In this document: piece after piece, positions 1-64,000 of the stretch
How the letters are laid out: the number at the start of each line of letters is the position of its first letter
Position numbering within the stretch: the stretch's first letter is position 1
DNA from: Alphaproteobacteria bacterium
GTDB lineage: Bacteria; Pseudomonadota; Alphaproteobacteria; Geminicoccales; Geminicoccaceae
Assembly (NCBI GenBank): GCA_027045875.1
Contig: JALUAG010000052.1
Location: 55,054 to 119,053, forward strand
Length of the DNA stretch: 64,000 bases
Direction: 5' to 3'
Translations under genes and position numbers: made by a program
The notes under the pieces: model-generated
The model's input: the letters and a program-made list of their open reading frames with translations, nothing else
Databases searched by the model: none
What the model was told of the DNA's origin: nothing

Positions 1-3000
1 AGGCGAACGGTCGCCGCAACGGCCGCAGGGCGGCGGAGGAGCATCTGCTGCTGGTGCAGAACGAGATCGGCTACCGCAATCTCTGCCGGCTGCTGAGCGA
101 CGCCTACCTCGGGGCCGAGGAGGCGGCGCGGCCGCGGCTGTCCCTCGACGGCCTGCTGGCCGCTTCGGAGGGGCTGCTGCTGCTCACCGGCGGCGCCTTC
201 GGTCCGCTGGGCGGCCTCCTGCGCCGGCGCGAGAGGGAGGCCGCGCGCGAGCTGCTGCTGCGCCTGCGGGACGGATTCCCGGGCCGCCTCTACATCGAGC
301 TGCAGCGACACGGGCTCGAGGAGGAGGCGGCGACCGAGGAGACCTTCCTCGAATGGGCCTACGCCTTCGATCTGCCGCTGGTGGCGACCAACGACGTCCA
401 TTTCCTGCACGAGGAGATGTACGAGGCACAACAGGCGCTCCTGTGCATCGGCGCCGGCACCACCATGGACGATCCGGAGCGGCCGCGCCTCACCCCCGAA
501 CACCGCTTCAAGACGGCGGAGGAGATGGCGCGGCTGTTCGAGGACCTGCCGGAAGCCGTCGCCAACAGCCTCGTGATCGCCCGCCGCTGTGCCTATGCGG
601 CACCGAGCCGGCCGCCCATTCTCCCGCATTTCCCGACCGAGGAGGGGCGCGACGAGGCGGAGGAGCTCCGCATCCGGGCGCGGCAGGGGCTCGCGCGACG
701 GCTCGAAGCCCATGTGTTCGCGCCCGATGTAGACGAAGACGAACGCGAACGCGCCGCGCGCCCCTACCGGGAACGGCTCGAATACGAGCTCGACGTCATC
801 GTCCAGATGAAGTTCCCGGGCTACTTCCTGATCGTCGCCGACTTCATCCAGTGGGCCAAGGACCAGGGCATCCCGGTGGGGCCCGGGCGCGGCTCGGGTG
901 CCGGCTCGGTGGTCGCCTGGAGCCTCCGCATCACCGACCTCGATCCGCTGCGCTTCGGTCTCCTGTTCGAGCGCTTCCTCAACCCCGAGCGGGTGTCGAT
1001 GCCCGACTTCGACATCGATTTCTGCCAGGACCGCCGCGACGAGGTGATCCGCTACGTGCAGCGGAAGTACGGCGCCGACCGGGTGGCCCACATCATCACC
1101 TTCGGCAAGCTGCAGGCCCGCGCCGTGCTGCGGGACGTGGGCCGCGTGCTGGGTCTGCCCTTCGGCCTCGTCGACCGGATCTGCAAGCTGGTGCCGCACA
1201 ATCCGGCCAACCCACCCAGTCTCGACCAGGCGCTCGAGATGGAGCCGCGGCTGCGCGAGTATCGCGACCGCGATCCCAACGTCGCCCGCATGATCGACAT
1301 CGCGCGTAGGCTCGAGGGCCTGCCGCGCCACGCCTCCACCCACGCCGCCGGGGTGGTGATCGGCGATCGCCCGCTGACCGAGCTCGTGCCCCTCTACCGC
1401 GATCCCCGCTCCGACATGCCGGTCACCCAGTTCGACATGAAGGACGTGGAGAAGGCGGGGCTGGTCAAGTTCGACTTCCTCGGTCTCACCACCCTCACCA
1501 TGCTGCGGCTGGCCCAGGATCTCGTGCGGGCGCGCGGCGTGCCGCTCGATCTCGAGAAGCTGGGGCTCGACGATCCGGCAACTTACGCCCTCCTCGGCCG
1601 GGCCGAGACGGCCGGCGTGTTCCAGCTGGAATCGAGCGGCATGCGGGATGCGCTCAAGAAGCTTCGGCCCGACTGCTTCGAAGACATCATCGCCATGGTG
1701 TCCCTCTACCGGCCGGGGCCGATGGACAACATCCCGCGCTACATCAACGTCAAGCACGGCATCGAGCAGGCGAGCTATCTCCATCCCGCGCTGGCGCCCA
1801 TCCTCGAGGAGACCAACGGCGTCATCATCTACCAGGAACAGGTGATGGAGATCGCCAAGCAGCTCGCCGGCTACAGCCTGGGCGGCGCCGATCTGCTCCG
1901 CCGTGCCATGGGCAAGAAGATCAAGGCCGAGATGGACGCCCAGCGGGAGGTCTTCGTGCGCGGTGCCGGTGAGCGGGGGATCCCCGAGGATCGGGCGGCG
2001 GCGATCTTCGAGCAGGTGGCCAAGTTCGCCTCCTACGGCTTCAACAAGAGCCATGCCGCGGCCTACGCGCTGCTCGCCTACCAGACCGCCTATCTCAAGG
2101 CCAACCACCCGGTCGAGTTCTACGCCGCGGTGCTGACGATGGAAATGGCCAACCAGGACAAGCTCGCCGCCCATCGCCAGGAGATGCGCCGCCGGGGCAT
2201 CCCCCTCTATCCGCCGGACGTCAACGCCTCCGCCGAGCGCTTCCTCGTGGAGGAGGGGGTCGAGGGCGCGGGCGTGCGCTACGCGCTGGCCGCCCTCAAG
2301 GGGGTGGGTGTGCAGGCGGTGCGCGCCATCGTCGCCGAGCGCGAGCGCGGCGGGCCGTTCGCCGATCTCTTCGATCTCGCCGCTCGGGTGGGGACGCGGA
2401 TCCTCAACCGGCGTCTCCTCGAGGCGCTGGTGCGCGCGGGGGCCTTCGACCGTCTGGAGCCCAACCGCCGGCGGCTGTTCGAGGGCATCGAGGCGGCGCT
2501 GCGCTACGCCCAGGCCTGGGCGGCGTGCGAGGAGGATCAGCAGGCGAGCCTGTTCGGCGGCGAGGTGATCCGCCCCCGGCGGCCCGAGCTCCCCGAGTGC
2601 GACGACTGGAGCCAGCTCGAACGCCTGCGCGAGGAGGCGAGCGTGGTCGGCTTCTATCTCTCGGCCCATCCCCTCGACGCCTATGCGGGCGAGCTCGAAC
2701 GGCTGGAGGTGGTCTCCGCCGCCGCCCTGTTCGACGATCCGGCGGCCTTCGAGGGGCGGCGGGTGCGTCTCGCCGGGGTGGTGATCGGCAAGCAGGAGCG
2801 CACGGGGGGCCGCAGTCGCTACGCCTTCGTCCAGCTTTCGGACGCCAGCGCCCAGTTCGAGGTGACGGTGTTCGCGGATCTGCTCGCCCGCAGTCGCGAG
2901 CTTCTGGAGGGACAGACGCCGCTGCTGCTGGAGGCGGACGCGCGGGTCGACGGTGGCGAGGTCAAGCTCGTGGCGCAGCGGATCGCACCGCTCGAACTGC

Positions 3001-3245
3001 GGGCCGCTGCCGGCGGCGCCCTGGAGCTGCGGGTGACCGAACCCGCGACCCTGGCGGCGCTCGCCCGCATCGTGGAGCGCGGGGCCGGGAGCGGCCTGCG
3101 GCTGCGTCTCCTGCTGGTGACCGCCGGCGGCGAGGAGGTGCTGGTGGAGCTGCCCGCGGATTGGGTCCTGCCCTGGCCGAACCGCCCGGACGTCGAGCGG
3201 CTGCCGGGCGTCGCCGCCGTGCGCGAGGCGCCGGCGCTGCATTGA
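1..3245 (+). CDS. dnaE: DNA polymerase III alpha subunit, 5' end outside window
   Basis: The reading frame is open to the window edge. The translation has Pol III alpha hallmarks (GRGSGAGS, PDFDIDF catalytic aspartates, KFDFLGL, FQLES, a C-terminal OB region). The N-terminal PHP part is missing. Confidence 0.95.
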   Translation, partial: ANGRRNGRRAAEEHLLLVQNEIGYRNLCRLLSDAYLGAEEAARPRLSLDGLLAASEGLLLLTGGAFGPLGGLLRRREREAARELLLRLRDGFPGRLYIELQRHGLEEEAATEETFLEWAYAFDLPLVATNDVHFLHEEMYEAQQALLCIGAGTTMDDPERPRLTPEHRFKTAEEMARLFEDLPEAVANSLVIARRCAYAAPSRPPILPHFPTEEGRDEAEELRIRARQGLARRLEAHVFAPDVDEDERERAARPYRERLEYELDVIVQMKFPGYFLIVADFIQWAKDQGIPVGPGRGSGAGSVVAWSLRITDLDPLRFGLLFERFLNPERVSMPDFDIDFCQDRRDEVIRYVQRKYGADRVAHIITFGKLQARAVLRDVGRVLGLPFGLVDRICKLVPHNPANPPSLDQALEMEPRLREYRDRDPNVARMIDIARRLEGLPRHASTHAAGVVIGDRPLTELVPLYRDPRSDMPVTQFDMKDVEKAGLVKFDFLGLTTLTMLRLAQDLVRARGVPLDLEKLGLDDPATYALLGRAETAGVFQLESSGMRDALKKLRPDCFEDIIAMVSLYRPGPMDNIPRYINVKHGIEQASYLHPALAPILEETNGVIIYQEQVMEIAKQLAGYSLGGADLLRRAMGKKIKAEMDAQREVFVRGAGERGIPEDRAAAIFEQVAKFASYGFNKSHAAAYALLAYQTAYLKANHPVEFYAAVLTMEMANQDKLAAHRQEMRRRGIPLYPPDVNASAERFLVEEGVEGAGVRYALAALKGVGVQAVRAIVAERERGGPFADLFDLAARVGTRILNRRLLEALVRAGAFDRLEPNRRRLFEGIEAALRYAQAWAACEEDQQASLFGGEVIRPRRPELPECDDWSQLERLREEASVVGFYLSAHPLDAYAGELERLEVVSAAALFDDPAAFEGRRVRLAGVVIGKQERTGGRSRYAFVQLSDASAQFEVTVFADLLARSRELLEGQTPLLLEADARVDGGEVKLVAQRIAPLELRAAAGGALELRVTEPATLAALARIVERGAGSGLRLRLLLVTAGGEEVLVELPADWVLPWPNRPDVERLPGVAAVREAPALH

Positions 3246-3297
3246 GCGCGGGGAGAACAGCGGTCCGCCGGGGCGTTCGCGGTCGCGGTGGGCCGCC

Positions 3298-3326
3298 TTG
3301 ACAAGCCCCCGGCCGCTACCTATTCC
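3298..3326 (+). promoter_or_regulatory. Sigma70-like promoter for tRNA-Gln
   Basis: TTGACA (3298-3303), 17-nt spacer, TATTCC (3321-3326), about 16 nt upstream of the mature tRNA 5' end. Confidence 0.4.
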
Positions 3327-3342
3327 TCCGCTCGTCCCGGCT

Positions 3343-3416
3343 TGGGGGATAGTTTAACGGTAGAACTCTCGGCTCTGGACCGAGCAGTCCTGGTTCGAAT
3401 CCAGGTCCCCCAGCCA
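3343..3416 (+). tRNA. tRNA-Gln (anticodon CTG)
   Basis: 74-nt cloverleaf folded by hand. Acceptor TGGGGGA/TCCCCCA, D-stem GTTT/GAAC, anticodon stem CTCGG/CCGAG with loop CTCTGGA, T-arm CCTGG-TTCGAAT-CCAGG, discriminator G, encoded CCA. The 3' half is close to E. coli tRNA-Gln. Confidence 0.9.
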
Positions 3417-3504
3417 GCCGGACGATCGGCAATCCCGTGTCGCGGGACTACCGGGCGGCCGCACCGGACCAGCGCGATCGGTCCGGCCCGCGCGCGGACG
3501 CGGA

Positions 3505-4143
3505 TCAGCTGTCGCCGTCTTCCTCCGATTTCGCCACCACGCTCTTGAGCCGCAGCCGCTCGCGCGACTTGGCGCCGAGGCGGGGCGTCGGGCCGGTGTT
3601 GGCGGCTGGCCCGGCGGCATCGGAAAGCGCGGGCGATTCCTCCTTCTGCTCGCGCTGGCTCGGCGGTGGCGGCACCCGCGCCTGCTCGACCGCCGCACTG
3701 CTGGTGGTCACGGCGAGGGACAGCGCGACTTCGCGCAGCCGTTCCGCCGACACCTCGTTGGGCGCCTCCACTGCCGGCGCCGGCTCCGCCGCGGCCGTCT
3801 CCTGCTCCTGGAGCATGGCTTCGGCGTCGGCCACGGTCAGCTTCAGGCGCGCGAGCTGCTCGAAGAATTCCTCCCGCGCCGCCGGCGGCAGCCGGTCGAC
3901 AGCGCGCTCGGCCACCAGCCGTTCGGCCTGGGCGAGCACGTTTCGCGCGTGCACCGCCTGACCGGACGCCTTGACGTTGCCGGCCAGCATCTGGGCGAGG
4001 GACTTGGTCGCCGGCTGGAGCAGCGGCAGCAGTTCCGCCGCACTCTGCGGCACGCGCCGGCCGTTGCCATCACGCTGGCGTCGGGGGCCCCCCTTCGGCC
4101 GCTTCTTGGGACGACGGTATGGAAACATCGGTTTCGGTTTCAT
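3505..4143 (-). CDS. Hypothetical protein (basic N-terminus, acidic C-terminus)
   Basis: 212-aa ORF with protein-like composition, unlike the Arg/Pro-rich overlapping frames. The N-terminus is basic (KRPKGGPRRQR), the middle looks helical and the tail is acidic. No family recognised. Start is ambiguous (ATG 4143 or ATG 4128). Confidence 0.45.
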   Translation of the reverse strand: MKPKPMFPYRRPKKRPKGGPRRQRDGNGRRVPQSAAELLPLLQPATKSLAQMLAGNVKASGQAVHARNVLAQAERLVAERAVDRLPPAAREEFFEQLARLKLTVADAEAMLQEQETAAAEPAPAVEAPNEVSAERLREVALSLAVTTSSAAVEQARVPPPPSQREQKEESPALSDAAGPAANTGPTPRLGAKSRERLRLKSVVAKSEEDGDS

Positions 4144-4472
4144 TCCTCCGCTCGCTGCTGGCGGACTCGAAGGGAAGTCGCTGTCTGCGGTGTGCTCTTC
4201 GCGCGCCGACGCTGCCTCTGCTGTCCGCCCACGGTCTCGTCCCGCCGGCCGGAAGGCGACAGATACCCCTTCAGGACTCGCGGCGTCCCGACAGAGCCGA
4301 ATTGCTCTCCCGAGTGCCGATCAACACGTCAGGTCCGACCTTCCCGCCTCCGAATGCCGGAAGGTGTGTGCTTGTCCTTGGTCCTACAAGTAACGATTGC
4401 CGACTCCTTTTCAAGCCAAAAACGCGTGACGAGGATTTCCCGTTCCTCGGGACCCCATGGTCATCCCCCCGT

Positions 4473-5108
4473 CTACCCGGGGGTTCCGCGCAGGCTCCGG
4501 CACGCCCGAACCGGAGGCCGCGAATCCCCTTCCACCCTCCTCAGGAGGAGACGCGGCGCTCCCCCCTCTCCCGGCAGCAGGCGGCCGCCGCCACGGCGAA
4601 CCCGGAGGGCCACCAGTGTCCACAGGATGCCGCCCGGAACCGGAAGCTCGCCGCCTCCCGCGGCCTCCGGACGGAGCAGGGCCAGGCGCCGGCGTTCCAC
4701 CACCCGCAGCCGGCGTACCGCGCAGCGGTCCTTGGCCGCAAGGAGCTCGAGGGCGGCGCGGATCTCCCCGGCGGCCACCAGCACGGTCACGGCCGGCGGC
4801 TTCTCCTCGACGATGCCCGAGAGCAGCTCGCCGAGGGGGACGGCACGCGGCCTCGGGCGCGGCTTCGCGCGCAGCCGGTCGATCGCCTGGCAGTGCCGCA
4901 GATGCATCTCCAGCGCCCGCGCCGCCTCGGCGACGGTCCCCGCCGCCGCGAGGCCCTCCGCCGAGAGCGGGCCGGCGGCGCCCGCCAGCAGGAGCTCGCT
5001 CGCCCCGCGCAGGGCATTGAGACAGGTGAACAGCTCGTGCGCGGCGAACCAGGGTCGTTCCTCACAGTCGGAGTGATCGGTGGTGGCATCGGCGGGTGAC
5101 CCGCTCAT
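4473..5108 (-). CDS. Stand-alone DHp (H-box) protein with degenerate kinase-like C-terminal domain; ChpT-like histidine phosphotransferase candidate
   Basis: 211 aa. The H-box AAHELFTCLNALRGASELL starts at His24. No TM segment and no N/G1/G2 ATP-binding boxes are visible in the C-terminal half. The last ~40 aa are Arg-rich, so the 3' end is uncertain. Confidence 0.4.
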   Translation of the reverse strand: MSGSPADATTDHSDCEERPWFAAHELFTCLNALRGASELLLAGAAGPLSAEGLAAAGTVAEAARALEMHLRHCQAIDRLRAKPRPRPRAVPLGELLSGIVEEKPPAVTVLVAAGEIRAALELLAAKDRCAVRRLRVVERRRLALLRPEAAGGGELPVPGGILWTLVALRVRRGGGRLLPGEGGAPRLLLRRVEGDSRPPVRACRSLRGTPG

Positions 5109-5156
5109 GGGACGTTCTTCCTCGATTCCTTCGTTCGCACCGTGAACCCGCGTCCC

Positions 5157-5177
5157 CGGCCGCCCCTCGGGCGGCCG
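5157..5177 (-). terminator. GC-rich hairpin downstream of the BTLCP gene
   Basis: CGGCCGCCC-CTC-GGGCGGCCG (9-bp stem) about 45 nt past the stop at 5223. No clear U-tract. Confidence 0.3.
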
Positions 5178-5222
5178 TGCCCCCCGCGCGAGGCAGTCCC
5201 CCCTGCCGCTGCGTGCCGCCGG

Positions 5223-5906
5223 TCAGCGTTGCGCGGTCGACTTGCCGCCGGCCGGGCGCGGGGCGGCGCTCGGAACGTGCACCCAGCGGGTGGTGGCGTT
5301 CACCGAGTAGTAGGGTCGGTACTGAGGCACCGCCTCGTCCGGGCGGATGCTGTCGGTGACGTTGTCGAGGAGCAGCACCTGACCGCCGACGTGCACGGCG
5401 AGGACGGCGTGATCGATGCCGCGTTCGGTATCCCGCAGCACGACGATGCGCATCTCCTCGTCGGGCACGCCGAGAGCGCGCAGGCTCACGTATTTGAAGA
5501 TGGCGTAGTCCTCGCAGTCGCCCGAGCGGTCGAGGAACTCGAGAGGCGAAGCCCAGTAGTCGTTGACCCCGTAGTTCGCCGGGTCGACGATGTAGCGGTT
5601 GCGGTTGGCGAAGCGGTTGACGGCCTCAAGCTGCCGGGCCCGCGGCTGGTCGCGCAGGCTGTTCAGAAGCTCCTGCCATTCCCGGACCAGAGGGTCGGGG
5701 CAATCGGCGGCACTGGCGGCACAGCGGCGGTAGACGGGCCGCTCGTCTTCGATCCGGCGCAGGACGTCCTCCCATTTCGGCAACGGGAGACGTTCCGACG
5801 CCGAAAGGGGGACGGTGCCGAGGAGCCGGGGCACGGTGGCATGGGCGGCGGGGGCGGCGAACAGGGCGGTGGTCACAAACGCGAGCAGGGCGATGGTCCG
5901 TGGCAT
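5223..5906 (-). CDS. Periplasmic transglutaminase-like cysteine protease (BTLCP / LapG-like, peptidase C93)
   Basis: Signal peptide (MPRTIALLAFVTTALFAAPAAHA). Cys-His-Asp triad motifs GDCEDYAIFKY, IDHAVLAV and LLLDN, typical of the BTLCP family. Confidence 0.85.
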   Translation of the reverse strand: MPRTIALLAFVTTALFAAPAAHATVPRLLGTVPLSASERLPLPKWEDVLRRIEDERPVYRRCAASAADCPDPLVREWQELLNSLRDQPRARQLEAVNRFANRNRYIVDPANYGVNDYWASPLEFLDRSGDCEDYAIFKYVSLRALGVPDEEMRIVVLRDTERGIDHAVLAVHVGGQVLLLDNVTDSIRPDEAVPQYRPYYSVNATTRWVHVPSAAPRPAGGKSTAQR

Positions 5907-5957
5907 GGATCGTTCCGGGTTTGTGGGGCATCCGGAACCGATGATGAGGGAAACCTG

Positions 5958-5973
5958 TTACGATTAGTTTAAC
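5958..5973 (-). promoter_or_regulatory. Near-consensus CtrA box (TTAC-N7-TTAAC)
   Basis: TTACGATTAGTTTAAC lies in an AT-rich patch 52-67 nt upstream of the BTLCP start codon. It has one mismatch to TTAA-N7-TTAAC. Confidence 0.25.
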
Positions 5974-6215
5974 GGAGAACGCATATATCAACCATAGGTA
6001 GATTTCGCTCTCTTGCCACCTGCCGACGGGGCCGGGAGGTGGCTGCGGCGGGCGGTGAACCCTGCGGTGCGATGGCTTCCGGCGGAGCGTGCCGGCGAGG
6101 GGAAGGCGCGCCGGGTCGCGTTCGAACGGGCGCGGCCGCAAGCCATCATGCGCCCCTTTCCTTGCCGAAAGGTAAAGGCGGGCCGGTATTCCTCGCCGGG
6201 CGCGCGGGGGGAAAC

Positions 6216-6246
6216 TTGACCTTGCCGCGACCGCAACCTTTACCGT
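6216..6246 (+). promoter_or_regulatory. Candidate copZ promoter with 19-bp spacer (MerR/CueR-type geometry)
   Basis: TTGACC (6216-6221), 19-nt spacer, TACCGT (6241-6246). The layout resembles E. coli PcopA (TTGACC-19-TAACCT), but the spacer dyad is only partial (TTGC...GCAA). Confidence 0.3.
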
Positions 6247-6283
6247 TCCGGGGGATACGCCACCGGAACGATGGAGAGACGCC

Positions 6284-6493
6284 ATGGAGCTGCGGGTCGA
6301 AGGCATGAGTTGCGGGCACTGCGCCAGGGCCGTGCGCGAGGCGATCGTCGCCGCCTGTCCGGGGGCGACGGTGGAGGTCGACCTCGAGGCGGGGGTGGTG
6401 ACGGTGGAGGGCACCGAGGACCGCGGGGCGGTGGTCCGTGCCGTGCGCAACGCCGGCTACGAGGTCGAGGAAGAGGTGCTCGGCGACGGCTAG
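6284..6493 (+). CDS. copZ: Heavy-metal-associated domain copper chaperone
   Basis: 69 aa with the GMSCGHC metal-binding motif near the N-terminus and an HMA-like fold pattern. GGAGAG RBS at 6273-6278. Confidence 0.9.
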   Translation: MELRVEGMSCGHCARAVREAIVAACPGATVEVDLEAGVVTVEGTEDRGAVVRAVRNAGYEVEEEVLGDG

Positions 6494-6656
6494 GCGGGTC
6501 GAAGGTCGCCGGATGACGGCGGGCGGGCGGAGCGGCGGATGCCGGCCCGCCTCCGGTCCCGGGCCGAAGCCCCTTTCAAGCGGTCGCCGGCTGGGTTAGG
6601 TGTAGGCGGCGGGCCGGCGGGCCCGAGCGGCATTGTTCCAGTGCAGGGAGTGCATC

Positions 6657-8255
6657 GTGAAACGGCAACCGGGATTGGTCTCGCTGGCGACGCTGGCACT
6701 GACCTTGGTCGCACCGGCAGTCGGTGCCAAGACCCTCGTCTACTGTTCGGAAGGCAGCCCCGAGGGCTTCAATCCGGCCTTCTACACGGCCGGCACCACC
6801 TTCGACGCCTCTTCGAGACCGATCTTCAATCGGCTGGTGGAGTTCTCGCCGGGAACCACCGAGATCGTGCCGGCACTGGCCCTGGGCTGGCAGATTTCCG
6901 GGGACGGGCTCACCTATACCTTCGAGCTCCGCAAGGGCGTGAAGTGGCAGACCACCAAGAACTTCACGCCGAGCCGCGATTTCAACGCCGACGACGTGAT
7001 CTTCACCTTCGAGCGGCAGTGGAAGAAGGACCATCCCTACAACACCGTCGGCGGCGCGTCCTACGAATACTTCGAGAGCATGGGCCTTCCCGGCCTCCTC
7101 GACCGGATCGAGAAGGTGGACGACTACACCGTGCGCTTCGTGCTGAAGCAGCCGGAGGCGCCCTTCCTCGCCAATCTGGCGATGGACTTCGCGTCCATCT
7201 TCTCCGCCGAATACGCCGACGAGATGATGCAGGCGGGAACGCCCGAGAAGGTGGATCTGGAGCCCGTCGGCACCGGTCCCTTCCAGCTCGTCAGCTATCA
7301 GAAGGACGCGGTCATCCGCTACAAGGCCCATCCCGACTACTGGCGGGGCAAGGCCAAGATCGACAATCTGGTGTTCGCCATCACCCCCGACGCTTCGGTG
7401 CGCTACCAGAAGCTCAAGGCGGGGGAATGCCAGATCATGCCCTACCCCAATCCCGCCGACATCGAGGCGATGAAGGCCGATCCCGACATCGTGGTGCTCG
7501 AGCAGGAAGGGCTCAACGTCGGCTATCTCGCCTTCAACACCGAGAAGGCGCCCTTCGACAACCGCCTCGTGCGGCAGGCGCTCAACATGGCCGTCAACAA
7601 GCAGGCCATCATCGACGCCGTGTTCCAGGGCGCGGCCAAGATCGCCAAGAACCCGATCCCGCCCACCATGTGGTCGTACAACGACGCGGTGCGCGACTAT
7701 CCCTACGATCCGGAGGCGGCCAAGCGCCTGCTGGCCGAAGCCGGCTATGCCGGCGGCTTCAAGACCGACATCTGGGCGATGCCGGTGCAGCGGCCCTACA
7801 ATCCCAACGCCCGCCGCATGGCCGAGCTCATCCAGGCCGACTGGAAGGCGATCGGAGTCGAGGCCGAGATCGTCTCCTTCGAATGGGGCGAGTATCTCAA
7901 GCGCTCCAAGCAGGGCGAGCACGGCACCCTGCTCCTCGGCTGGACCGGCGACAACGGCGATCCCGACAACTTCCTCTACGTGCTCCTGGGCTGCGAGGCG
8001 GCCAAGGACGGCACCAACCGCGCCCGCTGGTGCAACGAGCGCTTCGAGGATCTCGTGGTGCGGGCCAAGCGCACCACCGACATCGCGGAGCGCACCCGCC
8101 TCTACGAGGAGGCACAGCTCGTGTTCAAGGAAGAGGCGCCCTGGATCACCATCGCCCACTCGGTGGTCTTCATGCCGATGCGCAAGGAGGTGAAGGGCTA
8201 CGTGATGGATCCCCTGGGCGGCCACAGCTTCTACACCGTCGATCTGGTGGAGTAG
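6657..8255 (+). CDS. dppA: Dipeptide ABC transporter periplasmic binding protein
   Basis: The translation aligns by eye along its full length with E. coli DppA (KTLVYCSEGSPEGFNP, RLVEF, PVQRPYNPNARRMAE, GWTGDNGDPDNF). I prefer the GTG at 6657, which has an AGGGAG RBS 6 nt upstream, over the track's TTG at 6633. Confidence 0.93.
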   Translation: MKRQPGLVSLATLALTLVAPAVGAKTLVYCSEGSPEGFNPAFYTAGTTFDASSRPIFNRLVEFSPGTTEIVPALALGWQISGDGLTYTFELRKGVKWQTTKNFTPSRDFNADDVIFTFERQWKKDHPYNTVGGASYEYFESMGLPGLLDRIEKVDDYTVRFVLKQPEAPFLANLAMDFASIFSAEYADEMMQAGTPEKVDLEPVGTGPFQLVSYQKDAVIRYKAHPDYWRGKAKIDNLVFAITPDASVRYQKLKAGECQIMPYPNPADIEAMKADPDIVVLEQEGLNVGYLAFNTEKAPFDNRLVRQALNMAVNKQAIIDAVFQGAAKIAKNPIPPTMWSYNDAVRDYPYDPEAAKRLLAEAGYAGGFKTDIWAMPVQRPYNPNARRMAELIQADWKAIGVEAEIVSFEWGEYLKRSKQGEHGTLLLGWTGDNGDPDNFLYVLLGCEAAKDGTNRARWCNERFEDLVVRAKRTTDIAERTRLYEEAQLVFKEEAPWITIAHSVVFMPMRKEVKGYVMDPLGGHSFYTVDLVE

Positions 8256-8279
8256 GCCGGCGGGCTCCGGGGACGTGGC

Positions 8280-8310
8280 GGGGCGGCCTTCGGGCCGCCC
8301 CGTTCCGTTT
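8280..8310. terminator. Hairpin between convergent dppA and the acyl-CoA dehydrogenase gene
   Basis: GGGGCGGCC-TTCG-GGCCGCCCC followed by GTTCCGTTTC on the plus strand. Confidence 0.5.
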
Positions 8311-9524
8311 CAGTCCGTCCGCCGCCGCAAGCGGTTGCGCGAGGGATGGCGGTCGGCGTCGCGGTAGCCGAGGGCGTCCTCGGCGATCAGGATGCGCTGC
8401 ACGTTCTCCGTGCCCTCGCCCACCGTCAGCATGTCCACATAGGCCCTGAGCTTGCGGACGGGATAGGCGTCGGCCAGGGCGTAGCCGCCGTGGACCTCGA
8501 ACAGGGCGGCGGCCGCCGTCTTCGCCGCCATGGTGGCGAAGTACTTGGCCCGGGCGGCGATCCGGTTGGCGGGAAGTCCGCGGTCCATGGCCCAGCCGAC
8601 GCGGTAGGCCATGAGACGGGCGGCATCGGCCATCACCACCGCGTCGGCGATCCGCTCCTGCACCATCTGGTAGCGGCCGATGGCGCGGCCGCCCACCTCC
8701 CGCTCGCGGGCGTAGGCGACGGCGAGGTCGCAACAGGCGCGGGCGAGCCCGGCGAGACGTGCCGACACCGTGAGCCGCCCGTATTCGAGCGCGTTGAGGG
8801 CGATCCTCAGGCCCTCGCCCTCGGCGCCGAGGCGATGTTCCACCGGCACCGGGAAATCGTCGAGGAACACCGCATTGGCGCGCAATGCCCAGGACAGGCC
8901 GCCCATGCGGATGCCGTCGGCGCGGAAACCGGGATGGCGCTTCGGTTCGACGATGAAGGCGGTGATCCCGTGGCCGGGGGCGTCGGGTACGCGGGCGAAG
9001 AGAATGCCCGCGTCCGCGGCATGGGCGAAGGTGATGAACATCTTGGAGCCGTCGAGGCGGTAGACCCCGCCCTCGCGGCGGGCGATGGTGCGGATGCTGC
9101 TCCTGGGATCGGAGCCGCCGCCCGCCTCGGTCAGCGCGAACATGCCGATGCGGCGGCCGGCGATCAGATCGGGGACGAAGGCGCGGATCTGGGCCTCCTC
9201 GCCCCAGTTGAAGATGGTGAAGGGGCAGGTCATGGCCTGCATGTTCATGCAGTAGCCGAGCTCGGGTGCCCGCCGCGACAGCTCCTCGGCGATCACCGAG
9301 ACGGCGAGAAAACCGAGGGCGCTGCCGCCGAGCTCCTCCGGGAAGGTGGCGCCGAAGAAGCCCGCCTCCCCCATGCGGCGGATCTCGGCATGGGGGAACG
9401 CGCCGCTCTCCTCGTAGCGGTCCGCGACCGGCAGCCAGACCTCCTCGACGAAGCGGCGCACGCTCTCCCGCACCGCCTCCAGTTCCCCGGGCAACGCGAA
9501 ATCCACGGTGGTCCTCCCCTGCAC
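8310..9524 (-). CDS. Acyl-CoA dehydrogenase family protein
   Basis: 404 aa with the typical ACAD layout and motifs (FALTEAGGGSD, a C-terminal helical domain ending TVGEGTENVQRILIA). Confidence 0.9.
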   Translation of the reverse strand: MQGRTTVDFALPGELEAVRESVRRFVEEVWLPVADRYEESGAFPHAEIRRMGEAGFFGATFPEELGGSALGFLAVSVIAEELSRRAPELGYCMNMQAMTCPFTIFNWGEEAQIRAFVPDLIAGRRIGMFALTEAGGGSDPRSSIRTIARREGGVYRLDGSKMFITFAHAADAGILFARVPDAPGHGITAFIVEPKRHPGFRADGIRMGGLSWALRANAVFLDDFPVPVEHRLGAEGEGLRIALNALEYGRLTVSARLAGLARACCDLAVAYAREREVGGRAIGRYQMVQERIADAVVMADAARLMAYRVGWAMDRGLPANRIAARAKYFATMAAKTAAAALFEVHGGYALADAYPVRKLRAYVDMLTVGEGTENVQRILIAEDALGYRDADRHPSRNRLRRRTD

Positions 9525-9583
9525 GACGAAACCATGCTAGGCCGCCCGGGCGTCCCTGTGGAGGGCGAACGGGGAGGGAAAGG

Positions 9584-10513
9584 ATGGGCGCCACCGCGCT
9601 GATCGGTCTCGACTGGGGCACGAGCGCCCTGCGCGCCTACCGGATCGACCGCGATGGCGCGATCCGGGAACAGCGCCGGGCCGACCTCGGCATCCTGCAC
9701 ATCGTCGACGGCGCCTTCGAGGAGGCGCTGGTGGCCACGATCGGCGACTGGCTGGCCGAGGCTCCCGACGTTCCGATGCTCGCCGCGGGGATGATCACCA
9801 GCCGGCAGGGCTGGCTGGAAACCCCCTATCTGCCCTGTCCGGCGGGCATCGATGCGCTGGCCGCGGCCCTGGTTCCCGGACGGCTGCGCTCGGGCCGCAC
9901 GATCCTGTTCGTCCGCGGGCTTTCGATCCGGGGCGCGGACGGCGTGCCGGACGTCATGCGGGGCGAGGAAACCCAGATCGCCGGCGCCCTCGCCGGCGGT
10001 GACGCGCCCCGCCTCCTGCTGCTGCCCGGCACCCACGCCAAATGGGTGCGCTGCGAGGGGGAGAGGATCACCGCCTTCGCCACCATGATGACCGGCGAGC
10101 TCTACGGGCTCCTGCGCCGGCACAGCATCCTCGGCCGGCTGATGGAGGGCGACGCGGAGGATGCCGCCGCCTTCGCACGCGGGGTAGGCCACGGCGCCAG
10201 CGAGGATCCTGCCGCGGGCGGGCTCTTGCACCGTCTCTTCGGCACCCGCAGCCTCGGCCTGTTCGGGGAAATTCCGCCCCCGGGTCTCGCCTCCTACCTC
10301 TCCGGGCTGCTGATCGGCAGCGAACTGCGCGAGGGCGGCCTGATGTACGGTGCCGGGGAGCCGGTGGGGCTCATCGGCGAGACGGCGCTCGTCGAGCGCT
10401 ATCGCACCGCCTTGGGCCTGCTCGGCCGCGCCTGCCGCATCCTGGCTCCCGATCTCGCCGCCTGCGGTCTGTTCGCGCTCGCCCGCCGGGCGGGGATCCT
10501 GGGCGGCGGATGA
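9584..10513 (+). CDS. dgoK: 2-dehydro-3-deoxygalactonokinase
   Basis: From ATG 9584: MGATALIGLDWGTSALRAY... (GLDWGTS actin-like ATPase motif), SRQGW, RGEETQ, LPGTHAKW, typical of DgoK. The track ORF's upstream extension is Arg/Pro-rich shadow. Confidence 0.8.
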   Translation: MGATALIGLDWGTSALRAYRIDRDGAIREQRRADLGILHIVDGAFEEALVATIGDWLAEAPDVPMLAAGMITSRQGWLETPYLPCPAGIDALAAALVPGRLRSGRTILFVRGLSIRGADGVPDVMRGEETQIAGALAGGDAPRLLLLPGTHAKWVRCEGERITAFATMMTGELYGLLRRHSILGRLMEGDAEDAAAFARGVGHGASEDPAAGGLLHRLFGTRSLGLFGEIPPPGLASYLSGLLIGSELREGGLMYGAGEPVGLIGETALVERYRTALGLLGRACRILAPDLAACGLFALARRAGILGGG

Positions 10514-10520
10514 GGAACCG

Positions 10521-13500
10521 CTATTCGGCGGGCGCGGTCTCGCCCGGGGCGAGCCGCCGTCTGCCGGGCTGCCAGCGTTCCTCGGTGACGAGCAGGATGG
10601 CCAGCAGCGGCGGTACAAGGAACAGCGTCAGCAGCGAGGACAGGGCGAGACCGCCCACCACCACCGAGCCGAGGCCGCGGTAGAGCTCGGAACCGGCACC
10701 GGGGAAGAGCACCAGCGGCAGCATGCCGAAGACGCTGGTCGCGGTGGTCATGAAGATGGGCCGCAGCCGGTCGCCGACCGCCGCCATGATGGCCGCCTCC
10801 GCCCCCAGGCCCTCGTGGCGGCGATAGGCGAGCGCCCGGTCCACCAGCAGGATGGCGTTGTTGACCACGATGCCGATCAGGATGACGAAGCCGAGCAGGG
10901 TCAGCATGTCGAGCGGCTGGAAGGTGAAGCGGTTGAGCAGCCACAGCCCGCCCACGCCACCGGCGGCCGCCAGCGGGACCGAGACCATCACCACCAGCGG
11001 ATAGAGGAAGCTCTCGAACAGCACCGCCATCACCAGAAAGACGATGATGGTGGCCAGCAGCAGGTCGAAGGCGAGGGCGTCGAAAGTCTGGCTGAGCTTG
11101 TCGGCGGTGCCGGCGAGATCGAGGGTCACCCCCGGCGGCAGCCCCCCGGCCTCGAGCGGCGCCACCACCTCCCGGCGCAACAGATCGAGCGCCGCCTCGA
11201 GGGGCAGGGTGGGGGCGGGACGGATCTCGAGGGTCACCGTACGGCGCCGTTCGATGTGGCGGATCTGGGTCGGACCGGCAGTGACCAGCACGCGGGCGAG
11301 ATCGCCCGCCCGCAGGATGGTGCCGCCCGGGGTCACGATCGGGGTGGCGGCGATGTCCTGGGTGCGGCCGGCGACCTCCCGCGGCCCCCGGAGCACGAGA
11401 TCGAACCGTTCGGCGCCGCTCGCGAGCTCGTCCACCCGCACCCCGTCGTTGAAGGCGTCGAGGGCGATGGCGAACTCCCGTGCCGAAAGCCCGACGTCGG
11501 CGAGCCGCACCCGGTCCGGCAGCAGGCGCACCTCCGGCGCACCGAGCTCGAGGCCGGGCTTGGGCCGGAGCTGGTTGCCCGCTTCCCGCGGCAGCACCCG
11601 CCCCACGAGCCCGGCGGCGCGCAGCGCCACCTCGAGGAGCTGCTCGATGTCCGGTCCCGAGATGTCGAGATCGATCGAGCGGCCGCCGCCGATGCCGCGA
11701 CCGAAGATGGAGGGCTGGGTGAGGAAACCGTAGGTTCCCGGCTCGCCGAAGATGGGGCGGCTGAGCACCGGTACGAGCTCGCCGGCCCGGGTCGGTTCCA
11801 CCGCGCTGGCGCCGAGGAACGCCGAGCCGCGCACGGCCACGAAGAAGAAGTTCTCGATCAGCGGCGGACCGTCCGGATCGCCGCTGGCGCCGGCGCTCGC
11901 CCAGAGGGGGCGCGATGCGGCCTCGATCCGCTCGGCGATGCCGGTCATGGTGTCGAGATTGTAGCCGGGCGGCGGCAGGATGATGCCGAACACGAGGTTG
12001 CGGTTGCCTTCCGGCAGATATTCGAGCTTCGGCAGGTAGCGCCAGGCGAAGCCGCCGGCCAGGAGCGTGATGCCGGCCACCAGCAGCAGGGCGAGCGCGC
12101 GGTTGCCCACCACCTGGCGGAGGAACGCCGTGAGCAGCCGGGCGAAGCCCCGGGCCGCGGAGTCGAGAAGGGGAATGCGCAGCCCGGGTCGTGCCCCCGC
12201 CTCGCCGCCGAGGAGCTGGCGCGAAAGGGCCGGGATGACGGTCATCGCGACGGCCAGCGAGAGCAGCACGGAGACCGAGATGGCGACGGCGATGTCGCGG
12301 AACAGCTGGCCCACTTCGAGCTGCATCACGAGAACGGGCACGAACACGAGCACGGTGGTGAGGGCCGACACCAGGATCGCGCCCCAGACCTGGCGCGCCC
12401 CTTCGAGGGCCGCCTGGAAGGGCGAGCGGCCCCGCTGGCGCAGGCGGTAGATGTTCTCCAGCACCACGATCGCGGCATCCACCACCATGCCGACGGCGAA
12501 GGCGATGCCGGCCAGCGAGATGACGTTGAGGGAACGGCCGGTGAAGGCCATCACCACGAAGGTGGCCACCACCGAGACCGGGATCGAGAGCACGATAACC
12601 GCGGTGGCGGCGAAGGAGCGCAGGAAGAGATAGAGGACGAGGGCGGCCAGGGTGCCGCCCACGTAGATGTTCTGCACCACGAGATCGATGGCGCTGTCGA
12701 TGTAGACGGTCTCGTCGTAGACTTGCCGCAGGCGTAGGCCGGCCGCCGGCAGCGGTCCCGCCTGCAGTTCGGCCACCGCCTCGCGGATCCCGGCCATGGT
12801 CTCGATGACGTTGGCGCCCGCCTCGCGGGTGGCGTTGAGGGCGAGCGCCGGTTCGCCGAGGAAGCGGATGCGGGCCACCGGTCGGCTGTAGTCGTAGCGC
12901 ACGGTGGCGATGTCGCCGACCCGGATGCGGGCGAGGCGGCCGGTCTCGGGATCGACGACGCTGCGCACCAGCACCGCCGCCACCTCCTCGGGCGCGTCGA
13001 GATCCCCCTCCACCCGCACGAGGTAACGCCGCTTGCCCTCCTCCACCGCCCCGGCGGTGAGGGCGATGTTGGCCTCGCGGAGCGCCCGCACCACGTCGCC
13101 CGCGGTGAGCCGGTAGAGGGCGAGGCGCTCGGGGGCGACGATCACCTGCAGCTCGCGCTCGCCGCCGCCGAACAGGTTGACCCGGGCGACACCCCGCACC
13201 CGCTCGAGGCGGGCCTTGACGACGTCCTCGAGGAAGTCCCCGAATTCGTGGATCGGGCGCCCGTTGCCCGGCTCGCGGGTGACGATGAACCAGGCGATGG
13301 CATTGTCCTCGTTGCCGGCCGTCGAGAGGCGCGGCTCGCCGGCCTCGTCGGGGTAGCCGCCGACCTGGTCGAGGCGGTTGGAGACCAGCAGCAGCGCCCG
13401 GTTCATGTCGGTGCCGATGCGGAACTCGAGGCTCACCTCGGCACGCCCGTCGTAGGCGGTGCTGGTCATCTTCTCCACACCCTCGAGACCCTTGAGGGCC

Positions 13501-13706
13501 TCCTCCTGGCGGGTGACGATCTCCCGCTCCACCTCCTCGGGGGCGGCGCCCGGCCAGTCGGTGCGGACGGTGATCACCGGCCGCCGCACGTCGGGCGCGA
13601 GCTGGATCGGGATCGTGCGCAGCGCCACCCAGCCCATGAGAAGGATCAGTGCCACCGCGGCGAGCACCGCGACCGGCCGCTCGAGCGCGAGGCGGATGAG
13701 GTTCAT
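10521..13706 (-). CDS. RND efflux transporter, inner-membrane permease (AcrB/HAE family)
   Basis: 1061 aa. The N-terminus MNLIRLALERPVAVLAAV...IPIQLAPD and the 12-TM/two-large-loop layout are typical of the ACR_tran family. Confidence 0.95.
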   Translation of the reverse strand: MNLIRLALERPVAVLAAVALILLMGWVALRTIPIQLAPDVRRPVITVRTDWPGAAPEEVEREIVTRQEEALKGLEGVEKMTSTAYDGRAEVSLEFRIGTDMNRALLLVSNRLDQVGGYPDEAGEPRLSTAGNEDNAIAWFIVTREPGNGRPIHEFGDFLEDVVKARLERVRGVARVNLFGGGERELQVIVAPERLALYRLTAGDVVRALREANIALTAGAVEEGKRRYLVRVEGDLDAPEEVAAVLVRSVVDPETGRLARIRVGDIATVRYDYSRPVARIRFLGEPALALNATREAGANVIETMAGIREAVAELQAGPLPAAGLRLRQVYDETVYIDSAIDLVVQNIYVGGTLAALVLYLFLRSFAATAVIVLSIPVSVVATFVVMAFTGRSLNVISLAGIAFAVGMVVDAAIVVLENIYRLRQRGRSPFQAALEGARQVWGAILVSALTTVLVFVPVLVMQLEVGQLFRDIAVAISVSVLLSLAVAMTVIPALSRQLLGGEAGARPGLRIPLLDSAARGFARLLTAFLRQVVGNRALALLLVAGITLLAGGFAWRYLPKLEYLPEGNRNLVFGIILPPPGYNLDTMTGIAERIEAASRPLWASAGASGDPDGPPLIENFFFVAVRGSAFLGASAVEPTRAGELVPVLSRPIFGEPGTYGFLTQPSIFGRGIGGGRSIDLDISGPDIEQLLEVALRAAGLVGRVLPREAGNQLRPKPGLELGAPEVRLLPDRVRLADVGLSAREFAIALDAFNDGVRVDELASGAERFDLVLRGPREVAGRTQDIAATPIVTPGGTILRAGDLARVLVTAGPTQIRHIERRRTVTLEIRPAPTLPLEAALDLLRREVVAPLEAGGLPPGVTLDLAGTADKLSQTFDALAFDLLLATIIVFLVMAVLFESFLYPLVVMVSVPLAAAGGVGGLWLLNRFTFQPLDMLTLLGFVILIGIVVNNAILLVDRALAYRRHEGLGAEAAIMAAVGDRLRPIFMTTATSVFGMLPLVLFPGAGSELYRGLGSVVVGGLALSSLLTLFLVPPLLAILLVTEERWQPGRRRLAPGETAPAE

Positions 13707-14815
13707 CCGCCGGCTCCCGGGGCCGCACCGGTCCCGGCGACGGTCACCCGCTGACCCGGCCGCAGCCGCTCGTTGCCGCGCACCACCACGAGGTCGCCCG
13801 GCGCGACCCCCTCCGTGACGACGAAACGGTCGCCCAGGGTGCCCGCGGTCTCCACGATCCGCCGCTCGACGACACCGTCGGTGACCACGAACACCGTCTG
13901 CCGGCCGCCGCTCACGGTCACCGCGTCCTTGGCCAGCGTCATCACCTCGCGGGTGCCGACCACGGGCACCTCGACCCGCACCGATTGGCCCACCGCGGTC
14001 ACCTGCGGCGGCGGCCCCTCGAGGAAGGCGAAGCGAACCGCACGGGTGCGGGTGAGGGGGTTCTCGACCGGCACCACGGCGCGCAGCAGCGCCCGCACCG
14101 GCGCGCCCTCGACGCGCAGCTCCACCTCGCTTCCGGGCGCCAGCGCGGCCAGCCGCTCGGCGGCGATGTCCGCCTCGATCTCGAGGTCGCCGTCGTCCAC
14201 CATCTCCACCACGGGTTCGCCCGCCTGCACGTATTTGCCCGGGCTCACCCGCTTTCGGGTCACGACGCCCGAATAAGGCGCACGGATGGTGGCATCGGCC
14301 AGATCGGCTTCACGGAACCGCAGCAGCACCCGCGCCCGTTCCCGCCGCGCGCGGGCGGCCTCGAGGCGGCTCGCGGCGATCTCCACCTCCTTGAGCTTGT
14401 CCTCGAAGCGGGCGCGGGAGAAGGCGGCGGAACCCTCGAGTCGCTGCAGTCGCAGCCGCTCCTGGTTGCGCAGCTCGAGCTTGCGCGAGGCCTCGGCCAC
14501 TTCCGATTCGGCCATCGCCAGCTCGGTGCGGGCGAGCTCCACCTCGAGGGCGAGCCGCACGGTGTCCAGAAGGACCACCGGCTGGCCCTCGCGCACCCGG
14601 TCGCCGACCCGCACCGGCACGCGCGCCACCGGCCCCGAAACGCGGCTCGCCACCTCGCCCTCGCGGCGGGCGACGATGCGGCCGAGCAGGGTCTCCGTGC
14701 GCCGCGGGGTCTCGAGGCGGACCGCATCGACCTGCACCCGCGGTGCCGGCTGGGCGGCGACCTCCGGGCCGGCCACCAGCAGGACGAACATCACCAAGAG
14801 CGGCCTCGATCGCAT
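13703..14815 (-). CDS. RND efflux periplasmic adaptor (membrane fusion protein)
   Basis: 370 aa with a signal/anchor sequence, a coiled-coil hairpin region and HlyD-like barrel motifs. Its stop overlaps the pump start (ATGA). Confidence 0.9.
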   Translation of the reverse strand: MRSRPLLVMFVLLVAGPEVAAQPAPRVQVDAVRLETPRRTETLLGRIVARREGEVASRVSGPVARVPVRVGDRVREGQPVVLLDTVRLALEVELARTELAMAESEVAEASRKLELRNQERLRLQRLEGSAAFSRARFEDKLKEVEIAASRLEAARARRERARVLLRFREADLADATIRAPYSGVVTRKRVSPGKYVQAGEPVVEMVDDGDLEIEADIAAERLAALAPGSEVELRVEGAPVRALLRAVVPVENPLTRTRAVRFAFLEGPPPQVTAVGQSVRVEVPVVGTREVMTLAKDAVTVSGGRQTVFVVTDGVVERRIVETAGTLGDRFVVTEGVAPGDLVVVRGNERLRPGQRVTVAGTGAAPGAGG

Positions 14816-14997
14816 GCGCCTTCCACCACCGCATCACGACGGCCCCTGCGGGGCCGCCACCACCGAGGAAACCTAGGCTTGCCACCCGCCTTTGTCGATG
14901 TCGCCGGTTCGGCGCGCCGTCTTAACGCTTTTTCAACCCTTCCCGTGCTGTCCTGCCGGGGACTGCGGGCGCCCGCCCGCGACACACGGTCCGGGGC

Positions 14998-15219
14998 ATG
15001 GCGGAAGAGGTCATTTTCGAGTTCCGCACGGTCGGCGACATCCTGCGGGTGACGGCGATCTCGAGCGAGACGCTGACCGAGGTGACGGTGGTGGCGCCCG
15101 TCAATGCGGCCCGCCACGATCTGATGCGCCTCGCCGAACGCAAGCTGCGCGCCGCCGATGCCCGCGCCGTGCGGAGAATCCGACGCCGCCGCGGACAGCC
15201 CCGCGGCCTTCTGGTCTGA
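14998..15219 (+). CDS. Small conserved hypothetical protein upstream of the liv operon
   Basis: 73 aa. MAEEVIFEFRTVGDILRVTAISSETLTEVTVVAP... resembles, from memory only, a small alphaproteobacterial family often found next to liv genes. Confidence 0.5.
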   Translation: MAEEVIFEFRTVGDILRVTAISSETLTEVTVVAPVNAARHDLMRLAERKLRAADARAVRRIRRRRGQPRGLLV

Positions 15220-15434
15220 ACGACGCCGTTCGCGGGCCGCCGCACCGGCCTCGGGCCGGCCACGCTCTTGCCTCCCGGCGTCGCCTGCTCTAAAGCGCGC
15301 CCCGGCAGCGGCCGGGCCGACCCCTGCGCGACCCTGTCCCGGCGCGGCGGCGACGCGCCGCCGGCACCACCCGGCCGAGACTTGAGGAGGGAAAGGGATT
15401 CCGCCATAAGCGGGCGGACGGAGGCACGACGCCC

Positions 15435-16349
15435 ATGTACTATTTTCTGCAGCAGCTCATCAACGGTCTGACGTTGGGGGCCATGTACGGGCTGATCGCC
15501 ATCGGCTACAGCATGGTCTACGGCATCATCGGCATGATCAATTTCGCCCACGGCGAGATATACATGATCGGTGCCTTCATTTCCATTATCAGTTTCCTTC
15601 TGCTCGGCGTTCTCGGCATCACCTGGGTGCCCCTCGCCCTGCTGATGGTGCTGATCCTGGCGATGATCTTCACCGCCACCTACGGATGGGCGGTGGAGCG
15701 TCTGGCCTACCGGCCGCTGCGGGGCTCCTTCCGGCTCGCGCCGCTGATCTCCGCCATCGGCATGTCCATCTTCCTGCAGAACTACGTGCAGATCCTGCAG
15801 GGCGCCAACGTCAAACCGCTGCCGCCGGTGATCACCGGCGGCTACGTGCTGGGTACCGAGGGCAACTTCACCGTCCAGATCAGCAACATCCAGATCATGA
15901 TCATGCTGCTCACGGTGGTGCTGATGGTGATCTTCTCGATCATCATCGCCAAGACCCCGCTGGGGCGTGCCCAGCGGGCCTGCGAGCAGGACCTCGGCAT
16001 GGCGGCGCTGTGCGGCGTCAACGTCGACCGCACCATCTCCCTGACCTTCGTCATGGGCGCGGCGCTGGCCGCGGTGGCCGGTCTGATGGCCACCCTCTAC
16101 TACGGGGTGATCGACTTCTTCATCGGCTTTCTCGCCGGCATCAAGGCCTTCACCGCTGCCGTGCTGGGCGGCATCGGCTCGATCCCGGGTGCTATGCTCG
16201 GGGGGCTCCTGCTCGGCCTCGTCGAGGCCTTCTGGTCGGGCTACTTCACCACCGAATACAAGGACGTGGCGGCCTTCAGCATCCTCGTCATCGTCCTCAT
16301 CTTCCTGCCCACCGGCCTTCTGGGCAAACCCGAAATCGAAAAGGTCTGA
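15435..16349 (+). CDS. livH: Branched-chain amino acid ABC transporter permease
   Basis: 304 aa. MYYFLQQLINGLTLGAMYGLIAIGYSMVYG is a classic LivH N-terminus. Confidence 0.95.
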   Translation: MYYFLQQLINGLTLGAMYGLIAIGYSMVYGIIGMINFAHGEIYMIGAFISIISFLLLGVLGITWVPLALLMVLILAMIFTATYGWAVERLAYRPLRGSFRLAPLISAIGMSIFLQNYVQILQGANVKPLPPVITGGYVLGTEGNFTVQISNIQIMIMLLTVVLMVIFSIIIAKTPLGRAQRACEQDLGMAALCGVNVDRTISLTFVMGAALAAVAGLMATLYYGVIDFFIGFLAGIKAFTAAVLGGIGSIPGAMLGGLLLGLVEAFWSGYFTTEYKDVAAFSILVIVLIFLPTGLLGKPEIEKV

Positions 16350-16353
16350 GCCC

Positions 16354-18517
<2,164 letters not shown>

Positions 18518-18518
<1 letters not shown>

Positions 18519-19228
18519 TGCTGGAACTGCACGGCGTCCACACCCACTACGGCCGCATCGAGGCCCTCAAGGGCGTCACCCTCGAGGTCCGTCGGGGCGA
18601 GATCGTCACCATCATCGGCGCCAACGGTGCCGGCAAGTCCACCCTGCTGATGACGGTGAGCGGGAACCCGCGGGCGAGCGCCGGACGGATCCTCTTCGAG
18701 GGCGAGGACATCACGGAGCTGCCGACCTACGAGATCGTGCGCCGGGGGATCAGCCAGGCGCCGGAGGGGCGACGCATCTTTCCGCGCATGACGGTGCTCG
18801 AGAACCTGCAGATGGGAGCGGTGCCCAACGGCGAACGCTATTTCGAGGAGGACGTGAAGAAGGTGTTCGCCCTCTTCCCGCGCCTCCAGGAACGGATGCA
18901 CCAACGCGGCGGCACCCTCTCGGGCGGCGAGCAGCAGATGCTGTGCATCGGTCGGGCACTGATGGCGCGGCCCAAGCTGCTGCTCCTCGACGAGCCCTCC
19001 CTCGGCCTCGCGCCGATGCTGGTGCAGCAGATCTTCCGGTCCATCGTCGAGATCAACCGCAGTCAGGGGCTCACCATCCTGCTGGTCGAACAGAACGCCT
19101 ATCAGGCGCTCCGGATCGCCCATCGCGGCTACGTGCTCGCCACCGGCAGCGTGGTCATGCAGGGAACCGGAAAGGAGCTCCTGGCGAGTCCCGAGGTCCG
19201 GGCCGCCTATCTCGAGGGCGGACACTGA
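18518..19228 (+). CDS. livF: Branched-chain amino acid ABC transporter ATP-binding protein
   Basis: Walker A GANGAGKST, signature LSGGEQQML, Walker B LLLLDEPSLGL. The ATG overlaps the livG stop (TGATG). Confidence 0.95.
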
Positions 19229-19234
19229 GGGAGG

Positions 19235-19588
19235 ATGGGTATGGACGAGCTGTTCGGCACCTCGCCCGCGGTGTTCCTCGGCCTCACCGTGGTGCTCGTC
19301 GGTGGCTGCTCGATCCTCGCCGGCCGCGCCATGGCCGCGAACTGGCGCGGCCCCTGGCACGTGGTCGGCGCCGCCTTCGGGCTGACTTTGGCCGACCGCT
19401 TCCTCGTCTATGCCCTGTTCGACGGCGAGCTCCTGAGCCCCACCGGTTTTCTCATCGATTTCCTGGTGCTGACGGTGCTCGGGCTCGTGAGCTTCCGCGT
19501 CACCCGGGTGGAGCGGATGGTGCGGCAATATCCGTGGAAATACCGCAAGCACTCGCCCTTCACCTATGTCGAGATCGGCCCCTCCTGA
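19235..19588 (+). CDS. Small integral membrane protein embedded in the liv operon
   Basis: 117 aa with three predicted hydrophobic helices, 6 nt after livF and before the binding-protein gene. Confidence 0.65.
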   Translation: MGMDELFGTSPAVFLGLTVVLVGGCSILAGRAMAANWRGPWHVVGAAFGLTLADRFLVYALFDGELLSPTGFLIDFLVLTVLGLVSFRVTRVERMVRQYPWKYRKHSPFTYVEIGPS

Positions 19589-19726
19589 GCCCGGGCGGGG
19601 CGACCGGGAAAGGGGTTGCACGGTGGGCCGCAGTCCTTAAACAGGAAGGCCGAATGGGCGGGGCGGTGAGCCATCGCGAAGCTCATTTGCGACCTTTGGA
19701 CCCGAGAACAACCAGGGAGTTGCACC

Positions 19727-20833
19727 ATGTACCGACGTACCGGCATGCTGCTCGGGGCGGCGGCCCTGTTGACCGCCGGCACCGGGATGGCGGCGGCGGA
19801 GACCCTGATCGCCACCGCCGGTCCGATGACGGGCCAGTACGCGGCCTTCGGCGAACAGATGAGGAGAGGCGCCGAAGCGGCGATCCGCGACATCAACGCC
19901 GCCGGTGGCACCCTCGGGGAACCGCTCGCGCTCGAGATCGGCGACGACGCCTGCGACCCGAAGCAGGCGGTGGCCGTCGCCAACCAGCTCGTCAACAAGG
20001 GCGTGACCTTCGTCGCCGGACACTTCTGCTCGAGCTCCTCGATTCCGGCCTCGGCGGTCTACGCCGAGGAAGGCGTGCTGATGATCTCGCCGGCCTCCAC
20101 CAACCCGAAGCTCACCGAACAGGGCTTCGACAACGTGCTGCGCGTATGCGGGCGTGACGATCAGCAGGGCCAGGTGGCGGCCAACTACGTGGTCGACAAC
20201 AAGGTCGGCAGCAAGATCGCCATCCTCCACGACAAGAGCGCCTACGGCAAGGGGCTGGCCGACGAGTTCAAGAAGCAGCTCAACAAGCGCGGCGTCCAGG
20301 AGGTGATGTACGAGGCCATCACTCAGGGCGACAAGGACTTCAGCGCCCTCATCACCAAGATGAAGGACCTCGGCGTCGACCTCATCTATCTCGGCGGCTA
20401 CCACACCGAGGCCGGTCTCATCGTGCGCCAGGCCCACGAGCAGGGTCTCAAGGCGCGGCTCATGTCGGGTGATGCGCTCGTCACCGACGAGTTCTGGCAG
20501 ATCACCGGCGAGACCGGTCAGGGCACCCTCATGACCTTCAGCCCCGATCCGCGCAAGAATCCGGCCGCGGCCGAGGTCGTCGAGCGCTTCCAGGAGGAGG
20601 GGTACGATCCCGAGGGCTACACCCTCTATACCTACGCCGCCATCCAGGTGTTCGATCAGGCCGCGGAAAAGGCCGGCTCCCTCGAGCTCGACGCCCTCGT
20701 CAAGGCCCTGCATGAGAACGAGTTCGACACCGTGCTGGGGAAGATCAGGTTCGACGAGAAGGGCGACGTCCTCGGATCGAACTACACGGTCTACATCTGG
20801 GACAACGGCAAGTACCGCGAAATCGAGGGCTGA
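19727..20833 (+). CDS. livJ: Branched-chain amino acid ABC transporter substrate-binding protein (LivJ/LivK family)
   Basis: 368 aa with a signal peptide. GPMTGQYAAFGEQ, DDACDPKQAV and GHFCSSSS are typical of the Leu/Ile/Val-binding family. Confidence 0.9.
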   Translation: MYRRTGMLLGAAALLTAGTGMAAAETLIATAGPMTGQYAAFGEQMRRGAEAAIRDINAAGGTLGEPLALEIGDDACDPKQAVAVANQLVNKGVTFVAGHFCSSSSIPASAVYAEEGVLMISPASTNPKLTEQGFDNVLRVCGRDDQQGQVAANYVVDNKVGSKIAILHDKSAYGKGLADEFKKQLNKRGVQEVMYEAITQGDKDFSALITKMKDLGVDLIYLGGYHTEAGLIVRQAHEQGLKARLMSGDALVTDEFWQITGETGQGTLMTFSPDPRKNPAAAEVVERFQEEGYDPEGYTLYTYAAIQVFDQAAEKAGSLELDALVKALHENEFDTVLGKIRFDEKGDVLGSNYTVYIWDNGKYREIEG

Positions 20834-20854
20834 CCGTCCTCGGGTTCCGGCGAG

Positions 20855-20887
20855 CGGGCCGGGCCTTCGGGCCCGGCCCGTCGTTCA
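20855..20887 (+). terminator. Rho-independent-like terminator after livJ
   Basis: CGGGCCGGGCC-TTCG-GGCCCGGCCCG (11-bp stem) followed by TCGTTCA. Confidence 0.6.
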
Positions 20888-20930
20888 CGGGCAGGGGCCG
20901 CTGCGCGGCCGGAAATCGACGGGAAAATCC

Positions 20931-22103
20931 ATGCCTGTACTCAACCGGGTCGCCGAGTACGGCGACGAACTCGTGGCCTGGCGACGGGACCTCCACGCTC
21001 ATCCCGAGCTCGCGTACGAGGAACATCGCACGGCGGCCTTCGTCGCCGAGAAACTGCGCAGCTTCGGGGTCGACGAGGTGCACACCGGCATCGGCGGTAC
21101 CGGCGTCGTGGGGGTGCTGCGTGCCGGCCGCGGTGAGCGCTCGATCGCCCTGCGGGCGGACATGGACGCCCTGCCCATCGGCGAGGAAACCGGCCTTCCC
21201 TGGGCGTCGCGACACGCCGGCCGGATGCACGCCTGTGGCCACGACGGCCACACCACCATGCTGCTGGGCGCCGCCCGCTACCTGGCCGAGACCCGCCGCT
21301 TCGACGGGACCGTCTACCTGATCTTTCAGCCGGCGGAGGAGGGGCTCGCCGGCGCCAAGGCGATGCTCGACGACGGCCTGCTCGAACGCTTCCCGGCCGA
21401 GCGCGTGTTCGGCATGCACAACTGGCCCTGGCTCGAGGCGGGCCGGTTCGCGGTCCACGAGGGGCCGGTGATGGCCGCCTCGGACGAGTTCCGCATCCGT
21501 CTCCGGGGCAAGGGCTGCCACGCCGCCATGCCCCATCTCGGACGGGACCCGATCGTCGCCGGAGCGGCGCTCGTCCAGGCGCTCCAGACCCTCGTCTCGC
21601 GCGAGGCCGATCCCCTCGAGGCGCTGGTGGTCTCCGTCACCTGCTTCAACGCCGGCGACGCCTACAACGTGATCCCCGAGACGGCCGATCTCGTCGGCAC
21701 CGTGCGCTGCTTCCGCCCCGAGCTGCGGGACCGTACGGAGGAACGGCTCGAGGCCGTCACCGCCGCCATCGCCGAGGCCCACGGGATCTCGGCGGAAGTC
21801 ACCTACCGGCGCGGCTACCCCGCCACCACCAACGCCCCCGAAGAGGCGCGGCTCTGCGCCGAGGTGGCGGCGGAGATCGCCGGTGCCGAGCGGGTCGTCC
21901 GCGACCCGCCGCCTTCGATGGGGGCCGAGGATTTCGCCTTCATGCTGGAGCGGCGGCCGGGGGCCTACGTCTGGCTCGGCCAGGGCGGCGCCGATGAAGG
22001 GCGGCTCCTGCACAGTCCGCACTACGACTTCAACGACGAGGTTCTTCCCCACGGCGTGAGCTTCTGGGTACGCCTCACCGAGCGCCTGCTGCCGGCCGGA
22101 TGA
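20931..22103 (+). CDS. M20D-family amidohydrolase (hippurate hydrolase / N-acyl-amino acid amidohydrolase type)
   Basis: From ATG 20931: LVAWRRDLHAHPELAYEEHRTAAFV, ALRADMDALP, HACGHDGHT, typical of the M20D family. Confidence 0.9.
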   Translation: MPVLNRVAEYGDELVAWRRDLHAHPELAYEEHRTAAFVAEKLRSFGVDEVHTGIGGTGVVGVLRAGRGERSIALRADMDALPIGEETGLPWASRHAGRMHACGHDGHTTMLLGAARYLAETRRFDGTVYLIFQPAEEGLAGAKAMLDDGLLERFPAERVFGMHNWPWLEAGRFAVHEGPVMAASDEFRIRLRGKGCHAAMPHLGRDPIVAGAALVQALQTLVSREADPLEALVVSVTCFNAGDAYNVIPETADLVGTVRCFRPELRDRTEERLEAVTAAIAEAHGISAEVTYRRGYPATTNAPEEARLCAEVAAEIAGAERVVRDPPPSMGAEDFAFMLERRPGAYVWLGQGGADEGRLLHSPHYDFNDEVLPHGVSFWVRLTERLLPAG

Positions 22104-22186
22104 GCGGCGCCCGAAAAAGCTCCGCCGACCCACCTCATAGGGTGCGCGCGGGAGGCCGTCGGGTGTTGCCGCGCGCCCCCGTTCCG

Positions 22187-22202
22187 TTAAGATCCTGTTA
22201 AC
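22187..22202 (+). promoter_or_regulatory. Perfect CtrA box TTAA-N7-TTAAC
   Basis: TTAAGATCCTGTTAAC lies 21 nt upstream of ATG 22223 in an otherwise GC-rich intergenic region. Confidence 0.5.
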
Positions 22203-22222
22203 AAACGGATCGGGACGGAGCG

Positions 22223-22765
22223 ATGACCGAAGAACGATATCCGGGGGAGCGCCGGGGACTGACCCTGTTTCTCGAGGATCTCGCGCCGGTCGTGGCATCG
22301 GAGCTGGGCGACAGCTGCCTGCTCCATCACGCCATCCGGGCGGCACTGCGTTCGGGCAGCCTGCGGCGCCTGCGGCATGCCCGGCGCCTCTTCAACCACC
22401 TTCCGCGCGGGGTGCGTCAGCGGCTGTCCGAGGCGCTCCTCCGGAAAACGCCGCCGTTGCCCAGCCGGGAAGCGCTGCTCGCCGATTACGCCAGCCGTCC
22501 ACCGGCGCCGGTGATCGCCTTCGAGGCCAGCGAGCGCCAGGAAACCGAGCCGGTGCCGCGCGCCGAGCTCCAGCACGAACTCGCCTCCGCCGCCGATCTG
22601 CGGGTGACCATCCGCCCCGGCACGCTGCCGGCGGCGGCCGCCGAGCGGCTGCGGGCCATCGCCGATCTGATCGAGCGGGATCGGCGGTTACTGTCGCCAC
22701 GCTTCTGGCGCCAGCGGCAGCTCGTGGAGCTGGCCGACAACGACCAGGAGGCGGACTGCCGCTGA
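22223..22765 (+). CDS. Hypothetical protein
   Basis: 180-aa ORF with protein-like composition and a GGACGGAG RBS. No family recognised. Confidence 0.5.
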   Translation: MTEERYPGERRGLTLFLEDLAPVVASELGDSCLLHHAIRAALRSGSLRRLRHARRLFNHLPRGVRQRLSEALLRKTPPLPSREALLADYASRPPAPVIAFEASERQETEPVPRAELQHELASAADLRVTIRPGTLPAAAAERLRAIADLIERDRRLLSPRFWRQRQLVELADNDQEADCR

Positions 22766-22817
22766 GGCCCGCCGTCGCGGGCGGCGTCCCGGCCTTCCGC
22801 GACCGGGGCGCTTTCCG

Positions 22818-23387
22818 TCATTCCTGAGGCTGGGCCTCGTCCTCCCGAGGGGCCTTCTTCTGCTGTTCGGCCTGGGCACGCGCCACCGCCTCGTCCAGCT
22901 CGGTCTGGGAGCAGAGTCCCAGTAGCACCGGATCACGGGGGCGAATCTCGGCGCTCTTCCAGTGGGTCCGGTCGCGCACCGCCTGCACCGTGTTCTTGGT
23001 GGTGCCCAGGAGACGGCAGATCTGCTGATCGCTGAGCTCGGGGTGGTGGCGCAGCAGCCAGGCGATGGCGTCCGGCCGGTCCTGGCGCTTCGACAGCGGC
23101 GTGTAGCGCGGCTCCTTGCGCTTGGGCAGCTTGATCTCGTCCGCCACCGACTTGGCCATGCGCAGCCGCGCCTCGGGGTCCTTCTGGCAGCGCTCGATCT
23201 CCTCGCGCGTGAGGATGCCGGCACCGATCGGATCGAGGCCACGGATACCCGTCGCCACCTCGCCGTCGGCGATGGCCTTCACCTCGAGCGGATGCAGCCC
23301 GCAGAACTCGGCGATCTGTTCGAACGTCAGGCTCGTATTGTCCACCAGCCACACGGCGGTGGCCTTCGGCATGAGGGGTTTCGACAT
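22818..23387 (-). CDS. DUF1013-family protein (TrcR-like cell-cycle transcriptional regulator)
   Basis: 189 aa. MPKATAVWLVDNTSLTFEQIAEFCGLHPLEVKAIADGEVA...LTREEI is characteristic of the alphaproteobacterial DUF1013 family. Confidence 0.85.
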   Translation of the reverse strand: MSKPLMPKATAVWLVDNTSLTFEQIAEFCGLHPLEVKAIADGEVATGIRGLDPIGAGILTREEIERCQKDPEARLRMAKSVADEIKLPKRKEPRYTPLSKRQDRPDAIAWLLRHHPELSDQQICRLLGTTKNTVQAVRDRTHWKSAEIRPRDPVLLGLCSQTELDEAVARAQAEQQKKAPREDEAQPQE

Positions 23388-23499
23388 ATGCTTCCGTCTC
23401 CTCTCGCGGCACCCTCCGGCGGACCGAGGGGCCCCGTATCCGGGCGGCGCCGCGCCATGAGATGGCGCGACGGACCCGCGATTGCAACTACCGGTTAGC

Positions 23500-24276
23500 T
23501 CAATCCCGGACCGGCACGGTATAGTTCAGGGCGAGCCGGCCACCGTCGATGTAGACGATCTGGCCGGTCATGTAGCTCGCTTCCTCGCTCGCCAGGAAGA
23601 GGACCACACGTGCCACCTCCTCCGGCGTGCCACAACGGCCCATCGGCGTGCGGGAGAGGATGGTGCGGCGCGCCGCCTCGTCCTCCATGACCGTCGCCAG
23701 GAGCTCGGTGAGGATCGAGCCCGGCGCCACCGCGTTGACGCGGATGTTCTTGTCCGCGAGGGCGAGCGCGGTGGCCCGGGTGAGCTGGTTGATACCGCCC
23801 TTGGCGACGTTATAGGGCACCTGGTCCGGGATCGCCATGATCCCGTTGACCGAGGACATGTTGACGATGGCGCCGCCGCCCCGGGTCGCCATCACCCGCG
23901 CTGCGGCCCGGGTGCAGAGCATCGGCCCCTTGAGATTGACCCGCAGCACGGCGTCGAAATCCTCTTCCGACAGCACGAGGAAGTCGCTCTTGCGGATGAT
24001 GGCCGCGTTGTTGACCAGAATGTCGAGGCGGCCGCCCCATTCGAGGGTGGCATCCACCATGGCGCCCACCTGGCGGGCATCGCCCACGTCGGTGGCGACA
24101 TAGTGGGCGCGGCCGCCGGCGGCTTCGATCTCGGCCACCACCTGCCGGCCCGCCTCCTCGTCGATGTCGGCGACGACGACGCAGGCGCCCTCGGCGGCGA
24201 AGGCCTTGGCGCAGGCCCGTCCGATGCCGCGGCCGGCACCGGTGACGATGGCGACCTTGTTGAGGAACCGCTCCAT
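23500..24276 (-). CDS. SDR-family oxidoreductase
   Basis: From ATG 24276: VAIVTGAGRGIGRA (TGxxxGxG), NNAA, an S...YxxxK triad (YNVAKGG). RBS GGGAGGGAG upstream. Confidence 0.9.
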   Translation of the reverse strand: MERFLNKVAIVTGAGRGIGRACAKAFAAEGACVVVADIDEEAGRQVVAEIEAAGGRAHYVATDVGDARQVGAMVDATLEWGGRLDILVNNAAIIRKSDFLVLSEEDFDAVLRVNLKGPMLCTRAAARVMATRGGGAIVNMSSVNGIMAIPDQVPYNVAKGGINQLTRATALALADKNIRVNAVAPGSILTELLATVMEDEAARRTILSRTPMGRCGTPEEVARVVLFLASEEASYMTGQIVYIDGGRLALNYTVPVRD

Positions 24277-24423
24277 CTCCGCTCCCTCCCGCTCGCGCCG
24301 TTCCGGCAGGATCCCGCAGGCGCGCTTCCTAGCACGACCGGCCACGGATGGTCATCCATCGCGCAACGGCTTGCGCCGTCCGCCTCTTTCGGCTGATCTG
24401 CCGCCGACGCAGCGGGAGGACCG

Positions 24424-26475
24424 ATGACGCAGTCGAGCAAAATCGTCGGGGTCGATGTCGGCGGGACCTTCACCGATCTCGTGATGCTGGATCCGGCCGA
24501 TCCCCGGCGGCCGGTGGCCATCGCCAAGGTGCCGACCACACCCGACAATCAGGCGATCGGCGTGATCCGGGCGATCGAGGCGGCGGCGGTCGAGTTCGGC
24601 GCCGTCGATCTCATCGTCCACGGCACGACGACCACGACCAACGCGATCCTGGAGCGGCGCATCGCCCGCACCGGTCTGATCACGACCCGCGGGTTCCGCG
24701 ACGTGCTCGAGCTCGGCCGCCGCACGCGCCCGCAGCCCTACGGCATGTACGGCGTGTTCGAGCCCCTGATCCCCCGCGAACTGCGGCTCGAGGTGGGCGA
24801 GCGCATGGACTGGCGGGGCGAGGTGCTGGTTCCCCTCGACGAGGAGGAGGTGCGGGCGGCCGCCCGAAGCCTGCTCGCCCGCGGCTGCGAGGCGGTGGTG
24901 ATCCATTTCCTTCACGCCTACGCCAATCCCGCTCACGAGCTGCGGGCCGGCGAGATCGTCCGCGAGCTGTGGCCCAACCCCTACGTCACTCTCGGTCATC
25001 AGGTGCTGTCGGAGTACCGGGAGTTCGAGCGCGGAACCACCGCCGCCGTGAACGCCTGCGTGCAGCCGGTCTTGCACCGCTATCTGACGCGGCTCGTGGA
25101 GGAGCTGCGGGGCCGTGGCTTCGCGGCCCGCCTACTGGTGATGCAGGGCAACGGGGGCACGGTGGCGGCCGAGCTCGCGAGCGCCCAGGCGGCGCGCACG
25201 GTGATGTCGGGCCCGGCCTCGGGAGTGATCGCCGCCGCCCGGACGGGGGCCGCGGCCGGCTTTCCGAACCTGATCACCTACGACATGGGGGGCACCAGCA
25301 CCGACGTGGCGCTGGTGCGCGGCGGCGTGCCCGCGGTCAGCGACGAGCTCGAGGTCGAGTACGCCATGCCGCTGCACGTGCCCATGGTCGACGTCCACAC
25401 GATCGGCGCCGGCGGCGGCTCCATCGCCTGGCTGGACGAGAGCCGGATGCTGCGGGTGGGTCCGCGCAGCGCCGGTGCGGTGCCCGGTCCGGTATGCTAC
25501 GGGCGCGGCGGCACCGAGCCCACCATCACCGACGCCAACCTCGTCCTCGGCCGTCTCGATCCCGCCCGCCTGCTGGCCACCGGTCGCCGGATCACCCGTG
25601 CCGAGGTGGAGGCGGTGATGGTGGAACGCATCGGCCGGCACCTCGGCCTCGACGCCGTCGAGACCGCGGCCGCCATCCTCCGCATCGCCAACGACCGGAT
25701 GGCCGGGGCCATCCGCATGGTCTCGCTGGCCCGCGGGCACGACCCGCGCGACTATGCCCTGTTCGCCTTTGGCGGCGCGGGACCGCTGCACGCCACCGCG
25801 CTCGCGCGCGAGCTCGCGATCCCCCGCGTGCTGATTCCCGCCCGGCCGGGCATCACCAATGCCATCGGCTGCGCGGTGGCGGATCTCCGGCACGACTACG
25901 TGCGCACCGTCAATCGGCCGCTGGAGGAGCTGGAAGCCGACGAACTGGCCGCCATACTCGACGCCCAGTTCGAGGAGGGGCGGCGGCTTCTCCGGCGCGA
26001 GCGGGCGCCCGTCGAAGAGATCACGGCGCTCCTGTCGGCCGACATGCAGTTCCGCGGCCAGACCCATCTCCTGAACGTGCCCGTGGACCGGCAGCATCTC
26101 GACCGCCGCAGCCTCCGGGAGGCCTTCGAGCGGGCCTATTACGACCGCTTCGGCATCGCGCTTCCGGAGCTGGGCGCCCTCCTCGTCAACCTCAAGACGA
26201 GCGTCATCGGCCGTCGGGCGCCCGTCGATCTCGCCCTGCTCGCCGACGGAGAGGAGCGGGCGTCGCGACCGGAGGATGCCATCGAGGAGGAGCGCCCCGT
26301 GTGGTTCGCGGGTGGCTGGCTGACGACCCCGGTCTACGCCCGGGATCGGCTGCCGCTGGAAAGCCGCTTCGAAGGCCCCGCCCTCCTGCGCCAGCTCGAC
26401 ACCACCATCGTCATCGAGCCCGGCGATCGGGTGGAGGTGGACCGGCTCGGCAATCTCCTCGTGTCGGTGGGCTGA
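24424..26475 (+). CDS. hyuA: Hydantoinase/oxoprolinase A subunit (N-methylhydantoinase A family)
   Basis: 683 aa. IVGVDVGGTFTDLV, GTTTTTNA, DMGGTSTDV and IGAGGGSIAW are typical of the Hydantoinase_A family. Confidence 0.9.
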   Translation: MTQSSKIVGVDVGGTFTDLVMLDPADPRRPVAIAKVPTTPDNQAIGVIRAIEAAAVEFGAVDLIVHGTTTTTNAILERRIARTGLITTRGFRDVLELGRRTRPQPYGMYGVFEPLIPRELRLEVGERMDWRGEVLVPLDEEEVRAAARSLLARGCEAVVIHFLHAYANPAHELRAGEIVRELWPNPYVTLGHQVLSEYREFERGTTAAVNACVQPVLHRYLTRLVEELRGRGFAARLLVMQGNGGTVAAELASAQAARTVMSGPASGVIAAARTGAAAGFPNLITYDMGGTSTDVALVRGGVPAVSDELEVEYAMPLHVPMVDVHTIGAGGGSIAWLDESRMLRVGPRSAGAVPGPVCYGRGGTEPTITDANLVLGRLDPARLLATGRRITRAEVEAVMVERIGRHLGLDAVETAAAILRIANDRMAGAIRMVSLARGHDPRDYALFAFGGAGPLHATALARELAIPRVLIPARPGITNAIGCAVADLRHDYVRTVNRPLEELEADELAAILDAQFEEGRRLLRRERAPVEEITALLSADMQFRGQTHLLNVPVDRQHLDRRSLREAFERAYYDRFGIALPELGALLVNLKTSVIGRRAPVDLALLADGEERASRPEDAIEEERPVWFAGGWLTTPVYARDRLPLESRFEGPALLRQLDTTIVIEPGDRVEVDRLGNLLVSVG

Positions 26476-26485
26476 AGGGCCGGCC

Positions 26486-27445
26486 TCAGGCTTCCTCGAG
26501 AAGCGCGTCGGCAGGCTCCCCCGCGGCCGGGGCGGCCAGCACGCGGCCCGCCGGATCGTCGATCCCCGCCGGCACGAGTTCGAGCAGGCCGATCTCGGGA
26601 GGTCGGGCGAAACGGATCGGAAGGCCGGTCGTGCCCACCCCGGCGGTCACGAACAGATGCCGCGCATCCGTTTCGTGGAGCCCGTAGGCCTGGGCACGGG
26701 GCAGGCGGCTCAGGGTCACGAGCGGCCCGAACCCGGGCAGGCACACCTGACCGCCGTGGGTGTGGCCGGCCACCACCAGGCGCACTGCCGGCGGGACCTC
26801 CCGGTGCACATCGGGCATGTGGCTCAGCAGGACCGCGGGCTCACCCTCCGGCAGCTCGGCGAGAGCCGCCTCGAGATCGTGGCGTTCCGTCACCGGATCG
26901 TCGACGCCCGCGAGCCACAGCGGCCGTCCGTCGAGAAAGACGGGCTCGAGCTCGTTGCGGAGTACGCGGATGCCGACCCCCTCCAGAGCCGCCGCCACCC
27001 GCTCGCCGTCGTAGTCCCAGTCGTGGTTGCCGAGCACCGCGAAGGCGCGACCCTCGCGAGCCAGCGGCCGCAGCGCCGCCGCCGCCTCCTCGATCGCCAC
27101 CGGCCGGACGCCCACCGTATCCGTACAGGCGAAATCACCGGGCAGCAGCACGAGATCGGGGGCGAGGGCCAGCGACCGCTCGACGATGCGCGCGATCCGC
27201 TTCGGCGTCATGTGGGGCCAGGCGGCATGGATGTCCGAGAGCACCAGGATGCGCAGGCTGGTGCCGGAGAAACGCCAGGGCCTCCACGGAATGCGGTGGC
27301 GGTGGAGCTGCAGGCGGCGCGGCTCGACCGCCAGCGCATAGGCGCCGAGACCGACCGCGAGCGCCCCGGCGGCGGCCATCAGCGGCATCGCGGCCTCGTC
27401 TCCCGTTGTCGGGGGCGGTATCGGCCCATCGACCTCATCTCCCAT
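26486..27445 (-). CDS. Membrane-anchored metallophosphoesterase (YaeI-like)
   Basis: Calcineurin-like motifs LSDIHA, LPGDF, GNHD, GHTHGGQ after an N-terminal hydrophobic helix. Start is ambiguous (ATG 27445 or ATG 27388). Confidence 0.8.
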   Translation of the reverse strand: MGDEVDGPIPPPTTGDEAAMPLMAAAGALAVGLGAYALAVEPRRLQLHRHRIPWRPWRFSGTSLRILVLSDIHAAWPHMTPKRIARIVERSLALAPDLVLLPGDFACTDTVGVRPVAIEEAAAALRPLAREGRAFAVLGNHDWDYDGERVAAALEGVGIRVLRNELEPVFLDGRPLWLAGVDDPVTERHDLEAALAELPEGEPAVLLSHMPDVHREVPPAVRLVVAGHTHGGQVCLPGFGPLVTLSRLPRAQAYGLHETDARHLFVTAGVGTTGLPIRFARPPEIGLLELVPAGIDDPAGRVLAAPAAGEPADALLEEA

Positions 27446-27571
27446 TCGCGCTCCGCCACGAGGATGGGCGCAGGGATAGAGGAAATCCCTTACGCAAAGG
27501 TTACCAATGGGGGGTCCGGGTCCATCGCGCAACGGGTTATCGCACGGATTGCTGTCGCGAGGCCGGCGTTC

Positions 27572-28786
27572 TCACCCCGGCCCGGCGCGGGTCCGGAGGC
27601 TCGCCGCCATCATGCCGAGGGCGCAGATCAGCATGGCGATGAGGGTGGGATAGGGGGTGCCGTCCTGGACGCTGCCGACGACCTGCACCGCGAGGGCGGC
27701 CATGGTCATCTGGATGAAGCCGGCGAGCCCGGAGGCGGCCCCGGCGACCCTCGGATCGACACTCACCGCGCCGGCCTGGACGTTGGGCAGCGCGGTGCCC
27801 TGGGCGAAGGCGATCACCGCCATCGGCCCGAACAGGGTGACGAGATTCCAGCCCGCCCAGGCCATGAGGGGCAGGCTCGCGGCGGCGACGAGCAGGACGG
27901 TGGCGCTGCCGATGCGGATCATGCGGTCGAGACCGATCCGGCCGGAGAGGTGGGCGGCGAGGAAGTTGCCGCCCATGAAGGACAGCGAGACGATGATGAA
28001 GACGAGACCGTAGACGCTCGCCGGATGGCCCAGCACCTCGACGGTGACGAAAGGGGCACCGCCCAGGAAGGAGAAGAAGAGGGACATGGAGAAGCCGCCG
28101 GTGAGGGCGTAGCCCTGGAAGGCGCGGATGCGGAGCAGGCGCAGCATGTTCGCGGCCATCGCCCGTGGACCGTCCACCGGCCGTTCGAACCGATGGGTTT
28201 CCGGCAGCCGGCGGAGTACCGCTACCAGCACGAGCAGTCCGGCCGCCGCACCCACGGCGAAGACGCTGCGCCAGCCGTAGAGATCGGTGAGGAGGCCGCC
28301 CACCGCCGGTGCGAACATCGGCGCCACCACCATGCCCATGGTGAGATAGGCGATGATGCGGGCGGTGTCCTCGCGCCCGAAGAGGTCGCGGACGATGGTC
28401 CGGGTGAGGACGAAGCCGGTGGCGCCGCCCGCCGCCTGGAGGGTTCGGCCGAGGACGAGCTGAGGGATGGAACCGGCGGCGAAGGCGATCGAGGTACCGG
28501 CGAGGAACAGGCCGAGCCCGCCCAGGATCACCGGCCGGCGGCCGAAGCGGTCGGCCAGCGATCCGGCCACGAGCGTGCTCGCGGCCATGGCCAAGGTGGA
28601 GAGGCTGAAGGTGAGCTGAACGACGGCGGTGCTGCTCGCGAAGGCATCGCGCACCGCCGGCAGTGCCGGGATGAAGATCTGCATCGCCGTCGGCCCGAGG
28701 GCCGTCAGCACCACCAGCAGGAGGAGGAAGCCGGCTCCGGCCGCGGCCGCCGGCACCCGTTCGCCGGATGCGACCGGCCGCTTCAC
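27572..28786 (-). CDS. MFS transporter (Bcr/CflA-like drug-resistance subfamily)
   Basis: About 404 aa with 12 predicted TM helices and the motif GSLADRFGRRPV. The GTG start at 28786 overlaps the upstream permease stop (GTGA). The track ORF's longer N-terminus is shadow over the permease gene. Confidence 0.85.
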   Translation of the reverse strand: MKRPVASGERVPAAAAGAGFLLLLVVLTALGPTAMQIFIPALPAVRDAFASSTAVVQLTFSLSTLAMAASTLVAGSLADRFGRRPVILGGLGLFLAGTSIAFAAGSIPQLVLGRTLQAAGGATGFVLTRTIVRDLFGREDTARIIAYLTMGMVVAPMFAPAVGGLLTDLYGWRSVFAVGAAAGLLVLVAVLRRLPETHRFERPVDGPRAMAANMLRLLRIRAFQGYALTGGFSMSLFFSFLGGAPFVTVEVLGHPASVYGLVFIIVSLSFMGGNFLAAHLSGRIGLDRMIRIGSATVLLVAAASLPLMAWAGWNLVTLFGPMAVIAFAQGTALPNVQAGAVSVDPRVAGAASGLAGFIQMTMAALAVQVVGSVQDGTPYPTLIAMLICALGMMAASLRTRAGPG

Positions 28787-29640
28787 CTCTCGCGGAGGGT
28801 GGCGCTCGCGTGCCAGCGCCGCAGCAGCAGATGCTGGAGCAGGGTGAAGGCGAGAAAGATGAGGATGCCGGCGAGCGAGATCAGCAGCAGGGCGGCGAAC
28901 ATGCGCGGGATCTCGAGGCGCCAGCCGGCCTCCAGGATACGGAAGGCGAGACCGGAGCCGGTACCGCCCGTACCGGCCGCGAACTCGGCCACGATGGCAC
29001 CGATCAGCGCCAGCCCGCCGGCGATCCGCAGCCCGCCCAGGAAGTAGGGCAGCGCCGAGGGCAGCCGCAGATGGAGGAGCTGCTGCCAGCGGCTGGCGCC
29101 GTAGAGCTCGAACAGGTCGCGCAGATTGTGATCGGCGCTGGCGAGGCCGAGGGCGGTGTTGGAGAGGATCGGAAAGAAGGCGACGATCCAGGCGCAGATC
29201 AAGAGCGCCAGGGTGATGTTGTCGACATAGATCAGAATGAGTGGCGCGATGGCCACCACCGGCGTCACCTGCAGGACGACGGCCAGCGGAAACAGGCTGA
29301 GCTCGATCCAGCGGGAGAGCGAGAACAGGACGGCGAGACCGACGCCACCCACGACGGCCACCGCGAGGGCGAGGAAGGTGATGCGCAGGGTGACCAGAAG
29401 CGACGGCCACAGGGAGGGCCAGTTGTCGAGGAGGCTCTGCACCACGAGCAGCGGGCCCGGAAGGATGTAGGGCGGGATCTCGTTGATCCGCACCAGCAGC
29501 TCCCAGCCGCCGACGACCACGACCAGGAGCGCCAGCGGGCCGAAGATGCGCACCAGGAGTTCGAGCCGCGGATCCGGGCGGTCCTCCTCGCCGGCCGCGG
29601 GCCGGATCTCCGGGCTGTCGCTATCGAGGGCCACGGCCAT
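28783..29640 (-). CDS. ABC transporter permease (NitT/TauT family)
   Basis: 285 aa. ILPGP after TM1, an EAA-like loop (ASADHNLRDLFELYGASRWQQLLHLRLPSALPY) and C-terminal AEFAAGTGG..GLAF. Confidence 0.9.
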   Translation of the reverse strand: MAVALDSDSPEIRPAAGEEDRPDPRLELLVRIFGPLALLVVVVGGWELLVRINEIPPYILPGPLLVVQSLLDNWPSLWPSLLVTLRITFLALAVAVVGGVGLAVLFSLSRWIELSLFPLAVVLQVTPVVAIAPLILIYVDNITLALLICAWIVAFFPILSNTALGLASADHNLRDLFELYGASRWQQLLHLRLPSALPYFLGGLRIAGGLALIGAIVAEFAAGTGGTGSGLAFRILEAGWRLEIPRMFAALLLISLAGILIFLAFTLLQHLLLRRWHASATLRER

Positions 29641-29643
29641 CGT

Positions 29644-30462
29644 TCACTCTCCCATCGCCCGCCGCAGCTCGGCCGAAACCCGGCGGCAGGCCTCGGTGTA
29701 GGTCGGCGACAGGCGGAAGGCCTCGTCGCGCGGATGGGGCACGGGGATCGGGATCTCGCCGGTGATGCGCCCGGGACGGGCGGCCATCACCAGGATCCGC
29801 TCGGAGAGATAGACGCTCTCGTAGACGCTGTGGGTGACGAAGACCACCGTCCAGTTCTCCTTCGCCCACAGGTTCAGCAGCTCGTTGTTGAGCTTGAAGC
29901 GGGTGATCTCGTCGAGCGCCGCGAAGGGCTCGTCCATCAAAAGCAGCTTGGGACGGGTGACCAGGGCGCGGGCGATGGAAGCCCGCATCTTCATGCCGCC
30001 CGAGAGTTCGCGCGGATAGGCGCGGGCGAAATCCGAAAGGCCGACCATGGCGAGGGCCCGCTCCACTTCCTCGCCGGCCTCGCGCCGCCCCCGACCCTGG
30101 AGCCGGAGTGGCAGCCAGACGTTGTCGAACACCGTGGCCCAGGGCATCAGGGTCGGCTCCTGGAACACGAAGCCGATGTCGCCCCGGGAGATGCGCCGGT
30201 GCCACAGGATGCGCCCGCGGCTGGGCCGCAGCAGGCCGGCAATGAGCCGCAGCACCGTGCTCTTGCCGCAGCCGGACGGCCCGAGCAGGCTCACGAAGGC
30301 GTGCCGGCCGACGGCGAAATCCAGGCCCTCGAGCGCCACCGTTCCGCTGCCGAAGGTCTTGCCGACGTCCCGCAGCTCGAACAGCGGCGCGCCTCCGGCC
30401 GGCGCCGGCTCTTCGCGGCGCCGCCGGTCGCCCGCCGGCCGGTCGACGACGCCCACTCTCAT
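29644..30462 (-). CDS. ABC transporter ATP-binding protein (NitT/TauT family)
   Basis: From ATG 30462: Walker A GPSGCGKST, Q-loop FQEPTLMPW, signature LSGGMKMR, Walker B LLLMDEPFAALD, H-loop VTHS. The ATG overlaps the SBP gene stop (ATGA). Confidence 0.9.
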   Translation of the reverse strand: MRVGVVDRPAGDRRRREEPAPAGGAPLFELRDVGKTFGSGTVALEGLDFAVGRHAFVSLLGPSGCGKSTVLRLIAGLLRPSRGRILWHRRISRGDIGFVFQEPTLMPWATVFDNVWLPLRLQGRGRREAGEEVERALAMVGLSDFARAYPRELSGGMKMRASIARALVTRPKLLLMDEPFAALDEITRFKLNNELLNLWAKENWTVVFVTHSVYESVYLSERILVMAARPGRITGEIPIPVPHPRDEAFRLSPTYTEACRRVSAELRRAMGE

Positions 30463-31544
30463 CGCTGGAGGAGACGCCGCTTGAGCTCGAGGCCGTGGCC
30501 CCTGTTGACGAAGGCCAGGGTGTAGCCCTCGCGATAGGGCAGATCGGCCGGATAGAGACCCCAGCCCACCGCCTTCTCGAAGAAGCTCTGCCAGCGGGCA
30601 TCGGTCATGGCGCCGATGCCGAGGGTCAGCGCATCGCCGGAATCGACCAGGCCGTAGTCGAGCATCGCCTTCCTCGAGAAGGCGATCTGCCCGTCGGTCA
30701 TGTCCGGGTTCTCCTGCTTGATGAGCTCGTTGCCGGGGGTCGGGTCGCCGTAGAGATAGTGGTACCAGCCCTCGATGGAGGCATCGACGAACGCCTGCAC
30801 CACCTCCGGCCTCTCCTCGATAAACCGCCGCTTGACCTGGAGGATGGTGGAATAGGTGTCGTAGCCGGCATCCGCCATCAGCAGCACCACCGGCTTGAAG
30901 CCGCCCACCCGCTCGATGGCGTAGGGCTCCGAGCTCACGTAGCCTTGCTGGACGCTCTCCGGATCGGCGACGAAGGGGCCGGGATTGAAGGTGTAGGGGC
31001 GGATCTGCGAGTCCTCGAGGCCGAACTCCGCCTTGAGCCAGCGCCAGAAGGTCATCCGCCCGCCGGTGCTGATGAAGAGGGTGCGGCCCCTCAGATCCTC
31101 GAAGCTCCGCACGCCCGAGCCGGGATGGGCGAACAGGGCCTGGGGCTCTTTCTGGAAGAAGGCGGCGACGGTGACGACGGGGATGCCCTGGGCGTCGAAA
31201 TTGAACTGGCTGAAGAGGTTGCCGCCCATGTTGAAGTCGATCTTGTCCGCGGCCAGGAGCTGGGCGTGATTGACCTGCGGACCGCCCTGGCGGATGGTCA
31301 CCTCGAGCCCGTATTTCTCGTAGAGACCCATCGCCTTGGCCTGGTAGAAGCCGCCGTGTTCGGCCTCGGCCTTCCAGTTGGTGCCGAAGATCACCTTCTC
31401 CTGGGCATCGGCGCCGGCGGGCGGGAGCCCGAGCAGCGCCGCCGTCAGGAGGGCGGGAAACAGGGCGGTACAGGGATTGCTGGGCACGGCTCCCTCCTGC
31501 CTTCTCCTCGGATCTGCGCCTGCGAAGCTTTTCAGGAAACCCAT
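30459..31544 (-). CDS. ABC transporter substrate-binding protein (NMT1/THI5-like, NitT/TauT family)
   Basis: From ATG 31544: a signal-like N-terminus, then VIFGTNWKAEAEHGGFYQAKAMGLYEKYGLEV, typical of this SBP family. Confidence 0.85.
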   Translation of the reverse strand: MGFLKSFAGADPRRRQEGAVPSNPCTALFPALLTAALLGLPPAGADAQEKVIFGTNWKAEAEHGGFYQAKAMGLYEKYGLEVTIRQGGPQVNHAQLLAADKIDFNMGGNLFSQFNFDAQGIPVVTVAAFFQKEPQALFAHPGSGVRSFEDLRGRTLFISTGGRMTFWRWLKAEFGLEDSQIRPYTFNPGPFVADPESVQQGYVSSEPYAIERVGGFKPVVLLMADAGYDTYSTILQVKRRFIEERPEVVQAFVDASIEGWYHYLYGDPTPGNELIKQENPDMTDGQIAFSRKAMLDYGLVDSGDALTLGIGAMTDARWQSFFEKAVGWGLYPADLPYREGYTLAFVNRGHGLELKRRLLQR

Positions 31545-31698
31545 AGATGTCCGCGATCGCGCGCCCGGCAAGGGCCCGGTGCGACACGGAAGCGCGCGTA
31601 CGGCCCCCGGACCCCGCCACGATGCCGGCGGACAGGCGGGCTTGCGCCGCCCGTCCGGGGCTCTCATGTTGGGCTCGAACCTAGAGGAAAGCCTCGTT

Positions 31699-32094
31699 AT
31701 GGTCGAGATCGACGCGCTCGAACGGTTGCTGATCGCCGCCGGAAGCCGCGGTGAGCCCCTCACCTACGGGACCGTGCTGCATCGGTTCGGGCGTCGGGTG
31801 ACGCCGATCACCGTGGCCGCGCTGTGCAGGGATCTCGGCGAGGTGTGCCGCCGCGTCGAAGCCCGGGGCGGGCCCGATCTCGCCTGTCTCGTGGTGCGCC
31901 GGAGCGACGGCCTGCCGGGCGGCGGCTATTTCGCCGCTTTGCGCGAGGCGGGCGCCTACCGCGGACCGGACGAGGGTCCGGCCGCCCGCCGTTTCCTGGC
32001 GGCGCGGCAGCGGGCGGCCTTCCGATGGTGCCGACGGCAGGCCGCGCCCTCGTCCGATCTTCCGCCCGAAGTCGATTTCCTGCGGGATCGGTGA
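31699..32094 (+). CDS. Hypothetical protein
   Basis: 131 aa from ATG 31699, with a GAGGAAAG RBS 8 nt upstream. Composition is protein-like. The upstream part of the track ORF overlaps the divergent SBP gene and looks like shadow. Confidence 0.5.
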   Translation: MVEIDALERLLIAAGSRGEPLTYGTVLHRFGRRVTPITVAALCRDLGEVCRRVEARGGPDLACLVVRRSDGLPGGGYFAALREAGAYRGPDEGPAARRFLAARQRAAFRWCRRQAAPSSDLPPEVDFLRDR

Positions 32095-32132
32095 TGGCGT
32101 AGAAGGGAAGCGAGCGCCCGAGCGCCGGGAGA

Positions 32133-32750
32133 GTGGGGATGCGGATGTCGCCTCTCGTCGTCTGTGTGGTCGGATCTCTCCTGTGGGACGCCGCGTGGTC
32201 CGAGCCCGTGGTCCTCGAGGGGGTGACCTTCAGCGACGAGGAGGGCGGGTTCGTCATTCTCGAGGGGCGCGGTCGCGGAACCCCCGCCGATCCCTTCGTA
32301 CTGGTGGAGGAGATCTTCGACGACGAACGGCCGGCGATCCTCACCATCCGCGGCATGCGGGCGAGCTTCGGCAATCGCCTCGGCGGCTCTCCCGAGATCG
32401 GTTTCGTGCTCGTCAAGGTGGTGCGCAACGGTACGGGGAGGCCGTGGTCGAGCTTCGAGATGGAGCTCAGGGAAATCAAATCGCGCCCCAGCCCGTTCGA
32501 GGACGGGCTGTCCTTCGCCCAGGCGGCCGGCGGGGAGCGGCTCTATCGCTCCGACCGCTTCCGGGCGGCCTGGCAGACCGACGAGCCCATCGACGCCATC
32601 ACCTTCTACGACGGGGTGGTGCGGCCGGGGGAGACGGTGACGATGGAGATCCGGGTGACCGACTTCTCGCCCAACTGGCAGTTCTATCTCGTCCAGCGTC
32701 GCCAGGTGCCGCTGGCCATGCGCGAAGCCCGTCCGACCCGGTTCAGGTAG
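32133..32750 (+). CDS. Hypothetical secreted protein
   Basis: 205 aa with an N-terminal hydrophobic signal-like segment (MSPLVVCVVGSLLWDAAWS) and balanced composition. No family recognised. Confidence 0.55.
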   Translation: MGMRMSPLVVCVVGSLLWDAAWSEPVVLEGVTFSDEEGGFVILEGRGRGTPADPFVLVEEIFDDERPAILTIRGMRASFGNRLGGSPEIGFVLVKVVRNGTGRPWSSFEMELREIKSRPSPFEDGLSFAQAAGGERLYRSDRFRAAWQTDEPIDAITFYDGVVRPGETVTMEIRVTDFSPNWQFYLVQRRQVPLAMREARPTRFR

Positions 32751-32757
32751 ACGGAGC

Positions 32758-33435
32758 ATGACGGCGGCGGATTCCGATCCCCTGGCCGGAATTCCGGCGC
32801 TCGAGGCCCTCGAGCCGTCTTGCCGCGAGCGACTGCGCGCCGCCGCCCGTCTCGCGCGGCTCGCCGCCGGTACGGTGCTGTTCCGGCCGGGAGACCACTG
32901 CGGCAGCTGGCTGCTGCTCGCGGCCGGCACGGTGCGGGTGCAGCTCGTCGATCCGGAGGGCCACGAGATCGTCCTCTACCGGGTGGGACGCGGGGAGAGC
33001 TGCATCCTCACCACCTCCTGCCTGCTCGCCGGCTCCGACTACGAGGCGGAGGGGATCGCCGAGACCGAGATCGTCGGCCTCATGGTACCGCGCGGTCTCT
33101 TCGAGGAACTGCTGGACGGATCACCGGCCTTCCGGCGGCTGGTGTTCACGAGCTTCGCCGTGCGGCTCGCCGATCTCATGGCGCTCGTGAGCCAGGTGGC
33201 CTTCGCCCGGGTGGACGTGCGCCTCGCGGCCCTCCTCCTCGACCGCGGGGGAGACGGCCCGGGGGTCCTCGAGCTGCGCCACCAGGACCTCGCCGCGGAG
33301 CTCGGCACGGCGCGGGAAGTGGTCAGCCGCCAGCTCAAGGAATTCGAGCGGCGCGGCTGGGTGCGGCTCGGCAGGCGGGCGATCGAGATCCGCGATCGGG
33401 CGGCGCTGGCCGGCCTGGCCGCCGCCCTTCGGTGA
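32758..33435 (+). CDS. Crp/Fnr-family transcriptional regulator
   Basis: 225 aa. A cNMP-binding-like beta-barrel (LFRPGDHCGSWLLLAAGTVRV) is followed by a C-terminal HTH (HQDLAAELGTAREVVSRQLKEFERRG). No FNR-type N-terminal Cys cluster is seen. Confidence 0.85.
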   Translation: MTAADSDPLAGIPALEALEPSCRERLRAAARLARLAAGTVLFRPGDHCGSWLLLAAGTVRVQLVDPEGHEIVLYRVGRGESCILTTSCLLAGSDYEAEGIAETEIVGLMVPRGLFEELLDGSPAFRRLVFTSFAVRLADLMALVSQVAFARVDVRLAALLLDRGGDGPGVLELRHQDLAAELGTAREVVSRQLKEFERRGWVRLGRRAIEIRDRAALAGLAAALR

Positions 33436-33444
33436 CTTTGTTAC

Positions 33445-33462
33445 GGAACCGGCGCCGGTTCC
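33445..33462. other. Perfect 18-bp palindrome GGAACCGGCGCCGGTTCC
   Basis: Read directly from the sequence. It starts 10 nt after the crp/fnr stop and about 60 nt before the DUF2892 gene. It could be a hairpin terminator (7-bp stem, GCGC loop, no U-tract) or an operator. Confidence 0.5.
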
Positions 33463-33523
33463 GGGCCACCTTCGCATCGTCCCGGCAACGGTCGGCAAGC
33501 ACGGCAAGCACGGAGGAAAGCCC

Positions 33524-33724
33524 ATGTCCCGCAACGTCGGCACCGTCGATCGCGTGATCCGCGTCGTCGTCGGACTGGTCCTGATCTCGCTGGTGTTCTG
33601 GGGGCCGCAGACGAACTGGGGCTGGATCGGCCTCATTCCCCTCGTGACCGGGCTCGCCGGCTCCTGCCCCGCCTACAAGCTGCTCGGCCTCTCCACCTGT
33701 CCGCTGGAGGACAGGAAGGCCTGA
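33524..33724 (+). CDS. DUF2892 (YgaP-like) small membrane protein
   Basis: 66 aa. NVGTVDRVIRVVVGLVLI...GSCPAYKLLG is typical of DUF2892. Confidence 0.8.
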   Translation: MSRNVGTVDRVIRVVVGLVLISLVFWGPQTNWGWIGLIPLVTGLAGSCPAYKLLGLSTCPLEDRKA

Positions 33725-33727
33725 ACC

Positions 33728-35500
33728 TCAGGGGTTCGCGGCGGCCGCGGCGCGCAGCCGCTCGGTCGCCGCGAGATCGAGCTCCAGCGTTTCCCCGTCC
33801 ACCACGACCCCGAACCAGTCCCGCGCCTGCGCCACGGTGTAGTAGCCGCGGCGCAGGTCGCGGAGGACGAGCTCGGGCTCGCGCGCGAAAGGATCGCCGT
33901 AACCGCCACCACCCGGCGTCTCGATGGTGATGCGGTCGCCCGCCGCCACCGGCACCCCCTGATCCTTGGAGAGATGGGGCGGCACGTAGGTCCGCCCGTC
34001 GGCATAGTGCACGGTGATGCGGTTGCAGGCGCCGTCGCGGCCGCCGAGCACGCCCTGCGGGCCGAAGCGGCCGTGGTCCATCACGAAGGAGGCGCGGGCC
34101 TCCCCGGCGGTCAGCCGCACCGTGTAGCGGGCACCGAAGCCGCCCCGGCGTCGTCCCGCGCCTCCCGATCCCTCGCGCAGGGCGAACTCCTCGAACAGCA
34201 CCGGATACTGCTGTTCGGTGACCTCGACGGGCGCGCTCTTCGAGATGCCGATGGTCGAACAGCCGTAGGAAAGGCCGTCGTGATCGGCGTTGCCGCCGTA
34301 GCCACCGCCGGTGATGTGGTACATGACGTAGTTGCGCCCGCGCACGGGATCGCTGCCGCCGAGGGCGAAATTGCCCGAGGTGCCGGCCGGCGCCGCCGTC
34401 ACCCGCTCGGGTACCGCCTTCACCATCGCCGCGAACACGGCCTCGGCGATGCGCTGGCTGACCTCCGCCGCGCAGCCCGACACCGGTCGCGGATATTTCG
34501 CGTAGAGGAAGGTGCCCTCGGGATCCTCGATCCGGAGCGGCACGAACATGCCGGCGTTGATGGGCACCTCGGGGAAGATGTGCTTGATGGCCAGATAGAT
34601 CGAGGAACGGGTGGTGGCGATGACGCTGTTCATCGGCCCGCGGCAGGGCGGGCTCGATTCCGAGAGATCGAAGTGGAGCTCGCTGTCGCGCTTGGTGATC
34701 TTGAGGCGGATCCACAGCGGTTCGTCCACCACCCCGTCGCTGTCCACCACCGCCGTGCCCTCGTAGACGCCGTCGGGGATGGGCGCGATGCGCGCCCGCA
34801 TCTGGGTTTCCGCCCGCCGCTCGAGCTCCGCGATGGCGGTATCCACGGTGTCGCGGCCGTAGCGATCCAATAGTGCGGTGAGCCGCCTGGCACCCACGAG
34901 AAGCGCCGCCCGCTGGGCCCGGATGTCGCCGATCCGCTGCTCGGCGACGCGGATGTTGGAGGTGATGATGCCGTAGATCTCGGAGTCGAGTTCGCCCCTC
35001 TTGAAGAGCTTGACCGGCGGCAGTCTGAGCCCCTCCTGCTCCACCTCGGTGGCGTTGGCGGAGAAGCCGCCCGGCACCGCGCCGCCGATGTCCGGCCAGT
35101 GGCCGGTGTTGGCGAGCCAGCAGAAGAGCTCGCCCCGGTAGAAGAAGGGGGTGACGAACTTGACGTCCATCAGGTGGGTGCCGCCCAGATAGGGGTCGTT
35201 GAGGACGAAGATGTCCCCCTCCTCGGGCGGCGCCGCGCGACCCTCGGCGATGGCGTCCAGCACCGCGCGGGTCGAGTCCTGCATGGTGCCCACGAACACC
35301 GGAAGCCCGAGCTCCCCCTGCGCCACGAGACGGCCGCCGTCGCGGTGGTAGATGCCGTCGGAACGATCGTTGGCCTCGGCGATCACGGGCGAAAAGGCGG
35401 CCCGCGAAAAGGCGAGGTCCATCTCGTTGCAGACCTGGGCGAGGCCGTTCTCGATGACGGCCAGGGTGACGGGATCGAGATCGGGCATTCTCGTGCTCAT
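33728..35500 (-). CDS. hyuB: Hydantoinase/oxoprolinase B subunit (N-methylhydantoinase B family)
   Basis: 590 aa. DPVTLAVIENGL, NDPYLGGTHLMD, TGGGYGG and ETPGGGGYGDP are typical of the Hydantoinase_B family. Confidence 0.9.
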   Translation of the reverse strand: MSTRMPDLDPVTLAVIENGLAQVCNEMDLAFSRAAFSPVIAEANDRSDGIYHRDGGRLVAQGELGLPVFVGTMQDSTRAVLDAIAEGRAAPPEEGDIFVLNDPYLGGTHLMDVKFVTPFFYRGELFCWLANTGHWPDIGGAVPGGFSANATEVEQEGLRLPPVKLFKRGELDSEIYGIITSNIRVAEQRIGDIRAQRAALLVGARRLTALLDRYGRDTVDTAIAELERRAETQMRARIAPIPDGVYEGTAVVDSDGVVDEPLWIRLKITKRDSELHFDLSESSPPCRGPMNSVIATTRSSIYLAIKHIFPEVPINAGMFVPLRIEDPEGTFLYAKYPRPVSGCAAEVSQRIAEAVFAAMVKAVPERVTAAPAGTSGNFALGGSDPVRGRNYVMYHITGGGYGGNADHDGLSYGCSTIGISKSAPVEVTEQQYPVLFEEFALREGSGGAGRRRGGFGARYTVRLTAGEARASFVMDHGRFGPQGVLGGRDGACNRITVHYADGRTYVPPHLSKDQGVPVAAGDRITIETPGGGGYGDPFAREPELVLRDLRRGYYTVAQARDWFGVVVDGETLELDLAATERLRAAAAANP

Positions 35501-35559
35501 CCGAAGCCAGCCGGACCGGGGCCAGACTAGCCGGCCGCCGCGGAACGCGCCAGCCGCCC

Positions 35560-36882
35560 TCAGAGCCCTTCGTAGACGGGAAAGCGCGCGCAGAGATCCT
35601 CGACCCGCCGACGGAGCTCGCCGGCGCGGTCCTCGGGCAGCTCACCCTTCTCCGCGAGGGAGTCGAGCACGTCGCCGATCATGTGACCGACCGCGCGGAA
35701 CTCGGCGGTGCCGAAGCCGCGGGTGGTGCCGGCCGGGGTCCCGAGCCGGATGCCCGAGGTCACGGTGGGCTTCTCGGGATCGAAGGGCACGCCGTTCTTG
35801 TTGCAGGTGATGCCGACCCGTTCGAGGGCGCGTTCGGCGAGGTTCCCCTTGAGCCCCTTGGGCCGCAGATCGACCAGCATGAGATGGTTGTCGGTGCCGC
35901 CGGAAACGATGGCGAGGCCGCGCTCCACCATCACCGCCGCGAGCGTCCTGGCATTGTCCACCACCTGTCGGCAGTAGACGGCGAATTCGGGCGAGAGGGC
36001 CTCGCGGAACGCCACCGCCTTGGCGGCGATCACGTGCATCAGCGGCCCCCCCTGCAGTCCCGGGAAGACGGCCGAATTGATACGCTTTCCGAGCTCGGGA
36101 TCGTCGGTGAGGATCAGGCCGCCGCGCGGACCGCGCAGGGTCTTGTGCGTGGTGCTGGTCACCACGTGCGCGTGCGGGATCGGCGAGGGATGCAGGCCGG
36201 TGGCGACGAGCCCGGCGATGTGGGCCATGTCCACCATGAGATAGGCGCCCACGGCGTCGGCGATCTCCCGGAAGCGGGCGAAGTCGATGATCCGCGAATA
36301 GGCGGAGGCCCCGGCGATGATCAGCTTCGGGCGGTGCGTCTCGGCGAGGCGCGCCACCTCCTCGTAGTCGATCAGCCCGTCCTCCCGGCGTACCCCGTAG
36401 TGGACGGCGCGGAACCACTTGCCGGAGAGCGCCGGCCGGGCGCCGTGGGTGAGATGGCCACCGGCCGACAGATCCATCCCCAGAATGACGTCGCCGGGCT
36501 GGGTGAGCGCGAGCATCACGGCGCCGTTGGCCTGGGCGCCGGAATGCGGCTGGACGTTGGCGAAGGCACAGCCGAAGAGCCGCTTCGCGCGGTCGATGGC
36601 CAGCGCCTCGGCGACGTCCACATGCTCGCAGCCGCCGTAGTAGCGGCGGCCGGGGTAGCCTTCGGCGTACTTGTTGGTCAGCACCGAGCCCTGGGCCTCG
36701 AGCACCGCCCGGCTGACGATGTTCTCGCTGGCGATGAGCTCGATCTGCCGCTGCTGGCGCCGCAGCTCGTCGCGGATGGCGGCGTGGATCTCCGGATCCC
36801 GCTGGGCCAGGCTCGCGGCGAAGAAACCGCGGTCGTCCGTCTCGACGGCCTGCTCGCGCAGGCCGGCAGCAGCATCGGCCAT
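35560..36882 (-). CDS. glyA: Serine hydroxymethyltransferase
   Basis: 440 aa. [25 protein letters not shown] and the PLP-lysine motif [14 protein letters not shown]. Confidence 0.95.
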
Positions 36883-36885
36883 ACG

Positions 36886-38280
36886 TTAACACTCCACGCG
36901 ATTGACAGCGAGACCCCCGAGCGAGGTCTCCTTGTACTTGTGGGACATGTCCCGGCCCGTCTCTCGCATGGTCTCGATCACCTTGTCGAGAGAGACGTGA
37001 TGCCGGCCGTCGCCGCGCAGCGCGAGGCGGGCGGCGTTGATGGCCTTCACCGCACCCATCGTGTTGCGCTCGATGCAGGGGATCTGCACGAGGCCACCGA
37101 TGGGATCGCAGGTGAGGCCCAGATTGTGCTCCATGCCGATCTCCGCGGCGTTCTCGATCTGGGCGTTGCTGCCGCCGAGGACCGCGCAGAGGCCGCCGGC
37201 CGCCATCGAACAGGCGACGCCCACCTCGCCCTGGCACCCCACCTCGGCGGCGGCGATGGAGGCGTTCTCCTTGTAGAGCATGCCGACGGCGCCGGCGGTG
37301 AGCAGGAAGGTGACGATGCCCCGCTCCGAGGCGCCGGGCACGAACCGCGTGTAGTAGGCGAGCACGGCCGGAACGATGCCGGCGGCCCCGTTCGTCGGGG
37401 CGGTCACCACCCGGCCGCCGGCGGCGTTCTCCTCGTTGACGGCGAGGGCGTAGAGATTGACCCAGTCGAGCACCGTGAGCTGGTCGCGCAGGCCGGCCTC
37501 GGGACGGCGCGTGAGCTCCCGGTAGAGGGCCGGCGCGCGACGACGCACGCCGAGACCGCCGGGCAGCACCCCCTCGGCCCGGCAGCCGCGCTCGATGCTG
37601 GCCTCCATGGCCTCCCAGATGCGCAGGAGACCCGCGGTGACCTCCTCGCGCTCGCGCCGGGCCGTCTCGTTCTCCATGACGAGCTCGGCGATGGTGAGCC
37701 CGTGCGCCTCGGCCCGCGCCAGCAGCTCGGCCGCCGTGCGGAAGGGGTGCGGCATGGCGACGTTGCTCGGATCGCGTACGGGTTCGGCCGCCTCCTCCTC
37801 GCCGACGACGAAGCCGCCGCCCGTCGAATAGTAGACGCGCTCCAGGAGACGGTCTCCGGTCGCATCGAACGCTCGGAAACGCATGGCGTTGGGATGACGG
37901 GGCAGGGTCTCGTCCTGCAGGAACAGGAGATCCCGTGGCTCGTGGAACGCGATGGTCGGGCCGCCACCCAATGGCAGCCTGCCCGAACGCCGCACCTCCT
38001 CGACGCTCCTCGCCGCGCCGTCGGGATCGACGGTCTCCGGCTCCTCGCCGAGCAGTCCCAGCAGCACCGCCCGGTCGGTACCGTGCCCCTTCCCGGTGAG
38101 GGCGAGCGAGCCGAACAGCGCGGTCTCGATGCGCGCCACCCGCGCGAGCGATCCGCGGCTCTCGAGGTCGCGGAGCAACCGTCCCGCCGCACGCATCGGC
38201 CCCACGGTATGGGAACTCGAGGGACCGATGCCGATGGTGAAGAGATCGAAGACCGAAAGGGGCATCCACCCACCTCGCAC
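36886..38280 (-). CDS. sdaA: L-serine ammonia-lyase (Fe-S dependent, single chain)
   Basis: 464 aa. [21 protein letters not shown] at the N-terminus, and a C-terminal alpha domain with [14 protein letters not shown]. Confidence 0.95.
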
Positions 38281-38328
38281 ACCGCCGCACCGCTCTCTCT
38301 GAAGCGTGCCGCCGCCCGCCGCTTGCGT

Positions 38329-38886
38329 TCATGCGACGGAAGACTCTCCGGGAAAACCCTTCGAAGCGGCATCCGCCGCCCGCCAGCGCTCGAGCCGTCG
38401 CCGCATCCGCCGCACGTGACTGCCGGGCCAGAAGAGCCGCCCGCAGCGCGGACAGCGGGTGAACGGGCCGGGCAGCTGCCGGGCCGGCGGCGGCACGCCC
38501 GCGGCCGCCGGGTCGGCCAGCTCCTCGAGTTCGGCATTGTCGACGAGACAGCGGCTGAAGGGAGCCCGCAGCCAGTCGACACCGCGTTCCTCGCGCAGGA
38601 TGCGGGCGAGTTCGGAAAGCTCGACCATCGGCAGGCGAAGGATGTCGAGACCGTCGCCGGGAAGGTTCCGATCGCAGGTCAGAAGGATCCGCCCCTCCCG
38701 TCGCGCCCGATCGAGAAGGGTCCGGTCGTCGGTCCCGGGCCGGGCGAGCTCGGCATCGTAGCCGGCCGCCCGCAGCCAGCGCGCCAGATGCGCCAGCATG
38801 GCGTCGCAGAGAAAGCGGTCCGTGACCGCGCGCCGCGGGCCCCGGGGATCCCCTTCAAACCGTGGACGGTCGGGTGGCGAGGGCAT
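38329..38886 (-). CDS. Mut7-C RNase domain (DUF82, PIN-like) protein
   Basis: 185 aa. RFLCDAMLAHLARWLRAAGYD, ILLTCDR, and a C-terminal zinc-ribbon-like region FSRCLVDN...FTRCPRCGRLFWPGSH. The 5' end overlaps the upstream DHDPS-family gene by 32 nt. Confidence 0.75.
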   Translation of the reverse strand: MPSPPDRPRFEGDPRGPRRAVTDRFLCDAMLAHLARWLRAAGYDAELARPGTDDRTLLDRARREGRILLTCDRNLPGDGLDILRLPMVELSELARILREERGVDWLRAPFSRCLVDNAELEELADPAAAGVPPPARQLPGPFTRCPRCGRLFWPGSHVRRMRRRLERWRAADAASKGFPGESSVA

Positions 38887-39754
38887 GGCGCACCAGATCC
38901 TCCACCCGGCGGCGCTCCTCGCCGATGAGCGGCAGGCGCGGCGGGCGCACCCATTCGCGGCCGGTTCCGGTGAGCTGGTTCACGAGCTTGATCATCTGTA
39001 CGAGCTTGCGATCGGTGTCGAGGTGGAGCAGCGGCATGAACCAGCGATAGAGGGCGAGGGCCTCGTCGAGCCGCCGTGCGCTCGCGAGCTCGAACAGGCG
39101 CACCGCCTCCACCGGAAAGCCGTTGGCGAGACCCGAGACCCAGCCGACGGCGCCGCACAGCACGTTTTCCAGCAGCAGATCGTCGACCCCGCAGAACAGG
39201 AGATAGCGCTCGCCGAGGCGGTTGACCATGTCGGTGATGCGGCGGCTGTCGTGCGAGGAATCCTTGACCGCCACGATGTTGGGGTGCTCGGCGAGGGCGG
39301 CCAGAGCCTCGGGCCCGAGATCGACGTGGTAGGCCACGGGGTTGTTGTAGATCATGATCGGCAGTCGGCTGGCCCGGGCGACGGCGGCGAAATGGGCGAC
39401 GGCTTCCCGCTCGTCCTGCGGATAGACCATGCCGGGCAGCACCATCAGCCCGTCACAGCCCGCGCGCGCCGCCCGTGCCGCCGCCTCCACCGCGAATTCG
39501 GTGGTGTATTCGGCGACGCCCGCCAGGACCGGCACGCGGCCGTCCGCCGCTTCGACCACGGCGGCCGCCACCCGTTCCTTCTCCTCGGGGCGCAACGAGG
39601 TGTTTTCGCCCAGCGTGCCGAGGACGACGATACCGGTACAGCCGGCCTCGATGCACAGCCGGGCATGGCGGCGCGTGGCGTCGAGATCGAGCGAACCGTC
39701 CTCGTGGAACTCCGTCATCAGGGCCGGAAAGACACCCTTCCACTCGACCCGCAT
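38855..39754 (-). CDS. Dihydrodipicolinate synthase/N-acetylneuraminate lyase family lyase (probably a sugar-acid aldolase/dehydratase)
   Basis: 299 aa. VVLGTLGENTSL, and a Schiff-base lysine context IVAVKDSS. It sits directly downstream of udh. Confidence 0.85.
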   Translation of the reverse strand: MRVEWKGVFPALMTEFHEDGSLDLDATRRHARLCIEAGCTGIVVLGTLGENTSLRPEEKERVAAAVVEAADGRVPVLAGVAEYTTEFAVEAAARAARAGCDGLMVLPGMVYPQDEREAVAHFAAVARASRLPIMIYNNPVAYHVDLGPEALAALAEHPNIVAVKDSSHDSRRITDMVNRLGERYLLFCGVDDLLLENVLCGAVGWVSGLANGFPVEAVRLFELASARRLDEALALYRWFMPLLHLDTDRKLVQMIKLVNQLTGTGREWVRPPRLPLIGEERRRVEDLVRHALATRPSTV

Positions 39755-39773
39755 TTCCGTCCTCCTCCGGTCC

Positions 39774-40583
39774 TCAGGCGATGGTGTCGGGATCGCCGTC
39801 GAATTCGAGACTGCAGAAGCCGCCGCCCTCGAAGCGGTCGCCGACCGGATCGGGCGGCAGGCGGCGCTGCGCCGCCAGGGCCTCCGCGGCGTGATCCTCG
39901 GCCCGATGGCGGGGACGGTAGCCGAGGCGCCGGGCGGCCTCGTTGTCCCACCAGCCGCGCTCGTTGTCGGAAACGCCGAAGACGACCTCGTTGCGCAGCT
40001 CGGGATGCTCGAGGCCGATGCGCACGAGCTGGGCCAGATCCTCCGGATGGATCCAGATGGAGAGGCGCCGATGGTCCACCGGCCGTTCCGCCACGTTGCC
40101 GATGCGGATGCTCAGGACCCGCAGACCGTGCTTGTCGGCGTAGAGGGAGCCCAGCGCCTCGCCGAACACCTTGGAGACGCCGTAGCGGCTGTCGGGCCGC
40201 ACCCGGTGATCGACGCCGATGCGGCGCCGTCTGGGGTAGAAGCCCACCGCATGGTTCGAGGAGGCGAAGACGATCCGCCGCACCCCGTGGCGACGGGCGG
40301 CCTCGAACAGATGGTAGCAGCCCTCGATGTTGGCCTTGAGGATCGTCGGCCAGGGCCCCTCCACGGAATGGCCGCCGAGATGCACGATGCCCTCGGCGCC
40401 CGCCACGGCCCGGCAGACGGCGTCGAAATCGGCGAGGTCGGCGGCCCGGAATTCCTCGTTCGGGGCGAGATCATGGGGAGGCTCGAGGTCGCTCAGCAGG
40501 ATGCGGGGATAGACCCCGCGGAGATGCCGCCGCAGCCAGGCCGCGACCCTTCCCGAGGCGCCGGTGATGAGCACGGTTTCCAT
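39774..40583 (-). CDS. udh: Uronate dehydrogenase (NAD-dependent epimerase/dehydratase fold)
   Basis: From ATG 40583: VLITGASGRV, IVHLGG.SVE, IVFASSNHAVGFYP, YGVSK, GWWDN, PPDP...F.GG.F. This aligns closely by eye with Agrobacterium/Pseudomonas Udh. Confidence 0.8.
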   Translation of the reverse strand: METVLITGASGRVAAWLRRHLRGVYPRILLSDLEPPHDLAPNEEFRAADLADFDAVCRAVAGAEGIVHLGGHSVEGPWPTILKANIEGCYHLFEAARRHGVRRIVFASSNHAVGFYPRRRRIGVDHRVRPDSRYGVSKVFGEALGSLYADKHGLRVLSIRIGNVAERPVDHRRLSIWIHPEDLAQLVRIGLEHPELRNEVVFGVSDNERGWWDNEAARRLGYRPRHRAEDHAAEALAAQRRLPPDPVGDRFEGGGFCSLEFDGDPDTIA

Positions 40584-40768
40584 CGATTCCTCCCCTCCCG
40601 TCCGCTCGCAAGCTAGCCCGCGCGACGCGTCCTGTCGCGTCCGTTTCACGCCCCGCCGCGACGGACGCGAAACGGCTTGCCACCGCTCGCCCGCTTCCGC
40701 ACAGTAGCGCCCCGGGGAGGAGCAACGGCCCCCCGCCGCGCGAAGGGCGGCAGCGGAGAAGGGCGGAA

Positions 40769-41176
40769 ATGCCGTATCCTGTCGAGCATATCGGCGGCAT
40801 CGGCCCCAGCTACGGGGCCAAGCTCAGGGAGGCCGGGATCTGTACCACCGCCGACCTGCTGCGTGCCGGAAGCAGTCGCCACAAGCGGCGGGAGCTCGCG
40901 CGGCGCACCGGCATCGAGGAGGGGCGGCTCGCGAAATGGGTGGCGATGGCCGATTTCATGCGCATCAAGGGGATCGGCAGCCAGTACGCGGAACTGCTGG
41001 AGGCGGTGGGACTGCGCAGCGTGCGGCAGCTGCGCGGCGTGCAGGTGGAGGAGCTCGAGAGCCGGATGGTCCGGGTCAACGGCGACGGGCGGGTCACCCG
41101 CGCCCTGCCGGCCCGCAAGACCATCGCCCGCTGGATCGAACAGGCGAAGAGACTACCTCCTGCTGCGACTCCCTGA
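40769..41176 (+). CDS. DUF4332 domain protein
   Basis: 135 aa. IGGIGPSYGAKLREAGI and MRIKGIGSQYAELLEAVGL (two HhH-like repeats), with a WIEQAKRL tail. Confidence 0.75.
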   Translation: MPYPVEHIGGIGPSYGAKLREAGICTTADLLRAGSSRHKRRELARRTGIEEGRLAKWVAMADFMRIKGIGSQYAELLEAVGLRSVRQLRGVQVEELESRMVRVNGDGRVTRALPARKTIARWIEQAKRLPPAATP

Positions 41177-41196
41177 ACACGGAAAGGAGGGCCAAG

Positions 41197-41493
41197 TTGG
41201 GGTTCGGTGACTTCTTCAGACGACTCCTGGGGGGCGGCGGGGAGCGCGCGGCGCCCAAGGGGGAAAGCGTCGAGTATCAGGGCTACAGCATCACGCCGAC
41301 GCCGATGGCCCAGGGCGGCCAGTATCTGACCGCCGGCATCATCGCCAAGGAGACGCCCGAGGGGCGGAAGGAGCATCGTTTCATCCGCGCCGACACCCAT
41401 GCCAGTGCCGAGGCGGCGGCCAGTTTCGCGGTCCGCAAGGGCCAGCAGATCATCGACGAACTCGGCGACCGCATTTTCGAGCGCAAGGACTGA
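41197..41493 (+). CDS. Small protein resembling the family annotated as 'HlyU family transcriptional regulator' in alphaproteobacteria
   Basis: TTG start at 41197 with an AAGGAGG RBS 7 nt upstream. 98 aa. ...GGQYLTAGIIAKE..GRKEHRFIRAD matches this family from memory only. Confidence 0.55.
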   Translation: MGFGDFFRRLLGGGGERAAPKGESVEYQGYSITPTPMAQGGQYLTAGIIAKETPEGRKEHRFIRADTHASAEAAASFAVRKGQQIIDELGDRIFERKD

Positions 41494-41514
41494 CAGGGGG
41501 CGGCGGGTCGCGGC

Positions 41515-42501
41515 TCAGCGGCTGCGCCCTTCCTCCACCGCATGGCAGGCGACGCGCCGTTCGCCCCGGGGCAGGGGATGCGGCCGTTCCCGGCGGCAGC
41601 GTGCGTCGGCGAGCGGGCAGCGGGGATGGAAGGCGCAGCCCGCGGGCGGGTCGATGGGGGAGGGGGTCTCGCCACGCAGCTCGGCGCGGCCACCGCGCCG
41701 CCGTCTTCTGGGATCGGCCACCGGCGTCGCCGCGAGGAGTGCCCGCGTGTAGGGATGCAGCGGTTCCGCGAACAGCGCCTCCCGCGGCCCCTGCTCGACC
41801 GGCCGGCCGAGATACATGACCATGATCTCGTCGGCGATGTAGCGCACCACCGAGAGATCGTGGCTGATGAACAGATAGGCGAGCCCCAGCTCCGTCTGCA
41901 GATCCTCGAGGAGATTGAGGACCTGGGCCTGGATCGAAAGGTCGAGGGCGGACACGGGCTCGTCCAGCACCACGAGCCTGGGCTCCAGCATCAGCGCCCG
42001 GGCGACGGCGATGCGCTGGCGCTGCCCGCCCGAGAACATGTGCGGATAGCGACGTGCGAGCTCGGGCCGGAGCCCCACCCGGCGCATCATCGCCGCCACC
42101 GCCTCGCGGCGTTCGGCGGCGGTCATGGCGGTGTTGATGAGCAGCGGTTCGGCGAGGATGGTCTCGATCTTCTGGCGCGGGTTGAGGGAGCCGTAGGGAT
42201 CCTGGAAGACGATCTGGACGCTGCGGCGCAGGCGCCTGCGCGCCTCGCGGTCGGCCGTGGCCACCGGTGTCCCGTCGATCACGAGCTCGCCCGAGGTGGG
42301 CGGTTCGATCATGGTGACCATGCGGGCGAGGGTGGATTTGCCGCAACCGGACTCCCCCACCACCGCCAGGGTACGACCGGCGTCGAGCGTGAAGCTCGCG
42401 CCGTCCACCGCCTTCAGGATCCGCCGGCGCCCGAACGCCCCGCCGCCCACCGGATAGTGCCGACGCAGATCCCGCGCCTCCACCACCGGCACCGCGGTCA
42501 T
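41515..42501 (-). CDS. dppF: Dipeptide ABC transporter ATP-binding protein
   Basis: 328 aa. Walker [10 protein letters not shown], signature [15 protein letters not shown], and a C-terminal oligopeptide-type extension (GCAFHPRCP). Confidence 0.9.
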
Positions 42502-43499
42502 CGCACACCCTCCGCGGCCCCGGGATGGCCCTCGGGCACCCCGCCGACCAGCGGATAGTGGCAGCGTGCCCGGCCCAGCGCGGCGGCGGCCGGCCGCGGC
42601 GGCTCGCGGCGACAGCGCTCGGTGGCGAAGCGGCAGCGGGGGTGGAACAGGCAGCCCTCGGGTCGGTCCCAGAGACCCGGGACGACGCCCGGGATGGCCG
42701 CGAGGCGCCGGCCGATGTTGCGTTCGGGAAGCGCGTCGAGGAGGGCACGGGTGTAGGGATGGTGGGGATCCTCGAACAGGCCGAAGACGTCCTGCTGCTC
42801 CACCTGCTGGCCCGCGTACTGCACCACCACCCGTTCGGCGGTCTCCGCCACCACGCCCATGGCGTGGGTGATCAGCACCATCGCCATGCCCTGCTCGCGG
42901 CGCAGCTCGAGGAGGAGATCGAGGATCTGGGCCTGGATCGTAACGTCGAGGGCGGTGGTGGGCTCGTCGGCGATCAGCAGCTTCGGCCGGCAGGCGATGG
43001 CCATGGCGATCATCACCCGCTGGTTCATGCCGCCCGAGAGCTGGTGGGGAAAGGCGCGCAGGCGCTCCGCCGGCGACGGGATGCCGACCTTGTCCAGCAG
43101 TTCGAGGGCGCGCCGGCGCCGCTCCTCGCGGCGGCCGCCGAGATGGGTCCGGATCGCCTCGTCGATCTGGAAACCGACGGTGAAACAGGGATTGAGGGAG
43201 CTCGTCGGCTCCTGGAAGATCATCGCCATGTCCTTGCCGACGATGCGGCGACGATCTCCGGCGCTCATGGCGAGCAGGTCGTGGCCGGCGAAGGCGAGCC
43301 GTGTGGCGGTGACACGCGCCGTCGGCGGCAGCAGCCCCATCACCGCCAGCATGGCCACCGACTTGCCGGATCCCGATTCGCCGACGATGGCGACCAGCTC
43401 CCCCGGGTCCACCTCGAGACTGATACCGTCGACCGCCCGCAACATGCCGCCGGCGACCGGGAACTCGACCGTGAGATCGCGGATCTCGAGTAGGCTCAT
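42498..43499 (-). CDS. dppD: Dipeptide ABC transporter ATP-binding protein
   Basis: From ATG 43499: [13 protein letters not shown], Walker [10 protein letters not shown], signature [15 protein letters not shown]-terminal GCLFHPRC. The ATG overlaps the dppC stop. Confidence 0.9.
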
Positions 43500-44416
43500 G
43501 AGCGCTTCAGCTTCGGATCGAGGACGTCGCGCAGGCCGTCGCCGACGAGGTTGATGGCCAGCACGGTGAACAGGATCGCCATGCCGGGGAAGGTCACCAC
43601 CCACCAGGCGCGCAGGATGAACTCGCGGGCATCCGCCAGCATCGTTCCCCATTCCGGGGTCGGCGGCTGGGCGCCCATGCCGAGGAAACCGAGGGCGGCC
43701 ATGTCCAGCACGGCGGTGGAGAAGCTGAGGGTGGCCTGGACGATGAGCGGCGGCATGCAGTTGGGCAGCACGGTGACGAACATCAGCCGCGCGAGCCCGG
43801 CGCCGGCGACGCGGCTTCCCGTCACGTAGTCGCGGGACAGCTCGGCCAGGGTCGCGGCGCGGGTGAGGCGCACGAAATGCGGCAGGTAGACGATGGCGAT
43901 GGCGAACATGGCGTTGAACAGGCCGGGTCCCATGATGGCCACCACGACCAGCGCCAGCAGCAGCCCCGGGATGGCGATCAGCACGTCCATCAGCCGCATC
44001 ACGAGGGTGTCGATCCAGCCGCGGAAGAAACCGGCGAAGAGGCCGATGGTGATGCCGCCCAGGAGCGAGAGCACGATCACCAGGAAACCGATGGACAGCG
44101 AGTAGCGGGAACCGAAGATGATCCGCGAGAGGATGTCGCGGCCGGTGGCGTCGGTGCCGAGCGGAAAGCGCCAGCTGCCGCCCTCCTGCCAGACCGGCGG
44201 GGTGAGAAAGGCGTCGCGGTACTGCACGTCCGGCGCGTGGGGGGCGACGAGGTCGGCCAGCAGTGCGACGGCCACCAGCAGCAGGAGAAAGACGAGACCG
44301 GCGACGGCGCCCCGGTTCTGTCGGTAGTCGTGCCAGAATTCGCGGAACGGACCGGGCGGTTCGGGTCCGAGGGCATCCTCGGCGGGCCGATCGAGGGTTT
44401 CGGGCGCGCGCGCCAT
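43496..44416 (-). CDS. dppC: Dipeptide ABC transporter permease
   Basis: From ATG 44416: [17 protein letters not shown] and an EAA loop ([23 protein letters not shown]). The track ORF's upstream extension is shadow over dppB. Confidence 0.9.
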
Positions 44417-45429
44417 CAGGCCCTCCGGTGCCGGATGCGGGGGTTGATCAGCCCGTAGAGGAGATCGACCACGAGATTGACCAGCATCACCAGGCTCGCG
44501 ATCAGCAGAAGGCCGCCCTGCACCGCCGGATAGTCGCGGCGGAAGATGGAATCGACGAGCCACTTGCCGACGCCGGGCCAGGAGAAGATGGTCTCGGTGA
44601 GGATGGCGCCGGCCAGCAGCACGCCGACCTGCAGGCCGATCGTGGTGACCACCGGGATGAGCGCGTTCCTGAGGGCGTGGAGCCCGATCACCCGCCGGGG
44701 CGGCAGGCCCTTGGCACGGGCGGTGCGCACATAGTCCTCGCCCAGCACCTCCAGCATCGCCGAACGGGTCTGGCGGGCGATCACCGCGAGCGGAATGGTG
44801 CCCAGCACCGCGGTGGGCAGGATCAGATGGCGGAGGGCGGACAGGAAGGCTCCTTCCTGATCCGAGAGCAGGGTGTCGATCAGCATGAAGCCGGTGACCG
44901 GCTCCACGTAGTAGAGCAGCGACAGCCGCCCGGAGACCGGGGTCCAGCCCAGGATGCCGGAGAACAGGATGATGAGCAGCAGCCCCCACCAGAAGATGGG
45001 CATCGAATAGCCGGTCAGGGTCACCGCCATGACGCTGTGGTCGAACACGGTCCCGCGGCGCACGGCAGCCAGGATGCCCACCGGCAGTCCGATCACCACC
45101 GCCAGCAGGATGGCGCAGAGGGAGAGTTCGAGGGTGGCCGGAAAGAGGGTCAGGAATTCCCGGATCACCGGCTGTTTCGTGACGATGGAGCGGCCGAGAT
45201 CGCCCTGCAGCACGTCGCCGAGATAGCCGAGGTACTGCTCCCAGAGGGGCCGGTCGAACCCCAGCTCGCGCATCAGCCGGGCGTGGCGTTCGGGGCTCAC
45301 GCCCCGCTCGCCGGCCAGGATCTCGATGGGATCCCCGGGGAGCAGGCGGATGAACAGGAAGGCGATCAGCGTCACCCCGAGGAAGGTGGGGATCAGCAGA
45401 CCCAGTCGTGTCAGCAGAAAGCGCAGCAA
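44416..45429 (-). CDS. dppB: Dipeptide ABC transporter permease
   Basis: 337 aa. [34 protein letters not shown] and an EAA loop ([15 protein letters not shown]). Confidence 0.9.
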
Positions 45430-45566
45430 CGGCGTTCGGTCCCGTCGACCTCGAGGCGGCCCGGCGAATGGTCGGGGGATGCTTTACGCGCACCGCTCCG
45501 GGCCCGCAATGGCGTCGCGCGGACGGGGGAGCTGCGACGATCGTGCGCGGCGTGCAAGCTTCCGGG

Positions 45567-48500
45567 TCAGAGGCCGGCGGCGGAGCCGTCGGCGACGTCG
45601 CCGGCCTGGAGGGAGGCGAGGCGGGTGCGCAGCCGTTCGACGAGGGCGCTCGTGTCCGCCGTTACCTGTCGTGGATCGCCGGTGATGGCGAGCGGCGTGG
45701 TCATCAGCTCGAACAGGGTCTCCACGGTCAGCGCCGGATTTCTCTCGGCGACCAGCCGGGCGATCCGGGCCACCGCCTCCCGCGATCCGCGCCGCCAGAG
45801 GGCGGTGCCCACCCGCAGCGCTCGCAAGGCGTCCTCCTCGCTCAGCAGCTTGCGCCCGGCGAACTGGTTCACGATGGGTTGGGCCAGCGCGGCCAACCGC
45901 TCCCAATCGCGGGCGAGCCAGGCGGCGTCCAGACGAACGGTGAACGCGCGCGGATCCTCGATGCCCTCGAGGGCGCTCAGCGCCCCCCAGGGATTCCCGC
46001 GGGCGAGTTCGACGCGAGCCGCGAGCAGCCGCCCTTCCACACGGTCCCTCCCGACACCGGTGGCGGCGAGCTGGAGGGCCAGTTTCCCCGCCTCGTCGAA
46101 AGCCCCCCGTGCGAGGTCGGCGCGCGCCTGCAGCCGGGCGAAGGCCCGCCGCAGAGGGCCGGTCGCGACCACCGGCAGCCGTTCTTCGAGGAGCACCGCG
46201 GCGACTTCGGGAAGGCCCGCGTCGAGCAGGCCGCGGGCGAGGTCGAGGGTGATGCGATCACCCGCCTCGCCCGGCGGCAGCAGCTCCACGTAGCGGCGAT
46301 AGAGCTCGAGACGCACGAACAGGGGCAGCGGCGGATCGGCCCCGGGATCGAGGGCGGTGGCCAGAGCTACGGCCATTTCCGCGGGCAGGCCGACACTCGG
46401 CGCGGCGTCGGGATAGCGCCCCAGCAGCTCCCGCCAGACCGCGAGTGCCTGCGGGATGCGGCCCAGCGTGCGTTCGAGACGACCGAGCTCCCGCAGCATG
46501 GTGGGCTCCCAGGGGTGTCCGCGCCAGAAGGCGCGCTGGCGCAGGAAGGCATCGCGGGCCGCCGCCTCGTCGATGCGCCCGGCCTGGCGATCGAGATTGA
46601 CGAGCGCGAACTCCGCCTTGGTGGCGGTGATCCAGGGAGCTTCCTCGACGAGACGGGCGAGGAGCCTGCGCGCTTCGGTACCGGCGCCATCGCGGTCGAG
46701 GGTCAGGGCCTCGATGAAGCGCAGTTCGTCGCGCTGGGCGGCGGTCAGCGGCAGCTGGTCGAGGCGGTCGAGCCAGGTGAAGGCGCTCGCCGCATCGCCG
46801 TTCTGGGCGGCGATCATGACCGCCATCAGTCCCAGGCGGAAACGCAGCGCCGGGGGATAGGATTCGAGAATGCCCCGCGAACGTTCGAGCTCCTCGGCGG
46901 CCAGATCCCAGCTGTTCTCGCGGGCCGCCAGCACCGCTCGCCAGAGCGCCATCTCGCGGTCGTCCTCGAGCAGCGGATTGCGCAGATGCCGAGCCGCCGC
47001 GGCGTTCCGTCCCAGGAGCAGCGAGGAGGCGCCGGCCAGCGCCGCCCGCCGCTTCGAGAGCTCGGGATCCTCCTCGATCACCGGCGAGCCGGTGGTGGCG
47101 AGGAGCTGGGCCAGCGCCTCGGCGCCAAGGGCGTCCGCGAGATAGAGACGGGCGAGCTGGAGACGCAGCTCCTGTCGGGCCGGATCCTTCCGCATGGCCA
47201 GTTCGGCCACGAGGGCGCGGCGCAGCCGCCCCACCCCCTCGAGCAGCTCGGGGGCGAGTTCGGCGAGGCCCAGCGTCGTCCGCCAGGAAGGCAGGATCTG
47301 CTGCGGCTCCACCGCCTCGCTCCCTTCCGCGGCGGTCTCCGGGGGAACGGCGTCCGCTCCCGTCTCCTGCGCGGCCGTTTCTTCCCCCGGCGGTCGCGGC
47401 GGCTCGGCGGGGGGAGCGCTGGAGACACCGGGCTCGGTGGGCGGCACGGCGACATGTTCGGGGGGCGCGGCCGAAAGCGCCGGGGGTTTCTCCCCTTCGC
47501 GGGCGGATGCCACCATGGCCGGTGTCTGCGCCGCGGCGGCCGGCTCCCCCTCTCCCGCGGTCTCCGTGACCGGCGCGCGGGCGGCGGCATCCGGCGGCGC
47601 CGGTGGTCGGGCCGCCGGCTCCTCGGGTGGGAAGGCTCCGGGTTCGAGGCGCAGCCCGCCCGGACGGGTGATGGCGATGCCACCCGTCACCGCCCGCGCG
47701 CGAACCTCGGGCAGCGGCGATCGCCAGGCCACTCCCTGGGCGCTTTCGAGGAGCGAGAGGTCGACCAGCCGTCTCGGTGCCGGCAATCCGGTGCCTGGGC
47801 GATCGTAGGTGAGAACGTGGATCTCCTCGCCGGCCACGCTGTCGCGAAAGCGCAGGTGGCGACGGGCACCGGGGAACAGCAGGCGGCCCGCGGCCGCATC
47901 CGCCCGCACGGCGACCTCGGCCGCCGGCCGCTCGCCGAATCTCAGCATCCACACCGTCCCCTCGCGGCGCATGGCGACCGCCACCGGCCGTCTGAGGTCG
48001 ATGCGCAGCACCGTCGCCTGCTGGTGGGGCTCCTGGCGCAGACCGCGGATCAGAGCGCCGGCATGGAAGGCGATCTTCCTCTTCTCGGCCAGCAGGGAGC
48101 CGGCGCGGGCGTCGAAGACGAGCCAGAGCCGGCCGGCCCGCAGGAAGGCGGCGGCGCCGACCTCGAACGGCCAGAGAAAGCGCAGGACGACGGTCTCACC
48201 TTCACGGGCCGCCCGGATCTCCAGGCTCTCGGTCACCGCAGGAACGGCCGCGGCATCGGCCGCCGCCACGGCCCCGGGCTCCGTATCGCCGATCTCCGGC
48301 GACGGGACCTCTCCTGCCGCCGAGGCCGGGGCGGCGTCCGCCGCTTCGGAACCGGCCGTCCCGACATCGCCTGCCGTCGCGCCGCCCGGTCCGTCCGCGG
48401 CTTCGGCGACGGGGAGGGCGTCCGCCGAACGCCCCGCGCCGGTGCGGGGCGGGCCGGCGGCCTCCTCGCCCTTGGTCTCCCCTCCTTCCGCGGCCGCCGC

Positions 48501-49220
48501 TCCCGAAACCGGAGGCGTGTCCGCTTCGTTCTGCGGGGCGGCCTTTCGCAGGAGATCGAGCACCAGCCGGTCGGGTGGCAGCCGCATGGTTCGCGCGTCG
48601 TAGCCGTCGGCGAGGCGCAGTCGCAGTCCGCTCCCTTCCGCGGCTTCCACCGCCGCCAGCCCGTCGAGCCGCCCGAGGCGGGCGATCAGGTTCCGGCCCA
48701 GCGGGCGGGCGAAGCGCAGCGCGAGCCGGTCGCCGTCGCGTTCCAGCTCCGCCGCCGCCGCCCGTTCGCCCTCGAAGACGAGGCGGAGATAGTCCGGATG
48801 GTTGCCGATGCGGACGCCGATGGAGGCCAGCGCCTCGTCGTTGCGGCGGAACGCCACCTCGAGGCCGCCGGCGTCGTCCTTCGTGATCGTCACTTCGGTT
48901 CCCGACCGGAGCAGGAAGAAGACGCGGCCGGAGTCGGCGTCGGCGGAAACGCCGGCCACCAGCGCCCGGAGACGCGTTTCGAGGTCGCCGAGTTCGGGAA
49001 GCGGTCGGGCACCGAAGTCCAGCACCAGACGGCCGCCGCGCACGGCCGCCGTCACCGGCTGTCCGGCGAACGGGGCCACGCGCAGAGCGGCTCCCCCGTC
49101 ACGTGGCCGGAAGGAGACGGCGGGAGCGGCGCCGTCCGGGTCCGATCGGGCCGGCGCCGGAGCGGGCCCGAGAGCGGGCCCCAGAAGGAGGAGCAGCAGC
49201 AGGAGACGGCCGCCCTTCAT
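45567..49220 (-). CDS. Large secreted protein: N-terminal beta-rich (AMIN-like?) modules, Ala/Pro/Glu linkers, C-terminal ~570-aa TPR-like helical repeat region
   Basis: 1217 aa with a clear signal peptide (MKGGRLLLLLLLLGPALGPAPAPA|RS). Repeated strand-like segments (GRLVLDFGARP, DRLALRFARP, DRLVLDLL, GRLWLVFDA), two low-complexity linkers, then Leu/Ala/Arg-rich helical repeats. The ATG overlaps the stop of the upstream MotB-like gene (ATGA). Confidence 0.75.
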   Translation of the reverse strand: MKGGRLLLLLLLLGPALGPAPAPARSDPDGAAPAVSFRPRDGGAALRVAPFAGQPVTAAVRGGRLVLDFGARPLPELGDLETRLRALVAGVSADADSGRVFFLLRSGTEVTITKDDAGGLEVAFRRNDEALASIGVRIGNHPDYLRLVFEGERAAAAELERDGDRLALRFARPLGRNLIARLGRLDGLAAVEAAEGSGLRLRLADGYDARTMRLPPDRLVLDLLRKAAPQNEADTPPVSGAAAAEGGETKGEEAAGPPRTGAGRSADALPVAEAADGPGGATAGDVGTAGSEAADAAPASAAGEVPSPEIGDTEPGAVAAADAAAVPAVTESLEIRAAREGETVVLRFLWPFEVGAAAFLRAGRLWLVFDARAGSLLAEKRKIAFHAGALIRGLRQEPHQQATVLRIDLRRPVAVAMRREGTVWMLRFGERPAAEVAVRADAAAGRLLFPGARRHLRFRDSVAGEEIHVLTYDRPGTGLPAPRRLVDLSLLESAQGVAWRSPLPEVRARAVTGGIAITRPGGLRLEPGAFPPEEPAARPPAPPDAAARAPVTETAGEGEPAAAAQTPAMVASAREGEKPPALSAAPPEHVAVPPTEPGVSSAPPAEPPRPPGEETAAQETGADAVPPETAAEGSEAVEPQQILPSWRTTLGLAELAPELLEGVGRLRRALVAELAMRKDPARQELRLQLARLYLADALGAEALAQLLATTGSPVIEEDPELSKRRAALAGASSLLLGRNAAAARHLRNPLLEDDREMALWRAVLAARENSWDLAAEELERSRGILESYPPALRFRLGLMAVMIAAQNGDAASAFTWLDRLDQLPLTAAQRDELRFIEALTLDRDGAGTEARRLLARLVEEAPWITATKAEFALVNLDRQAGRIDEAAARDAFLRQRAFWRGHPWEPTMLRELGRLERTLGRIPQALAVWRELLGRYPDAAPSVGLPAEMAVALATALDPGADPPLPLFVRLELYRRYVELLPPGEAGDRITLDLARGLLDAGLPEVAAVLLEERLPVVATGPLRRAFARLQARADLARGAFDEAGKLALQLAATGVGRDRVEGRLLAARVELARGNPWGALSALEGIEDPRAFTVRLDAAWLARDWERLAALAQPIVNQFAGRKLLSEEDALRALRVGTALWRRGSREAVARIARLVAERNPALTVETLFELMTTPLAITGDPRQVTADTSALVERLRTRLASLQAGDVADGSAAGL

Positions 49221-49813
49221 GGCACCAGCACCAGGGCGGCGCGCTCGCCGTCACCGACGGCGAGGATGCGGTCCGGGGGATGCCCCATCCAGCGGCCGGC
49301 GGCGTCGCCGAGACGACGGAGCAGGCGCAGCCGTTCGACGAGCGCGAGCTCCGACGGGACCGGTACCTCGAGCCGGGTCTCCACGAGACCGGACAGTACC
49401 GGCAGCAGGATCGCTCGCAGCCGGGAGGGGGTGGACGTGGTGTCGGACGAGCGGTCGGTCAACAGGCGACGGTCGAAGCGCAGGATCACCGAACGCCCGG
49501 CGACCGCCGCCCGCAGGCCGTAGGGACGTCCGACGGCCGCCAGCCGCTGATCCAGCACCCGGGCGAGATAGGCCGCCCTGCCCGCCTCCGGTTCTGGATC
49601 GGGATCGGTGGCGCTGTGCCCGATGCGGGAGGTTGCCCGCGGCGGCTCGGTGACGGTGGGGGTCCGTCCCTGCCAGACGGTGGTCAGCGCCTGCCAGCGC
49701 TCGACGTCCAGGCGGCTCATGGCGAAAGTCAGCACGAAGAAAGCCAGCAGCAGGGCGGCCAGATCGGCGAAGGTGAGGAGCCACGGGGCGGTGCCGGGAC
49801 CGTCGCGGTTCAT
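49217..49813 (-). CDS. MotB-plug-like membrane protein with degenerate OmpA-like C-terminal domain (channel Asp retained)
   Basis: 198 aa. WLLTFADLAALLLAFFVLTFAMS parallels E. coli MotB [20 protein letters not shown], including the Asp. The periplasmic part lacks the GHTD...N..LS..RA peptidoglycan-binding signature. Confidence 0.7.
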   Translation of the reverse strand: MNRDGPGTAPWLLTFADLAALLLAFFVLTFAMSRLDVERWQALTTVWQGRTPTVTEPPRATSRIGHSATDPDPEPEAGRAAYLARVLDQRLAAVGRPYGLRAAVAGRSVILRFDRRLLTDRSSDTTSTPSRLRAILLPVLSGLVETRLEVPVPSELALVERLRLLRRLGDAAGRWMGHPPDRILAVGDGERAALVLVP

Positions 49814-50592
49814 CGGATCGGCTCCGGGATGCGCTCACGGAGGGTGAAGGACCAGCGGTCGCCGTCACTGCCGAAAAGGCCGTAGATCACCGCCTCGCCA
49901 TCGGCGCCCAGACGGTCGAGAAGAGCCAGCACCCGCTGCAGCCGCCGTGCCAGCTCCGTGACCTCGGGCCCGGTGGGCCGGGGCGCTGCGATCTCGAGGA
50001 CCCAGCCGTTCGGATCGCGGGTGACGGCGGCCATGCGCCCGAACAGCAGCCAGCGGGCACGGGGGATCTCGCCGCTCGCGTCGAACAGCCGTGCCGCGGC
50101 GAGCTCGACACGGCCCACCACTCCGGCCCGTTCCGCCTCCGCGGTCAACGGTGGTCCGAAGCGGAGATCGCGCAGTGCGTCCTCCCCGGAGCCCCGGGCG
50201 AGCGTGCCGCCCTCCACCGGCGGTGCGGGTCTCTCCGCGACCGCCGTCGCCGGTGCCGAGAACTGGCGTTCGAGCGATCGCAGAACCCGCTTCGCGCGTT
50301 CCCGATCAAACTCGGAGAGGGCGATCAGCAGCACGAAGAAGCCCGCCAGCAGCAGGAACACGGAGAGAAAGAGGGTGGATGTGGTGGCCGATCCGGGCAT
50401 CCCGGACCGCGTCGGCGAACTCACGACAACGCCGGGAACGGCGAGGGGGTCGTGCGATGTGCCCCCATCTTCCGTTTTCCCGTCGGCCGACGGCCACCCC
50501 GGGGAGACGGGAAACGGCGGTGCGGTCGGGGACGTTGCCGTGCTGCTGTCCGGTGCGGAGCCGATGGACGGAGGGACGGCCTCGGACATCAC
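49810..50592 (-). CDS. MotB-like single-pass membrane protein lacking the channel Asp, with a Ser/Pro/Thr-rich cytoplasmic N-terminus
   Basis: 260 aa. The TM segment TLFLSVFLLLAGFFVLLIALSEF has the MotB-type AxFFVLL pattern, but Ser-Val replaces Ala-Asp. The C-terminal domain again looks like a degenerate OmpA-like fold. GTG/ATG start at 50592/50589, 9 nt after the cheZ stop. Confidence 0.6.
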   Translation of the reverse strand: MMSEAVPPSIGSAPDSSTATSPTAPPFPVSPGWPSADGKTEDGGTSHDPLAVPGVVVSSPTRSGMPGSATTSTLFLSVFLLLAGFFVLLIALSEFDRERAKRVLRSLERQFSAPATAVAERPAPPVEGGTLARGSGEDALRDLRFGPPLTAEAERAGVVGRVELAAARLFDASGEIPRARWLLFGRMAAVTRDPNGWVLEIAAPRPTGPEVTELARRLQRVLALLDRLGADGEAVIYGLFGSDGDRWSFTLRERIPEPIR

Positions 50593-50601
50593 CGGGAGGC
50601 G

Positions 50602-51255
50602 TCAACCGAACAGGGCGTCGATTTCGTCCTGGGTGGTGCCGGTTCCGGGTGGTGCCGGGCCATTGAGGAGATCCTCGTCGGTGAGCGGTTTCTTGGGTGT
50701 CTGCTCGGGTTCCTCGGCGGGAGGATCGCCGAGCGCGGTGAGCAGCGCGTCGATGCGCGTCTCCACCGCTTCCAGGGTATCGACCACCTTCTTGATGCGC
50801 TGGCCCGTGATGTCGTGGAAGTTGCAGGCCTCGTAGATGCGGGTGACGCATTCGAGCAGCTTTTCCGACGCCTCGTCCGGCATGCTCTCGGCCAGCTTCT
50901 CGAGCTCCTCGCAGGTATCGAGGATGGTGCCCGTCGCTTCCTCGAGATGCGAGGCGATGGCGCCCAGCTCGCCGTTGGCGAGCGGCAGATGATGGGAGCG
51001 GATGTCGTGCGGACGCACCGATTCGACATCGACCTTGGCCCGTTCGATGACGCCCGCCAGGGTCTCGAGCTCCTCGGCAATCCGCCGTTCCTTCGCCGAA
51101 ACCTGGCTCTGCACCCGTTCGAGGACCGCCTGGATGATCTTCACCACCTCGGCGAAGAGCTGTCCGCCGTGGGAGATGTCGCCGACGTTGTCCAGACGCC
51201 GGTCGATGAACTGTTCGAGACTTTCCTGCCGGTCTCGGTCCCGCTGGCTCGTCAC
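50602..51255 (-). CDS. cheZ: CheZ-family CheY-P phosphatase
   Basis: 217 aa. ACNFHDITGQRIKKV matches the CheZ catalytic D-x-TGQ motif (E. coli FQDLTGQVIKR). The C-terminal QDEIDALFG resembles the CheY-binding tail QDQVDDLLDSLGF. GTG start with a GGAGA RBS. Confidence 0.8.
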   Translation of the reverse strand: MTSQRDRDRQESLEQFIDRRLDNVGDISHGGQLFAEVVKIIQAVLERVQSQVSAKERRIAEELETLAGVIERAKVDVESVRPHDIRSHHLPLANGELGAIASHLEEATGTILDTCEELEKLAESMPDEASEKLLECVTRIYEACNFHDITGQRIKKVVDTLEAVETRIDALLTALGDPPAEEPEQTPKKPLTDEDLLNGPAPPGTGTTQDEIDALFG

Positions 51256-51270
51256 GATTCGTCTCCGCTG

Positions 51271-51657
51271 TCAGGTACCACCGAGAACCATGGCGATCTT
51301 TTTGTGCAGGGTCTCGGCGTTGAACGGCTTGACGATGTAGTTGTTCACGCCCGCCTGCTTGGCGGCGATCACGTTCTCCGTCTTGCTCTCGGCGGTGATC
51401 ATGATGAACGGGATGTCCTTCAGTTTGGGATCGGCGCGCACCGCCTTCAGGAGCTCGAGCCCGGTCATCGGCTGCATGTTCCAGTCCGAGATCACCAGCC
51501 CGTAAGGCTTCTCGCGCAGCTTGGCGAGCGCCGCCGACCCGTCCGTCGCCTCGTCGACGTTGGTGAACTCGAGCTGGCGCAGCAGATTGCGGATGATCCG
51601 CAACATCGTCTTGTAATCGTCGACGATCAGGATGGGCATCTTCTTGTCGACTGACAT
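51271..51657 (-). CDS. cheY: Single-domain chemotaxis response regulator
   Basis: 128 aa. ILIVDD (D12/D13), VISDWNMP (D57), MITAE (T87), VKPF (K109). Confidence 0.95.
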   Translation of the reverse strand: MSVDKKMPILIVDDYKTMLRIIRNLLRQLEFTNVDEATDGSAALAKLREKPYGLVISDWNMQPMTGLELLKAVRADPKLKDIPFIMITAESKTENVIAAKQAGVNNYIVKPFNAETLHKKIAMVLGGT

Positions 51658-51763
51658 CGAGGCAGGCTCCAGGCAGGCTGTAGTTGGACGGGCTTCACGA
51701 CCGCTCCGAACGCGGCGCCGGTCGCCGCGCTTTCGGGCCGGCGCCCATCCTATGTGCTGCCTC

Positions 51764-51779
51764 TTAAGGTTTGGTTAAC
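51764..51779 (-). promoter_or_regulatory. Perfect CtrA box (TTAA-N7-TTAAC) upstream of the cheY operon
   Basis: TTAAGGTTTGGTTAAC lies 107-122 nt upstream of the cheY ATG. On the coding strand it is followed by GCACATAGGAT, a possible -10. Confidence 0.55.
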
Positions 51780-51869
51780 GCGCATTGGCACCGATCGCGG
51801 CCGGGACGATCGCCACCCGGTCGTCCCGCGCGGCCGGTGACGGGGTCGGTCGCGACGGCGTGTCGACCG

Positions 51870-53255
51870 TCAGAAATCCGGCGGCGGCCTCACGCCGGCC
51901 AGCTCGAGGTGCCGCCGGATCTGCGCCTTGAGGGCCTCGAGCCCGTCGGCCGTGCGGGCCTCGGCGCGGGCCACCAGCACCGCCTGGGTGTTGGAGGCGC
52001 GCAGCAGCCACCACCCCTCCGGCGTCCGCACCCGCACGCCGTCGGTTTCGTCCACCTCCGCCCCCTCCCGGCGGAGCGCCGCCGCCACCTTCTCGATCAC
52101 CCCGAACTTGGTCTCGTCCGGGCAGTCGAAGCGGATCTCGGGCGTGTTGTGGACTTCGGGCAGGGCGTCCCGGATCTCCGCCAGGGTCCGCTCGCCGCGC
52201 GCCAGGATGTCGAGCAGGCGCACCGCCACGTAAAGGGCGTCGTCGTGCCCGTAGAAGCCGTCCTTGTAGAAGATGTGCCCCGACATCTCGCCGGAAAGCG
52301 GCGCTCCGGTCTCCACCATCTTGGCCTTGATCAGCGAATGGCCGGTCTTCCACATCAGGGGACGGCCGCCGAGACGGGCGATCTCGTCGAACAGGAGCTG
52401 GCTCGCCTTCACGTCGGCGATGATGGTGGCGCCCGGATGGCGGCCCAGCACGTCGGCGGCCAGAATCCCGAGGAGCTGGTCGCCGTAGATGATGCGGCCC
52501 TTGCCGTCCACCACCCCGATACGGTCGCCGTCCCCGTCGAAGCCGATGCCCACCTCGTAGCCGCCCGCGACCACCTCCCGGCGCAGCGCCTCGAGGTTCT
52601 CGGGTACGGTGGGATCGGGATGATGGTTGGGAAACCGCCCGTCCACCTCGGCGAACAGGCAGCGGTGGCGCCCGGGCAGCCGCGCCGCCAGCGCCTCCAT
52701 GGCCGGTCCGGCGGCCCCGTTGCCCGCATCCCAGACGGTGTCGATCGGTCGCGTGCCGTGAAAATCGCGCAGCAGGCGGTCGACGTAGGCATCGAAGACG
52801 GGCGTGTCCACCACCCGTCCGCTACCCGAGGCGAACGCTCCCTCGGCCGCGATCCGTCCGAGCTCGCGGATCCGCGAGCCGAAGAAGGCGGCCTTGCCGA
52901 ACATCATCTTGAAGCCGTTGTGGCTCGGCGGATTGTGCGAGCCGGTGACCTGGATGCCGCCATCGGCATCGAGATGATGGACCGCGAAATACATCATCGG
53001 CGTCGGGCCGAGCCCCAGCCGCAGCACCTCCATGCCGCTCGCCACCAGCCCCGCCGCCAGCGCCGCTTCCAGTTCGGGCGAGCTCAGCCGGCCGTCGTAG
53101 CCGACGCACACCCGCCTGCCGCCCTCGCGCCCCAGAAGCGTCCCGAACGCCCGCCCGATGGCGCGCGCATCCTCGGGAAACAGGGTTTCGCCGACGATGC
53201 CGCGAATGTCGTACTCGCGCAGGATGGTGGGATGGAAGCGATGCCCAGAGGCCAT
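51870..53255 (-). CDS. Phosphomannomutase/phosphoglucomutase
   Basis: 461 aa. The active-site loop TGSHNPPSHNGFK, a metal loop FDGDGDR, and GEMSGH. Confidence 0.95.
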   Translation of the reverse strand: MASGHRFHPTILREYDIRGIVGETLFPEDARAIGRAFGTLLGREGGRRVCVGYDGRLSSPELEAALAAGLVASGMEVLRLGLGPTPMMYFAVHHLDADGGIQVTGSHNPPSHNGFKMMFGKAAFFGSRIRELGRIAAEGAFASGSGRVVDTPVFDAYVDRLLRDFHGTRPIDTVWDAGNGAAGPAMEALAARLPGRHRCLFAEVDGRFPNHHPDPTVPENLEALRREVVAGGYEVGIGFDGDGDRIGVVDGKGRIIYGDQLLGILAADVLGRHPGATIIADVKASQLLFDEIARLGGRPLMWKTGHSLIKAKMVETGAPLSGEMSGHIFYKDGFYGHDDALYVAVRLLDILARGERTLAEIRDALPEVHNTPEIRFDCPDETKFGVIEKVAAALRREGAEVDETDGVRVRTPEGWWLLRASNTQAVLVARAEARTADGLEALKAQIRRHLELAGVRPPPDF

Positions 53256-53267
53256 GTCCCGCTCCGC

Positions 53268-54602
53268 TCAGTGTTTTTCCGGCAGGCTGCCGTCGATCGC
53301 CGGCCGCCCGATGCTGACGTAGGAGAAGCCGGCGCGGACCACCCGTTCGGGATCGAACACGTTCCGGAGATCGACGATCCGCGGTTCACGCATCATCCGC
53401 CGCACCCTGTCGAGGTCGAGGCCGCGGAACTCGTTCCATTCGGTGAGGATCACGAGCACGTCGGCTCCCTCCAGGATGCCGTAGGGATCCTCGCCCCAGA
53501 TCACCCCCGGCAACAGGCGACGGGCCTCCTCCATTCCCTTGGGGTCGTAGGCCCGCACTTCCGCCCCCTCCGCCTGCAGGGCCGGCAGGATGACGAGGCT
53601 CGGACTCTCCCGCATGTCGTCGGTGTTGGGCTTGAAGGTGACGCCGAGCACCGCGACGGCCCGCCCCGCGACGCTGCCGCCGCAGGCATCGGTGATCTTG
53701 CGTACCATCCGCCGCTTGCGCGCCTCGTTGACGGCGACCACCGTCTCCACCGTGCGCAGCGGGCTGTCGTACTGCTCGGCCGTGCGCAGCAGCGCCAGCG
53801 TGTCCTTGGGAAAGCAGGAGCCTCCGTAGCCCGGTCCGGCGTGCAGGAACTTGCGCCCGATGCGGCCGTCCAGCCCGATCCCCTTGGCCACCGCCTGCAC
53901 GTCGGCCCCCACCTTCTCGCAGAGATCGGCGATCTCGTTGATGAAGGTGATCTTCATCGCGAGGAAGGAGTTGGTGGCGTACTTGATGAGCTCGGCGGTC
54001 TCGAGGCCGGTGAAGAGGATCGGCGTCTCGATCAGGTTGAGGGGGCGGTAGGCCTGGGCGAGGATGTCGCGCGCGCGTTCGGTCTCGACCCCGCAGACCA
54101 CCCGGTCGGGACGCATGAAATCGCCGATCGCGGAGCCCTCGCGGAGGAACTCGGGATTGGAGGCGACTTCGATCGGCAGGTCCGGCCGCCGTTCGCGGAA
54201 GAAGTCCCACAGCCGCCGCGTGGTGCCCACCGGCACCGTCGATTTGGTCACCACCAGGGTGGGGCGGGAAACGCAGGCGGCGATGTCCTCGGCCGCCCCG
54301 AACACGTAAGTGAGATCGGCGTGGCCGTCACCGCGCCGGGTGGGTGTCCCGACGGCGATGAACACCGCATCCGCCTCCCGCACCGCATCGCCGAGCTCGG
54401 TGGTGAAGGCGAGCCTTCCGGCATCCCGGTTGCGCGCCACCAGCTCGTCCAGACCCGGCTCGTAGATCGGCATCTCGCCCCGCTCGATGCGGGCGATCTT
54501 GTCGGCATCCCTGTCGACACAGACCACGTCGAGCCCGAATTCGGCGAAGCAGGCCCCCGAAACCAGGCCCACGTAGCCGGTACCGATCATCGCGATGCGC
54601 AA
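53268..54602 (-). CDS. ugd: UDP-glucose 6-dehydrogenase
   Basis: 444 aa. MRIAMIGTGYVGLVSG (Rossmann), NPEFLREG, and GGSCFPKD with the catalytic Cys. Confidence 0.95.
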   Translation of the reverse strand: MRIAMIGTGYVGLVSGACFAEFGLDVVCVDRDADKIARIERGEMPIYEPGLDELVARNRDAGRLAFTTELGDAVREADAVFIAVGTPTRRGDGHADLTYVFGAAEDIAACVSRPTLVVTKSTVPVGTTRRLWDFFRERRPDLPIEVASNPEFLREGSAIGDFMRPDRVVCGVETERARDILAQAYRPLNLIETPILFTGLETAELIKYATNSFLAMKITFINEIADLCEKVGADVQAVAKGIGLDGRIGRKFLHAGPGYGGSCFPKDTLALLRTAEQYDSPLRTVETVVAVNEARKRRMVRKITDACGGSVAGRAVAVLGVTFKPNTDDMRESPSLVILPALQAEGAEVRAYDPKGMEEARRLLPGVIWGEDPYGILEGADVLVILTEWNEFRGLDLDRVRRMMREPRIVDLRNVFDPERVVRAGFSYVSIGRPAIDGSLPEKH

Positions 54603-54674
54603 GGCTTCTCTCCCGGCGGTATCGACGGCGCCCGACGGCGAAACATCCCGTCGCCCCGCCCGCCTCCGAAGGTG

Positions 54675-55541
54675 TCATACATAGTGGCGCAGGGCGGCAT
54701 GCAGGCCGGCGGCCAGATCGTCGCGTTCCATGGCGAGGGCCACGATCGCCTCGAGATACCCGAGACGGTCACCGCAGTCGAAACGGCGGCCCTCGAACCG
54801 CAGGCCGAAGAAGCGCTGGACCTCCAGCAGACGGCTCATGGCGTCGGTGAGCTGGATCTCGCCGCCCGCGCCCGGCGGCAGACGATCGAGGATGCCGAAG
54901 ATCTCGCCGCTCAGCACGTAGCGGCCGATCACCGCCAGCCGCGACGGCGCCTCGGCGGGCGCCGGCTTCTCGACGAATCCCCGGACCTCCACCAGCCGGT
55001 CGCGGGCCTCGCCGGGATCGACGATGCCGTAGCGGGCGGTATGTTCGGGCTCCACCTCCATCACCGCCACGATGTTGCCGCCGGTCTCGGCGTGGGCCTC
55101 GACGAGCTGGGCGAGACAGGGTGTGCGGGCATGAACGAGATCGTCCACCAGGACCACCGCGAAGGGCTCGTCGCCGACGAGATGGCGGGCACACCAGACC
55201 GCATGGCCGAGGCCCTTCGGTTCCTGCTGGCGGGTGTAGACGAAGCAGCCGGCCTCGGGCATCGCCGCCTCCAGCGCCGCCAGGGTCTCTTCCCTGCGCT
55301 TGCGGGCCAGGGTGTCGAACAGCTCGAAGGCGCGGTCGAAGTGATCTTCGATCAGGGTCTTGCCCCGACCGGTGACGAAGATGAACTGTTCGGCGCCGGC
55401 CGCCGCCGCCTCCTCGACCGCGTACTGCACGAGCGGCCGGTCCACCACCGGCAGCATCTCCTTCGGCAGGACCTTGGTCGCCGGCAGCATGCGGGTGCCC
55501 AGTCCCGCTACCGGAAAGACGACCTTGCGAATGGCAGCCAT
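54675..55541 (-). CDS. galU: UTP--glucose-1-phosphate uridylyltransferase
   Basis: From ATG 55541: KVVFPVAGLGTRMLPATKVLPKEMLPVVDRPL, VLVDD, VEKP. Confidence 0.95.
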   Translation of the reverse strand: MAAIRKVVFPVAGLGTRMLPATKVLPKEMLPVVDRPLVQYAVEEAAAAGAEQFIFVTGRGKTLIEDHFDRAFELFDTLARKRREETLAALEAAMPEAGCFVYTRQQEPKGLGHAVWCARHLVGDEPFAVVLVDDLVHARTPCLAQLVEAHAETGGNIVAVMEVEPEHTARYGIVDPGEARDRLVEVRGFVEKPAPAEAPSRLAVIGRYVLSGEIFGILDRLPPGAGGEIQLTDAMSRLLEVQRFFGLRFEGRRFDCGDRLGYLEAIVALAMERDDLAAGLHAALRHYV

Positions 55542-55707
55542 GTGACCCTGCTTTCCCGATCGAGAACGGACGCGGTCCGGACCCACGCGGTCGGTCCGGC
55601 CGTGGGCGAGGATGAGGCCTCTAATAGCGGTGCCCCCGTTGGATTTTCAACCACGTTGCGAGCGCCGGACGACACAGCCCGATACGTTTCCCGCCGGCGC
55701 GCCCGGT

Positions 55708-56436
55708 TCAACGCCGGCCCCGCAGGAGGGTTTCCTTGGCGCGGTTGATCTGGATCGCGAGATAGTTGGACCCGCCGTGATCGGGATGGAGCTTGGCCAT
55801 CAGCCGGCGATGCGCGGCCTTGATCTCCTCGACGGTGGCGCCCGGCCGGAGACCGAGCACGGCGAGCGCGGTGCGCTCGTCCATCGCCGAATCCGCGGGC
55901 CCCGCCGCCCGCTGTCCGGCGCCGACCTCCTCTTCCTCGGCCGATCGTGCGGCGCGCCATCCGGGGTCGCGCCGGTCGAGATAAGCCTCGAGAAGCTTCG
56001 CGCTGTCGGGATCCTCGCGAAGGAACTCCGCCAGCAGCTCCCGCAGCTCGGCGAGGCCGAGCCCGTCGAGGCGCCGTCCGGCGAAGCGGCCGCCGAGCAC
56101 GACACCGTCGAGCCGTCCGGAGCGACGGTTCAGCTCCATGCGTAGAAGCCGCGTCTCGACCCGCGACACCTCCTCCTGCTCCTCGCCGCCGTCGAACGGA
56201 TCGGCCCCGCGCCGGGCCTTCACGAAGGAGCGCACGGCCATCACCATGGCCGCCAGGGTCACCAGCGCGAGGCCGAAGCGGCCCGCGTAGATGAGGCCCG
56301 TGCTCGCGAGGGCGCTGAAGACGAAGACGAAGGTGCGGACCGCCTGTGCGAGATCGGAGACGGGAGCGGTGACGAACCAGCGCAGCCCGACGAGCAGCAG
56401 AACGACGATGCCGGCGACGACGAGGAGGGTGCTCAT
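55708..56436 (-). CDS. Inner-membrane J-domain protein (N-terminal TM helices, C-terminal DnaJ domain)
   Basis: 242 aa with two to three N-terminal hydrophobic helices. The C-terminal J domain carries the HPD motif (AHRRLMAKLHPDHGGS). Confidence 0.8.
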   Translation of the reverse strand: MSTLLVVAGIVVLLLVGLRWFVTAPVSDLAQAVRTFVFVFSALASTGLIYAGRFGLALVTLAAMVMAVRSFVKARRGADPFDGGEEQEEVSRVETRLLRMELNRRSGRLDGVVLGGRFAGRRLDGLGLAELRELLAEFLREDPDSAKLLEAYLDRRDPGWRAARSAEEEEVGAGQRAAGPADSAMDERTALAVLGLRPGATVEEIKAAHRRLMAKLHPDHGGSNYLAIQINRAKETLLRGRR

Positions 56437-56439
56437 CCC

Positions 56440-57135
56440 TCACCGGATCTGCCGTGCGATCAACCGGACGTTCCCGCCGGAACGGCCGGCAAAGGATTCG
56501 AGGGCGGCGATGCCGCCCGCGGCATAGGCGGCGACGGCGGCGAGCAGTTCGCGGAGCTGTCCGGGCGCGGCGCTGTCGAAGCGGCAGTGGGCCCCGCCCG
56601 TGAGCCGGGCGATGTCGCGGAAGGCCCGGCCGGCGACGGGATCGGCCCCTTCCTGGAACATGAAGCCGCGCACCCCGCGCACTCCCAGTTCGCCGGCCAG
56701 ACGGCCGAGCTCGTCGATATCCTCCTCGCAGCAGTCGCCGATGAAGACGAGGGCGTGGACCCGTTCCTTCGCGGTCTCCCTGAGGGCGTGGCGCAGCACG
56801 CGGCGGATCTGGGTCTGGCCCGCCCGGCAGGTGACGCGGGTCATCAGATCGACGAGAGTCCGCGGCTCGGTCACCCAGCGGCTGGCCTTGCATTCGTCGA
56901 AGCCGCGGTAGAACACGAGCTGCACCTCGAGCCCGCCCAGCCGGCCGGCTTCGAGGAACATCTCGCCGGTGACCCGCGCCGCCCGGTCCCAGGTGGGCTC
57001 GCGCGACGCGGTGGCGTCGAGGGCGAAGATCAGCCGGCCCGGCCCCCCGCCACGCCGCTCGGGAAGGCGTTTCACCTCCTCGAGAAAGCTCGCGAGGCCG
57101 TCGGCCTGCCGCTCGGTGAGACTTTTCCTGCTCAT
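56440..57135 (-). CDS. von Willebrand factor A domain protein
   Basis: From ATG 57135: 231 aa with a MIDAS-like LIFALDATAS, followed by VFIGD. It ends 3 nt before the J-protein gene. Confidence 0.8.
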   Translation of the reverse strand: MSRKSLTERQADGLASFLEEVKRLPERRGGGPGRLIFALDATASREPTWDRAARVTGEMFLEAGRLGGLEVQLVFYRGFDECKASRWVTEPRTLVDLMTRVTCRAGQTQIRRVLRHALRETAKERVHALVFIGDCCEEDIDELGRLAGELGVRGVRGFMFQEGADPVAGRAFRDIARLTGGAHCRFDSAAPGQLRELLAAVAAYAAGGIAALESFAGRSGGNVRLIARQIR

Positions 57136-57317
57136 GTCCGCGAATCTGCCTTCCTCGGCCCGACTGTCCAGACCCCACGGGTCGGGGACACGCGTTTCCG
57201 CTCCGCCGCGCCCCCCGCGTCCGGAGCGTGTGGCGCGCACCCGCGCTCGCTCGAAACGGCGTCGCAGGTTAGCTCCAATCGAACATACAATGCACGAACA
57301 AGGGGGGGGAACACGAG

Positions 57318-58889
57318 ATGCGCGGGACGCTCGAAAGGCTGAGGGGGACGGTGTTCGTCCTCGCATTGCTGCTCGCCGGTCCGCTGGCCGCCTACGAGCT
57401 GGGGGCGCTGCGTCTCGGAGTGCTGAAGTTCGGCACCGTCAACTGGGAGCTCGATGTGATCAGGACCAACGGGCTCGACGCCGAGGAGGGCTTCACCCTC
57501 GAGGTACAGGGTTACGGCGGCGGCGAGGCCACCAACGTGGCGCTGATGGGGGGCGCGGTCGACGGCATCGTCGACGACTGGATCTGGGTCTCGCGCCAGC
57601 GCGCGGCCGGCATTCCGCTGGTCTTCGCCGTGCCCTATTCGCACACCGTGGGCGCCCTCGTCGTCCACGGCGATTCGGGCATCGACAGTCTCGACCAGCT
57701 GGCCGGCAGGAAGATCGGCATCGCCGGCGGCCCGTTCGACAAGAGCCGACTGCTCGTCCAGGCGGTGGCCGGGAAGCACCACGAGATCGCCCTCGCCGAT
57801 GTGGCGGAGCTCGCTTTCGGCGCCCCGCCGCTGCTCAATCAGAAGTTCCTTTCCGGCGAGCTCGACTCCGTCCTCAACTACTGGCATTTCGTTGCCCGCC
57901 TCGAGGCCGCGGGTCACAGGCGGCTCCTGAACGTCTCCGACGCTCAGGCCGAGCTCGGGGTACCGCCCACGGTGCCGCAGCTGGGCTACGTCTTCCAGGA
58001 GAGCTTCGTCGAGGCCGACCCGGAGCTCGTCAAGGCCTTCGCGCGGGCCTCCTACAACGCCAAGCGGATCCTGCGGGACAGCGACGCCGAATGGGAGCGC
58101 ATCCGGCCCCTGACCAAGGCCAAGAACGACGCCGAGCTCGAGACCCTCGAGCGTCGGTTCCGCGAGGGCATCGTCGAGAGCTGGGGTGACGAGGAGCGGA
58201 AGCTGGCGGCGCGGATGGCGGCCGATCCCCAGCTCATGCCGGGACCGGCGGCAGTGGTCGCCCGGATGACGGCCGAGGCGCGGAGCGGCGAGCTCTTCTT
58301 CCACCTCGGCACCACCCTCGCCCGGGTGGCGGCGAGCTTTCTCGTCGCCATGCTGGCGGGCACCGCCCTCGGCCTGCCGAAGGGACGCCGGCGCCTCGCC
58401 GACGAGCTCGGTGGCCCCTGGCTCGTCTTCTTCCTCAATCTGCCGGCCCTCGTCACCATCGTTCTCGCCTACATCTGGATCGGGCTCGTGGAGAGCGCCG
58501 CGATCCTCGCCGTGGCCCTCAACAAAATGCCCAACGTCACCGTCACCGTGCGCGAGGGGGCGCGCGCCCTCGATACCGGTCTTTCGGAAATGGCGACCGT
58601 GTTCGAGGTCCCCTTCGGGCGGCGTCTGCGCCACGTGCTGCTGCCCCAGCTCTATCCTCACATCGCCGCCGCGGCCCGGTCCGGTCTCGCCCTCATCTGG
58701 AAGATCGTACTGGTGGTCGAGCTGCTGGGGTGACCCGACGGGGTGGGTTTCCAGATCGCCATCTTTTTCCAGTTCTTCGACGTCGCCGGCATCCTCGCCT
58801 ATGCTCTGGCCTTCATCCTCGTCGTGCAGGCCATCGAATGGGGTCTCCTCCAGCCGCTCGAGCGACGGCTGACGCAATGGCGGCGCTGA
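57318..58889 (+). pseudogene. NitT/TauT-type substrate-binding protein fused in frame to a permease lacking TM1, interrupted by an in-frame TGA at 58731-58733
   Basis: aa 1-~300 form a signal peptide plus an SBP-like domain. aa ~305-471 form a permease from the LMPGP motif onward. After the TGA the same frame continues for 51 sense codons (PDGVGFQIAIFFQFFDVAGILAYALAFILVVQAIEWGLLQPLERRLTQWRR) to a TGA at 58887. That stop overlaps the next gene's ATG in the usual operon fashion. Confidence 0.65.
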
Positions 58890-59630
58890 CCGTCGCCATC
58901 GTCGAAAAGAGCTTCCCTGCTCTGGGTGCGGCGAGCGCGCGACAGGTTCTCGGCCGCCTGGACTTCACCCTGAGACCGGGCGAAACGGTGGTCCTCACCG
59001 GTCCCTCCGGCTGCGGCAAGACCACGCTGCTCAACATCGTGGCCGGTCTCGATTGCCGTTTCGAGGGCTGCATCGAGATGCCGGAGGGGACCCGCATCGG
59101 CTACGTTTTCCAGGAGCCCCGCCTGCTGCCCTGGCGCACGGTCGAGGACAATCTGCGCCTCGTGCTGCGCGGCGAGGAGGCGGAGATCGCCCGCCGCATC
59201 GGCGAGGTGCTGGCCGAGGTGGGACTGGCCGATGCGCACCATGTCTACGCCTCGCGCCTGTCGCTCGGCATGGTCCGGCGGGTGGCGATCGCCCGCGCCT
59301 TCGTGGTGCGGCCGAGCCTGCTGCTCCTCGACGAACCCTTCGTCTCCCTCGACGAACCGACGGCCGCCCGGTTGCGCCGCCTGCTGCTCGGTCTCCTGGC
59401 CACGCACCGGGTGACCACCCTGTTCGTCACCCCACGATCTGCGCGAGGCGATCATGCTCGCCGATCGCCTCCTCTTCCTCTCGCATCCGCCGGCGCGGAT
59501 CGTGGCCGACCTGCCCGTGCCCCTCGATCGGGCGGCACGCACCGAGGACGCCGCGATCGAGGCCTTCCGCGTCCGCCTCGGCGAGCTGCCGGCCTTGCTC
59601 GAACAGGGCCTCGCGGAGCCCGCGCCCTGA
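58877..59630 (+). pseudogene. NitT/TauT-type ABC ATP-binding protein with a +1 frameshift in a C-run (59430-59433)
   Basis: Walker A GPSGCGKTT, Q-loop FQEPRLLPW, signature LSLGMVRR, Walker B LLLLDEPFVSLD, then ...TTLFVT. The expected H-loop HDLREAIMLADRLLFLSHPPARIV... continues only in the +1 frame, up to the TGA at 59628. The sequence reads ACCCCAC where ACC CAC is expected. Confidence 0.65.
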
Positions 59631-60365
59631 TGCCCGGCGGCGCTCGAGATCGCGCATCTCTCCTACGCCTACACCCGACGCGGGCGGGCGCCGGACGATG
59701 TTTCGCTGACCGTGCCGGAAGGCTCCTTCACCGCGCTCCTCGGTCCCAACGGTGCCGGCAAGACGACGCTGATGGCGCTCGTCACCCGGCTGTTCGAGGC
59801 CCGCGAGGGCGAGATCCGCGTCTGCGGTCTCGATCTCCGCCGCGCCAGCACGGCGGTCCTCGCGCGCATGGGGGTGGTGTTCCAGCACCCCACCCTCGAC
59901 GTCGATCTCTCGGTGGACCGGAACCTGCGCTATGCCGCGGCCCTGCACGGCATGAGCCGGGCCGAGACCCGGCGGCGGGTGGAGGAGGTGCTGGAGCGGC
60001 TCGGGATCGCCGTCTTGCGGCGGCGTCCGGTGCGCACCCTTTCGGGCGGCGAACGACGGCGGGTCGAGCTGGCGCGCGCGCTCGTCCACGCACCGTCCCT
60101 CCTGGTGCTGGACGAGCCGACGGTGGGCCTCGACATCGAGAGCCGGCGGGCGATCGTCGAGCATGTGCACGAGCTCTGCCGCAGGGACGGGGTGGCGGCG
60201 CTGTGGACCACCCATCTGATCGACGAGATCGCCGAGGGGGACCGGGTGGTGGTGCTCCATGGCGGCCGGGTGAGGGCGGCGGGCGGCCTCGCCGATATTC
60301 TCGCCGCTGCCGGAACCGGCGATCTCGGCACCGCGTTCCGCATGCTCACCGAAGAGGAGCGATGA
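59630..60365 (+). pseudogene. ABC-2-type exporter ATP-binding protein; the conserved N-terminus lacks an in-frame start codon
   Basis: The body frame reads LEIAHLSYAYTRRGRAPDDVSLTVPEGSFTALLGPNGAGKTTL..., signature LSGGERRRVELARAL, Walker B LLVLDEPTVGLD. The first in-frame start is GTG 59712, only 9 codons before Walker A. An ATG at 59630 overlaps the preceding stop (TGATG) but is in a different frame. Alternative call: a truncated CDS at 59712..60365. Confidence 0.5.
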
Positions 60366-61162
60366 TCCGCTATCTGCGCTGTTCCGCCGGCATCGTCACG
60401 CGCGAGCTCTCGCGCTTCGTGCAGCAGCGGGGCCGCTTCTTCGCCGCACTGGTGCGGCCGCTCGTCTGGCTGCTCATCTTCGCCGCCGGCTTCCGCTCGA
60501 TCCTCGGCGTCTCGATCCAGCCGCCCTACGAGACCTACATCCTCTGCGAGGTCTCCATCACCCCCGGCCTCGCGGCGATGATCCTCCTCTTCGCCGGCAT
60601 GCAGAGCTCGCGCTCGATGGTCTACGACCGCGAGATGGGCTCGATGCGGGTGCTGCTGGTGAGCCCCTTTCCGCGCTGGTACCTGCTCACCTCGAAGCTC
60701 GTCTCGGGGGTGATCGTCGCCTGCCTGCAGGTCTACGTGTTCCTCGCCATCGCCTGGTTCTGGGACATCCGCCCGCCGCTCACCGGATATCTCGCGGTAT
60801 TCCCTGCGCTGCTGCTGGGTGGCCTCATGCTCGGCGCCCTCGGCCTGCTCCTCTCCTCCCTGATCCGCCAGCTCGAGAACTTCGCCGGGGTGATGAACTT
60901 CGTCATCTTTCCCGTCTTCTTCGCGAGTTCGGCCCTCTATCCGCTGTGGCGCATCCGCGAGAGCAGCTACGCCCTCTATCTCGTCTGTGCCTTCAACCCC
61001 TTCACCTATGCGGTGGAGCTGATCCGCTTCTCCCTCTATCTGCGGCCCAATCCCGAGGCGCTCCTGATCACCGCCGGCTGGACGGTGCTGTTCCTCGCTC
61101 TCGCCCTCTACGGCTACAATCCCCAGCGCGGCTTCGTGGCCGCCACCGGCGAGGGCGAGTGA
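60362..61162 (+). CDS. ABC-2-type transporter permease
   Basis: 266 aa from ATG 60362, which overlaps the ATPase stop (ATGA). Six predicted TM helices and a typical ABC-2 membrane pattern (RELSRFVQQRGRFFAALVRPLVWLLIF). Confidence 0.9.
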   Translation: MIRYLRCSAGIVTRELSRFVQQRGRFFAALVRPLVWLLIFAAGFRSILGVSIQPPYETYILCEVSITPGLAAMILLFAGMQSSRSMVYDREMGSMRVLLVSPFPRWYLLTSKLVSGVIVACLQVYVFLAIAWFWDIRPPLTGYLAVFPALLLGGLMLGALGLLLSSLIRQLENFAGVMNFVIFPVFFASSALYPLWRIRESSYALYLVCAFNPFTYAVELIRFSLYLRPNPEALLITAGWTVLFLALALYGYNPQRGFVAATGEGE

Positions 61163-61792
61163 TCAGCCGAGGGCGAAGCCCTGACGGATGCCGTCGATCA
61201 CGTACTGCATGGCGAGCGCGCCCAGGAGCAGTCCCAGAAGACGCGACAGCACGCCGATCATGGTCGGCCCGAGATAGCGCTGGATGCGATTGCCGAGGAG
61301 CAGCGCCACATAGGTGGCGACCATGATCAGCAGCAGGGCGGCGGCCACCGAGAGGAGCTGCGGCCAGGCGCCGGCGTAGCGCTCGGCGGCGAGGATGGTA
61401 GTGGTGATCGCCGCCGGTCCGGCAATGAGCGGAATGCCCAGCGGGAACACGGCGATGTCCGAGGTCTGCGGCTCGCTCGCGATCGTACCCGCGGTGCCGC
61501 CCCGTCGTTCGCCCCGCCGTTCGAACACCATCTCCAGCGCCAGCACGAACAGGAACAGCCCGCCCGCCACGCGGAAGGCCGGGATGCCGATCCCGAGGCC
61601 GGTGAGAAGGCCCCGGCCGAAGAGGACGAACAGCAGCAGCACGACCGTGCCGACCAGCACCCCACGGAGCGCGATCCGGCGCCGTTCGTCGGCCTCCGCC
61701 TCGCCCGTGATGGCGATGAAGATGGGCACGAGGCCCAGGGGATCGACGGTGACGAAATAGGCCACCAGCGCGGTGGTGAAGGCCTCGCCCAC
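61163..61792 (-). CDS. MarC-family (UPF0056) integral membrane protein
   Basis: 209 aa. YFVTVDPLGLVPIF and FPLGIPLIAGPAAITT are characteristic of the MarC family. Confidence 0.9.
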   Translation of the reverse strand: MGEAFTTALVAYFVTVDPLGLVPIFIAITGEAEADERRRIALRGVLVGTVVLLLFVLFGRGLLTGLGIGIPAFRVAGGLFLFVLALEMVFERRGERRGGTAGTIASEPQTSDIAVFPLGIPLIAGPAAITTTILAAERYAGAWPQLLSVAAALLLIMVATYVALLLGNRIQRYLGPTMIGVLSRLLGLLLGALAMQYVIDGIRQGFALG

Positions 61793-61807
61793 GCCCCTTC
61801 CCCTCGC

Positions 61808-62560
61808 TCAGTAGGTCGCGCGGCCGCCCGAGAGGTCGAACACCGCCCCGGTGGTGAAGGAATTCTCCTCGGACACGATCCAGGCCACCATGGCGGCGAT
61901 CTCCTCGAGCTCGACGAAGCGCCCGCGCGGGATCTTGGAGAGCATGTAGTCGACGTGCTCCTGGCTCATCTGGTCGAAGATCCGCGTGCGCGCCGCCGCC
62001 GGCGTGATGCAGGCGACGGAGATGTCGTGCGAGGCCAGTTCCTTGCCCAGCGACTTGGTGAGGGCGATGACCCCGGCCTTGGCGGCGCTGTAGGCGGCGG
62101 CGTTGGGGTTGCCCTCCTTGCCGGCGATGGAGGCGGTGGTGCAGATGCGCCCGTAGTTCTGCTCCACGAGCTGCGGCACCACGGCCCGCAGGGTGTGGAA
62201 CACGCCGGTGAGATCGATGTCGATCACCTGCCGCCAGGCGTCGAGCGGGTATTCCCAGAGCGGCATGGTGGGGCCGGCGATGCCGGCGTTGGGCACCAGG
62301 ATGTCGATGCCGCCCAGGGCGGCGTTGGTCTCCCGCACCGCCCGTTCCACCGCGGGATATTCCGTCACGTCCACGGAAACGGACGCGACACGGCCCTCCG
62401 CCGCCAGCTCCTCGGCGGTGCGGGACAGGGTGTCGGCATCGCGGTCCCAGAGTGCTACCGCCGCGCCCGAGCGCAGCAGCCGCGAGGCGATCGCCCGCCC
62501 GATGCCCTGCGCGGCGCCGGTGACCACCGCACGCCGGCCTTCGAGATCGATCCTGTTCAT
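61808..62560 (-). CDS. SDR-family oxidoreductase
   Basis: From ATG 62560: AVVTGAAQGIGRA, PNAGI, and an S...YSAAK catalytic motif. Confidence 0.9.
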   Translation of the reverse strand: MNRIDLEGRRAVVTGAAQGIGRAIASRLLRSGAAVALWDRDADTLSRTAEELAAEGRVASVSVDVTEYPAVERAVRETNAALGGIDILVPNAGIAGPTMPLWEYPLDAWRQVIDIDLTGVFHTLRAVVPQLVEQNYGRICTTASIAGKEGNPNAAAYSAAKAGVIALTKSLGKELASHDISVACITPAAARTRIFDQMSQEHVDYMLSKIPRGRFVELEEIAAMVAWIVSEENSFTTGAVFDLSGGRATY

Positions 62561-62632
62561 GGTCTCCTCCCCGTCACTGTGCGCGAGGCATGGCACAGCA
62601 CCGGGCCCGCGGCAACGCCCCTGCGGCGGGAT

Positions 62633-63268
62633 CTAGGGAGACGTCGTGCCGTGGCCGCCGAAGGACCCGGGAACGCGCACCGGATGGCCGAAACGCAGGG
62701 TTTCGGTGACGAAGATGGGTCGATCCCGGTAGCCCACCATCAGCGGCCAGCCGTTGCGGGCGTAGGTGGCGAAGGCCGCCCGGCCACAGGCGCCGCGCGG
62801 GCGCGGCCGGAGCGCCGTCTCCACCCGCTGCAGGAGGGTGACGGCGCGCACGAGGGGCTCGGCGAAGCGCTTCATCCAGCGGCTCGAAAGCACCTCGGCG
62901 CAGATCGTCTCGCCCCGCTTCAGGACGTTGTAGACGCTGCCGTAACCGGCCACGGGAGGACCGGGGCTCCAGCTCTCGAGCCGGTAGCCGTCGAGGGTCG
63001 CCCCGTCGTCGCCTCCGGCCGCCAGGCGCCGCCGCGTCCCGTCGGCGCCGAGGCGGAAGACCTCGCCGCGGCGGAGCTCCAGCAGATAGCGACGGCCGTC
63101 CACCTCACCGAGCGCGCGGGCGCCGTCGTCGGCGAGCTCGACGCGCAGCGGCTGGTTCTCGAGGCGGCCCTCGAGCAGGATGCCGGCCCGGGCCCCGACG
63201 GTGGAGAGCGCGAGCCCGAGCACAGCGGCCAGCAGGCGACCGAAGAGCCGGCCACGCTCAGGTGGCAC
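62633..63268 (-). CDS. Hypothetical secreted protein
   Basis: ORF with a signal-like segment ([21 protein letters not shown]). The start is uncertain (GTG 63268 or ATG 63301), and either one overlaps the purB 3' end. No family recognised. Confidence 0.45.
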
Positions 63269-64000
63269 GGCCGAACACCCGGGCGAAGATCCGATCGACA
63301 TGGCGGGTATGGTACTGGAGGTCGAAGAGCCGGGCCAGCTCCTCGTCCGGAAGTCGGGTCGTAACCTCGGGATCCCCGGCCAGCAACTCGAGAAGCGGCC
63401 GCTCCTCGGTGAAGGCGCGCATGGCGTGACGCTGGACGATCTCGTAGGCGCGCTGGCGTGGCAGGCCGCGTTCCGCGAGGGCGAGCAGCACCCGCTGCGA
63501 GAAGACGAGGCCGTGGGTGGCCTCGAGATTGGCCCGCATGCGCTCGGGGTACACCACCAGCCCCTCGACGAGACCGGCGAGCCGGGCGAGGGCGAAATCG
63601 GCGAGCACGAGCGCGTCCGGCAGCATCACCCGCTCCACCGAGCTGTGGGAGATGTCCCGCTCGTGCCAGAGGACGATGTTCTCGAGCGCCGGGCCGAGCG
63701 CGGCACGGATCATCCGGGCGAGGCCGGTGAGGTTCTCGGACAGGATGGGATTGCGCTTGTGGGGCATGGCCGAGCTGCCCTTCTGGCCGGGAGCGAAGGG
63801 CTCCTCGACTTCCCGCACCTCGGTGCGCTGGAGATGGCGGATCTCCACGGCGAGGCGTTCGATGGCACCGGCCAGCAGGGCGAGAGCGGCGTGCAGCGCG
63901 GCGTGACGGTCTCTCGGCACCACCTGCGTGGCGACGGTCTCGGGTTCGAGCCCGAAGCGGGCCGCCACCGCCTCCTCCACCCGCGGATCGATGTTGGCGT
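63258..64000 (-). CDS. purB: Adenylosuccinate lyase, 5' end outside window
   Basis: The C-terminal ~247 aa include the fumarate-lyase signature [14 protein letters not shown] and a PurB-type C-terminal domain. The frame is open to the window edge. Confidence 0.95.

Follow-up and report, generated by a model that had tools for sequence, protein, structure and literature searches.

What are a chemotaxis response regulator and its phosphatase doing at the head of a gene set that continues with two MotB-like proteins and a giant periplasmic protein? The question is raised by five genes in the 64 kb stretch of DNA analysed here (the window). The initial annotation described a packed five-gene set on the minus strand with two ATGA overlaps and a perfect CtrA box, and re-reading the sequence confirmed all of these features (Table 1). 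Read directly, the cheY-cheZ gap is 15 nt and the GTG of ORF3 lies 9 nt past the cheZ stop; an alternative ORF3 start, an ATG at 50589 that is one codon after the GTG and is used by public gene calls, would give a 259 aa protein. ORF3 overlaps ORF4 (49810-49813), and ORF4 the giant gene (49217-49220), by an ATGA, and 4-nt overlaps at these junctions are seen repeatedly across lineages.

Table 1 Features of the five-gene module and predicted domains of the giant protein.
Feature	Position in window	Strand	Description or evidence
cheY	51271-51657	minus	128 aa, single-domain response regulator, E. coli CheY type
cheZ	50602-51255	minus	217 aa, predicted CheY-P phosphatase
ORF3 ("motB-prime")	49810-50592	minus	260 aa, predicted bitopic MotB paralogue
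ORF4	49217-49813	minus	198 aa, predicted MotB orthologue
Giant periplasmic scaffold protein (putative)	45567-49220	minus	1217 aa, MotK/FssB/MotC/PflA type by predicted architecture
Giant residues 35-225: tandem beta-sandwich domains 35-126 and 134-225	48546-49118	minus	AlphaFold2 pLDDT ~90 or higher
Giant residues 329-520: two further beta-rich domains	47661-48236	minus	AlphaFold2 secondary structure and pLDDT
Giant residues 657-1205: TPR-type alpha-solenoid, ~33 helices	45606-47255	minus	AlphaFold2 mean pLDDT 88.5, all-helical
CtrA-type box, perfect, TTAACCAAACCTTAA	51764-51778		106 nt upstream of cheY ATG

The first two genes resemble the E. coli-type CheY/CheZ pair. CheY matches PF00072 (2e-30) and retains all the phospho-acceptor and switch residues (D13, D14, D58, T88, Y107 and K110), although its match to the NCBIfam CheY model NF007901, at 157 bits, falls under the equivalog cut-off of 189. 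CheZ matches PF04344 (1e-10; 42 bits, the cut-off being 30.7) and carries the catalytic D148-x3-Q152, inside the motif HDITGQ, and a C-terminal peptide of the CheY-binding type, DEIDALFG. We take D148 and Q152 to be the counterparts of E. coli D143 and Q147, and DEIDALFG to be the CheY-binding tail. Unlike the E. coli-type pair, however, the window pair appears to belong to a flagellar motor operon and not to a che cluster, and neither cheA nor cheW is near it.

Judged by its sequence, ORF4, a MotB-plug protein in the initial annotation, is more exactly a MotB orthologue. It scores 44 bits with MotB_plug, where the cut-off is 24, and, like canonical MotB/PomB, has an N-terminal transmembrane (TM) helix (residues ~11-31) with the channel aspartate, Asp17, followed by the plug; both Asp17 and the helix are unchanged throughout the window's clade. 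The ORF4 orthologues of other lineages contain an OmpA-type domain in addition to MotB_plug, whereas the C-terminal domain of window ORF4 is shortened: an HMM built from orthologues outside the clade covers only residues 7-131 and leaves the OmpA core unaligned, and Pfam gave no OmpA match at E<=1. The peptidoglycan-binding core of MotB is no longer detectable in the window's clade, and motA is unlinked to the window genes; in both respects the arrangement departs from canonical MotB/PomB.

The gene that precedes ORF4 encodes a second MotB relative. The MotB_plug match of ORF3 (15 bits) is under the Pfam cut-off. In hhalign, the ORF3 family aligns with the ORF4/MotB family over 189 columns (probability 98.65%, E 4.7e-16); against PDB sequences its profile finds MotB 6ysf at 3.6e-10, and also C. 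jejuni MotB, PomB and OmpA domains. An HMM made without the window clade matches window ORF3 with 53 bits over residues 67-246. These comparisons identify ORF3 as a full-length MotB paralogue, homologous to canonical MotB/PomB along its whole length but with neither the channel aspartate nor the peptidoglycan motif. By analogy with MotB, the N-terminal ~72 residues would be cytoplasmic; a TM helix follows (~73-93), in which Ser77 occupies the position of the channel aspartate, and the periplasmic part consists of a plug-like segment and a diverged OmpA-like domain. The channel position is Ser, Gly or Ala in the ORF3 orthologues, and the peptidoglycan motif was found in 0 of 41. We found no published description of ORF3 in the literature. 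The module is of interest for two things: this MotB twin that lacks the aspartate, and a MotB whose anchor can no longer be detected.

The giant protein begins with a hydrophobic, signal-peptide-like leader. Its AMIN and TPR matches in Pfam are all sub-threshold, and the assignments are backed by profile search and structure prediction. Pro/Ala-rich linkers (residues 230-325, predicted to be disordered, and ~525-655) flank the second pair of beta domains, which holds the most conserved block of the family (W366, F369, D370, D460, G464 and G496). Positions 182-370 of the 1,151 in the giant profile match PilQ 4av2 (E 2.9e-4), and a Foldseek search with the whole 560-residue N-terminal model returned PilQ 3jc8_Qa as a weak top match (E 3.3e-3) and also AmiC 4bin (probability 0.93, 115 columns). 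These matches, which come from the N-terminal part where the first two beta domains lie, lend modest support to an AMIN-type fold in at least one of the four beta domains, without pinpointing which. The solenoid matches long TPR solenoids, and the giant profile matches TPR proteins in the PDB sequence set. Only two among the 50 Foldseek solenoid matches listed are bacterial, and the higher of these, at rank 5 with many generic TPR matches alongside, is 9hmf_K (E 2.7e-6), a periplasmic scaffold chain of the C. jejuni flagellar motor. The giant family comprises 3,850 representatives at 50% identity (E<=1e-30). Its profile matches P0052, a motA-adjacent, MotK-positioned protein in a fliL-pflI-motE-motA-X locus, at 8e-10, and an Erythrobacter protein downstream of fliM-DUF6468-motE with 234 bits; no MotC-named model was among the NCBIfam matches to the giant at E<=1.

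Recent work regards MotK, FssB/CC_2058, MotC and PflA as homologues that serve as spokes or scaffolds and have MotB as their target (PMC10954123, PMC7885107, PMC11870540, PMC13023049). In this scheme, MotE, FlgY and FlbB form the E-ring, and PflA, MotC, MotK and CC_2058 the spokes (PMC11870540, PMC13023049). Loss of MotK, whose partners are MotE and MotB2, paralyses the flagellum (PMC10954123), paralysis is likewise found in FssB/CC_2058 mutants (PMC7885107), and both kinds of mutant build flagella that do not rotate (PMC10954123, PMC7885107). Like MotK of Cereibacter sphaeroides (Fla2) and FssB of Caulobacter crescentus, the giant is predicted to be exported and to combine an AMIN-like beta-sandwich near its N-terminus with Pro-rich, disordered linkers and a TPR region, and in relatives it holds the position of MotK/FssB, which come last in the CtrA-controlled operon fliL-(fliM)-pflI-motE(-motA); the likeness is one of position, architecture and weak profile matches and not of direct sequence comparison. 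The giant differs from MotK in being about twice as long (1217 versus 652 aa) and in having four beta domains instead of one, with a solenoid of ~33 helices. It differs from both MotK and FssB in that it is preceded, in many lineages, by cheY-cheZ and two MotB-type genes and not by motA/motE, and in that the window giant is detached from fliL-motE.

In Sinorhizobium meliloti, the periplasmic TPR protein MotC, which is stabilised by its partner MotE, is encoded directly after MotB, and motility needs their co-expression (PMC10954123, PMC13023049). ORF4 and the giant gene are similarly adjacent and translationally coupled, but MotC has no AMIN domain and an aspartate-less MotB twin is undescribed there. 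MotC is also much shorter than the giant. PflA combines an AMIN-like sandwich, which its authors compare with PilQ 3JC8, with a flexible loop and 17 TPR repeats, and its spokes connect the FlgY E-ring with the stators (PMC11870540). The Foldseek matches of the giant to PilQ 3jc8 and to the C. jejuni chain parallel this architecture; by contrast with PflA/PflB of Campylobacter and Helicobacter and FlcA/FlcB of Borrelia, the giant is a single chain and not a PflA/PflB pair, and no sequence-level similarity to these proteins was detected. The predicted architecture of the giant is that of MotK, FssB/CC_2058, MotC and PflA/PflB. Its AMIN-type beta-sandwich domains, TPR solenoid and the operon position of its family fit the suggestion in the initial annotation of an accessory, PflA/PflB-like periplasmic stator scaffold.

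The genomic setting of the genes in relatives was surveyed in 80 fliM loci of Rhodospirillales-type genomes. The giant lies downstream of fliL-fliM-pflI(DUF6468)-motE, on the same strand, in 59 of the 80 loci; ORF3-ORF4 are directly upstream of it in 41 of these 59, and the two are strictly paired, neither ever occurring alone. The cheY-cheZ linkage, whose absence in relatives the initial annotation had listed among the findings that would refute it, is conserved, both genes being directly upstream within the same operon in 29 of the 59 loci, and the complete order cheY-cheZ-ORF3-ORF4-giant recurs in 17 of the 80. Most probably, the five genes form the last part of a flagellar-motor operon that is widespread among Rhodospirillales-type bacteria. 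Because they are embedded in the flagellar operons of relatives, the set is not an unknown machine; it is mostly ordinary, and its sole undescribed part appears to be the MotB twin, ORF3.

In the window's clade, the module is located between pgm and an opp-type ABC transporter, away from fliL-fliM. This detachment, the missing channel aspartate of ORF3 and the undetectable peptidoglycan-binding core of ORF4 had all escaped the initial annotation. Four lineages share the detached arrangement and have the same CtrA box; although they are 40-50% diverged in the module's proteins, their reading frames are intact and their overlaps and Asp17 TM helix are invariant. The box is one of 2 TTAA-N7-TTAA sites in the whole 64 kb, where 100 shuffles give an expectation of 0. 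It recurs unchanged in L006, L093 and L094, three diverged relatives, and is the sole such site there, while the surrounding intergenic DNA has otherwise diverged. It is presumed, from its sequence, to be a CtrA-dependent promoter element of the detached module. Over all five genes, dN/dS is 0.02-0.49, which indicates purifying selection: cheY has values of 0.02-0.06 within the clade, and ORF3, ORF4 and the giant (0.32-0.49) evolve about ten times faster.

We propose that these genes make up the 3' half, for stator and switch control, of an alphaproteobacterial polar-flagellum motor operon with the Rhodospirillales-type order fliL-fliM-pflI-motE-cheY-cheZ-ORF3-motB-giant, and that this half was cut out in the window's clade and re-inserted at its present site, where a CtrA-dependent promoter of its own most likely drives it. 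As their conserved residues suggest, CheY-P would bind FliM and thereby change or stop rotation, and CheZ would dephosphorylate CheY-P. Given its homology, ORF4 would act as the stator B subunit, with Asp17 as the proton acceptor inside a pentamer of MotA that we assume to be encoded elsewhere. The organism is likewise assumed to be motile and to have this partner, or a second MotB, outside the window; the lack of motA and flagellar structural genes in the tested parts of the window weighs against the proposal. The giant would be exported to the periplasm, where its AMIN-type beta-sandwich domains may grip peptidoglycan and, as the interactions of MotK, MotC, FssB and PflA suggest, the scaffold would recruit stators and hold them open. 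Since the MotB of the window's clade has no detectable peptidoglycan-binding core, stator anchoring has presumably passed to the scaffold. The ATGA overlap would couple the synthesis of ORF3 to that of MotB, and we put forward, tentatively, that ORF3 pairs with MotB to form a heterodimeric B subunit; failing that, it may serve as an adaptor by which MotB docks onto the scaffold.

It is also possible that ORF3 stands outside the ion-conducting unit, as a MotB-derived accessory with a FliL/MotF/FssA-like role, and that ORF4 forms an ordinary MotB homodimer. Positioned beside the stator, ORF3 would then help to open the MotB plug or tether the scaffold to the membrane. That none of the 41 orthologues has either the aspartate or the peptidoglycan motif suits such a role, as does the precedent of FssA, which is small, exported or membrane-bound and has no recognisable domains, and whose loss is suppressed by MotB plug mutations (PMC7885107). 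Moreover, in 18 of the 59 lineages the operon has the giant but no ORF3-ORF4, which shows that a scaffold gene need not have a twin linked to it. However, the MotB-like TM helix of ORF3, with its strongly conserved F85, F86, L89 and S93, points to specific intramembrane packing, and the strict pairing and translational coupling with MotB fit a 1:1 assembly.

The absence of a detectable OmpA core from MotB and the faster evolution of ORF3, ORF4 and the giant could also be read as relaxed function. On that account, the detached module would be a decaying or redundant second copy, its MotB degenerate and on the way to loss, with the working stator and scaffold genes at fliLM or elsewhere. Among outside relatives, the one closest to the giant (L010, 31.5% identity) is encoded at a fliM locus that lacks ORF3-ORF4, which leaves room for a two-copy genome. 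We consider decay unlikely, however, since frames, overlaps, Asp17 TM helix and CtrA box are preserved across the four diverged lineages, dN/dS is well under 1, and a weakened MotB peptidoglycan motif is also found in 16 of 41 orthologues, where the genes still lie inside the flagellar operon, Azospirillum among them.

MotA and 20 other flagellar-cluster proteins had no phmmer match in the six-frame ORFs of the window. By Pfam, 30 further ORFs and an identical public contig (~39-60 kb) hold only housekeeping, metabolic and transport genes, coverage being incomplete at ~17.7-19.2 kb, at ~26.5-28.8 kb and for ORFs <100 aa. The earlier statement that the 64 kb contain no motA, flagellar structural or other che gene holds for the parts tested. 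The lack of motA is not special to the window, as none of the 80 fliM loci surveyed in relatives, taken with flanks of up to 10 kb, carries motA. The absence of flagellar genes from the 64 kb and the neighbouring galU-ugd-pgm sugar-nucleotide genes would suit a new, non-flagellar type of envelope machine under CheY control, which the initial annotation, recognising no named system, had entertained. Such a machine is highly improbable: CtrA boxes are a typical feature of flagellar genes in Alphaproteobacteria (PMC10954123), and every component has orthologues in flagellar operons, in dozens of genomes. The neighbours, moreover, are functionally different and show no coupling to the module. Zorya-type anti-phage systems include MotB_plug proteins without an adjacent flagellar motA, but a ZorB-like identity is effectively refuted here, as PADLOC has no model that matches ORF3, ORF4 or the giant, no ZorA/MotA-like gene is near the module, and synteny with flagellar genes is strong.

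The five minus-strand genes of the module, which the initial annotation had described as packed almost without gaps, were all recovered at the same positions by an ORF check (table below). Direct reading of the junctions likewise confirmed the 15-nt spacing between cheY and cheZ, the 9 nt from cheZ to the GTG start of ORF3, and the two ATGA overlaps, at 49810-49813 (ORF3/ORF4) and 49217-49220 (ORF4/giant). ORF3 has two possible starts: the longest ORF opens with GTG 50592, and public gene calls take the adjacent ATG at 50589, which yields a protein of 259 aa. The source organism has ~70% G + C, and a promoter and terminator scan returned nothing above chance.

Coordinates of features in the window, with dN/dS values within the window clade (the window and three related lineages)
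Feature	Coordinates	Strand	Product	dN/dS
Five-gene module	45567-51657	minus		
cheY	51271-51657	minus	128 aa	0.02-0.06
cheZ	50602-51255	minus	217 aa	0.15-0.19
ORF3	49810-50592	minus	260 aa	0.38-0.49
ORF4	49217-49813	minus	198 aa	0.32-0.41
Giant ORF	45567-49220	minus	1217 aa	0.36-0.39
Region with conserved ~25 nt	51658-51700			
CtrA-type box TTAACCAAACCTTAA	51764-51778			
CtrA-type box TTAAGATCCTGTTAA	22187-22201			
ORF without Pfam match	22223-22765	plus	180 aa	
TrcR cell-cycle regulator gene	22818-23387	minus		
DnaE-type DNA polymerase III alpha gene	54-3245			

Distant homologues of the giant are encoded by the last gene of a flagellar operon, fliL-fliM-DUF6468-(MgtE_N protein)-[cheY-cheZ]-giant, with flgH-flgA-flgG-flgF divergent from it. 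According to the literature, the DUF6468 protein corresponds to Caulobacter PflI, and the MgtE_N protein to MotE, the E-ring component known elsewhere as FlgY or FlbB (PMC11870540, PMC13023049). A genome-collection scan with a FliM alignment yielded 80 loci in Rhodospirillales-type genomes, some named and others uncultured, including Magnetospirillum, Thalassospira, Terasakiella, Azospirillum, Niveispirillum, Sneathiella, Pelagibius, Stellaceae, Defluviicoccus and Acetobacteraceae MAGs, whose gene content was read by custom HMM searches of six-frame ORFs. The giant gene, which in the window adjoins motB only, lies downstream of fliM-pflI-motE and on the same strand as fliM in 59 of the 80 loci. 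ORF3 and then ORF4 directly precede it in 41 of these 59, and 17 of the 41 carry the complete cheY-cheZ-ORF3-ORF4-giant series in the order of the window; 12 of the 59, for example in Magnetospirillum, have cheY-cheZ-giant without ORF3 and ORF4. All five genes are found together in Thalassospira and Terasakiella. ORF3 and ORF4 always co-occur, neither standing alone in any of the 80 loci, and 4-nt overlaps at the ORF3/ORF4/giant junctions are seen repeatedly across lineages, such that both order and coupling are conserved.

Because the same genes in the same order sit in the fliM operons of relatives, the window set represents the 3' half of a conserved flagellar motor operon. Retention of the cheY-cheZ linkage in relatives, which had been set as a test beforehand, is evident in the 17 loci with all five genes and in the 12 with cheY-cheZ-giant. 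Of the two readings initially offered for the module, an undescribed envelope machine fails, the gene set being embedded in the flagellar operons of relatives, and a stator scaffold proves right for the giant, given its operon position and its MotK/FssB/PflA-type architecture. Taken as a whole, the system belongs to a familiar type, the alphaproteobacterial motor-accessory operons that encode an E-ring and a spoke scaffold. The idea that ORF3 and ORF4 are diverged PflI and MotE was rejected, as BLASTP found no similarity and both pairs occur together in the same operons.

The remaining loci comprise 14 in which the contig ends too early for a verdict on the giant and seven that have no giant despite at least 9 kb of downstream sequence; in these seven the module is absent or located elsewhere. 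Three of the seven (A. lipoferum, A. picis and Azospirillum sp. B2RO_4) have no module within 10 kb of fliM, and in A. agricola, A. rugosum and one Azospirillum MAG it is ~1.8-6 kb away from motE. Among L044, L046, L047, L049, L050 and L054 (Azospirillum and Niveispirillum), together with L055, L056, L057 and L059, Azospirillum-type genomes have cheZ-ORF3-motB-giant with no preceding cheY; A. brasilense encodes the orphan CheY6 and CheY7 elsewhere (PMC8100600). For Azospirillum chromids, a search of the plasmid collection left MotB unmatched and matched the giant in Sphingomonadales only. In two MAG loci genes are split, the giant gene into five ORF fragments (L025, 14801-18304) and motB into two pieces (L080, 13638-14356); these are either errors (of assembly or frameshift) or genuine pseudogenes of the MAGs concerned.

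The initial annotation had also reported no motA or flagellar structural gene in the window, and this holds for ORFs of at least 100 aa outside ~17.7-19.2 kb and ~26.5-28.8 kb. Phmmer searches with 22 query proteins from related loci found no MotA or flagellar structural protein encoded there, and Pfam searches of 30 further ORFs, together with the Pfam matches listed for the identical public contig, returned housekeeping and transport genes only. Nor was motA present within the fetched flanks (up to 10 kb) of the 80 fliM loci. A Zorya or other defence system was ruled out, as PADLOC gave no match, to ZorB or otherwise, and no MotA- or ZorA-like gene was found nearby.

Sequence comparison identifies ORF4 as MotB. 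In alignments, its orthologues outside the window clade are ~240 aa long and contain a transmembrane (TM) helix with an aspartate, a plug and an OmpA-type domain; they score 44-60 bits against Pfam MotB_plug and 19-48 bits against OmpA, and match NCBIfam MotB-family models. The window ORF4 scores 44.1 bits against PF13677 MotB_plug (cut-off 24; residues 7-44), and its TM motif, WLLTFADLAALLLAFFVL, contains Asp17, the helix and plug being invariant in the clade. A regular expression found the channel aspartate motif in 39 of 41 ORF4 orthologues; of the other two, one has the aspartate in the alignment and in one the gene is split. The periplasmic part of the window protein is another matter. 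Pfam found no OmpA domain at E ≤ 1, an HMM of the non-clade orthologues aligns with residues 7-131 and ends before the peptidoglycan-binding core, and the GHTD and NWELSxxRA motifs are gone from the alignment. The strict peptidoglycan motif is missing in 16 of the 41 ORF4 orthologues, including those of Azospirillum, indicating that weakening of the peptidoglycan site is recurrent in the group.

ORF3 is, on the evidence of profile comparisons, a MotB twin without the channel aspartate. Its family aligns with the MotB family in hhalign over 189 columns that run from the TM helix through the whole periplasmic domain (probability 98.65%, E 4.7e-16), and its profile retrieves MotB, PomB and OmpA-type chains from the PDB sequence set (best 3.6e-10). 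Pfam MotB_plug gives a sub-threshold 15 bits for the window ORF3 and 24-27 bits for two orthologues. The two genes are cleanly orthologous to their respective counterparts: with an HMM built from non-clade ORF3 sequences, the window ORF3 obtains 53 bits and ORF4 12 bits; with a MotB HMM, the corresponding scores are 20 and 66 bits. The ORF3 helix, LFLSLYLLLLAFFILL, is MotB-like and well conserved, with F85, F86, L89 and S93 nearly invariant. At the channel aspartate position the window protein has Ser77, and among the 41 orthologues, where the position can be located, Ser (19), Gly (11) or Ala (4) is found and Asp never. The peptidoglycan motif N[WF]xLSxxR[AS] occurs in none of the 41, and Pfam OmpA matched neither the window ORF3 (E ≤ 1) nor the five orthologues scanned (E ≤ 0.1). 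This aspartate-less twin, present in 41 of the 59 loci and a constant companion of MotB wherever MotB is in the operon, is new; we found no description of such a paralogue in the literature.

The constant company of the two genes bears on what ORF3 might do. We tentatively propose that ORF3 pairs with MotB inside the MotA pentamer, an arrangement that would be without precedent and that we rate at somewhat under even. If the twin does sit in the stator, it would offer a natural experiment on the number of aspartates needed by a MotA5B2 motor. ORF3 could instead act beside MotB as an adaptor or regulator, likewise without precedent, which is conceivable, and we lean against it. A fuller version of the pairing model, in which the B subunit within the MotA pentamer is an obligate ORF3-ORF4 heterodimer, the stator having only one proton-accepting aspartate and being fixed in the window clade by the AMIN-TPR giant instead of by MotB-peptidoglycan binding, is unlikely as a whole. 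Were it true, a naturally asymmetric flagellar stator would exist across a large Rhodospirillales-type group, and would provide a natural test of models with two alternating MotB aspartates.

The giant begins with MKGGRLLLLLLLLGPALGPAPAPA, which has the appearance of a Sec signal peptide. Pfam gives AMIN and TPR matches to the window protein at sub-threshold level only, and none of the curated NCBIfam models exceeds its cut-off. Confident AlphaFold2 models built on a 30-sequence alignment predict, for residues 1-560 (pLDDT 80), four beta-rich domains (35-126, 134-225, 329-430 and 439-520) with a Pro/Ala-rich disordered linker (230-325) between the second and third, and, for residues 621-1217 (pLDDT 88.5), an all-helical solenoid of ~33 helices. 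The giant-family profile matches PilQ (E 2.9e-4) as well as TPR proteins. Foldseek ranks PilQ 3jc8 first for the N-terminal model (E 3.3e-3) and matches AmiC 4bin with a probability of 0.93; no match reaches E 0.001, and small heat-shock-type sandwiches are similar in score. These comparisons point, modestly, to a predicted N-terminal AMIN-like beta-sandwich, the matches being unassigned among the four beta domains. PilQ 3jc8 is also the structure to which the authors of the PflA study refer their "PflA-AMIN" domain (PMC11870540), making it the comparison structure for both proteins. For the solenoid, Foldseek returned generic long TPR proteins, and the higher ranked of the two bacterial entries among the 50 matches listed is 9hmf_K, a C. 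jejuni periplasmic motor scaffold chain (E 2.7e-6, rank 5). The models therefore predict a long C-terminal TPR region.

Large exported proteins encoded after motE or motA have been described before: CC_2058/FssB of Caulobacter and MotK (Q3IY86) of Cereibacter sphaeroides. In MotK, an AMIN-like domain at the N-terminus is combined with TPR repeats; the protein interacts with MotE and MotB2, and rotation depends on it (PMC10954123). Mutants in fssB have paralysed flagella (PMC7885107). Published accounts treat MotC, MotK, CC_2058 and FlcA/B as homologues of PflA/PflB that form spokes to the stators (PMC11870540, PMC13023049). The giant resembles MotK/FssB in its AMIN-type and TPR architecture, binding to MotE/MotB and paralysis having been established for MotK/FssB only. 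Compared to the spoke-type proteins studied so far, the Rhodospirillales giant is ~2x longer and has four beta domains. We file it as an enlarged Rhodospirillales form of the MotK/FssB/PflA-type scaffold, MotK and FssB having been compared by description only. Such an enlarged four-beta-domain scaffold, translationally coupled to MotB, is new. That E-ring proteins (MotE/FlgY) and spoke proteins (MotK/FssB/MotC/PflA) are widespread motor parts has become clear only recently, the genera studied to date being Caulobacter, Cereibacter, Sinorhizobium, Campylobacter, Helicobacter and Borrelia. From the present locus it is evident that a distinct version exists in Rhodospirillales-type bacteria, among them Azospirillum, Thalassospira and Terasakiella; its spoke-type protein is co-transcribed with MotB and translationally coupled to it.

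An exhaustive profile search at E ≤ 1e-30 found 3,850 giant-family representatives at 50% identity, and all of the 150 matches listed exceed 930 bits and are near-full-length. This number, together with the 41 ORF3-ORF4 loci, refutes the notion of a rare family that a word-indexed protein search, with its 30 giant and 10 ORF4 matches, had suggested; the apparent rarity stems from the word filter and the divergence of the window clade. Shorter members also exist. A Rhodobacterales-type locus (L008) has the order fliL-pflI-motE-motA-X, where X encodes a 692-aa protein (P0052) that matches the giant-family profile at E 8e-10. The 408-kb Erythrobacter aureus plasmid NZ_CP031358.1 (L092; record 377393-396412) has a complete flagellar cluster, with fliL-fliM-DUF6468-motE, and encodes, further downstream of motE, a 548-aa member (234 bits; "hypothetical protein" in RefSeq), by which the family extends to Sphingomonadales in short form. 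With one annotated member inspected, public annotation of the family is thin, and a named family with a profile model would improve annotation for several thousand proteins.

CheY contains a PF00072 receiver domain (2e-30) with the acid pocket, phospho-Asp and Thr, Tyr and Lys switch residues (D13, D14, D58, T88, Y107 and K110 are all present), and scores 157 bits against the NCBIfam CheY equivalog, below its 189-bit cut-off. CheZ, which is above the PF04344 cut-off, has a predicted CheZ fold with the catalytic Asp and Gln (D148 and Q152) and a putative CheY-binding C-terminal peptide, DEIDALFG. By analogy with characterised relatives, CheY-P would act on FliM and CheZ would reset it, ORF4 would work as MotB with an unlinked MotA, and the giant would grip peptidoglycan via its AMIN-type beta-sandwich domains as its TPR solenoid links the MotE ring to the B subunits.

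The window shares with three other lineages (L006, L093 and L094) the arrangement galU-ugd-pgm, cheY-cheZ-ORF3-ORF4-giant and opp-type permeases, with the overlaps kept and 50-68% identity in ORF3, ORF4 and the giant. The initially reported perfect CtrA box upstream of cheY is present and invariant in all four. This TTAA-N7-TTAA pattern occurs twice in the window, where none is expected by chance; the identical box is the only one in each locus and lies inside an otherwise diverged spacer. Six other loci likewise have a perfect box ahead of the module's first gene. We consider the box in the cheY promoter region a candidate CtrA element, and the detached, CtrA-boxed module of this clade, with its MotB lacking a detectable anchor, is new. 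Within the spacer, ~25 nt directly upstream of the cheY start (ACAGCCTGCCTGGAGCCTGCCTCG) and CTAGGATGG, ~10 nt downstream of the box, are likewise kept in the four lineages, the remainder having diverged; they may correspond to a -10 promoter region plus a leader or ribosome-binding stretch.

Constraint falls steeply across the operon in the four lineages, CheY being 95-98% identical and ORF3, MotB and the giant only 50-63%. The dN/dS values of the latter three genes (table) mark them as fast-evolving yet constrained, and hence not pseudogenes. In this clade stator anchoring may have moved from MotB to the scaffold, a shift that would lack precedent; if its MotB truly cannot bind peptidoglycan, the clade would be a natural case in which a scaffold takes over the anchoring.

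The window contains just one further perfect CtrA-type box, TTAAGATCCTGTTAA, placed 21 nt upstream of the 180-aa plus-strand ORF, which adjoins the TrcR gene (PF06242, 216 bits). The TrcR gene and the CtrA boxes indicate an alphaproteobacterium with CtrA-type cell-cycle control. The DnaE-type gene, with PHP, NTPase, finger and HHH_6 domains, extends past the left end of the window.

Follow-up and report, generated by a model that had tools for sequence, protein, structure and literature searches.

A MotB paralogue without the channel aspartate is encoded beside motB at the stator end of a flagellar operon of Alphaproteobacteria

In current models, the flagellar stator is a symmetric MotA5MotB2 unit attached directly to peptidoglycan, and the locus considered here bears on both points. 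The window (the whole stretch of 64,000 nucleotides of Geminicoccaceae DNA that was analysed) contains at positions 49217-50592 two minus-strand ORFs, both complete and translationally coupled, whose products of 198 and 260 aa had been taken in an earlier note for paired MotB-type paralogues, one with and one without the channel Asp. Here, we ask whether both proteins are indeed relatives of MotB, whether they belong to a flagellar motor, and what a B-type subunit without the channel Asp (hereafter MotB') may do beside one that possesses it.

The features of the locus are collected in Table 1. ATGA overlaps join the stop of motB' to the start of motB as well as the stop of motB to the start of the motK-like gene, and motB' itself begins with GTG, the stop of cheZ lying 7 nt before this codon. 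The product of cheY scored 157 bits with the NCBIfam CheY model, which is under the cut-off of 189 bits. A consensus CtrA box is placed 107-122 nt upstream of cheY, and the same pattern had three matches at two sites in the window versus none in 100 shuffles. This box is a candidate promoter element for a detached module, which would probably be transcribed from cheY in the order cheY-cheZ-motB'-motB-motK-like.

Table 1. Positions of the genes, codons, and promoter-like element of the locus within the window
Feature	Position	Strand	Remark
motK-like gene (1217 aa)	45567..49220	-	Weak Pfam AMIN and TPR matches
motB (198 aa)	49217..49813	-	Asp-bearing stator B subunit
D17 codon of motB	49763-49765		Channel Asp
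motB' (260 aa)	49810..50592	-	Asp-less MotB paralogue
S77 codon of motB'	50362-50364		Ser at the channel-Asp position
cheZ (217 aa)	50602..51255	-	CheY-P phosphatase; Pfam CheZ, 42 bits
cheY (128 aa)	51271..51657	-	First gene of the detached operon; Response_reg, 105 bits
CtrA box	51764..51779	.	Exact consensus TTAA-N7-TTAAC; pattern scan

The standard order of the corresponding alphaproteobacterial operon is fliL-fliM-DUF6468-motE-(cheY-cheZ)-motB'-motB-motK-like, with cheZ in the same position as in the window, and the pair belongs to the tail of this operon, a context that the earlier note had not recognised. Across loci from different families, motB' was immediately followed by motB and then by a gene for an AMIN-like/TPR protein of 950-1350 aa in 24 of 24 cases; in 22 of them this trio lay within flgH-flgA-flgG-flgF <-> fliL-fliM-DUF6468-motE-(cheY-cheZ)-..., and at loci L052 and L085 the trio alone was visible, with or without cheY-cheZ. 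The coupling of motB' to motB is also kept in operons without cheY-cheZ (L034, L077, L078, L082, L084, L087, and L090-L092). In the genome of the window, the part from cheY to the motK-like gene is separated from fliL-motE, which is found on contig C18 and is followed there by unrelated genes. Considering the identities of the genes and their context together, it is very probable that the locus represents the stator end of a Rhodospirillales-type alphaproteobacterial flagellar operon.

The 198-aa protein is the MotB of this operon. It matched Pfam MotB_plug with 44 bits (cut-off 24) over residues 7-44, its membrane helix and plug occupy residues ~11-47, and its top sequence matches in the PDB were the helices of MotB and PomB (E values from 5.6e-11 to 1e-7). 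The channel Asp (D17) is situated inside the membrane helix, which settles a doubt that the earlier note had raised about its own reading, and is invariant in all 31 orthologues. An OmpA-like fold was modelled by AlphaFold2 at residues ~75-198 (pLDDT ~90 for the C-terminal domain). When this domain was compared by Foldseek, most of the 50 matches listed, including every one at E<=0.001, were OmpA-like peptidoglycan-binding domains, among them PA0833, the MotB-like protein DVU_2228, YfiB, PomB, and MotS; no Pfam OmpA (PF00691) match was obtained for the protein at E<=1.

Both the Pfam OmpA match and the GH(T/S)D...NWELS..RA signature are kept in 17 of the 31 orthologous MotBs, the Geminicoccaceae copies being devoid of both. 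In the alignment, most of the 23 orthologues from other families carry this signature, whereas the 198-aa protein reads EVPVP-SELALVER: the strand expected to read GHTD is EVPVP, the next helix begins after only 6 residues, and comparison within the genus revealed no conserved Arg in that helix. Judged as a MotB, the protein therefore possesses the channel Asp, the plug, the OmpA-like domain, a flagellar context, and a putative cognate MotA suggested by gene context, and lacks the peptidoglycan-binding residues (the Asp of GHTD and the Arg of LSxxRA). In Geminicoccaceae, an otherwise ordinary MotB has thus lost the motif by decay specific to this lineage, and the protein may still bind peptidoglycan despite the missing canonical motif.

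The 260-aa protein starts with a Ser/Pro-rich cytoplasmic N-terminus, which had been described as a Ser/Pro/Thr-rich extension of ~80 aa; the extension is present, and its length is about 65 aa. It is absent from most members of the MotB' family and is probably translated, since the third-position G+C of its 63 codons is 0.81 in frame. A membrane helix and a plug-like helix follow at residues 69-112, where the match to MotB_plug was sub-threshold (15 bits, profile positions 28-58). Residues ~150-255 form an OmpA-like fold in the AlphaFold2 model (pLDDT ~90 for the C-terminal domain), for which Foldseek gave Helicobacter pylori MotB as the top match (E of 1e-6) and also Salmonella MotB, and the protein had no match to PF00691 at E<=1. 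The models and structural matches thus agree with the proposal that both periplasmic domains are OmpA-like without the canonical peptidoglycan signature. A single canonical residue had been overlooked, namely the Arg of LSxxRA, which is kept as R217 in the 260-aa protein; the Asp of GHTD is absent from it. In addition, a MotB' profile matched residues 26-205 of Campylobacter jejuni MotB, a stretch that begins in the membrane helix and extends into the OmpA-like domain (E of 0.003-0.0045). Homology to MotB hence covers the helix, the plug, and the OmpA-like domain, and, because the channel Asp is absent, the protein is a MotB homologue rather than a functional MotB. With the canonical Arg in place, the periplasmic domain might yet be able to bind the cell wall.

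Pairwise BLASTP between the two proteins gave an E value of only 0.13, and profiles were needed to reveal their homology. In a profile-profile comparison, residues 15-53 of the 198-aa protein aligned with residues 75-113 of the 260-aa protein (probability of 93.6%, E of 2e-7), with S77 facing D17 and the A/G-F-F register retained seven residues later, and a broad MotB' profile scored adjacent MotBs with up to 72 bits. Together with the MotB_plug match, the alignment of D17 with S77 bears out the view of a paralogous MotB-type pair in which only one member has the channel Asp. The earlier note had also considered that a frameshift in a single MotB gene might have produced both ORFs; this explanation, like that of pseudogenes in decay, can draw only on the adjacency of the ORFs and their missing motifs, and is virtually eliminated. 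A separate membrane helix and a confidently modelled, complete OmpA-like fold are present in each of the two proteins, which rules out fragments of a single frameshifted gene; moreover, they are conserved as separate genes in five genera within the family as well as in the 24 loci of the class, and the third-position G+C of both ORFs is coding-like (0.84-0.87).

The distribution of MotB' provides further information about its origin. Word-index searches for homologues retrieved only 7-10 relatives each, and a full HMMER scan, which was used instead, identified 462 cluster representatives at E<=1e-10. Among the 301 sampled alphaproteobacterial genomes, 72 contained MotB', one copy each, and motB' adjoined motB in every sampled operon. 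The position of the channel Asp was occupied by S, A, G, K, T, or P in 155 of 155 representatives and was never acidic. Several residues of the membrane helix and plug-like helix are conserved in almost all representatives, including F85 (153/155), L88 (152/155), S105 (148/155), and F110 (152/155). The canonical Arg (R217) was found in 148 of the 155, and the position of the GHTD Asp was acidic in only 29. In the tree, MotB' proteins formed one clade (support 100/99) apart from all MotBs. MotB' is an old and widespread family and not a local degenerate copy. No compensating changes were evident in MotB' where MotB had lost GHTD (L082, L084, L087, L092, and Geminicoccaceae). Members are labelled 'hypothetical protein' in the sources, with no Pfam or NCBIfam model, and a literature search, with most subscription journals outside its reach, found no described Asp-less MotB paralogue. 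The 260-aa protein was also compared with PflI, a small membrane protein that is encoded in the fliL operon of Caulobacter, and this assignment was rejected: PflI has a Pro-rich C-terminus that is cytoplasmic, i.e., the opposite topology (PMC3792480), and the place after fliM is taken by the DUF6468 gene.

In all sampled loci, a motK-like gene comes after motB. Its 1217-aa product in the window has a signal-peptide-like N-terminus (as judged from sequence), AMIN-like beta modules, Pro/Ala-rich linkers, and a long TPR array; among 21 orthologues, 14 contain the AMIN-like family PF24837, 6 contain AMIN, and most contain TPR families. With an export signal, AMIN-like modules combined with TPRs, and a place at the end of the fliL/motE operon, the protein is assigned to the periplasmic stator scaffolds of the MotK/FssB/PflA class, a placement that such features predict. 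In the Fla2 flagellum of Cereibacter sphaeroides, rotation requires MotK, which binds both MotB2 and MotE (PMC10954123), and loss of FssB (CC_2058) results in a paralysed flagellum in Caulobacter crescentus (PMC7885107). The papers on MotK, FssB, and PflA/FlgY (PMC10954123, PMC7885107, and PMC13023049) make no mention of a motB'-like gene.

A MotA partner is not encoded in the operon. The earlier note had suggested looking for an orphan MotA, and one was indeed found in the genome, on contig C6, in a fliF-fliG-fliH-fliN-motA-flbD cluster; the only canonical adjacent motA-motB pair is located on contig C43. The orphan MotA is the likely partner of the 198-aa MotB as judged by gene context. When 107 genomes of the order were compared, the five genera with orthologues of the orphan MotA were also those with orthologues of MotB', a co-occurrence that may only mirror whether a genome has the flagellar gene set as a whole. 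That the operon has no motA and that the genome has further MotA_ExbB genes could also suggest that the pair forms part of a MotAB-like machine unrelated to flagella (Tol-Pal, ExbBD, Zor-type defence, or gliding) that happens to lie beside chemotaxis genes. This is very improbable: in other alphaproteobacteria the trio is flanked by motE and fliP within the core flagellar cluster, a TolR specific to TolQR is encoded on C106, the ExbB-like gene on contig C36 has its own small partners, and the top PDB sequence matches are flagellar MotB and PomB.

Taken as a whole, the locus is best explained, with a probability of roughly 0.65, as follows. The Asp17 helix of the 198-aa MotB would be enclosed by a pentamer of the orphan MotA and pass on the protons that power rotation. 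The periplasmic domain of this MotB would have kept its OmpA-like fold and, in Geminicoccaceae, lost the residues that grip peptidoglycan; because of this loss, stator anchoring and positioning have probably passed to the 1217-aa scaffold together with the MotE ring. Both the pairing with MotA and the hand-over of anchoring are inferred. Since the Asp is never present in MotB', this protein is presumably unable to conduct ions and must act structurally. Our preferred but tentative reading, with less than even odds, is an obligate MotB/MotB' heterodimer within the MotA pentamer: MotB' would fill one of the two B places beside MotB, so that the stator would be asymmetric, with its Asp-less half docked on the scaffold. 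A heteromeric B subunit had also been proposed in the earlier note, with a regulatory decoy as the alternative. The ATGA start/stop overlaps count for such a complex, as does the strong conservation of the helix and the plug-like helix, which a simple membrane anchor would not need. On the other hand, in current rotary models of MotA5B2 the Asp residues of the two B chains work alternately, and Escherichia coli MotB D32 mutants are dominant-negative, both of which disfavour a working stator with a single Asp.

Two other roles of MotB' should be considered. If MotB' stays outside the MotA pentamer as a membrane-anchored periplasmic adaptor, functionally similar to the MotY of Vibrio, its OmpA-like domain and conserved juxtamembrane helix would bridge the periplasmic domain of MotB, the MotK-like spokes, and the MotE ring, and thereby hold or activate an ordinary MotA5MotB2 stator. 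This would avoid a one-Asp stator, and it is consistent with the OmpA-like fold, the retained canonical Arg, the constant position of the gene between motE/cheZ and motB-motK, and the OmpA-like accessory proteins and TPR scaffolds in other motors (PMC7990780 and PMC13023049). However, the MotB-type helix register (L-x-x-x-L-L-L-A-F-F) and plug-like helix conserved in the 155 representatives should be superfluous in a plain anchor, and known stator structures bury the MotB helix inside MotA with no lateral contact available, so that such an adaptor is a serious yet rather unlikely alternative. A MotB-like helix and plug without Asp would also suit homodimers of MotB' that enter MotA pentamers as a non-conducting decoy or brake and set the pool of active stators, possibly linked to CheY/CheZ, with which motB' appears to share an operon in many genomes. 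We consider this improbable, because motB' accompanies motB in tight coupling in all operons sampled, even where cheY-cheZ is missing, the equimolar production of a pure inhibitor and its target would be wasteful, and there is no sign of regulated expression.

With its gene beside motB in about one-fourth of the alphaproteobacterial genomes sampled, a conserved B-type subunit that lacks the Asp would be a motor component that has so far been missed, and if MotB' does enter the MotA ring, it offers a natural test of whether a stator needs two Asp residues. Should the MotB/MotB' heterodimer be true, about one-fourth of these genomes would encode for the flagellum a stator that is asymmetric by nature and has only one proton-carrying Asp, its other half being specialised for docking on the MotK/MotE scaffold, and Geminicoccaceae would have gone a step further, with MotB itself devoid of direct peptidoglycan binding. 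A MotB that has no motif in a lineage that retains the AMIN-like scaffold also offers a natural setting in which to ask whether anchoring can be transferred from MotB to MotK/PflA-type scaffolds.

In comparison with known systems, both proteins share the layout of MotB and PomB, i.e., a short cytoplasmic N-terminus, a single membrane helix in which the A-F-F register is kept, a plug helix, and a periplasmic fold of the OmpA type. Like MotB/PomB of C. jejuni (6YKM), Vibrio (8BRI), and E. coli, the 198-aa protein possesses the invariant channel Asp; unlike them, it has neither GHTD...NWELS..RA nor the loop between these motifs and is not encoded beside motA, and it is shorter than most MotBs. 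In MotB', Ser replaces the Asp and only the Arg of the peptidoglycan motif is left. MotY of the Vibrio/Pseudomonas T-ring is a non-conducting OmpA-like accessory protein that places stators, and MotB' may work alike. However, MotY is soluble and periplasmic, its N-terminal domain is of another kind, and its peptidoglycan-binding site is intact, whereas MotB' is a true MotB paralogue anchored in the membrane by a MotB-type helix. The 1217-aa protein is likened to MotK (PMC10954123), FssB (PMC7885107), and PflA/FlgY of Campylobacterota (PMC13023049) by architecture and position: all combine a signal peptide, AMIN-like N-terminal modules, and TPRs, and the last place in the fliL/motE operon is common to its gene and this class, although it is about twice as long as MotK and has extra beta modules and Pro-rich linkers.

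The flagellar system described here has its MotB orthologue in the 198-aa protein. The sole Pfam match of that protein is MotB_plug (44 bits against a 24-bit cut-off), its helix PWLLTFADLAALLLAFFVLTF is near-invariant among close relatives, and the channel aspartate D17 is kept in all 31 aligned orthologues. The profile of its family matches the membrane helices of solved MotB and PomB stators with E-values from 5.6e-11 to 1e-7. For the 260-aa protein, whose family is here named MotB', MotB_plug gave only a sub-threshold match over profile positions 28-58, and pairwise BLASTP against the 198-aa protein was not significant (E 0.13). Profile-profile comparison of the two gave a probability of 93.6% (E 2e-7) and aligned FADLAALLLAFF to FLSVFLLLAGFF with the A/G-F-F register preserved, which places S77 opposite D17. 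The pair of MotB paralogues proposed in the earlier note, one of them without the aspartate, is thereby confirmed.

The 260-aa family profile also matches Campylobacter jejuni MotB over residues 26-205, a span that includes both the membrane helix and the OmpA-like domain (E 0.003-0.0045), and a broader MotB' profile scores up to 72 bits against the adjacent MotBs of other genomes. AlphaFold2, supplied with alignments A2 and A3 made in this analysis, predicted both C-terminal domains with a pLDDT of about 90. In Foldseek searches of the PDB, the 198-aa model retrieved mainly OmpA-like peptidoglycan-binding domains (PA0833, the MotB-like protein DVU_2228, YfiB, PomB and MotS), and the 260-aa model retrieved Helicobacter pylori MotB (E 1.3e-6) followed by Salmonella MotB, OmpA and PomB, again mainly OmpA-like domains, in agreement with the fold first suggested for both periplasmic domains. 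Based on the profile homology and these confident folds, both proteins are true paralogues with a complete MotB fold, and their interpretation as fragments is ruled out. The N-terminal extension that makes the 260-aa protein longer, rich in Ser, Pro and Thr, is probably translated and has about 65 rather than about 80 residues; it is confined to this genus and close relatives and varies in length, most MotB' members having only 15-25 residues ahead of the helix.

Neither protein has a Pfam OmpA match. Both are also without the full GHTD...LSxxRA set of peptidoglycan-binding residues, as the earlier note had stated, except that the 260-aa protein keeps the arginine of LSxxRA (R217), as do 148 of 155 members of its family; the position of the GHTD aspartate is acidic in just 29 of the 155. 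When the 198-aa protein was aligned with 23 orthologues of other families and seven from Geminicoccaceae, to which the source organism belongs, most of the former read V.GH(T/A/S)DP...SNWELSL.RA..VA..L...GY...RRVDIV, and in the Geminicoccaceae MotBs GHxD, its downstream loop and the conserved arginine are all missing (the corresponding stretch here is ...TRLEVPVPSELALVERL...). All 31 aligned MotBs match MotB_plug and 17 match OmpA. GHxD is also partly or fully lost in four MotBs of other families (see table), some of which still have W..(A/S)..RA, so operons of this kind have seen repeated decay of the wall-binding site. This loss in the Geminicoccaceae lineage is one reason for interest in the locus.

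The other is the MotB' family itself, which is apparently unstudied. A full HMMER scan with its profile recovered 1242 cluster representatives with E-values of 0.001 or lower, of which 462 reach 1e-10 or lower. Almost all are 200-270 aa long and are matched from end to end; named members are "hypothetical protein" entries from Rhodospirillales, Kiloniellales, Azospirillaceae and Rhodospirillaceae bins, and no model for the family exists in Pfam or NCBIfam. Among 155 representatives, the aspartate-equivalent position is S (88), A (32), G (25), K (6), T (2) or P (2), and never acidic. MotB' is thus a conserved MotB paralogue without the aspartate, present as a single copy in 72 of 301 genomes drawn evenly from the class (60 of 254 genera). 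In a maximum-likelihood tree, a branch with support of 100/99 separates all 25 Asp-less proteins from their 25 adjacent MotBs and two other MotBs, which indicates one old duplication and not repeated decay. Matches with one or two in-frame stops (TGA, TAG or TAA) in six genomes (G161:C100, G269:C13, G391:C23, G229:C48, G252:C12 and G381:C1, as genome and contig) may be pseudogenes or sequencing errors. We found no description of an Asp-less MotB family among the papers searched; a recent survey of how MotAB evolved identified B subunits through adjacency to MotA (PMC12505986), so an arrangement of this type would be missed there.

Coordinates of the features discussed (C, other contigs of the same genome; L, loci of other alphaproteobacteria)
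Feature	Sequence	Coordinates	Strand
cheY	window	51271-51657	minus
cheZ	window	50602-51255	minus
260-aa ORF (motB')	window	49810-50592	minus
Ser/Pro/Thr-rich extension	window	50403-50592	
198-aa ORF (motB)	window	49217-49813	minus
1217-aa ORF (motK-like)	window	45567-49220	minus
Second CtrA-box consensus	window	22186-22202	both
Canonical motA-motB	C43	11722-13649	
ExbB-like gene and two small genes	C36	2306-4135	
MotB, GHxD partly or fully lost	L082	8484-9116	
MotB, GHxD partly or fully lost	L084	9989-10588	
MotB, GHxD partly or fully lost	L087	8563-9186	
MotB, GHxD partly or fully lost	L092	9526-10875	
DUF6468 gene (example)	L059	5745-6152	
166-aa gene at cheZ position	L061	7494-7994	
166-aa gene at cheZ position	L062	7494-7994	

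The five genes are tightly packed on the minus strand of the window (45.5-51.7 kb). Only a few bases separate the end of cheZ from motB', and overlapping ATGA stop/start codons link motB' to motB and motB to the 1217-aa gene, forming a start/stop-coupled trio. Third-position G+C is coding-like in all five genes, and this holds also for the first 63 codons of motB', which encode its Ser/Pro-rich stretch. Upstream of cheY, at a distance of 107-122 nt, is an exact TTAA-N7-TTAAC sequence, the CtrA-box consensus; three matches at two sites were found in the window, with none in 100 shuffles. The second site is exact and palindromic and therefore matches both strands (TTAAGATCCTGTTAAC).

The cluster recurs in several Geminicoccaceae genera, one of which is missing cheY-cheZ and still has the last three genes together. 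Comparison of contigs carrying two MotB' family members with 20 further genomic regions revealed a shared arrangement, in which flgH-flgA-flgG-flgF is divergent from fliL-fliM-DUF6468-motE(MgtE_N)-(cheY-cheZ)-motB'-MotB_plug gene-950-1350-aa gene, often with fliP next; motB', motB and the large gene follow one another directly in 24 of 24 loci. The DUF6468 gene, mostly of 135-220 aa, is conserved in 22 of these loci (none in L052 and L085), flanked by fliM and motE, and, by position only, takes the place of pflI in the Caulobacter and Cereibacter operons (PMC10954123). Two loci have a shorter gene at the cheZ position, without a recorded Pfam CheZ match and with 38% identity to the CheZ of the window. 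In the genome studied here, flgHAGF, fliL, fliM and motE are on contig C18, where motE is followed by unrelated genes in convergent orientation, so the module in the window is truly detached from the rest of the standard operon. The feature itself is real and was correctly observed, and its flagellar identity is ordinary.

The proposed genome search for orphan MotA/PomA paralogues gave six MotA_ExbB matches, including an orphan motA on contig C6, within flgD-flgE...fliF-fliG-fliH-fliN-motA-flbD. Contig C106 carries tolQ-tolR. The canonical adjacent motA-motB on C43, whose MotB has RGHTD...NWKLSSDRA, lies among housekeeping genes (dapA, smpB); such pairs with a long MotA are nearly universal in the order, even in genera without this flagellar cluster, and this one may be a second stator or non-flagellar. 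On C36, an ExbB-like MotA_ExbB gene (239 aa) precedes two small genes (203 and 171 aa) with no ExbD or MotB match, possibly a further 5:2-type motor. In the order (107 genomes), the C6 MotA has orthologues (44-76% identity) in exactly the five genera that have MotB' (g1, g13, g14, g16 and g29), the few genome-level mismatches being incomplete or fragmented assemblies; in other genera the MotA is of a different kind (31-37% identity) and adjoins a MotB. The C6 MotA is, on the simplest reading, the partner of the 198-aa MotB; this pairing is an inference, since the co-occurrence may only follow the whole flagellar gene set.

On this reading, MotB would conduct protons via D17 inside a pentamer of the C6 MotA. 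MotB' may be its heterodimer partner within that ring, to which we assign a probability of about 0.4, considering that its membrane and plug-like helices are very strongly conserved in the MotB register, that motB' strictly adjoins motB with translational coupling, and that an obligate active/inactive pair is a common outcome when the subunit of a homodimer is duplicated. The current rotary stator model, with two aspartates, and the dominance of Escherichia coli D32 mutants argue against such a heterodimer. A membrane-anchored adaptor outside the MotA ring is a somewhat less likely role for MotB', and a decoy homodimer is improbable.

The 1217-aa neighbour begins with a signal-peptide-like sequence, matches AMIN and TPR weakly and contains linkers rich in Pro and Ala; among 21 orthologues, AMIN-like (PF24837) was detected in 14, AMIN in six and TPR families in most. 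It is an AMIN-like/TPR protein that can be placed in the MotK class by architecture and operon position. Together with the MotE ring, such a scaffold probably fixes the Geminicoccaceae stator in place of MotB's own domain. MotK of Cereibacter sphaeroides Fla2 is a periplasmic protein with an AMIN-like N-terminus and TPRs that is required for rotation, binds MotB2 and MotE, and has been connected to Caulobacter CC_2058, or FssB (PMC10954123), an exported TPR protein without which the flagellum is paralysed (PMC7885107). A review from 2026 describes MotE/FlgY as the E-ring, with MotC, MotK, PflA and FlcB as TPR partners (PMC13023049). The 1217-aa protein shares the architecture reported for these stator scaffolds.
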